Below are positions 1-45,145 of a stretch of DNA of 45,145 bases, one piece after another; the first letter of the stretch is position 1, and each line of letters opens with the position of its first letter. The stretch spans positions 51,967 to 97,111 of the forward strand of contig CAJFCJ010000090.1 of NCBI GenBank assembly GCA_904063045.1. Direction: 5' to 3'. This stretch comes from Dimorphilus gyrociliatus (Eukaryota; Animalia; Annelida). Made by a program: the position numbers and the translations under genes. The notes beneath the pieces are model-generated. The model did not search any database and was not told where the DNA came from. It saw nothing but the letters and a program-made list of their open reading frames with translations.

Positions 1-3000
1 ATGCAGTACTTTTAAAAGGTATTGAGAAACTAAGATATAGACAAAAATACAATAAAAATATCTTATTTAGCCAATGCCACAATCAGCAGTGTATCAGCAA
101 TGAAAAAGTCTGTGACAATGAAATTAATTGTTTTGATTCAAGTGATGAAATATGTTTTCATCAAAATTCTATTCTTCAAATATATACTAAAAGTTTAAAA
201 AACACATCTAACTATCATAACCAGACTAATCCAGAAAATATTTCTTTTAAATACAGATTGCAATTCAAAATTCCAAATAGAGTGTGATAGTTCATGTTTA
301 ACAAAACATAAAATCTGTGATTTTAAAGTCGATTGTTCCAGTGGAAATGATGAAAACATGTGTAAAAGATTTTCAACTGGTTCTAATCCAAATCGAAAAG
401 TAAATTATACAGAATGTTCATTAGAATATGACACTATGAATAATTTAATATCAAAAATAAGATATCCGTATTCATCTTTAAAATTCTGCATAAAATCTAA
501 TTGTTTGAAATCTCAATATAAATGCTTTTATTCTGGGTTTTGTATTAACATTGATAGAGTTTGCGATGGAATTAATCATTGCCTAAATAATGATGATGAA
601 TTATTTTGTGGTTTCTCTCATTTTTATCCTTCTCAGAGAATTTCCAAATATAAAGTCCTCTTTTTTCAGATGATTTTATAGCTCCTGGATTTTTTAAATG
701 CAGAAATGAATCAAGGTATATTTCAAATGCTCAACTATGTAATGGAAAGTTGGATTGCACAAAAGGAAGTGATGAACTTTTCTGTACAACTCCTGAAAAG
801 TATTTCACTAATCTCTGTAAATATTCAAATCCATTTTCCATTTCTTGTATAACAAATGAAAAATTGGTGAATTTCAATCTTGATGAAAATTTTAAATATA
901 TTTCACTTCATGGAAATTTTGTTTTAAGACAAAATCAACATTTTTACAACATTTTTATATTAAAAATCTCATCAAATAATGTGCTTGACAGATGGATGAA
1001 TATTCAATTTCCAAATGTTATCTTTCTACAAATTGTTCATACCATTTCAAAACAGTTTTCAGTCTTTGATAAATTCAAATTATCTTTACTCCAACACATG
1101 AATCTATCAAATAATCCAATTGACAAATTGGATGATATTTTCAAATTTGAAATGAATAATCTAATGACTTTAGATTTATCATCAACAAACATAGAAAATA
1201 TAAAAAGAGTTCATTTCAGACATTTAACCAGATTGCATCTTTTGAAAATGCAAAATTGTGTGTTAAGAAATATTGAAGAAAATTCATTTCAGTTTTTGAA
1301 GAATGTGAAATTTTTGTATATGAAAAGAACAAAATTTCCAGTAAAATTCATTAAATATTTTGCAATGCATATGTTAAAATTAAAAATAATTGAAAGTGAA
1401 AGTTTTCAATTGTGTTGTTTGGTTGAGAAATCTTTGTCAAAAGTGGAGAAATGTCAACCGAAGCCTTCTGGTTTTTTAACTTGTCACAACATAATTCCAT
1501 CAGTTTTTTTAAGAATAATCTTTTGGATAATTGGAATTGTTGGTTTTTTTGCTAATGTCATTTCTTTTTTTATTATCATTTTTTCCAAATTGAAATCGAA
1601 ATTGTATAGAATTTGTTTGTCAATTGGAGATTTGTTGACAGCAGTCTATATTCTTTCTATTGCTGTTGCTGACATAATTTTATCTAGTACAAAATTTTTA
1701 TTAAATGAAGAAGAATGGAGATTCAGTAACACCTGTTCAATTCTTGGCACAGTTTTAACATTTTCTCTATTGCTATCATTATTTTCAATTCTGTGTCTGG
1801 CAATTGAACGTTTCGAAATAATTCTATATATTCTAAGAGAACCTTTAATGCTAAAATATAGAAAACAAATCTTAATTTTTGGGATTATGGTGATTGGAAT
1901 TATCTCCAACATGCCAATTGTTTTTTACAAGGTTGATACTTTTTAGTTAATATTTTTTTTTAATTTTGCAAATTACTTTCCAAAATCTATTTAGAGTTTT
2001 TATTCAAAATCAACAATTTGTTTCAATATTCAAATTCGAAGTGATAAAAATGAGGGTTCCTTTCACTCATTTATAACATTTGGACTATTGGCTTTCATTA
2101 TATCAACTTTAATATTTGTTTTATATATAAAAATTGTATTAAAAGTGCATTCAAGTAGTTTAACAAAGAAGACTAGATTTTCTAAAAGTATACTATTTAT
2201 TACATTTTCAAATGTTTTATGTTGGTTTCCAGTTTCATTTCTTTGTATGTCAAGTTTATTAAAAAATGATAAAAAACCTTTAATTTTTATATGTTAACTT
2301 TTATTGAAAGCAATTCTGTCAAGATTTGTTGTTTTAAATATGAAAAATAATACATACACCATCTTTTTTATCACATTTATTCCTGCAAATTCCTTAATAA
2401 ATCCATTGATTTTTTGCTTTAATCACGTGGTATATTGTTACAGAATGAACGGTCTAAAAAAAAGAGAAGACAGGTATAATTTTTTTCATGTTTTTTTGTG
2501 AAAACTAATTGATGGACTACTGGCTTTTTTTTTAGAGATAGAGCATTAACATCATTGAAGAATGGCATAACTGAATATTGTATTTTAGATATATAACTTT
2601 TTAAATTTTGAAATAATTGATTTTACTAATGTTTTTTTAAATTTGAACAGACGTAACATTTTTTAATAGAGAATTTAAAACTATTTCATTTTTCTTCTAC
2701 TCAACAAAGAGTATTAAAGTGAAAATTGATAGCAAATTTTTTAAAAATTTTAAATATTTTAAATGTTTTTTTTTTTTGATTAAATGTATTAAATCTATAC
2801 ATGAAAATTCATTAAATGTAGGAATTGATGAAATGGAAAGGTGTTTATATAGTAAAGTAATACACGTTTTTGTTTTATTTTTTTTAATTTTTATTTTTTC
2901 ATAAGATTCTGACAAACATTTTAATTTTTAACAGAATGAAATGTACTACTTTTATTGTGAAAAATTTTTAATGTTAACTGAGGAAGGTTCTGCTATAGAC

Positions 3001-3057
3001 ATGTTCAATTATGGAAAATTTGTTGAAGATTGTCTTAAAAAGAAATTTGAATTTTAA
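1..3057 (+). CDS. Gene A: GRL101-like LGR GPCR (LDLa-LRR-7TM) with C-terminal kinase-like tail; multi-exon, 5' part lies upstream of the window
   Basis: LDLa modules (CISNEKVCDNEINCFDSSDE, CINIDRVCDGINHCLNNDDE, LCNGKLDCTKGSDELFC), LRRs (LQHMNLSNNPI, LMTLDLSSTNI), TM1-4 in ORF 750..1946 (AIERF), TM5-6 (SNVLCWFP), TM7 (NSLINPLIF). Hand-spliced introns include 611..681, 1932..1996, 2474..2535, 2580..2650 and 2857..2934; stop TAA at 3055..3057. Confidence 0.85.
2536..3057 (+). CDS. Gene A C-terminal pseudokinase-like domain (exons 2536..2579, 2651..2856, 2935..3057)
   Basis: Spliced translation ...FLIKCIKSIHENSLNVGIDEMERCLYSK/NEMYYFYCEKFLMLTEEGSAIDMFNYGKFVEDCLKKKFEF*. All junctions are GT-AG and phase-compatible, and the segment is homologous to the tails of B, C and D. 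Confidence 0.7.
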
Positions 3058-3467
3058 ACTGTTATCAATTTTTTGTTTTAGTTTCGTTATATGTTTTTTA
3101 TTGGATCATATGCATTGAGTAATTTGAATACAAGGTTTAATTAAGCTTTGTATTTAATGAGATCATAAATAACATCAAATGGTTCAGCAAATGATTTTTA
3201 AATTTGGAAAAATATTTTTTTCCTGATCTGTTAGTTACTAGAATAACATCATAATTACCAATAGTTTAGAGATTAATCAATTCATTTTCTGCTAAGACTA
3301 TTATAATTCAGCAAAATAATATAATCTAGATTTCAAATAATAGTAGTTAATTAAGTTATTAAAGAAGGAACTACATATACATTTTCACATAATTACTCTA
3401 CTTTTTTTGCCTTTGTTTATTCTATAAGTTATATATTACTATAAAACTGAAAAAAATCTTATGATTA

Positions 3468-6400
3468 ATGAATAAAATGTACACAATACAAGAAATCATT
3501 ACAATTTCACTTCTCTATATATTTGTATTTGAATATTCAAATGGAGTACAAAACTTAAGTTTTGTACAATTTTATGAAGATGATATTTCATATAAAACTC
3601 TCATATTTGGAAATGCTAATAAAACAGAAGACTTCCGAATTAATTTTGATGAAAGCTCTTCATCTTTCTTTGAAAGATCTAAAATCTTGTTTTGTAGAGA
3701 GAATGGCTATGACTCATCTATGGCAAAAATTTCTTTTACATTAACAAAAGAAATTGAAAAAGCAAGAAAACTTGTAAAAGCTATACCGTGCTGTCAATTG
3801 TATGTATTAATAGGAAAATAGAATATTTAAATAGTTAGCAGGTCTTGCTGTAGAATTTATATTTTTAAAACAAGCTTACAATAATAAAGCTAAATCTTAT
3901 AAATGTAGAATTGAAAAATTTTTCGGGATTTTAAAAATAGGTTAACAACTCCTAATGCAGCTAAAGATAAGATATATAGTGGTCGACAAAAAAACCCGGA
4001 CACCATAATTTCGATAGGCCAAACATTATAAATCTTTTTCACCAGCAAAAAAGATTTTTTTTTTTATTTTTCAGGTATAAAATAGTAGTTTAAAGTTTGA
4101 TATATACACGAGTTTCTTTTAAATATCATTTAGATAAGTTTTCACATAAGTGTTTTTGTTTTCTTATTATCCATTTTTTGATGATTTTTTTTCTTATTTG
4201 GCCATGAGACATTATTACTTGGACGATGGTTTGGGGATTAATATTTTTATTATTTTTGAATATGACAACCCTCATTTGCAATACATTTGCTAATCCTACC
4301 TCCCATCCCTGCATATAAACTTGGTAGCAAGTCAGGATTTTGACTTATAACCTGGTATGAACATTTTTTTATTTTCTCCCACAGTTCATCCCCAGATTGA
4401 AATTGTGCACCATTGTAAACTAAATTTTTTGTCAGGTGTCACATATTTTCTATAGGGCTCAGGTCAGGGCTCTTTGCTGGCCAATCAATTGGATTGATAC
4501 CATTCATTCGAAAGGCCCTCCTAGTTGCTCTTGCTGTGTGGCAGCCTGCTTTATCTTGTTGGAAGATGTAATTCCTGCCCATTTTGAGTGATATCTCTTC
4601 AATGACAGGAAGAACATCTTCCACAACAAAACAGCTATAATTTTGGGCAGTCAATTTTTGACTTATCCTCCAAACTTCAAATACCCATCTCAGGTTATTA
4701 ATCCCCACACCATCACTCCACCTCTTCCCATATTTTTGGTGACTCTAAAATTTTTTTCACCATCTTTTGTCCATGTCCTGAAATCATCAGGCCCACTCAG
4801 AGAGAATCTGGCCTTGTCTGTGAAAATCACTCTTGACCAGTCCAGATTTTCAGCAATTGTTTTGAGGCAGTATTCTTTTCTTCTTGCACAATCCTTAGGT
4901 GGTGTGAGATCAACTCTCTGTCTAATCCTTTTATAATTATAATTTTGCCTCTTCAGCTCTCTCTGAATGGTCTTGAGACTCACATTGACCTCTAATTCTG
5001 CTAAAACCTTTCCTGCTGTCACCCTTTCCTTATTTCTCTTAAGTCTCTTTACTATTCTTTTTATCCTCACTATGTCTCTTTCTGTTAGCTTCTTTGTACA
5101 ACCCCTGTTCTCTTGTTGTGGTGGCTCATATCTCAAAATGTCACTAATGGTAGATGGTGCCATTCCCAAAGCCCTTGCAGTTGCCCTAATTTTTCCCAAT
5201 TCTTTGTATTTCTTAAATACTAGATTCCTAACCTCTTTACCCCATGCCATAATTAAGTAAATAGAATTTAAAGTTAACTACAGTAATTAAAATAGATCAA
5301 AAGTGATTACTTAACTTTGAAAATTAGTTTGGTCAAAAAAAATTTCTGTTTGGGATGTTAATTTGAATCCAAAACTGGAAACAAAATGGATGTGCTGTTA
5401 ATAACGTCTCATGGCCAAATAAAGAAAAAATTAATTAAAATTAGTAAAAAATTTTTTCCTATTAATATTCACAAATATGATAATTTTGTCATTTTTTTTC
5501 AATATTACAGAAATATAATCCTTTATCAATGTAAATTGCCTAAAAAAACTAATTTCAAACTAAAAAACATATTTTTGGGGTGATTTAAAAATTGGCCTAT
5601 CAAAATTTACAGTGTCCGGGTTTTTTAGTCCACCACTATATATCAAAGAGGGAAAGAGAGATGGAGAAAGAGAATCCTTTAGGTAGGCCTAGAAAAGTTT
5701 GAATGTTTTACTATTTTGAAACAAAATTAAGGCCAAACTAAAAAAAAGACTGCATATTTTTTGTCATTTTTTAAAAATATAGTTTTAGTAGTAAAGTTTC
5801 CTTTCAATATCTCCAAAAAACACTGAAAATTTTTGAACCAATTCACATTAAATATTCTTATTTCTTTAGCGGAAGTGAAATATATTTAACAAAATTTAAC
5901 CTTATTCTGCAATGTTTTCGAAAAAACTCTTCTAGTAAATTAAATATGATTTTGAATTATTTTAAAGAAGTTTCTTTTTCTAATAGTCTTTATTTTTTTA
6001 GTTATTTTTGGAATGAGAAACAAATTGAATTATTATTACTTAATTTTAAAAATGAAAAATGACTACTTTGCTATTGAATCATCAGTTAAAAATAGGAAAT
6101 TTTTGTGTAAAGGAATACAAATAATTGTAAATTTTATGGATACAAAAATTTTGAATAAAAGAATATTTTTAAAATTAAATCAAGAAAATGGAACCAAAAG
6201 CATTTTTAATCAAAGTAAACTCTACAATTTCAACAATATTCTTCATTGTTTCTATGATGAAATTGATGGTAAAATTTAAACCTTTTTCTTTATATTTTAA
6301 AAAGTTTATTCTCTTTTTTACAGAAATACAAATTCTTTATGATTTAAATATAAAAGATTTAATTAATATTGTTCCACAAATAAATTCCAAAATTATGAAT

Positions 6401-9400
6401 GAGTTAACCATAATCCATTCAAAAATTTATGGATTTAGAATATTACTATTTGGAAAATCAAATGTTTCAGTTGTTGCAGCCTACAAGTTCATTTGTAATT
6501 CAATGTCAAAAATGTTTGGTCCATTTTTCAAGGGTTTTCTTCAATCATTTCCCCATCGAAGTGTAAATATACCTTTAAAAAAATTTACAATACAAACAAT
6601 TTCTTCTCAAAAATATCTCTTTTTAAGAATTTAATTTTAGAAATTGTTTCTTATAAAATTAATGATGGCACATTACAAATTTATGAAGCTATGATTTTTC
6701 CATATCTGTCAAGAGATCCTGGTTATATTTCAAAAACAAAGATACTTTGTCAAAGAAAACCAAGTTATTCATTAGGTAAATTTTTCTATTTATGGGTAAA
6801 GGTTAAATATGTTTGATTTTGTCTTGAAAAATTTGTTTAGAAAGTGATGTAAGCTTAATCATTTAAATTTTCGAATTTAATAGATATTTAATAAGTTAAA
6901 AATTTTCAATTTTATACCTAATTTGCCTGATCCCATTTATCTCATTAATAAGAAAATCAGTATAATTACTTATAATAATTTAACAGATAGAAAATTGTAT
7001 TTTTTGAATAAAGAACAAAAATTAATAAACTTAAAATCAAATCATATATTAAGAAATTTTACTGGAAGACTTGTTGTTTATAAAAATGAGATGTTTTTTA
7101 TTATAAAACTTTTAACATCAAAAAGCGTTAATTTAATTTGTCAACATTTTGGCTTTAACAATGGAAAAATTTCAGATAATTCACAAAACAATCTTGTTAG
7201 AGATAATTATGTAAACAATCAATTTACAGCTCTTCTATCACATTTCTATTGTAATAATAATGAAACAAAGATAGAAAATTGTCAAATTGTTGATGGAAAG
7301 TATGATGGAAAACAAAATATTCCAAAAAATTTAACATTGAATCAAAAATTCTTTAGATATAGCAAAAGACAACTCTTTAAATATGGAGGAGTAGATATCA
7401 CCTGTAAAAATAAATTACTTATAGAAGAATGTATCTTGTTTTTAAAATTAAAAAAGAAAATCTATTTAAACTATACATTTTTTTCTTTTATTTAGACAAA
7501 AATGAATGTGAAGCAAATGATTCATTCATATTTGAAAATACTTGTTATAAGGTGTTTGCCATTGACAATCGCATTCCACTTTATAAAATGCAACAATATT
7601 GTTATGATAGAAATATGACTTTATTTGATTTTCCTTCCAATCAGCAAATCTTTCTAACATTTTATCTTCAATTTTTAGTATATTTTAAAAGACATAAAAC
7701 ATTGGATGATTTTTTTCCAACCCAACACAGCATAAAAATTTATACAAGTAAGAAAGTAATGATTTGAAATTCAATCTTTTATATATAAAAATTATTCTTT
7801 TTAAATGTAGAAGTAAACCAAAAAAAGTACAGAAAAAAATTAATTACTGTAACAACAAGCAATTATGATATTTCTTATCTGTCAATTGCTGAAATTCTTC
7901 AAAGAGAACAATTTAAATTAACAGTTTCAAAATTGAAATACGAAATGAAATTATTTGAAAGTTATTTTACACAAGAGATTACAGATGAATGCATTTCCTT
8001 AACATCTAAAATAGATAAGTAACTATACACTGTATATAGAAAACAAATTTTTTCAACAAAGTCCTACAATAGCGTACGAACTTTTTTCCAGGTCAAAAAG
8101 AATAGTTGATCAAATGCTCTATACTACTCCTTGTAAATATAGAACAGATATTGTTGTTTGCCAAAAGCAATACTTTTTGGGTAAAAACTAACTGCCTTGA
8201 AAGAGAAAGTGTCCATATTTTTTCAAATTATAAGTTATTTTTAAAAAGCATACTGTAAAAAAATAATATATACAAGTTAAGTCACAAAGTTAATATGGTA
8301 CGAGTAGCTAAATCAAAACCAAAAAAATTTTAGTTTCTAAAAAAAAAACACAAAATATATATGGATATTTTCTGCGGAAAAAGGATATTTTCGTGGCATG
8401 AACTAATGCATCTTTAATTTACTAAAAAAGAGGCTTATCAATTTCATGGCTTCTTTCATCTAAATAATCAAATTGAGAAATGTTTAGATCAACATTTCTT
8501 TTGTAATAAAAGTAAAATTTGTATAAATTCAATTTATGTTTGTGATGGTGTTAATGATTGTCTGTTTGAGGAAGATGAAGATCAATGTGAATTTTACACC
8601 GAAACCAGATTTCATTGTTCAAATAACAAAGAAATAATTAGTTATTCACTTCTATGTGATTTTGTTCCTGATTGTGATGATCAGTCTGATGAACTGCTCT
8701 GCTGTAAGCAAATTAATTTTCAAATCATATCTTGGTTTTTCTTACAAGTATTTAAATTCTTATTGTTTCAAAAGATTACAAGCTATGCAGTACTTTTAAA
8801 AGGTATTGAGAAACTAAGATATAGACAAAAATACAATAAAAATATCTTATTTAGCCAATGCCACAATCAGCAGTGTATCAGCAATGAAAAAGTCTGTGAC
8901 AATGAAATTAATTGTTTTGATTCAAGTGATGAAATATGTTTTCATCAAAATTCTATTCTTCAAATATATACTAAAAGTTTAAAAAACACATCTAACTGTC
9001 ATAACCAGACTAATCCAGAAAATATTTTTTTAAAAACACAGACTGCAATTTAAAATTCCAAATTGAGTGTGATAATTCATGTTTAACCCGCAACAAAAAA
9101 TGTGATTTCAAAGTTGATTGCTCCAATAAGAAAGACGAAGACAATTGTTTACAGGAACTAAATTATAGTAATGAAACACAACTGTTAAATTATACAGAAT
9201 GTTCATTAGAATATGACACTATGAATAATTTAATATCAAAAATAAGATATCCGTATTCATCTTTAAAATTCTGCATAAAATCTAATTGTTTGAAATCTCA
9301 ATATAAATGCTTTTATTCTGGGTTTTGTATTAACATTGATAGAGTTTGCGATGGAATTAATCATTGCCTAAATAATGATGATGAATTATTTTGTGGTTTC

Positions 9401-11862
9401 TCTCATTTTTATCCTTCTCAGAGAATTTCCAAATATAAAGTCCTCTTTTTTCAGATGATTTTATAGCTCCTGGATTTTTTAAATGCAGAAATGAATCAAG
9501 GTATATTTCAAATGCTCAACTATGTAATGGAAAGTTGGATTGCACAAAAGGAAGTGATGAACTTTTCTGTACAACTCCTGAAAAGTATTTCACTAATCTC
9601 TGTAAATATTCAAATCCATTTTCCATTTCTTGTATAACAAATGAAAAATTGGTGAATTTCAATCTTGATGAAAATTTTAAATATATTTCACTTCATGGAA
9701 ATTTTGTTTTAAGACAAAATCAACATTTTTACAACATTTTTATATTAAAAATCTCATCAAATAATGTGCTTGACAGATGGATGAATATTCAATTTCCAAA
9801 TGTTATCTTTCTACAAATTGTTCATACCATTTCAAAACAGTTTTCAGTCTTTGATAAATTCAAATTATCTTTACTCCAACACATGAATCTATCAAATAAT
9901 CCAATTGACAAATTGGATGATATTTTCAAATTTGAAATGAATAATCTAATGACTTTAGATTTATCATCAACAAACATAGAAAATATAAAAAGAGTTCATT
10001 TCAGACATTTAACCAGATTGCATCTTTTGAAAATGCAAAATTGTGTGTTAAGAAATATTGAAGAAAATTCATTTCAGTTTTTGAAGAATGTGAAATTTTT
10101 GTATATGAAAAGAACAAAATTTCCAGTAAAATTCATTAAATATTTTGCAATGCATATGTTAAAATTAAAAATAATTGAAAGTGAAAGTTTTCAATTGTGT
10201 TGTTTGGTTGAGAAATCTTTGTCAAAAGTGGAGAAATGTCAACCGAAGCCTTCTGGTTTTTTAACTTGTCACAACATAATTCCATCAGTTTTTTTAAGAA
10301 TAATCTTTTGGATAATTGGAATTGTTGGTTTTTTTGCTAATGTCATTTCTTTTTTTATTATCATTTTTTCCAAATTGAAATCGAAATTGTATAGAATTTG
10401 TTTGTCAATTGGAGATTTGTTGACAGCAGTCTATATTCTTTCTATTGCTGTTGCTGACATAATTTTATCTAGTACAAAATTTTTATTAAATGAAGAAGAA
10501 TGGAGATTCAGTAACACCTGTTCAATTCTTGGCACAGTTTTAACATTTTCTCTATTGCTATCATTATTTTCAATTCTGTGTCTGGCAATTGAACGTTTCG
10601 AAATAATTCTATATATTCTAAGAGAACCTTTAATGCTAAAATATAGAAAACAAATCTTAATTTTTGGGATTATGGTGATTGGATTAATCTCTAATATACC
10701 AACTATGCTTTATAAGGTTTTTTTGAAATTTTTTTGTTTAGGAATAGTCTCAACCATTTTTTTTGTACTTATATTAGAGTTTTTATTCAAAATCAACTAT
10801 TTGCTTTAACATTCAGATTAGAAGTGACAATGCTGAAGGATCAGTTTATTCATTATTGACATTTGGTCTTTTAGCATTTTTCATAAGTTCACTTATCTTT
10901 GTATTATATGTAAAAATAGCATTTAAAGTAAATTCAACCAGTTTAACAAAGAAGACTAAATTATCCAAAAGTATTTTTTTTATTACATTTTCAAATGTTT
11001 TATGTTGGTTTCCAATCTCATTTCTTTGTATGTCAAGTTTATGAAAGCCATAGATAACTTTAAAACTTTTAATCTAATTTTTTTTCACAGCACTTTTATC
11101 AAGATTTTTTGTTCTGAATATGAAGAATAATATATACATTGTCGTTGTTGTAACACTTATTCCTATGAATTCGTTGTTAAATCCACTTATATTTTGTTTT
11201 AATCACTCACTCCATCTGTACAAAATGAATGTTGCAAGAAAAAGGGATAAAAGGTGTTTTTTTATTGATTTTAAATAGTTGTTAGAATCGAATGTTTTTT
11301 TATTTTAATATTTTTGTGCTGTAGGCAATTAATTACTTCTACTTTGAAGAACAAAGTTATAGAGCAATGTATTTCATTCCCCTTTTTTGGTTTTTGTTTG
11401 TTTTTTAGAATTAATGGTTTTTTTTGAAAAATCAGATGTAAACTTTTTCAATGGAGGAATAAAGACAATATCATTATTTTTAATTTCTTCTAAGAAGAAA
11501 ATTAGATTCAATATAGATATGAATTTTTTCAAAAATTTCCAATACGTTAAATGTTTTACATTTGTTATAAAATTCATTAAAACTGCTCATGAACATTGTC
11601 TTTCCATTGGTGATGAAGATCTTGAAAATTCATTATATTTTATAGTAATAATTTTTTCTTTGTTTAAATTAATAATGTTTCTTTTAAAATCAAGTTCTTT
11701 TCTCTTTTTTAGAATTCACAATATTTTTTTTATGGTGAAAAATTTTTCCTTTTAACAAAAATAAGATCAACTTCAGATATTTTAAATTATGGTAATTTTG
11801 TTAGAAAATCCCTGCAAAAAAGGATTGTTTTTGTTAACAAATTTAGTAAAGGAGAAATTTAA
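3468..11862 (+). CDS. Gene B: complete GRL101-like LGR GPCR (signal peptide, SRCR-like repeats, CTL-like, six LDLa, LRR, 7TM, pseudokinase-like tail)
   Basis: Hydrophobic leader at 3468 (ITISLLYIFVFEYSNG); SRCR-like motifs (FCRENGY, FTGRLVVYKN...LICQHFGF); CTL-like ECEANDSFIFENTCYKVF...MQQYCYDRNMTL; LDLa at about 8480..9570; LRR/TM1-4 ORF 9535..10809; TM5-6 10856..11044; TM7 NSLLNPLIF. Intron 1 (3800..5869) contains a Tc1 element. Stop at 11860..11862. Confidence 0.85.
3977..5638 (-). mobile_element. Full-length Tc1 (DD34E) DNA transposon with a disrupted transposase, in intron 1 of gene B
   Basis: TA target duplications at 3975-3976 and 5639-5640; terminal inverted repeats tagtggtcgacaaaaaaacccggacac / gtgtccgggttttttagtccaccacta; inner inverted motif ttggccatgagac / gtctcatggccaa. 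Transposase runs 5250..4250 on the minus strand (TDKARF, QQDKAGCH, DLSPIE; 34 residues between D and E) with a frameshift near 4700 and a premature TGA at 4439..4441. Confidence 0.93.
8785..10683 (+). repeat. Near-identical duplicate of 1..1898 (gene A/B shared tract)
   Basis: 1..~240 matches 8785..~9025 (one substitution seen, 214/8998). 401..1898 matches 9186..10683 with identical translation and apparently identical intron. A diverged LDLa patch lies between the two blocks. Confidence 0.92.
11325..11862 (+). CDS. Gene B C-terminal pseudokinase-like domain (exons 11325..11368, 11436..11644, 11713..11862)
   Basis: ...FTFVIKFIKTAHEHCLSIGDEDLENSLYFI/NSQYFFYGEKFFLLTKIRSTSDILNYGNFVRKSLQKRIVF...; same exon phases as gene A. 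Confidence 0.72.
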
Positions 11863-11989
11863 GAATGTTTTTTTAAAATTGCTTTTTTGTATTAAATAAA
11901 AAAAAGATTTTTCACTGAAATATATATAGTAGTTGATTTTATATCAAAAATATATTTTCAAATATAATAATAAAGCCAATAGTCACAAT

Positions 11990-13290
11990 GACTAGTCTTT
12001 GCAAAGTGCCATGTTTAGTATTCATACTATATGATTAAGACAAAGAGTTGATCCTTCACAAATAACAAAGAATCCGTCTTCTAGCATAAGTTTTACCTAA
12101 AACTATTGTTTCGATTTCAAAACTTTTTTTCAGTAAATTTCCCAACATTTTACATTGCGCAATTTCTAAATCACATCCAAGCAGATCAAGAGTGTTTAAA
12201 GATTTTGATGAATTTTGAAATTCGTTGCAAATGACATAAAATCCATCTTCCATAAAGTAAATCCAGCCTAAATTAATCATTTCAATTTTATAACAATTTC
12301 GAAATAGATTTCCAAACATTTGACTTTATTCTATATTCAAATGACAGTCAGTTAAACCTACAGTATTAAAACTGTCTGATGATATATCAAATCCTTGACA
12401 AATCTAAAAAAATCCATCTCCCATTTCGGATTGCTTCTTAAAGTTATTGTTTTTATTGCTCTAAAGTAATTTTTGAAAAGATTCCCAAATTTTTACCTTG
12501 TTCTCTATGCAAATCACAATTTGAAAATTCAAGACTCTGTAAAGTGTCTGATAATTTTAAAAGTCCTTTACAAATATCAAAAAATCTTCTCCGTGTTGAA
12601 ATTATTACTTAAAATTATTTATTTTATTTTACAGCAAACTTTAAGCAAATTTTCCACCATTTTAGCTTGTTCGGTATTCAAATTACAGTCAGATAAGTCA
12701 AAATTATCTAAAGTGTTTGATGATTGTTGAATTCCTACACAAATCTCCAGAAATCCTTTTTGCATATTGGCATTCCCACTTAAAGTTACTGTTTCCATTT
12801 TTGAGCGTATTTGAAGAAAACAACACAACTTTTCAGTTTGTGTTTTTTAAAAATGAATATATTCAAATTACAGTCAGATAGATCAAAACTATTTAAAGCG
12901 TTTGGTGATTTTTCAATTGCTTTACAAATATCATAAAATCTCTTTTCTAATATTCTATTTGCCCTTAAAGTTATTGTTTTTATATTAGAACAGTTTTTTA
13001 GAGAATTTCCCAAATGTCTTGTTTGTTCTCCATGCAAATTACATGCAGGAAAACCCAGACTATTTAAAATATTTGATGACCTTTGAAGTCCTTCAGGAAT
13101 ATCATAAAATTCAGTTCCCATTGTTTTCTTGCCCTGTAAAACTATTGTTTCTATTTTGGAACAGTTTTTAAATAAATCTCCCAACTTTTTACATCTTACT
13201 CCATCTAAATGACATAAAGAAAAATAAAGGCTTTTAATAGTGTTTGATGATTTTTCAAGTCCTTCACATATATCAAATTCCATTTTCTTA
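11990..13290 (-). pseudogene. Frameshifted ribonuclease-inhibitor-type LRR array (NLR C-terminal remnant)
   Basis: Overlapping ORFs in different frames (12786..13283, 12619..12828, 12056..12319) repeat a 28-29 aa unit (LNSFDLSDCNL, IETIVLQG/LRAN, FYDICKAIEKS); several frameshifts. Confidence 0.75.
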
Positions 13291-13333
13291 ATCTTGCTTA
13301 AAAGTTTTATTTGTAAAAGTCTTCACATGATTC

Positions 13334-13540
13334 GGATACGACAGAAAACGTCCCCAAATTCATGATTTAACCCTAACCCTAACCTAGCCCTTGTCTCTCC
13401 TTAACCTTTTTGATTGCTCCTAACCCTTAGATGGAACCCCCCTAACTATAAATCAAAAGCTACTTTACCCCTCCTAACCATTTTTCAATCCGAAATGTTG
13501 CTTTCAAAAATCTCATTTGGGGACGTTTTCTGTCGGCCCC
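13334..13540. mobile_element. 207-bp Mutator-type MITE with internal telomere-like repeats
   Basis: TIR gacagaaaacgtccccaaat / atttggggacgttttctgtc; 9-bp direct repeat acatgattc at 13325..13333 and 13541..13549; G...C termini; internal taaccctaaccctaacc. Confidence 0.85.
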
Positions 13541-14270
13541 ACATGATTCAACATAACAGTGTACTCTATGTCGATATATAGGATAGATTCCAGGTTGGGA
13601 AATGGTTGGGAGAAATAAGATAGCTATTAATATGTACTTAGAAGGGTCCCTTCTAAGGGTTAGGCAAAAACATGAAACCATTGTTTAAAACAGAAATATG
13701 GTTAAAACTTTACTTAAAATCACAGTTAAAACCACTACTAAAACATTTAGTTGTGATAACAATGATAGTAGTGCAGAAGAACGGCTATTTTGTAACCATG
13801 TATCCGAAATAAAGGATACAATATAAAATATTGAAGAAAAAGAAAATTGATTATTTAAAGTAAAAAACTTCATATCTTCACAAAATGAAAAATAATTGCA
13901 GTGTGATTAAAAGATTACTTTGTCCATGCCTGACACCATAGTTCAGATTTCTATCAATTATCTCTACAATAGTTCACAATTGTTTTATACTAAAACTTGG
14001 ATGTTAAAAGTAAATCCAAAGGTTTAAAAATTCTCAGGTTCACTCTAGTCATCTTATCTCATATCATCTGAAAATATATTATTATTATAATTATATCTAA
14101 CCTGCTATTGAATTATCATATTATTACTAGGCTTGAATATTCTCTACAAGTTTCAATAAACTTGAAAAAACAGATCACTTTCATTGGCAATATTGTTTCA
14201 ATATAAAGTGCTTATTTCAAAAAATTTCCAGACTTTGTAATGTTTCTATTTAAAGGAATGAACATTATAA

Positions 14271-14780
14271 TTAGGAGAATTGCAGACAATCCATTGGAGT
14301 ATATTTAAAACAAATTACAATGTACAACATTGATAACCATATTTCTTTAAATTTGAACAAGTTATGAAAATAATGTGAACAAACCAGCTTAAGTGAAGGT
14401 TCTCTTTCAAGTTTCTCCAAACAAATCCCACATAATTGTTCTTCAAGATCATTGAATATGTATAAAATACTCTCAACTTGAGCATTTACAACACTTCCAT
14501 CTTGTTGAACCAACTGTCGAGTATGATTAGAATTTTCTTGCACAACCTGTTTAAAAGTTAGAATAGTGAGGTCTCTTGTTAAAGGATCATTCATAAACTT
14601 CCAAAATAGTTTAGAAAATAGAGAAGCCAATTTTTTCATGATATTTTCAGGTAGAAGATCTATTTGTAACTCCGCAAATAATGTTTCAATCGCAATGCAA
14701 TTATGGTCACTGTAATAAGGAACTTCCCGGTAGAAGTTCCAATTTAACATTTTTCCATATTTTTTTTTTAAATTTTTCAA
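14271..14780 (-). pseudogene. RING-H2-like zinc-finger gene fragment (possibly an exon or pseudogene)
   Basis: CGICLEKLE...VCSHYFH...IWL matches the first half of a RING-H2 finger; the terminal CxxC pair is not evident. The ORF has no ATG start. Confidence 0.55.
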
Positions 14781-15189
14781 TATATTCTTCTTCTGGATTG
14801 TTGTTTATAAATACCAAAATAGTTTTACGAAAAATATCATTATAGCAGATTTTCAGGACTTTTACCTTTTTTAAATTTAATATTTAAGATTTTTCTTGTA
14901 ATCAGTGTTTTTTCGGATACTGAATTGAATACAATATCTAGAGACATATTAAATTTGATAAGAGAAATAATAAAATGGTCATCATTTCCATGACTTTACT
15001 TTGTGATAGATTATCAATATTCTTACCTGATATGTCAGCTATGACTAATCTAGCTTGCTTGTTTTAGTTCCTGTTATGGAACAAAATGATTTTTAAGTCT
15101 TAAACTTAGAAACATTGATTGGATTTAAGCTTCTCAAACATCCAGATTCTGTAATTAAAAGTTTATGCCAGATCTCATACTAGCCGACA

Positions 15190-15370
15190 AAACTATCCAG
15201 TACCTTGCAACAACTCGATGGGTAATATTGCTTCATTCAGCCTTGAGTTCTCAGATCTGGCACCATCAGACTATTAGCTTTTCTGGAGATTAAAGGACCA
15301 TCTTCGTGGTCAAACTTATAAGAATAGTGATGAATTAAAAAATGCATTAGGGGCATTTTTTATTGCGGCC
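15190..15370 (+). mobile_element. Mariner transposase C-terminal relic
   Basis: Translates as SDLAPSDY*LFWRLKDHLRGQTYKNSDELKNAL, matching the mariner SPDLAPSDY motif; contains an internal stop. Confidence 0.8.
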
Positions 15371-15429
15371 TAAAAGAGTATTAGTAAATCTTTGATTTGT
15401 TCTCTTCTGTTCATTTTTTAATTGTGCCA

Positions 15430-17760
15430 TGAGGAGAAAAATGAGATATATTTTTTAGAAAGAATTGACATTAAAATTATTATATTTGAAGTATCGCATC
15501 CATTTAGTGTATTTAGAAATTCTTCATTTGATTTAAAATTTAAAAATGATGTCATTTCTAAACAAATAGTTATTTCTAAAAGAGGTTTTAATTCCTGTGT
15601 AAAGTATCAAATTCTTTCAGTTTATCATCATAAATCTTTGATTGGTCAATGTTGTCTTTTCTTTCATCGTGAGACGAAGAGTTATTGCGGGTCTTTCGTT
15701 ATCTACAAGTACAAACTCTATCAAGAAAATAACATTTGAAAGTTGATTTATAGCTACTGGATTCCTCTCTATCATTAATTGAATAATTAAAAATATTTTT
15801 TAAAAATTACTGCATATTTCAATAGTGTTATGAAAAATTTTAACAACAAACAGACTATCTTTTTTCAATAGGTTTTCTGTTAAAACAATTCTAATTCCAA
15901 TATCAGAAAAAAAAATGTTTCATATTTTTTCATCAACACAAATTTTTCTATATATTTTTCATGCCAAATAACAACAGATTTCTTGTTTATTCCTTTCAAT
16001 TTTAGACAAATAACTTATAGATTCATCTGAAGAGATTCATATTTTAAATTTAAAAATAATTTAAATTTTTCAAAATATTTTCAATTATTCACTTTGTATT
16101 TCATTTAATTTCAATTTGTTGAAATTAACACCCAACATCTCTGGCTTTTTGGCAAAGCCAGAGACACAAATGGAATTTCTCTTAAAAGTTATCGAAGATG
16201 AATTAATCCTACCACTTTCTCAAATTCTATTGTATTTATTTTTCTTAATGTCATAAGTAGCAATGTTTTCAAACAAAGAACTTGAATAAAATAATACATC
16301 ATCATTTAAATCACATTGTTTTAAGTTAAGTTGTTTTAAAGTCTCCAAACAATGTTTTAATGCATCACATATCCTAAAAACTCCTTTTTCCATTCTTTGA
16401 TTCTCAGATAAATTAATCACTTCTCATGATGAACAGATTTTTAATGTTTCTCCTAACCACTCCAATTGGCTATCATTCAAATCACAATTGCTCACGTCAA
16501 TTTCTCTTAAAGGCTTTGAAGAGTGTTTGATTCCATAACATATACTTTCAAAATATTTACCCATGCTTTGATTACCAGATAAATTAATCACTTTTAATGA
16601 TGTCAAAATTTGAACTAAAGAGTCAACTGCCTGATAATTTATGTTACAGTCAGACAAATTGATTATTTTTTCTGATGAACAGATATTAATTTTTTTCCCA
16701 AACAGTTAGCTTGGTGATCAAAGAAGTGAGAGTTAGATATATCTTTTTGTTCTAAAGTGTTTGATGAAGATCTCAGTACATCAAAAGTACACTCAAATTC
16801 AAACGTTTCCTTTGCCACTCAGAGTCGTATTGAAATAGTCGACCAGAAGAAAAGGGAAGGTGTTCATATTTGTTATTTAATGATGTGAAAGCATTAAATA
16901 TGTAAAATGTGCTTTCATTATTATGAAAAACCAAACTTTCAAGAAAAAAATATTTCAAGAAATTTTTTTCGATTCTAAGAATTGTTACTGTGGTGTTTGA
17001 TATTTAAACTGTAATTTTCTATTAAAACATCAGTTAACAAATCAATTTCAATGCAATTTTCTAGTGAAGCATTACGAAGGTTTGAATATCGTAGTTGTTG
17101 TATATTTGTGCACTTCAAAAGCAAGTCAACACATTTTCTACCTTGGCTTTGTATTTCCAAATGTTTGTACTCAAGTATATTGAATGTTTCCAGTGTTTGG
17201 GTCCAAATTTGAACCAATTTTGTTACCTGATATAGTTTCCTTTGATTCAAAAGCATAATATGTTTTGAAAGGTATGTTGTTAGGATTAATTACTGAACAA
17301 TTCGTTACTTTAAGATTCTAACGTGATTATCATTGCAATTTGCTATTTCAAATGCAATATCACATGTACTTATTATTTGTTGACCTGTCCATTTTCTAGT
17401 CACAAGACACTGGGAATATCATGGTTAAGTTCATTGATTATATGATTGAGCTTATGTGTTCTAAAGCAAAATTCATCAGCTCCATCTAACAATAAAGTAA
17501 CATCTCTTCTCTTTCCTTTGCATATTAATTCAATGATATTTTCATTGAAATATTCAATGTTTTTAAAATTATGTATATAAATCTTTCAATTTTCTACTAA
17601 TAAATCCTTTTTTAACCAAATACAAACAAAGATGTTTAAATGTTAATAATTCATTTAGTAATATTTGAATTTTGTCAATAGAATATTCAAAGCACAATTA
17701 GAGCATATAATTCATTTTTTATTAGGCCAATACCGCACAGAACAATACTGGTTAAATATT
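15430..17760 (-). pseudogene. Decayed NLR (NACHT plus LRR) gene
   Basis: Hand translation gives Walker B VTLLLDGADEF near 17470-17500, a degenerate Walker A-like IVLCGIGLIK near 17730, and a frameshifted sensor-1 region. RI-type LRRs occur in ORFs 16424..16657 and 16220..16420. Many stops and frameshifts. Confidence 0.75.
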
Positions 17761-17799
17761 TCTAATATAAGTGTCAAAAATGACATTCTGTATAACGAA

Positions 17800-17812
17800 T
17801 GTGTGTGTGTGT
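17800..17812. repeat. Short (GT)n microsatellite at the edge of a CpG-rich block
   Basis: gtgtgtgtgtgt read directly from the sequence. Confidence 0.7.
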
Positions 17813-18440
17813 CGTGAACGTGTGGCAGTGTGACCGTTCAAGTGTGTATGTGGCAACGTTCCGTGGTTCGTGATTCGCGATTCGTAAAACGCAAATGTGT
17901 GAATGCATGTGCTTTTGTGTGTAAGCTAAAGGGTGCGTGGTGACCGTCAGACCAGGTGTTGAGCAGTGCTTGACAGTCGCCTATAAAAAAGGCATAGCCA
18001 AGTTTACATGGGCACAACAAAAATACAATTTAGACGGACTGTTAAGTAGTACATCAGTACATGTAAAACAGAAAATCGAGGGTAGCGGGTGAAACCGTAC
18101 CCATGCAGGGTGAAACTGTACCCATAAAAATATTATATTTTTTTAATTTTATTATTTAGAATTATAATAATGGAACCTACAAAAATAAAAACACTGTTGA
18201 AATATAAACTGACAGCCATTTTAAAAATGAAGAAACTGAACTTAACTTTCACTTTGGAAAGAATTTAATTTGAAAGTCAAGCTTTTTTGATAATTATATT
18301 TGGGCAAAGATTATCATTTTAGATTTAACAGAGGTAATTTCATGTGCATTGTAATCTAGATTAATGTTATATTCATATTTTCAATACATGTTTTTTAATT
18401 TTGTGAAAAAATCCAATTTATTTGCTTGGTCAGTCAAAAC

Positions 18441-19468
18441 GGGACCCAGACAAAACGTCCCCTGACAAAAATTCCCTGGATAAAATGTCCCCTGCACAGA
18501 TTGTCTCTTGAGCTAGAGAAGTGACATAATTTCTTTCTTGTACTAAATAATGTTTTATTGAATTGCTAATTAACTATTAATATAAAGTGTTTCAAACTAT
18601 ATTAAATATACTTAGAATTAGAATTATTTGATTTGAAGAAAAAAGTACTATTGTACAGGAAGTCTTGTCCACTTCCTGTTTTTGATACCTGGTAGCCATC
18701 TTTTTTTACTACAATTATTATTCTTTGTGCTGTAACCATTGTTTCTGATTTAAAACAGGGTGATTTTGGTATAGATATTTCATCAAAAACTTTCATACTC
18801 CCAAGGTATTTATTTAAAAAAAGTAAGTTATTTTCTTAATCTTTATTTGGCCATTGTGTAATGTCAACTTTCTAATATTTCATCAGGTGATGGCTCCTTA
18901 CTGTCAAATGTGTACATATAGAATATTTGGAAGAAAATTCACAAGGAAATGCTCACTCTGCTCTCATCAGTTTAACTTTCATAAAAAATGTATTTCAAGT
19001 AATATTCACATTTATTATTATATCATTTTTATTTATTTCTATGTATTTGCAGTGTCTGATGTATAGTTATGTTCCACCTGCACTGATATCTCCAAAAAGA
19101 AGTGCTTTGTCTCATTAAATAGCAGTACCTGTTCCAGACCTACATTTGTTCAAGATAACTCTTTTACTGGAGATAAAAATGGAAAAGTTGAAATTGTAGG
19201 GAATGAACAAGAATTATCTGATCAGAGGAATAATGGAAACCATTCAACACATGTCTCTCAAGATGATTTAATGGAAAACTCTTTTGATAACTCAAATATT
19301 CAAGAAATAGATGAAATGGATCCTGCATTCACAATATTGGAAGGAATGAGTCAAAAATGAAAATATCTCCTTTTGCATGAAGGATACAGTTATACTGTAA
19401 AGGAAAACGTTTTGGGGGATGCTTTGTCCAGGGGTCGTTTTGTCCAGGGGACGTTTTGTCCAGCATTC
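18441..19468. mobile_element. Non-autonomous Mutator-type element carrying a PHD-finger fragment, inserted in the MULE transposase
   Basis: 9-bp TSD agtcaaaac at 18432..18440 and 19469..19477; TIRs with repeated gacaaaacgtcccctg units. Excision restores the frame LLGQSK-HWFIDGTFK. Internal CQMC...CSLC...HKKC...LCSTC. Confidence 0.85.
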
Positions 19469-20164
19469 AGTCAAAACACTGGTTCATTGATGGGACATTT
19501 AAAATGGTAAAGGATCCTTTTTATCAGCTCTTATCTATACACAGCTATGTCAAAAAAAGATGGTGAAATGAAACATATTCCATTGGCATTTATTTTTATG
19601 TCACAGCCTGAGAAGATAACAATTGATTTTGAGAAAGCTGCATCCAAAATATATCCAGAATCACAAATTCATGGATGTATATTCCATTTTACACAAGCAA
19701 TATATAGGAAAATACAGGTAAAACATTTAATTTAACCTTTAAGGTTTGTTTTTACAATTATGATCCTTCAAGTCTCTTGGATACTCTGGAAAGTATATGG
19801 AGAAAGGAGAGGACTGGAGAGACATGAGAAAGCTGATGGCTTTACCTTTTCTGCCTGCTCATATCATTGCTCCAACATTTCACAGATTGAAATCTCAACT
19901 TACAGAAAAAGAAAAATTTGCAGACTTGTTGGAATATTTTGAAGCAACTTGGATTATGAACTCTATATGGAAACCAGAGAATTGGTCTATATATGGATTA
20001 TGCATAAGGACTAATAACAGTGTGGAAGGATGGCACAATAGAATGAATAATAAAGTACCATCTAAAGGATTATTTTATTGGCTGCTTGATGACCTTTTAG
20101 AAAATTATAGACTTGGAGGGCTTTTTGCAGATGAATTATTAGTTCAAACATCATATATAAAGTA

Positions 20165-21305
20165 AACTTCATAAAAATTGGAACACCTCGAATTTTGAAT
20201 AGGCCAACATATAAAACATGTTTTTCACTAAGAAAAAAGATATTTTTTTAATTTTTTTTGCATAAAATGTTAGATTAAATTTATATATAATTTTCTTTCA
20301 AATACGATTTAGGTAAGATTTTATATCATTTTTTTTGTTTATATTATGTACTGTTTTATTGATTTTTTTTTCTTATTTGGCCACACTTCATAATAATTGG
20401 AACACCAACAAAAATGTTCCTATTATTCCTACTTTTGAATCTGAGTACCCTCTTTTTTGATGCATTGCCTAATTCTATGCCGCATTCCATCATATAGACA
20501 TGGTAACAACTCTGGCTGCTCTTTTATAAGCTCATAAGAGCATTTTTTGATTTTTTTCCACAATTTGTCCTCTGATTTGAATTGTGGACCATCATATACC
20601 AGGTTTTTGGTAAGGTGCCACATGTTCTCGATTGGGCTGAGGTCAGGGCTCTTTGCTGGCCAATCAAGAGGATGGATATCATTCATTTGAAAGGCTCTTT
20701 TAGTCATCCTTGCCATGTGGCACCCAGCATTATCTTGCTGGAAGATGTATTTCCTCCCCATTTTTGCCTCAATCTCTTCAATAACAGGGAGGACATCTTC
20801 CACAATAAAACAGCTGTAATTTTCAACATTAAGCCTTTTCCTTATCCACCAAATTTCGAATATTCCATCATAGGTTATTAGTCCCCAGATCATTAATCCA
20901 CCTCTGCCAAGGTTTTTCATCACCCTGAAATCTTTTTCGCCATCTTTGGTCCAGGTTCGAAAATCATCTGGCCCACTCAGTGAGAATCTAGCCTTGTCAG
21001 TGAAAATTACTTTAGACCAGTCTAGATTATCATTGATCATCTGAAGACAGCAACTTTTTCTCCTCTTACAATTATTTGTTGTAAGATCAAGTGTTTGCCT
21101 AACTCGCTTATACCTAAATTTTTGTTTTTTTAGCTCTCTCTGTATGGTTAATAGGCTGACATCTACATCTAACTCTTTCAAAATTTTTCTTGCTGTCACC
21201 CTCTCCTTATTTATTTTCATTTTCTTTATAGCCCTCTTCATCCTGCCTATATCTCTCTCTGTAAGTTTCTTTGGACAACCTCTATTCTCCTCTTCTGGTG
21301 GTTGA
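20165..21305 (-). mobile_element. 5'-truncated Tc1 (DD34E) element nested in the MULE
   Basis: ORF 20429..21241 has an open DDE domain (TDKARF, QQDNAGCH, DLSPIENMW) homologous to the 3977..5638 element. Only one TIR is present, with direct repeats acttcataa(a/t)aattggaacacc near 20167 and 20385; the other end abuts the MULE TIR. Confidence 0.88.
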
Positions 21306-21627
21306 TTAGTATTATATATAGTTTTCTTTAGTATTAATAAAATTAAAAAAACCTAATATTTTTATGGGTACGGTTTCACCCAAAATGGGTACGGTTTCAG
21401 CCCTATTCAAAATCGAGAACGAATCGACTTTTTATACAATGAGAATGTAAAGAATATAAAAACAAAAAGAATTGCGTAAAAATTTATCTAAATGTTGTAA
21501 CAGATTTTTCGTTTTTGGCTATCTGTCTTTAATTTATTAAAGATTCCTTCCCTATTTTCATATGTTGACAACAAAGCAACATGCAATAATAAGAACATTT
21601 AGATTGGTTCATTGTGAAATATTCCAG

Positions 21628-22671
21628 TTATGTAGACACTGTTGAGATTGTTGATGTTAATCCCTCTGACTTTTTATTGGAAAAGAGCAAACCAAGTTCC
21701 TTTCTAAACTTTTCACCAGTCGCGCAATAAATATAGAAATTAATGGCGCTATTACTGACAGCAAACGTATTAAAGATCCTACTAATAGTTAATAATTTAT
21801 TAGTTTCTTTAATACTAGCTTCCTGCCATATTCCAGAGTATTGTAAATACCATGATATAATACCAACTGGTAAAGTTGCAATAATCAAATATGTCGACAC
21901 AAAGAGAAGCATGATTGTCATCTGAGTTGATTTTTTTTCATTTTTTGACATATTATTTTGAACCATTGCCGATCTTTCTTTTTTTGCTTTAATCAATGCA
22001 TTTATAATAAGAACATTGAATATTGTAATAATTATAGCTGGTAGAATAGTGTAAAATAGAGTATCTAATATCCCAAGAACTTTATATAAAAAGTACTCAA
22101 AGCTTGAATTTATACCTTGGCAGTATACTGAAGTGGACCATTTATCATTTGGATCTACTGTTACGTAAACTTTACCAAAAGAATAGAATAGGAAATGATA
22201 GAATATTGTAAAAGTAGATACTAGGCAAAAACAAACAACCTTCGCCCGGAAATTGGTTGATATGGTTTTAGACTTTGTTGGAAACAGTACATGAATACTC
22301 CTGTCTACAGTCATAGCTGCAACTAGCCAACTAGCTGTTGATGCACTCCAAAATGTTAAATAGTATGCAGTAGCGCAAAAGAAATACTTCAAAATCGACT
22401 GACTAACAGTGAAGAATCCGAGGAGTGAGTTTAAATTTAATATAATATTTGAAAATAATGTTAAAGTATCAAACACTGAAAGATATCTGACAAAGATTGA
22501 TAACGTTGTTTTATTCATTGATGGTCTACTGAAAACCAAAAAGCTGAGAACGTTTCCAACTGTTCCGAGAACCATGAAAAGCAATTGCAAAACATATACT
22601 GAGATATAAAGAGCCTTAGCCTCAGGGAACATTGATTCTCCCTTCAATATAGAATCTGTAACATTGTCCAT
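21628..22671 (-). CDS. Intronless rhodopsin-class GPCR of the FMRFamide-receptor-like/orphan peptide receptor type
   Basis: Single ORF with seven hydrophobic segments, GNVLSFLV, MTVDRSIHVLFP, ATLPVG and NSAINFYIYCATGEKFRKEL; first ATG at 22671 (MDNVTDS, N-glycosylation sequon). Confidence 0.92.
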   Translation of the reverse strand: MDNVTDSILKGESMFPEAKALYISVYVLQLLFMVLGTVGNVLSFLVFSRPSMNKTTLSIFVRYLSVFDTLTLFSNIILNLNSLLGFFTVSQSILKYFFCATAYYLTFWSASTASWLVAAMTVDRSIHVLFPTKSKTISTNFRAKVVCFCLVSTFTIFYHFLFYSFGKVYVTVDPNDKWSTSVYCQGINSSFEYFLYKVLGILDTLFYTILPAIIITIFNVLIINALIKAKKERSAMVQNNMSKNEKKSTQMTIMLLFVSTYLIIATLPVGIISWYLQYSGIWQEASIKETNKLLTISRIFNTFAVSNSAINFYIYCATGEKFRKELGLLFSNKKSEGLTSTISTVST

Positions 22672-23701
22672 GTTTTTTTGTTTTACTCTACCAAGTGAGA
22701 AGAACAACAGTTTAAATACTAAAAAGACTATCTATAAAAATAGACTTTTATCAAGATCCTTTTATTACAAAACATTAAAAAAATCATAATCTAACGTAGA
22801 CTACTCCCAATTTTAATTTTTACTTATCTTTAAACAATTAGATAGAAATTTTGAGTATAAATCAGCCACTAGTTCTAAACAAAGAGGCTAAAGGTCGTAC
22901 TGACTGAGGACTTTGAAGTTGGCCACAAATAACTGTATTAAGGAATTAAAAGTGTTTGAATTATATATATTGTTAGCCAAAGTACAAAATCTACAAAGTA
23001 GATATAAAATAAAAAAAAATTTGATCAGTTCTTGTCAATTAGTTTGTTCAGTTGTCCATTCATACCCACTCTTATTATATGTATTGATCTATACTTCTTT
23101 GAACTCTCATTCTTCCCTCATTCGTGCAAAATGCAAAAAGCTATAGTGTTGGTTTTGATTAATAATCGTATTAAGTCATTATCCCTCTCTCTTTTAAAAT
23201 TCTTAGCCATAATCAAGATTCTAAAAGTAGAACAATAGTTGATTGGATTTAGTAAAAAAAATTGGGTGTGTCATTATTGTCAAAAAATCTAAAAGTTTGC
23301 GAGAAAACAGCCCAGTGGACTGAAGTTTAGGTTGTGGTTTTGAGCACTTTTAGGTTTAGAATAATTTTAATTTGAATATTCGTCTGTTGATGTAGGGCTG
23401 AACTAAGGCTTAGCAAGCATAAAGTGGAAAGTATCTTGTTAACTATTGGCTGCTTTCCGCCATACCCTTTAAATTTCAAATTTTACATATATAAATATTT
23501 AAATCTTATTCACCACACCCTCTTTAGCATTCTATTTATGTTATTCTCTTTGACAAGCATTTAATAAGAAAAGATAAAAATATTAGAAGGCAACATGTCC
23601 ATATAATCATGACAAAATGCTGAAAAGTGTTTTATAACAAACTAGACAATATTTAATTTTTTTGTCATTTACAGCATGTAGATTGATATTTATTCTAAAC
23701 T

Positions 23702-24258
23702 TTAACGTTTTGTTTGAAGATATACAGCTCTTTTCTGTAGCATTCTTCTCAAAGTTTTTCCGTAGGAGGAAATATCTTCCTTTTCAAGATTTCCTTTCAA
23801 GCAATCTATTTTTAGAACTGTCAATGCCCATCTCTTCCCCTTTTCTTTTCTTTCCTAATTCAAAGCATTAACTTTATAACATTTATCATAAAGATATTTT
23901 ATTAATATCTTTTAAACCGGCATAAATATCCTATTGAAAGAGATTTCACCATTTAGGAAAAAATGAAAAGAGTGACAAAATGATACTGCTGTAATAACAC
24001 ATTTTGAAATATCCAAAATATTTTGAAGAGAGAGTATTAAAAGTGATCTTTGAAGTGAATTTTCCAATGTCTCTTCACAATTAAAAATATACAAACAATG
24101 TTTATTCATTTGTTGTAGAAAATTTCGATCTTTTTAAAAAAATAATTTGTTCTTTATTTTTAAAAATTTGAATTTGAAAATTAATTATTTAACAAAAGAA
24201 AAAGGATTATCTACTAGTTTTTATTTGTTCTCTTACAGTTAACCATAAATGTTCTTCA
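23702..24258 (-). CDS. Gene C C-terminal pseudokinase-like domain (exons 24258..24215, 24129..23918, 23854..23702)
   Basis: LYIFNCEETLENSLQRSLLILSLQNILDISKCVITAVSFCHSFHFFLNGEISFNRIFMP/...EKEDISSYGKTLRRMLQKRAVY. This is the clearest match to kinase subdomains V-VIb and IX. Confidence 0.75.
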
Positions 24259-27200
24259 CTGAAAGAAAGTAGGTGAGCAGTTTTATCATTTATTCAAATT
24301 AGATTAAATTCAGAATGGATAAACAAACATTTTCAACTTTTTCTCATACTTATAACTTTTATGGAGCTGCTTCAAATCATTTAATGTATAGATAAGTGGA
24401 TTAATCATTGAATTTATCGGTAAAATTATAATAATCCATATAGTGTAGGCTTTTTTTGAAAAAACTGGTTTAAAAACTGAATTATACATTCCTGTAAATA
24501 TGTTTTTTAATACTGTAATTTTTTCTTTATCGTTTCCTTATTATTAGATTTTGACAAACCCAAAAATGATATTGGCAACCAACAGGAAACATTTGTTAAA
24601 ACAATAAAGAGTCCTTCAATCATTATCTTCTTTTGCAGTTTAAATGCAAATTTTTCACTTGAATTCTTTTTCTGTAAAATCTTCTGCAAGATTATACAAT
24701 AAAATAACAAAATTGTTAAACTAATAACACAGATGAAACAGCAAAATAGCAAATAGAAATAGAATGATCCTTTACTCGTTTCATTGGAAAAATGGAGGAC
24801 TAAACATACCGGGCTACTTGAGTAGTAATCCTATAACCAGCAAAAAAAAAATACTAAATAAAAACATTTTATTTCAAACTACTTTGTAAAAAAAAACTGG
24901 TAGAGTTGAAAAAGCAGAGCAAAAACAAATCAAGAAGATAATAAATAAGCAGGAAAGATAAGACTGAGAATTTTTAATTTTTGGATAAAATATTTTCTCA
25001 ACTTTGTCAATTGCTATAAAAAATACACTTAGAATTGATAAGAGAATTGAAAAATTGCAAAATATCCCAAGTATTGAACACTTTAAACTATTTCTCCATT
25101 TGAAATCATGTTCCATATATTGTCCTCTAAATTTTATATCTATAATTCCAATTGACAAACAGTATATTGACAAATTCAAATCAGCAATAATTAAACTACA
25201 ATTGTAAATTTGTCTTTTCTCTTTCAAAAGATAAATTCTTAAAATCAATGATAAAATATTTTTGAAAAATGCAATAATACTAAATATCCATAAAAAATTT
25301 TTTAATAATTTCAAATATAATAAATCTTTACAAGAACTAAATAATGATTTATCTGGTTTGCAGTAGATTATCTTATTTGAATATTTCCATGCAAAACAAC
25401 ACAATTCATAATAATTACTTTCCAAATATTCTATATTTTGTAATGATTGTAAGAAATATTTTATATTTTTTCTATCAATTATTGATTTTTTTAAATTTAA
25501 ATTTTTTAATCTGATTAGATAAGAAAATGCCATTTTTGCAATTTTTTCAAATTGACAATTACTCAAATTTAAATATTCAAGATAATTTAAATTTTTGAAA
25601 AAATCTTTTGTTATCAATGATAAGTTTGTCATTGAAACATCCAATTTTCTTAGTTTGTCAAATACATTAAATGAAAACTGATTTGGAAAAAATATTAAAT
25701 TTTTGTGAAGATCCAGAATTTGTAGTTTCTTTAAATGATTTCTTGTTATATATTTTAGTGATATTACCCTATTATCGCTCACGTTTAAATAAACTAGATT
25801 CGGGTAGTTTCTTGCTACCTTTGACATATTAACATTAGTACTCAGAGTTATAGTCAAACGTATTAGTGACTGAAATTTTTTCTCCATTAATAGACTGGAC
25901 AAAGAGAGATTGCTATTGGAAATGTATAGATTTTTCCAAAATAACCATTGAGTAATATTCAAACCTATTAGCTCAAATTTCTCGGAATTACAATAAACTG
26001 AATAGAAATTTTTACAAAAGCATTGACTTGGACAAAATGTGGATGCGTTGCAGTACAATTCATCACTTCCTTTAAGACAATCAACAATTCCATTACAAAC
26101 ATCAGAAATGGTAATATAAAGTTTCTCTTCCCTACACTTGAAATATCCTTTTGGTTTGAAATTCTCTAAAACGAAAAATGGAGTTCAACAGTAAAAAATT
26201 CAACATCTGTAAATTTTAATATATACCGCAATCAAATTCATCGTCGTATTCTGTGCAGTGAACAACACCATCACAAACTTGCTTAATTGAGATACAATAG
26301 TAATTGTTCCTGCACAAATACTCGCCAATTTTACACTTCGTCACATTGCAGTTTTCCAGTGTATGATAAGGATAATGAACTTTGGTAAGTAAATTTCCCA
26401 TTGAGTCGTAATCAATTGAACAAGTCTGTTTATAGTTGTCGACATTTTTCTTGATAAATGAACAATATTTGAATTTTTTTGTTGAGTAGCGTCTTTCACA
26501 CGATTCATCTGATTCGTCTTCCCCATTGAAACAATCGATTTGAAAGTCGCATACTTTATTCATTGGTATACATTTTTTATCGCAATAGAAAAATTGCTCA
26601 TCATTACTGCAATCTTAATTATTCCAGATATTTCAAATTGTTAATTTTATTTGTTTGTCAAACATGTTTATTATAATTTTTTGTTACTTAAATGTTTTAC
26701 TGGATTTAATATACTGTGTTTATCAATTATTGAACAAATTTCGTCACTTCCGTCTAGGCAATTAATTTCACTATTACAAAATTCTTCTATCTCTCTGCAT
26801 TCTTTGTTTTTGCATCTTTTGAAGAAAAAAAATCCAAATTTCAAAATGTTACTTTAATTTGTTTATATTGAAGAGATTGAAGTGAATTACAATCTTTTCC
26901 CTGGAGAGCAATCTTCCCATTCTGATATTTGGATAAAAGTATACATTTTATAGGATACGATAGGATATTAAATTCTTATTTACCGCAACTTTGCTCATCA
27001 TTCCCATTAGGACAATCTGGAATGTGATCGCATATTTTCTTGTACGAAATTTCATAGCCATCCCCGCATTGGTAGTCTTGGAAGAGAGAACAATTTTCTT
27101 CATCTTCACCGGAAAAACAATCATTAAATCCGTCGCAAACGTAAATTCTATTGATACAAATTTCATCAATTGAACAGTAGAATGTATTTTGTGAACAGGA

Positions 27201-29877
27201 AACATTTGAAAGTTTAGCCATCAATTGTTGATTTAATAAATTTATCTTATCAGTATCTTCAATATCTGTTGCTGTACAGAACTTATTTGTCAAAAATTGT
27301 AGACAAACAAAACAGAATTTTCTTTCAAACCTACTTGCAAGTCTCATACAGTGTATTGCTGTTATAGAATAGGCTTGACATGCAGCTGACTGAATATTAT
27401 ATTGTTTTTTAAAAAATATACCATTAAACTTAATCCATTTGTAATAAAAGCAAGATGATAATTTCGATACAGTTTGTCCAGAATTACTAACGACAAAGAT
27501 ATTTCCGCATAGGCTAAAGGAAATGTTAAAATACATGAACGAGAAGAAAGAGGAGAGAGAGAGAGATATTACAATGGATAAAATGATGTAAAATCATACG
27601 GTTTGCCATCTAAATGAACAGCAATCGTGTTATTTCTTCTATCTTTTGTTCTCTTTAACTCTTTAACAATTTTTTACACTAATTTAATCATTCCAAATTA
27701 AAAAAAAAAACAAAAAAAGCCTTACTTCCCCCCAAAATTTGATTATTCAAGCCAACTGCAACAATGTCAAAACCACTCATAGTAGATAATATCCTAATTT
27801 TCTCTAATCTCGTAAGAAACTGATAATTATCAAATGATAAGAATGATAATGTACTATTAATTAATTGACAATATTTTGAACTCTTCTCAATAGATATTTC
27901 ATTTTCCAAATGAATATATGTAAAACAATATTGTTTGTATAAAAATGCAGTTTTTTGATGGCAAACTAAGAGAAGGAAAAAATTTCTTTTTATGTTTGAA
28001 TTGAAAAAATTAATTTTTACTTTTAGCTTTGTTTGAACATTCAATATTAAAAACTTCTTTTGAATTTCGAAGTAGGAAAGCGAGTTCATTATCAATACGT
28101 TTAGCTAATGCTTGTTTATCAATGAAAAATTTACAGGAAGTCATACTATCTAATTGTTTACAGGCTATTCTAGCGTCGAATAATAAAAATGTACTCCATT
28201 TCGATATAGAATCCGAAATACTTCCATAATTAAAACCGAACGATTTGCACAAGTTTGTCAAATTTTCAAAAGTGAATGTTTCCATAATTGGATTATACCA
28301 TAATCCATTGTAATAAACTTGTACAGATCCAATAAAGTTTGTCAGATTATGTTTGTCACCAATATTTAAAAAAATTTCACTATTTTTAAAAATTCTGAAA
28401 TGCAAATCTGCAAAAGGAGAATATTTTTTTTTTTAAATTTAATTTTTGACAAACTTCTGTAAAGTTTCTTTTCGCAATTTATAAAAAATACATAAGTAGA
28501 TTCGTATTGCATATTCATTAAACAGTTTGTCAAATTATTTTTTGTCCAATTGCAGTAGGCTAATGTTGGAACTAATTTTTTATTAAAATGGAAATTTATT
28601 GACGAACATGAATAATTTTTTCTTAACTGTAAAATTTTTGCAGTTGAAATTTTAATGGATTTTTAAATTATTATCATAAATTTTTACATATTCTGTTAGT
28701 GTTACTATTTTGTAATCTATTCCAACATTTTTTGATTCTAAGTTACATAATGATATAGCCATTCTAATGGGATGAAGTTGATATTTAATAGTTAGTGGAA
28801 TGTATCCTTTAGTTCTGGAATTTGCTATATAGGTTGTTCCCAATTTGAAAATATTTTTAAAGAGAATATTATGAAAATTGTCAGGCATTTTTTCAATTTT
28901 GAAATCTAGGATAAAGATTAGATTATCCCTTTTATTCAATTAGAATGAAAAATTGAACAACTTTACCATTAAACTGTTGAAAAGAACAAAACACCTTTTT
29001 ATATTTGAAATTTAAATTTTGAAATTGAGTGTAGCTTGTAAATGACAAACTATGATTATTAGAGACAATCATTGATATGTTTTTTGCAATTTTATATTTT
29101 TTATAAGATTTTAAGTAGAATTGACTATTTAAACAAATTTTCGCCAATGACGTCATTGTTTCTCGATAGAGATTAAACGTTTTCTTCCGGTATCTTCCGT
29201 GAAGCGAAAATTTATTTTCTCCTTTCTCCAAAGCAAAATAAACTAAAAAAAAGAAAAAAAGTTATTTTCTATAAGAATATAAAAGAATTTAATTTCTTTT
29301 CTCTTTACACAGTTGATGAATTTTAAAACATTTTAAACAGAAGAGATTATTATTTGAATTATCGCTCATATTAACATTATACCTGTTGGAAATTTTATTT
29401 TGTATGTATAATAATTGATGACAAACAAAACATGCTATTTACAATAGTAATGAGTTTTCCTTCTCTACTAGAAGAGCAGTTATTTTTTCTGTAAAAAAAA
29501 AATTTATAGTTGAGCAAGTTTGTTAAAAAATTCTTTTTTTGGATATAATTACCAGTTGTCTGTTTGCAAACCTGTGATATAAAATGTATTGTATCGTATC
29601 CCATTGACAAACAAATTCTTTTTATACTTTTCGACGTAAGATCTGTGTAGAAGCCAAGTGTGTCTTTACGATTATTTGATAATTGCTTTATCATCAATTG
29701 ACCATAAATATATAAATGATTTTCAATAATTGGTTTAATTATGAAAGTAAAATTTGTATTATCAATTCGAACAGAATTAACTGGTATAGATTTTACACCG
29801 CAATTCATTGTACATATAATGGAAAATTGATTTATTAATATCGGACAAACAAGTATGAAAATATTTGAAAAATTCAT
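23702..29877 (-). CDS. Gene C: complete GRL101-like LGR GPCR with SRCR-like/CTL/LDLa/LRR ectodomain and pseudokinase-like tail
   Basis: ATG 29877 MNFSNIFILVCPILINQFSII; SRCR-like (ICLSMGY; FIGSVQVYYNGLW...LCKSFGF); CTL-like; six LDLa at about 27200..26050; LRR/TM1-4 ORF 24874..26058; TM5-6 24507..24752; TM7 NSMINPLIY at about 24490..24329; stop TAA 23702..23704. Confidence 0.85.
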
Positions 29878-30545
29878 TTTTGTTTTTAAAAAAAATTTCT
29901 TCAACTTTGTAAAAGAAATAAAAAAGAAATTCAAGACTTTTGTGCTTTTAAACAGCAAATGACTTTAATGAGTTGTATAGGCGACATTCAATACTATTTT
30001 AATTACATAAAAAAAATTTTATTGAAAAGCTCTAATTAAATGATTCACTTATCGATGCATGAAAAATGAATTTTGTTCTTTCTGTTTACATCTTGATAAG
30101 GCATCAAGTACGTCAGGCAATTGCTCAGAAGAACATTGATCATTACTGTTTTTTTTTAAAAATGGTCAAATTCTTCTCATCAGTTCAAGAAGAGAAAGAA
30201 GATTCAAATGATAATGTAGTTTCTGTTCTAGTTGACAACAATTTGGGTACTGCTCCAATCACTCCAATAATTTTACATTATAATATGTTCATGTTCTAAC
30301 TTTACATAACTAAGATTCAAATCTCATTATCCTCAATCACTCTCTCTATGGTACTCATCCATTCCAAAAAGAAATTTAAGTATGAGTACAATAATGTTTT
30401 CTGGCTTTAGATAAAAAAAATTTGCTGTTTTAAAAAAGATATTTGACAAGCATTTATTGAGAAAAAGAGAAAACAAACATTACAAGAGAGCATGCCAATG
30501 TAATTGTGACAAACTGATAAAAAAATATTGTATGACACACAAAAT

Positions 30546-33500
30546 TTAAATGTTATCAGTACCATCCATAATAACGTTTGGTCCAATATCGATATCCTCA
30601 ACATCCGAATCGTTGTGAAAAAATGTTCTGGAAAACGAGACGTTTCTCTGAAAGAACTCAACACCTATTTCCTTTACGTAGCACGATTCAAAAGGATTAT
30701 TTCGAATATTTAATTTTGAAAGCATTTTTAATTTCGTAACCGCCATTATTAATGGAAACGCTTGGCGATTGTCTAAACTGCAAGATGCTATATTGAGCTC
30801 TTTCAAACACTTGCAGGTTTTACCTAATTCATTAAATATTTGGTCGCTATTTTCATTAAGTTTATTAGCTGATATATTTAAATGATTTAACAGAGGCGAT
30901 TGGCTTAAAACTGTTGCAAGATATGGTGTAATCTTCTCATCAAAACCACAACTTGAAAAGGATAAAAATTCAAAATTATTACCCCTAGAGGCGAGACTCC
31001 TGAAAATTTCTTCTCCTAATTTAACACCAAAATCATTAAAAGATATATTTAATTTAGATAAATTGGATTGATTTTTTAACGACTCAGCAATCAATAATCC
31101 ATTATTTGAATTTAAAAAACAGTTACTAATATCCAAGTTTGTCAAATTTGTACAAACTGTTGAAAGTGCTTTTAGAAGATTCTCTCCAGTGCTATTTTCA
31201 AATTTTATATCTGATATAGTTAATTCCTGTAGGTAGGTTTGTTTTTGAATTGCTTTTATTAGAAAATGAATTGCAGTCTTATTAAGTAAACAATGACTGC
31301 AATTCAACTGCATTAGAGAGCGACAATTGGTGGATATAACTGCAAAAAGTGATTTCCCCATTTTTCTATTATCTATATCACTCATTGAAACATTTATATT
31401 TGTCAATCCTCCAAATCCTCTTGTGGTATTCAAATCTGAATTTTCTCCACTAATAGAGAGACTTAAATGACAATTTTCCAGATTTAACTCTCTAATCTCT
31501 TTGCAGTTTTCCCAAATAATCGTCAAAAATGATTGATTTTCGATTTTCGACGAAAAATCATTATGGGATAGGTCGAAAGTTTCCAGTCTTTTTAACCTTT
31601 TAACCCCTTCCAATAGATTCTCATGAATTGTGGAGTTTAAATTGCAGTTGGACAAATTGAGTAGTTTACAATTATCCATATCTTTAGAAATATATTTAAA
31701 TATTGTATTTCCGACTGTATTTCCTAATTGATTATTCGAAAGATTTAAGCTTTCCAGTCGCCACAGTTTCTTTAAGGCAACAGTTAAACTCTTGTTAATC
31801 TGTTCATCAAATTGGCAAGACCCAAAATCCAATAGGGCAATCATTTTGCAGTTGTTTGCCAGAGTCTTCAAAATAGAATTTCCAACTTCTGATTCCAGTT
31901 TATTTTCCTTTAAAATTAGCTGGGAAAGGTTTGTTTGTTGCGAAATGACATTGTTCAACATTAGTCCGTGAATACTACTCAAACCACAATCAATTAGTTT
32001 TAAGCACGTTAATGTTCTGCAATCTGTAGAGAGAATTTTAAATATTTCATACTTTTTCTTATCATTAAAATCCTTATTACTGGAAATTTGAATTGTTTTT
32101 ATTGATGACAAACTCTTTAAAGCCTGTTTGCAAATAGCAAACTTTTGGTCATTTTTAACGAAAAGTTCTAAATTTAAATTTTCAAAATTAATTGAATTTG
32201 TATTGAAAATTTCAAAAAGTTTTTTAAATGGTATTTTTCTATGGAGAAGAGAAGGAGAATCTTTCAAAAATGTATTGACAAACTTTAAAATGGAGTTTAC
32301 TCTTTGAAGATTAAATTCTTGACTATTAATGAATTTGTTCAAGTTAAGTAAATGCCAATTGTCCAAATAATATTGACTAGAATTTGAATTGAGCACTTGA
32401 AGGAAATTTAAATTTGATATGATGTTTGAAATTTCCATTAAATGCTTAGATTCTAATTTATTGCCAAATATATAAAATTCTAATGGTTTTGCAGTTGAAT
32501 TGAGCATCTTCATTAAAAAATCTATAATTCCAGTATATTCAAATTTGTTATTGGAAATATTCAACACTTCCAGATGAGTTAAACAATCTAAAAGAGATTT
32601 AAAATGCTGAAGGAAATTGTCTGTTAGATTGCAGTTTGAAATGTTGAGTAGCTTTAATCTATTTAAAGTAAAATATTTTTCATCAATGTAAATACCATTT
32701 AAATTATTCATAGATAAATCTAAACTATCAATCTTCACCAGTTTATCATTGTTTGGGAATGCTTTATAATCTAATTGGCAGTTTGTAAAACTTACTATTC
32801 TTTTGTCAACTTTCTTTAAACTCATGTAGACAAATAATCTCTTTACTATTGATTGATTTAGGTCATTGTTAGTTATAACTACTTCCTCCAATCTATCAAA
32901 TTCTTTTAATAGCTCGAACAAATCTTTTTCAGCTATCTTCTCTTCCGTGCTATCTTCATTCTCTCCATTTGATATCTTATTCAATTTGAATGAAATCAGT
33001 TTGCCTTTTTCAACACATTTTAATATGTTAAAAATTGCTGTTTTGTTGAAATTCTCTCCAAATTCTAAACTTTCTATCTTGCTTATTACTTTTAAATGAA
33101 AATTCGATAAAATATTGCCAAAATTGTCAAAGATAAATTTCACTTCCGGTAGAATGACGCTCTTCAACTTTTTGCCTAGGAATAGGCAGTTGATAAATGA
33201 AAAATCTATAGTTTCTTCAATTATGGCTTTATTCATTTGGAATCTCTTTAGTTTTCCATTTTTACTGAGAAAATTTTTGAAAATGTCACCTTTAATTGAC
33301 AAACAACAATCGTTGATAATAAAAGAGATAAGATTCCTTGAATTTTTTAAAATAGAACTCAAAACAATTTTTGTCAGTTGAGGATCATTTCCTGAAAAAT
33401 TAATTTTTTCCATTTCTGTTGTTTGGCTAAAAAATTGCTGTAAATTGTCGTATTCATTTGAAGAGAAGTTGCAGAAAGATAAATTGATGTTCTTCAGCTT

Positions 33501-35693
33501 TTTTTTATTTTTAATAAAGTTGCTTAGAGATTCAAAACTTCCATCTGAAGAAAAATGATTAAGTGATATTACATCAAGAAGAGAAAGAAAAGAAAGAGAG
33601 AGTAGAGAAATGAGAGAAAATAGAGAGAAAGGAGAAGATAGAAAACAGGGAATATTTTCATTATATTATACTTTTTACTTACCCAAAAATTTGCAGTCAG
33701 ATAATTGCAGTGTTTTCAACTTGTTTAGGAATTGAAATATTACGACATTCTTTATTGTAAAAATGATTCCGCAATCATCTAAAGACAATTCTTCAAGTTG
33801 GAAACTTTGTTCAGTACTATTGACAATGTTGCCAAATACTTCAACGTCAAGTTGCACATGCTTTAGACAAAGTTTCTTGAGCTTCTTAAAGGCAAATAAC
33901 ATTTCCGGAATTATGTAAAATGTCAATGAACCCTGCATTCCTCCAATAATTCTGATCTCCTCCAGATAATTTCTAAGCGTCACTTTTGCAGTTTGAAGAA
34001 TCTCTCTTAAATTGAAATTGACAAGTTCAAGAGATATCTTTGTAACTTTAATATTCAAGAATAAAATGATTATCTTCCATACATTTGTTGATAAGAATTC
34101 TCCTCTCTGCCTCAATTGTCTGGTTTTTCTTTTAATGATATTCCGCTGGGCATCGCTAACAGTCTCCACAATTTCTAAGATATTTAGATTTTGCGAAAGA
34201 AAGATAAAAAATACCTCAGCATCTAAATATTGCAGAAATTTGAAAATATTCAACATTTTTACTGGATTAGTGTGTTTTTCAATGATGTTACCCAATTCGT
34301 ACGCCTTCTCTTTGAAATGACCTTTCGAGTATGTACTCAACTTTCCACTTCTCATCCTTCTAATAAAAAAAATAATATACTCTGCAGCGAAATATTCCTT
34401 GAATTTTTCATTTAAAAATCGTAAATTTTCACTCCCAGTTTCTTTAATTAGAATACCCATTTTTTCTCCAATTTCGATATTATCGCCCTCTATCAACTCT
34501 TTTCCAAGTACAATATTCAGGAATGAAGCGCAAGATATTTGTCTTCTCACTTTGGTAAAATTCTCTTTGTATCTCTTCACTAAAACCTTTAGGAAACATC
34601 TAAAAATAGAATATCCATTGATCTGGCTAAATTGCTGTCTACTTTCATAGACAATTGCAGTTAAATAGGCTATTAGAGGGCATGAACAAGCAGTATACAA
34701 ATTTCTTTCTTTAGATAACCATTTCATTAGATTTTGTACCATTTTACTATTATTCTTTGAATGTTTGTAAAAAAATTCCACCATTTGAGCTTCATTAAAT
34801 CCTTTTATCTCATAAATGTACTCAAAAGTTTGCCCAACTTTTCTCATATCTTCACCAGTCCCTATCCAAGCTATTACTGGATAATCAATCTTATCTTCAA
34901 TCTCTAATATATCCAAAAATGGCTTTAAATGATCCTTTAACTTTAGTTTGTCAATATCAATTTGATCTATAAACAAAACTGGTAAAAAGTCTTCATATAT
35001 TGGAGATTCTGTAAGAAAATATTTAAGTAGGTCCTTAGTTATAGATGTAGATTTATTGAAATTTTGATCTAGAATTACATCGAAGAAATCCTGACACGAC
35101 TCAACTTTATCAAAGTTTATTGTGAAGAATATGCAATTGTTAAAGAAATTGCTATCAGTTGCCCACAAATGAAGAATCCTTTGGAGAAGAACAGTTTTTC
35201 CCATACCAACGGCGCTGTGAACAAGAATTCTTAAAGCGGTTTTAGTTTTTCCATCTGTGGATTTCAGCTCTGTAAGAGGCGATAAGATATTTTGAAAGTG
35301 TTCACCAATAAATGACGACGCCTGACAAGTACTCTTAAAGATATCAATTGGTGTAAAGATACTTTCAATTCTCTCAATTTTTGTCGAATGTCCACAAGTT
35401 ATTGTACTCAATTTATGTTTCTTATACAATCTCATTTCCAATTTGAGCATAACCCAAATATTGGATATCTTATTAGCCAACTGCTCATAACGACTTTTGC
35501 CCAATCTGTAAAGGATATCTGTCAATTGATACTCAGTAGAGATTTTCGTTTGGAGAAAAGTATCAAAATTTTCAAAAAATAACGCTTTATCCCTCGTTTC
35601 ACAACATTGCGAAAGACAAGCGCAAAAGAACGCCCTATCGCCCTTAAGGGTGAGTATATCTTCTTTAAAGAACGAAATTACTGGATTTATCAT
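30546..35693 (-). CDS. Large NLR-like protein: death-fold-like N-terminus, NACHT, winged-helix/HD2 and long RI-type LRR array (two exons, about 1670 aa)
   Basis: Walker A SAVGMGKT, Walker B LFIDQID, CSCPL, FLNEKFKEYFAAEYI in ORF 33675..35744. Intron 33682..33545 (g/gtaagt...ttcag/at) joins in frame to the 955-aa LRR ORF 30546..33413. First ATG at 35693. Confidence 0.88.
33575..33645. repeat. AG-rich low-complexity tract in the NLR intron
   Basis: agaagagaaagaaaagaaagagagagtagagaaatgagagaaaatagagagaaagg lies within intron 33682..33545. Confidence 0.7.
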
Positions 35694-37018
35694 TGGATTG
35701 GCAATACTTGCGAGAGCAAATACAAAAAGGTCTATTGGCAACAATCAATATGCAAACAAACAGATATTGTGACAAACAATAGAATTGCTAATGAAAAAAC
35801 TGGCAAAGAGCAAGCGCTCTTCTCTTGAATACCTATCTTTTATTGTTAGAGAACTCTATTGATAGAAGAATATGCAATCATCTTATGAATATATATTGTC
35901 CTAGTTTATTACCAATTTTTTTAAGTAAAATAAAATATCCTTTCATACTAGTTTGTCAAAATTTTCAATAGATGAATCAGTTTTCTAAAGAGAAAGAAAT
36001 TGAGTATTATTTGTTAAAAAAAGCTGGAAAACTACTCTGAAAAGATTTTGTTAGCTTATCCTAAGTGGTCAAAATGGCTATTAATTTATGAATGAAAGCA
36101 AAAATTTCGATTTTTTAAATAAATAATAGAGTCACCGACAAATGTTTTTAAACATTTTCATTTTTATGAGCAGCATGTCGCAAACTCAGTGAAGATGAGA
36201 GCAAAATTCCGATCACACCATTAAATTTTATTTTCAAGTGCATTCAACTAAACTTAAGACAAAATGGTGAAGTTCATGTTCAGATTCCTCCTCTACACCA
36301 TATACAGATAGGGCTACAACCGATTGGGGGACCGCGAGAAGTGTCCTTTGAACACATAAAAGATAGGATAATTGTTTTTATAAAACATATATGTCACCTT
36401 GAACGGGGCGGGGAGGAAATGTCCCTGTAGGCTGAAGTTTAGGCTAAGATTTTGGGCATTTTCATTTCGATATTTTTCAATTCATATATGGCACAACTGA
36501 GGGTTAGGATGTATAAACTGCAAAGAATCTTGCTCAATGGGGAGTCAGGGTTTGGGTAAAACACCAAAAAACGGGTCATTTTCTTTCATACTCACTTTTA
36601 AATAAATTTTCCTAACTCTAGAAATGCCCAAAAATTTACCCTTACGATATATAAATCATCACTGCTTCACTCTAATCACCTGAGAAGATCAATCTGAAAA
36701 CAACCTCAAGTTGGAGCAAGCCTTCTACTCTTCAAAATTAGAAGCTGGTAATTTGGCAACTAGCTATTACAAACAATCTTCTCTGCCATTGAACTTGTAT
36801 ATTATTACTTGCCTAAGTATTTCATTTTGAATGAACCATTTAAATGAAACATTTGTTCGAGTAGAACCAGTATTGTTGTAATATGCAAGCACATAAATTG
36901 GCTAAGCAGAAACAGTACAATAGATTTAGCATGAGTATATAAGAAAAGATCATGCCTGATTATTGTTTGTTATGTAAACTAACTCTGTGTATACAATACT
37001 GCTTTAGTACTAAAAAAA

Positions 37019-37590
37019 GAATAGGGGTGAAACCGTACCCGAATGAAACCGTACCTGGGCTAAATCGTACCCATTGTGGGTGAAATCGTACCTGGATGAA
37101 GTTTTAACTGTCAACATGAGAAAATTAAGAAATGAAATAATTAATTTATTTGTTTTAACAAATATGTCATATACAAGTACCGGTTTTTTTCAGGAGAGGA
37201 CTGGAGAGACCTGAGGAAGTTGATGGTTTTACTTTTTCTACTTGCAGATATTATTACTCCTACATGTTTTAGCTTGAAGAGTCAGCTGGAAGAAAAGAGA
37301 AAATTTTCAGATTTGCTGGAATATTTTGAAAATACTTGGATTTTGAATTCTATTGGTCAATCTTTGGATTATTAATGTTGACTAATAATAGTTTGGAAGG
37401 ATGGCACAATAGAATGAATAATAAAGTACAATCAAAAGGATCATTCTATTTGTTGATTGATGAATTGAAAAGAGAGGCTGATTTTAATCATATTTTTTTA
37501 TTTCCATATGTATCAACAGCAACAGTTTTACTTGGTCATAACAAGAGATTCACCCCTATTGGGTACAGATTCACCCCTAATGGATACACC
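37019..37590 (+). mobile_element. Internally deleted MULE derivative of the 18081..21408 family
   Basis: TIR gaataggggtgaaaccgtaccc with sub-repeats; right end gggtacagattcacccct; 9-bp flanking repeat ctaaaaaaa (37010..37018, 37591..37599; low complexity); transposase fragment TNNSLEGWHNRMNNKV. Confidence 0.8.
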
Positions 37591-38519
37591 CTAAAAAAAG
37601 TCTTCAACTTGAAATAAAAAAGTATAAATAACCTTGGATTCAATTAATATCAATTAGAGTTCATAGCTCTATTTATTAATTAATTTTAATATAGAAATTA
37701 AATTGTACACCAACCACCAAATTTAAAATCTTTGTTTCTGTGGCCAAGACATTGTCCTTATTTTTTCGTACAGCAATATTTAAATAATGTATATTTCAGT
37801 AATTTAATGAATTAAGCGTTAAAGTAAATAGCATGTAAACCTAATACTGAAATTTTTACAAAAGTTTTAAGTACATGGTGAACTTTCCAAGTAAATTCTC
37901 TCCAAAGTGAAAATTACTTGCAATTTCTTGCTTGGACAGGGTTAGTTTGTATTATAGTTAAAGATTATGGTTTTAAATTTTGATTAGAAGGTTTGAAAAA
38001 CATTTGTTTATAGATATCAATACTAATTTACAGCTTAATAAAAGTAGTTCACAATCAAAGTAGGTTTTATGAAAAGAGGTTGTTTTAAATCCAGTCATTG
38101 AGGTAGACTTTGGTTTGTTCAATGGTAAGTGGATAATAGACAATCTAACCCTTACTAATTCCACAGAATAAGATTTTTTGTATTACTACATGATAGACCT
38201 ATTAATCTGAATGTAATTTCTAACGCACTTCTCTCATTATTGTTAGATAACCACCCATTTTTAGTCATGTTTCCTCCATATACGACGTAATGGTTTTGAA
38301 TTATTATAATTAGTGTCCTAAAACTAGTACACATTTTTTACTTTTCTTTTCTACTCTTTTCGTGATTAAGATAAAAACTTGCAAATTTTCCAAAAAAGTT
38401 TTATTCATAATGAATTTAAAATATATGCTACAAATATTAATTTATTTCATAACAATGTCATAATACATTAAAAAACTAGAGTTCTTCTGGGTATATTTCG
38501 CTTATATTGGCCTGTCCTA

Positions 38520-39092
38520 ATGTCCACTCTTCATTTGAAACTTACCATCATGATGAAGAAGTTTATGTTTATCATTTTCCTCTTTGATATTGGATCTTGT
38601 TGGTCATGTAACTTCCATTCCAATGTTTGGCTTAATCTCAATGAAATAAAGAATTCCATGGTAAGGCTTAGAAGCAAATTAGCTCCTAATGGTCAAAAGC
38701 CTGAAGGAGTTCCAGGCTTATTGGGTGCGTGCCATTTAGTCTACAAGCCAAATGTAGAACAAGTTCAGCAGCTGTTGAACACTATCAGATGGAATTTGGA
38801 GGAGTGCATTATTATTGGAAAACAGATAAAGCAAAAAAAATATGCTTTCTTTCATTTGTCTATATCTTCACCACTTTGTAATGTGGAAAGGACTATTTGG
38901 CCAACAACTCGACACTATGAATGTAAAGATTTTGGCAAGAAAGGTTTTAAAGACCATTATCTCTCTGCTGGTGCTGATCGAAGATTATATGACAATCTTA
39001 CAAACGTTATAGACGCTTTAAATAAAATGATCTATTTAAGAACTACAAAGCAATTAAACAAATTTTGGGCTACTGTACTCTCAGAAGCATAG
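38520..39092 (+). CDS. Intronless orphan secreted protein, about 190 aa, with a predicted signal peptide
   Basis: Open 190-codon ATG ORF of higher GC than its flanks; MMKKFMFIIFLFDIGSCWS signal-like leader; several Cys and amphipathic helical segments. No family recognised. Confidence 0.65.
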   Translation: MSTLHLKLTIMMKKFMFIIFLFDIGSCWSCNFHSNVWLNLNEIKNSMVRLRSKLAPNGQKPEGVPGLLGACHLVYKPNVEQVQQLLNTIRWNLEECIIIGKQIKQKKYAFFHLSISSPLCNVERTIWPTTRHYECKDFGKKGFKDHYLSAGADRRLYDNLTNVIDALNKMIYLRTTKQLNKFWATVLSEA

Positions 39093-39358
39093 AAAACCAT
39101 ATCCTTGAATAGTATTTCCGTTTTCAAATTGGATTAACATGGTTAAATTACCAGGTTGTCAAGACAATATTATAGGCCTACTAGGTTCTTAAGCAATGAA
39201 TGGCCGTACTATTTTTTCATTACTCTTTTTGAAAAGTAAAAATATTAGTAAGCTCTACTATTCATTGCGCTTATTTACCAGAATGTATTGAATGTTGGAG
39301 TTTATTTAACAATACAAATTACTTTTTCCCACACACACACACTCTCTTTCTCTCTGAT

Positions 39359-39889
39359 TTAAAAATATGCAATTCGTTTTTGTAAGATTTTTTTCACTAA
39401 ATTTCCAAAACTGAACAAATCCTTTCCAACGCTTCCTTCTTCTGCATTCCTAAGAAATTTTGATGACAAACTATACATTCTTCTCTTTCCTCCAATCTTT
39501 AAAGAATATTAACTTGTATTTTTTTATATCTATGATTTTACAATAAAAATACTTACATGAACTAAAATACTCATAAAATCAATCTTTCCATCATAGGAAA
39601 AATTGGAACAGTGAGCAGTTTTTAACAATTTAGAGATATCTTTAAAAAATCTATCAAGATTATTTATTTCATAAAAATTTGATGTGTTTTTTATATTATC
39701 ACAATAAAATATTAAATTATTCTCTAATAGGATATTCTCATTTCTTTGCAAGAATTCTACATCTAGAAACAAACAAAAATGGAAAATGATATTTCTATTT
39801 AAAATATTTGGCTGCAAAAAACTCAGCCTTATTAGATTTATTAACAATTTAAATGGGTAGTTTCAAGAACCATGTCAACTCGCTTCTGC
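39359..39889 (-). CDS. Gene D C-terminal pseudokinase-like domain (exons 39889..39846, 39762..39557, 39496..39359)
   Basis: YVEFLQRNENILL...FFKDISKLLKTAHCSNFSYDGKIDFMSILVH/IGGKRRMYSLSSKFLRNAEEGSVGKDLFSFGNLVKKILQKRIAYF*. KDLFSFG matches kinase subdomain IX. Confidence 0.75.
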
Positions 39890-42800
39890 CTAAAAGAATA
39901 ACAAAAATTAACTACTACCCTTTTAAACTCTTCGACAAAAGAAAAGAAGACAAAAAATCATTGTCGATTTTTTTTTTATCTTTTCCTAAACATCTGAAAA
40001 ATTCAATGTTTTCTGCTTTCTATACTTACAAATATTTTTCTCTCTTCCTCTTCATGGCGGAATAGTATGATTTTCCATCACGAAGAGTGTATAGCAGAGG
40101 ATTTATCACAGAATTTAATGGCAATATAATGATAACTATGGAAACGTAGATTTCTTTCTTTATCACTAAATTAAAGAATGCAGAGTATACTCCTATTATT
40201 TTAAAAGAGTAAATTCATCAGTATGACAAACATCAATATTTTAACTTTTAAAACGTAATGAAACTAAACCTAGAACAGAGATTGGAAACCAACAACATAA
40301 ATTCGAAGTAACAATTAGAAAGGCATTTAATTTAAATTTATTCTGTTGACATTTAAACTGATCTTCCTTAATCAATTCTCTTCCAACAAGCGTCTCTCTC
40401 CATATTCTTAGATATAATCCAAAGATGAAGAGGCATATTGCAGAGATTGATATTCCAAAGATTATAAACGAGAATAGCCAACCTTCAATTTTCTCACTCG
40501 ACATGTGAAGTGTAAAACATACTGCACTTCTTGAGTAGTAAGTCTGTAATTCGTTTGTTTGTCAATATAAAATCAATATTATTCTTGCTTACATCATAGA
40601 TAAACAATGGAAAAGTAGAGATAAATGCTGATAAAATGAATACAATTATCACCAGCAACATTGTTCGATTTGCAGTAAAAATTCTCTTAAAGGGATAAAT
40701 AATAATTATATATCTTTCTACTGTAATGAGAAGAAGACTAAGAGATGAGAGTAGAATAGACCAACTGCAAAACCATCCTAGAATAGTGCAAAATAGACCA
40801 TTTCTCCAATCATAGTCATTTTCAATATAATTTCCTCTGAAAAATAAATCAACACTTCCAACAATAATCAAATAGATTGACATACAAAAATCAGCGAGTG
40901 ACAAACTCAAATGAAACCAATTTTTCTGTTTCTTAGAGAGAATTCCTCTGAAAATCAATGATAAACAATTTTCAATGAAGCCAACTACTGCAAATATCCA
41001 CAAAATTGAACGAAGAGAATCAGATTCTAGTAGATCTGTACAAGAATTGAATACGGATTTTGTTGGATGACATTCCCTTATCTTTTTAGAATACTGCCAA
41101 GAAAAACAGCAAAATGAGAAATATTCACTGTACAATATTTCCAATGACTGCAAAGGTTTTATCAAAGTACTCTTATATTTTAAGGGAAGTTCAGTTCTTT
41201 TTAAAGATAAACTCTTCAGATTCGAGAGAGCGGAGAATGCATTTTTACTGAAATCATGAATAAATGAAAAATCAATAACTAGAGTTCTGAGTAGTTTCAA
41301 ATTCAAAAAGAATTTTTCACTCAAATAAGAGATGTCTGTAAATGTGAAATTGATAAATATCAAATATGGCGATTTTCTTAATGAAGTTTCAATGTTTGTC
41401 TTAATAATTCCACGATTTATGACGAAATTCTGAAGATTAATCATCGGATTAGAGAAGATAAGAGATAAATTGAAATCTTTGCAATTGATAAGAGAGAGAT
41501 AAACTAGATTTGGATAGGATTTTGATAGATGAAAATTGAGTAGAGTGGAATTATGAAACAAGAGAGAAGTAGTTGAAAAATCTTTTGAGGATGGAAAGTT
41601 TAAAAATGTTGATTTATGATAAATTTCAATATTTTTAAATTTTGCAAAAAATATTGCAGTTGGATTATTAAAGATATTTTTGAATGAACATTGAATTGAA
41701 TAGAATTGATTGCATTCACAATGATTAGGGCATGTGGCATTGAAATTGCAATATAATTCATCAGTTCCCATTTGACAATCAATTACTTGATTGCAGATAT
41801 CAGACAATGGAGTAAACGTTCTCTGATTCCTGCATTTTAGATATCCTCTTGGCCTAAAGTTGTCTGTTAATTAATTTATGAATGTTAAGAATGAATTTAA
41901 ATGAATAAGTGAAGAGAATTCCGTATCCCAAAACTCTCTTTTATAGCTTAAATAGTAATTTTAATGAATGGGAACAAGAGAAATTGGGATTTGAAAAGTA
42001 TTCCTCACTAAATATTAAAAAATTTTAGTACCGCAATTAATTTCATCATCATAATGAGTACATTGCGCAATTCCATCACAAATGTTTTTAATTGACAAAC
42101 AATATCCGGTATCTTTACACAAGTAATTGCCAACAGGACAAATTGTCTTATTACAATTTTCCAAAGCAAGGAAAGGAAAATGGACTTTTGTTAAAAGTTT
42201 ACCAGTAGAACTATACTCAACATGACATTGTTGAGTATTTATATATTTGAAATTCAAACAGTCTTCACTGTCTTGTGAATTTTGCTTTAATATTTCGCAA
42301 TAGCTCGTTTTCTCATCAGATTTATCAAAACAATCCATATGCATATCACAAATTTTCTCTCTTCCTATGCATTTATAATCGCATTCAAATTTCTTGAATT
42401 TCTTACATTCTACAAAAATTTTACTCTCTGTCAAGGTCAACGTCTCTCAAAAAGAATGATCTTATCATACCTTGTGTCCGCTGTTTGTCGATTGTAAAAT
42501 TATCATTGGTGCACTTTTCGTCACTTCCATCAAAACAGTGTTTTTCATCATCGCAAATGAATTTCTTACTAATACATTGAGCATTATCACAACTGTAATA
42601 TAATTATTTTTAAATGTTCTGATTATCACAATGTCAAGGTCATTTACTAATTTTCAGTGTCATTACATTGGAACGTCTCTAGAATATTTTAAAAAGGTGA
42701 ACGAAATTTTTTTGTTTTTTGCTTCTTACCGCAATTCAACTCGTCCAACTTATTAGAACAATCATTGATGTAATCGCATACAAATTGACTCGGTATTGCA

Positions 42801-44880
42801 GTATTTTCATTGCAGTAGAATAGATTTCCTATTGTTGAGCAATTGGACTCATCTTCACCAGAAAAGCAGTCTTCTATTCCATCGCAAACATTAATGGAAT
42901 TAATACAAATATTATCTTCTCTGCATTGAAAAAAATTGATTGGACAATCTAAAAAATCTTCATTTTCCACATCATTTGTCAGTGAAAAGTTGAAAGTATC
43001 TATTTGAAATATTTTCTTGATCACGTGATAAAATGAGAATTAAAGACTAACAAGGAGATTTACAAATGATTTCGGCAGTGAAGCTCCTATCGCAATTGAA
43101 CGAATGCATTGAGTACTTGAGTTGTTTTGACGCTTGAACATTTTTTATATAATAGCATTTGTAACTATCTTTATTATGGAAAAATTCTTCGAATGGTGTG
43201 GTTTTAGATAATTTAAGGCACGATTTCAAAAGTCTATAGAATTTTGATTGTTTGTCATTAAAAATGATTTTGTATTGTTTGTCACCTGGATGAAAAATTA
43301 ATTGTAAAACCATAGAAATTGTATGGTTTGTTATCGCTGTAGACAAGATGATTAAAACCTTTCGTATCAGTGATTGTACTCAACTCTGCAAATATTATTG
43401 CAATCAACCGTTTTTTTTAAATATATTTTAACCTACTTCCAGGTATTTTTTGTAAATTGTCCGCAAAGTTATAAAATGCATTTCCGGTTGCGTAATTAAT
43501 AAATTCGAAATCTTGGTGTGAAATATAAGAGAAAGTTGAATTATATTTTCGACATTCATTTAAAGCATTATTAATTGACAACGAATATTCATATTTAATC
43601 TGGAAATAGCATCCGCCATTAAAATGGAATGATTTTGGATTAAGGCAATAAGTTTCTGTAAACAAAACATTAGGAAAAGAAAAATTTCACATATTTTCCT
43701 TTCTAAACTAACTATCATTATTATTGCATTCAAGAAGATAAGAGTCAAACATATCAGGCCTACTGAATCGACTAAAAATAGCAGAAAAAAAGGATGAAAA
43801 ACAACAATTCTCTAAAAGAATAATATGAAAACCTCTTTTCAGCTACATGAAAAGAAATATTACATTGAGTAGTGTTAATTGAGTAGCTTGGACATTTTAT
43901 TTTAAAATCATAGTTAGAATTTAATCTTAATTGATATGATTTCTTTCCAGATTTCAATCTACCGTTTTTAAAACCAAATGATCTGCAAATGCTAAAAGTT
44001 TCCATACTCTTCAATTCATCCATTGAAGATTTGTACCAGGCTCTTTTGTAATATATTAATAATGATCCAGTAAATTTATCGTCACGTGACTCCACCTCTC
44101 TATGTGAGAGTAGATAACTCGTTTCATTGTGATAGAGTAAAAATGTATAATCTGGAATGTTTTTGCAGTAGACTGCAGGTATAAATCCTCTATCAAATTT
44201 GTCATATAATTGGCATTCTTCCAATAATTTTTTATCCCATTTGCATAATCTCAATGAAGGCGCCAAGAAATTTTCTATGTAATAACTTATTTCCGGACAT
44301 TTTTCACCTGAACTTTTCGAAAAAGTATATAAAATTGCTCTACCTGGAAGAGCAGCACTTCCGGTAATACTGCAAATTATTTGTGAAATTTCAATAATTT
44401 TCGAAATATCTTGAAAGATCATTGGAAAGTAACCATAAGTTTTTGATATGTAAATATATGATCTTCTCCCTTCCAACTTTCTTTTGAATTGGAACAACTG
44501 TTCAAAATCCGACATGAATCTTAGTGATAAATCTATACTTTAATTGAATTTGTCAATAGTGTCTGCTATTTGAATTTTTTGAGTACTTTATCCTAACGAA
44601 CCATTAAAATCTTGTTTTTTACAGAGTATTAACTCGTACGATGACGCTTCATTTAAATTTATTAATTGCAGTTTTAATGCAGTACGATTTGAATTATCAA
44701 CTGAAAATATTTTTTTCTGAAACTGCAAAGAGTATCTATCGTTTTTGTAGAATTGAATTTTGTCACAAATTTGAATAATCTTCTTTGTCTTTTTCTTCGA
44801 TAGTAAATACGTCTTTTGCTTATATCGAATTAATAGTTGATACAACTCATTATGAGTTGTCAGTACTGCAAATAAAACTG
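39359..44880 (-). CDS. Gene D: GRL101-like LGR GPCR with SRCR-like/CTL/LDLa/LRR ectodomain and pseudokinase-like tail; first exon not resolved
   Basis: SRCR-like (FTGSLLIYYKRAWY...ICRSFGF; ICSITG), CTL-like (FHFNGGCYF...ALNECRKYNSTF), six LDLa at about 43000..41760, LRR/TM1-4 ORF 40494..41807 (TVERY), TM6 TSNLCCWFP, TM7 NSVINPLLY; stop TAA 39359..39361. Confidence 0.85.
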
Positions 44881-45145
44881 CAAAGGAAAAAATGAATAGT
44901 TAGTTAATTTTGCAGTTTAAACTGGTTTTAAAATTAATTTCTTTTGGTTTTTGAGTAGTTTTAATTAACCAATTCTCTCTCTTTCTCCCTCTGCCCAAAA
45001 ACCAACTGCAATTTATTTTACATGGTAAATGCTTTTTAAAACATTTTAAACAAAATGCTGCCATTGGCTTTGATCCGAGTGATAAATCTCTTCTAAATAA
45101 GAAAAAAAGACAATTATTATCATTCTCTCTATCTATCTATCTTTA

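Follow-up and report, generated by a model that had tools for sequence, protein, structure and literature searches.

LGR/GRL101-like receptor genes of Dimorphilus gyrociliatus with a predicted truncated kinase-homology tail

Fusions between GPCRs and kinases have been published as GPCR-TKL/K and GPCR-TK proteins in choanoflagellates and sponges, and as GPCR-bigrams in oomycetes and amoebozoans (eLife 2025, PMC12716839; PMC6033456). Among animals, such fusions were recently catalogued as limited to sponges (PMC12716839). Canonical GRL101 (the Lymnaea type, and arthropod LGR5) and RXFP1/2 have the LDLa repeats, LRRs and 7TM of the same LGR branch as the genes described here, and the GRL101-like proteins that we recovered from echinoderms, crustaceans, Aplysia and Lingula end in short or Ser/Thr-rich tails without kinase homology. 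A search of the literature returned no paper on a GPCR-kinase fusion for LGR/GRL101-type receptors or for bilaterians. The original prediction, which knew of no description of this fusion, needs narrowing: GPCR-kinase fusions have been published elsewhere, and RefSeq entries from amphioxus and hemichordates already show a 7tm_1 match together with a kinase Pfam match.

Here we analyse a stretch of 45,145 nucleotides from D. gyrociliatus (the window). Its four paralogous genes, A to D, likely encode LGR/GRL101-like receptors that carry, past helix 8, a dead and truncated kinase remnant of ~125 amino acids, which would serve as a non-catalytic module.

Receptor genes and their predicted 3' ends

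The ectodomain of gene A contains LDL-receptor class A repeats (Pfam Ldl_recept_a, 244-678 and 669-1943), followed by leucine-rich repeats directly N-terminal of the 7TM region (LRR_8, LRR_4) and a rhodopsin-family 7TM (7tm_1). Its best annotated relatives carry the names GRL101-like or RXFP1. Genes A-D are thus predicted to encode LGR/GRL101-like receptors, a class given by these domains and by the names of the nearest annotated relatives. In a tree of the LRR-TM4 region, the window receptors form a separate, large, AT-rich expansion clade. This clade is not adjacent to the tail-bearing annotated proteins in the free tree, but a constrained tree joining the two is not rejected and has a higher likelihood. 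The features of gene A are as follows.

1..640, + strand: gene A (partial), LDLa-repeat exons; Pfam Ldl_recept_a on 244-678 and LDLa-like Cys patterns in frame translations; the window begins inside the gene, and exon borders here are approximate
669..1931, + strand: exon with the last LDLa, LRR region and TM1-TM4; donor AAG|GT, phase 0; Pfam Ldl_recept_a, LRR_8, 7tm_1
1995..2244, + strand: exon with TM5-TM6; donor T|GTATGT, phase 1; 7tm_1 profile positions 134-228
2311..2473, + strand: exon with TM7 (NPLIF) and helix 8, ending REDR; donor GT 2474-2475 (AG|GTATAA), phase 2; homologous exon in B, C and D
2499..2501, + strand: stop codon if the 2474 donor is unused, giving a short-tail read-through product (ORF 2304-2501)
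2536..2579, + strand: micro-exon of 44 nt coding the linker that follows helix 8; entered in phase 2, left in phase 1
2651..2856, + strand: putative kinase-homology exon with the pre-alphaE region, an alphaE helix ending in an invariant His, a degenerate catalytic loop and beta7; phase 0 donor; assigned from alignments, hhalign to the tails of relatives and intron phases in common with a Glandiceps gene
2935..3057, + strand: terminal exon with a putative beta8/activation-segment remnant, followed by alphaF (motif D-M-F-N-Y-G), a basic end and the stop codon (3055-3057)

The exon coordinates, splice sites and in-frame translation originally proposed for gene A were all correct when checked in the sequence. 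Spliced in frame as predicted, the last three exons give a tail of 124 amino acids (143 from NPxxF to the stop). The same architecture is found in the other three genes, where the TM7 exon and the three tail exons lie at:

11093-11253, 11325-11368, 11436-11644, 11713-11862, + strand: gene B; two tail exons 52% and 47.5% identical to those of A in amino acids
24490-24350, 24258-24215, 24129-23918, 23854-23702, - strand: gene C
40191-40030, 39889-39846, 39762-39557, 39496-39359, - strand: gene D

A chance splice chain through an AT-rich 3' region, our first reading of gene A, was excluded by this comparison. All four paralogs have the four-exon 3' architecture with canonical GT..AG borders in phases 2/1/0, and the micro-exon is exactly 44 nt with identical phases in each, so the exon chain of gene A is more than chance. 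When all 3745 GT sites in the window were scanned, a comparable chain was found at only ~4 other loci. The encoded tails are mutually homologous (z=40 for A-B, 6.5 for A-D, 7.0 for B-D, 7.7 for C-D and 4.9 for B-C, from 500 shuffles), and the terminal exon of A matches that of D by tblastn at E=1.3e-4. Invariant positions in the tails are a His, a Gly and D..[FY]G..L.K, with the His in 11 out of 11 alignment rows. Between A and B the tail has a dN/dS of ~0.18 with dS saturated, suggesting that it is under purifying selection. Searching AT-rich contigs from related species (L001-L004) with the window tails by tblastn gave no match; a profile search detects the terminal tail exon in two of them (L003 and L004), downstream of LGR genes. 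Contig L003 apparently lacks an intact TM6-TM7.

A different account of the 3' end is that the three exons lie outside the receptor mRNA: transcription products would terminate at 2499-2501, leaving the downstream frames as pseudo-exons, a rare alternative 3' end or part of another transcript. A short read-through tail is possible in every paralog, and the nucleotide identity of the A-B exons (0.66) is barely over that of the introns (0.57-0.63). But the open frames right after TM7, with their phases, splice borders and micro-exon, are retained in four paralogs, the homology and the low dN/dS are at the protein level, the tail exons have neither a start codon of their own nor a separate upstream exon, and annotated relatives bear the tail on the same polypeptide. 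We regard this account as very unlikely. The sequence comparisons support the tail as genuine coding sequence of an LDLa+LRR+7TM receptor.

Relationship of the tail to protein kinases

Direct searches with the window tails did not detect kinases. Each tail exon of A-D, searched separately against Pfam, gave no kinase match even at E<=10, PDB profile searches with alignments of the window tail exons gave no kinase match, and a language-model atlas search with the tail returned nothing kinase-like. A motif scan of the whole window found no kinase catalytic motifs. Aligned by hhalign to E. coli YegI with 120 homologues, a family too divergent and too uniform as a kinase profile, the window tails gave P=0.17, with the best local match on alphaE and the catalytic loop. 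The kinase-homology exon of gene D, modelled alone as a fragment by AlphaFold, gave a low-confidence helix ending at the His (pLDDT 64).

The link to kinases comes through annotated relatives. Proteins of Ptychodera, Glandiceps, Branchiostoma, Stegodyphus and Dermacentor, annotated as GRL101-like, RXFP1 or uncharacterized, bear collinear tails. Three of these tails are above Pfam kinase thresholds: P0227 matches Pkinase with 45 bits (E=1.2e-11), P0262 matches PK_Tyr_Ser-Thr with 29.3 bits, and P0189 matches a kinase model with 27.3 bits. Whole relative proteins, RefSeq amphioxus and hemichordate proteins included, have 7tm_1 and the kinase match in a single chain. AlphaFold models the last 90 residues of the Ptychodera tail with a pLDDT of 85-94, and the best 50 Foldseek matches to this model are all protein kinases. 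A word-index search with the Glandiceps tail recovered the query itself only.

An HMM built from the tails of the relatives detects gene C at 15.6 bits and gene D at 11.4 bits in hmmsearch, scores that none of 500 shuffles reach. Tails A and B alone are not significant against this HMM, and are tied to the relatives only via C and D. When the window tails were aligned as a group to those of the relatives, hhalign gave a probability of 90% (P=1.6e-6) across 78 columns that span alphaE to alphaF; the score of 44.3 compares with a maximum of 21.7 among 200 column shuffles and 10.2 for the reversed alignment. A profile combining the relatives with the window exon pieces matched 509 PDB sequences at E<=1, of which the best 60 are all kinases or pseudokinases, led by the pseudokinase VRK3 (E=4.2e-5). 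In both Glandiceps and the window, the alphaE exon lies between introns of phases 1 and 0, at positions within a few residues of each other. Both landmarks on which the original prediction relied, the final His of alphaE and the D-x-x-x-[FY]-G of subdomain IX, align with the tails of the relatives and with solved kinases, while the HRD loop expected after the His is degenerate.

Could the tail be conserved but unrelated to kinases, a lineage-specific helical module in which two short motifs resemble kinases by chance? The absence of Pfam and PDB kinase matches for the window tail exons, the language-model search and the YegI alignment agree with this. It would have to accommodate the hhalign match to the relatives, far over the shuffled and reversed controls, the relatives' tails that pass Pfam kinase thresholds, the kinase matches of a modelled relative tail, the collinear order of the motifs and the intron phases common to the window and Glandiceps, and we consider it quite improbable. 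The anticipated similarity to the kinase fold in profile searches was thus not seen directly, exon by exon in Pfam or the PDB, but was seen transitively, and it is in this way that the kinase homology of the window tails is indirectly supported.

Extent and possible role of the tail

The tails of A-D are 124-136 amino acids long and span roughly beta4/5 to alphaF. From helix 8 to alphaE there are only ~60 amino acids, and the ATP-binding elements of the N-lobe (GxGxxG loop, VAIK lysine and alphaC glutamate) are absent from all four. Both A-D and the relatives have degenerate versions of the HRD..N catalytic loop and of DFG, as is expected for a dead kinase. The C-lobe is also incomplete: in the window and in the relatives alike, the tails end 12-25 amino acids past the alphaF motif, without alphaG-alphaI. 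The proposal that the tail is a dead pseudokinase fold is thus supported as to its kinase derivation and catalytic death, but not as to a whole fold, and the tail is best called a truncated kinase-homology region rather than a full pseudokinase domain. A piece of ~125 amino acids without the N-lobe and alphaG-alphaI may fail to take a kinase-like fold.

What such a tail might do can be outlined from its predicted parts. The three short exons would extend the cytoplasmic end of the receptor by ~125 amino acids beyond helix 8, and the added part would retain alphaE with its final His, a degenerate catalytic-loop/beta7 region, an abbreviated activation segment and, from subdomain IX, the alphaF motif. 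Such a tail would be unable to bind ATP or to phosphorylate, and could instead act as a protein-interaction or allosteric module attached to the receptor. In the manner of the kinase-homology domains found in receptor guanylyl cyclases, JAKs and KSR, the tail might bind a partner or bring receptors into contact with one another, thereby modulating how they couple to G proteins or arrestin. The tail is probably a non-catalytic docking or regulatory module.

It is also conceivable that the tail descends from an ancestral GPCR-kinase fusion and is now a relic in decay, translated but functionless in itself. It evolves fast: A and B are ~50% identical in the tail, compared with 99% in the LRR-TM4 exon (98.8% in amino acids between 669..1931 of A and 9454-10716 of B); every catalytic motif is lost, and the tail is truncated and shorter than those of hemichordates and amphioxus. 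A relic of this kind would not be expected to persist in four old paralogs as well as in related species and several phyla with the same end point throughout, nor to retain its few invariant positions and a dN/dS well below 1. We give this reading little probability, and prefer that of a conserved non-catalytic module.

Origin and comparison with known systems

Because hemichordates, amphioxus, spiders and ticks also have GRL101-like receptors with the truncated kinase-homology tail, we regard it as an old trait that belongs to one LGR subfamily and not as a local accident. On these sequence data, a subfamily of LGR-type receptors with a dead kinase tail would extend over deuterostomes, arthropods and D. 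gyrociliatus, a design apparently undiscussed in the literature. One proposal makes GRL101 a second receptor for IGF-like peptides, beside the insulin receptor tyrosine kinase (PMC8286064). As a speculation that we think rather unlikely to be correct, the tail might be what remains of a hybrid, of stem-bilaterian age or older, between an LGR/GRL101-type 7TM and a tyrosine kinase or TKL. The kinase would have decayed to a conserved alphaE-alphaF module, surviving in hemichordates, cephalochordates, chelicerates and the AT-rich lineage of the window. The relic would then physically connect LGRs and RTKs in insulin/relaxin-type signalling. If this were true, GPCR-TK fusions would extend from sponges and choanoflagellates into Bilateria.

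If confirmed by transcripts and structure, the tail would represent an unrecognised bilaterian signalling architecture in which a kinase-homology module is built into a 7TM receptor. It would also be a marker with which to classify orphan GRL101-like receptors, and a testable handle on the coupling of these receptors to downstream partners. Gene finders that halt at the read-through stop past TM7 miss the tail in AT-rich genomes.

The closest counterparts of A-D are GRL101-like or "RXFP1" LGRs of Branchiostoma and uncharacterized LGRs of Ptychodera flava and Glandiceps talaboti (e.g. XP_035670292.1, XP_070573185.1 and XP_077989864.1), which have the same plan: LDLa (plus CUB or C-type lectin), LRRs, a rhodopsin-type 7TM and a truncated kinase-homology end just past alphaF, with HRD and DFG degenerate as in A-D. 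Their tails are longer (150-260 amino acids) and better preserved, some being over Pfam kinase thresholds, and in the amphioxus tail the alphaC-beta5 region is still visible. In contrast, the window tails are shorter, have a strong AT bias in their composition, are invisible to Pfam and include the extra 44-nt micro-exon. Like the published GPCR-kinase fusions, A-D are predicted, from the gene model and the annotated relatives, to join a kinase-type domain to the end of a 7TM in a single protein. However, the kinase domains of those fusions are complete and presumably active, and sit on unrelated 7TM families, whereas in A-D the 7TM is of the LGR-type rhodopsin family and the kinase part is truncated and dead, lacking every catalytic motif. 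The kinase-homology domains of receptor guanylyl cyclases, JAK JH2, KSR and VRK3 are likewise non-catalytic, kinase-derived regulatory or scaffolding modules, but they are complete bilobal folds, while the tail of A-D corresponds to only about half of one kinase fold.

Tail exons of the four LGR-like genes

The DNA of the window is eukaryotic (28% G+C, introns of 60-140 nt), and its first base already lies inside gene A, one of the LGR/GRL101-like receptor genes. Pfam identified LDLa repeats, LRR_8 and 7tm_1 in the exon at 669-1931, and positions 134-228 of the 7tm_1 profile in 1995-2294. The mechanically called ORF reads past the TM7 exon to a stop at 2499-2501, as originally predicted, and a donor (AG/GTATAA, GT at 2474-2475) follows helix 8. 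The acceptors and donors of the three predicted downstream exons were also found as described; the splice stays in frame and open until the stop at 3055-3057, yielding a 124-aa tail. Using tblastn with pieces of gene A, we located three further LGR-like genes, B, C and D.

Receptor genes of the window, with the exons of gene A (domain content of the first three exons read from the sequence; genes B-D from tblastn with gene A pieces)
669-1931, +, gene A exon: last LDLa, LRRs, TM1-4
1995-2244, +, gene A exon: TM5-6
2311-2473, +, gene A exon: TM7 with NPLIF, helix 8 ending REDR
2536-2579, +, gene A tail: 44-nt micro-exon
2651-2856, +, gene A tail: exon 3
2935-3057, +, gene A tail: terminal exon
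9454-11862, +, gene B
about 26166-23702, -, gene C
about 41864-39359, -, gene D

In all four genes, three exons come after the TM7 exon, of 44 nt, 206-212 nt and, for the terminal one, 123-153 nt; every border is GT..AG, and the intron phases are 2, 1 and 0. A generic exon-chain search from every GT in the window (3745 sites) returned the four genes and only about four other loci (+38456-38490 and, on the minus strand, 42629-42702, 21173-21199 and 5099-5281), which we take as chance matches. The tail proteins resemble one another, with Smith-Waterman z-scores against 500 shuffles of 40 (A-B), 7.7 (C-D), 7.0 (B-D), 6.5 (A-D) and 4.9 (B-C); A-C was the sole pair without significance. The A and B tails differ far less at non-synonymous sites (0.30) than at synonymous ones (0.71, saturated), with a dN/dS of about 0.18. 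Searching with a four-tail profile placed the terminal exon 3' of LGR genes on two contigs of related AT-rich species as well: at 4709 on L003 (E=7.5e-4) and at 5382 on L004 (E=1.5e-4), where an ORF at 5047 carries the alphaE-His motif. Our first reading of the tail, a chance exon chain in AT-rich DNA, is ruled out by the paralog comparison. The shared architecture, the tail similarity, the dN/dS and the related contigs together indicate that the tail exons are real coding sequence joined to the receptor, so the original observation is borne out on comparative grounds, and on the same grounds we regard the architecture and its conservation as established.

Identity between the A and B proteins falls from 98.8% in the LRR-TM4 exon to 80% in TM5-6, 63% in TM7 and about 50% in the tail, which thus records an old duplication. 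The nearly identical stretch of these tandem genes (A 669-1931 vs. B 9454-10716) looks like a gene-conversion tract with an edge near the TM4/TM5 intron. On L003, a TM5 exon is recognisable within 3500-4700, with no intact TM6-TM7 seen ahead of the terminal-exon-like ORF at 4709; this copy may have diverged or become a pseudogene.

Other features of the window
4439-5250, -, Tc1/mariner-type transposase remnant (HTH_Tnp_Tc3_2, DDE_3), split into overlapping ORFs, within the gene B region
20432-21241, -, second transposase remnant of this type
21631-22707, -, intronless rhodopsin-family GPCR ORF of 359 aa (7TM_GPCR_Srw, 7tm_1), between LGR paralogs
30549-33413, -, 955-aa ORF with no family match
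33678-35744, -, 689-aa ORF with a NACHT domain, adjoining the 955-aa ORF

Kinase similarity of the tails

The window tails by themselves lacked any kinase signal: a Pfam search of each tail exon of A-D at E<=10 returned nothing relevant, profiles of exon 3 (A2) and the terminal exon (A3) found no kinase among all PDB sequences, and no canonical kinase motif occurs anywhere in the window. Here the exons were searched one by one and not as a spliced protein, which lowers sensitivity. A language-model look-alike search with the tail gave nothing useful, and hhalign against the E. coli YegI family gave P=0.17. From exon 3 of gene D alone, AlphaFold predicted a moderately confident helix ending at the invariant His, and nothing more.

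In a full HMMER scan, the LRR-TM4 piece had 2616 matches; many are fragments about as long as an exon, from assemblies of AT-rich organisms, and others are full-length annotated proteins. Several full-length relatives have 150-260 aa after TM7.

Relatives with a long tail after TM7, and Pfam kinase matches of their tails
Ptychodera flava: P0184 (PK_Tyr_Ser-Thr, 20 bits, E=4.7e-4, just under the curated cut-off), P0189 (PK_Tyr_Ser-Thr, 27.3 bits, E=2.8e-6, above it), P0230
Glandiceps talaboti: P0262 (PK_Tyr_Ser-Thr, 29.3 bits, E=6.6e-7, above the curated cut-off)
Three Branchiostoma species: P0227 cluster, named 'GRL101-like' or 'RXFP1' (P0227: Pkinase, 45 bits, E=1.2e-11, profile positions 37-150 of 263)
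Stegodyphus: P0224, named 'GRL101'
Dermacentor: P0248

When whole proteins were searched, 7tm_1 and the kinase match fell in a single chain, at 931-1192 and 1246-1323 in P0262 and at 355-611 and 729-847 in P0275 (B. floridae). The relatives' tails share an alphaE helix of the pattern I-A-x-D-V-x-x-x-L-x-F-L-H, a catalytic loop without HRD, DIS, DFS or DFN in place of DFG, a short activation segment and an alphaF motif, D-I-x-x-F-G-x-L-V-x-x-L-L, soon after which the chain ends. The AlphaFold model of a Ptychodera tail has a mean pLDDT of 75 (85-94 across the last 90 residues), and its best 50 Foldseek matches in the PDB are protein kinases only, including TYK2, FGFR2, IRE1, IRAK4 (27% identity), RET and LCK, at E about 1e-4 and query-normalised TM-scores of 0.45-0.5. 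Tail-bearing relatives, P0262 among them, have mosaic ectodomains with CUB, C-type lectin and LDLa ahead of the LRRs.

An HMM of ten relatives' tails scored the C and D tails at 15.6 and 11.4 bits, values reached by 0 of 500 shuffles; the A and B tails alone gave no significant score against it. Aligning the four-tail and ten-tail profiles with hhalign gave a probability of 90% (P=1.6e-6) over 78 columns, from alphaE through the alphaF motif, with a score of 44.3 against at most 21.7 for 200 column shuffles and 10.2 for the reversed alignment. In alignments of window exon pieces with relatives' tails (A4 and A5), the end of exon 3 is in register with alphaE, its His (invariant in 11/11 rows), the catalytic-loop remnant and beta7, and the terminal exons with the alphaF motif. 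With the A4 profile, 509 PDB sequences matched at E<=1. Every one of the best 60 is a protein kinase or pseudokinase, led by the pseudokinase VRK3 (E=4.2e-5), which matched on alphaE and the catalytic loop. The Glandiceps gene (L006) has its alphaE-region exon between phase 1 and phase 0 introns, equal in phase to those of the window and within a few residues in position. We consider kinase ancestry demonstrated by this link through the relatives.

Distribution and origin

The same HMMER search returned GRL101-like proteins with short or Ser/Thr-rich tails in echinoderms, crustaceans, Aplysia and Lingula, and the tail HMM had no match in those of Antedon, Patiria, Oratosquilla, Palaemon, Aplysia and Lingula. 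The LRR-TM4 tree (104 rows), which composition bias may shape, groups the annotated tail-bearing proteins together and puts the window genes within a clade of 67 rows made up of fragments from AT-rich assemblies. Constraining the two to unite improved the likelihood by 13.9 units and was not rejected (p-AU 0.80), so one origin of tail-bearing receptors is compatible with the data. Dozens of relatives of the LRR-TM4 exon with less than 50% identity exist solely in Logan and ENA assemblies of AT-rich organisms, as ORFs the size of an exon; the family has apparently undergone a very large lineage-specific expansion, none of it annotated.

A truncated kinase-homology region

For the window tail, the most fitting term is truncated kinase-homology region. 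Only about 60 residues separate helix 8 from alphaE, and they contain neither a glycine loop nor a VAIK lysine; HRD and DFG have been lost as well, and no catalytic element is left. All four paralogs end 12-25 residues past the alphaF motif, as do the relatives. The tail cannot be an enzyme, nor is it a complete pseudokinase domain. The original prediction of a pseudokinase was therefore right about ancestry and inactivity and overstated the fold, the tail being a half-domain remnant. Its suggestion of a new receptor class also went too far, since 7TM-kinase fusions are known, in oomycetes and amoebozoans (PMC6033456, PMC5784254) and also in choanoflagellates and sponges, and RefSeq proteins of other phyla have the same architecture, without comment so far. 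A kinase-like tail is not mentioned in Veenstra's analyses of GRL101, and a literature search of incomplete coverage found no paper joining GRL101 with a pseudokinase, its LGR/pseudokinase matches being irrelevant; this is absence of evidence only.

The alphaF helix of the window copies is amphipathic and basic (e.g. L-V-K-K-I-L-Q-K-R), the state in which truncation would leave this normally buried helix, and it may thereby present a new surface to a partner, another receptor chain or the membrane. We infer that the tail may serve as a non-catalytic, receptor-attached interaction or allosteric module, by analogy with the non-catalytic kinase-homology domains of receptor guanylyl cyclases, JAK JH2, KSR and VRK3.
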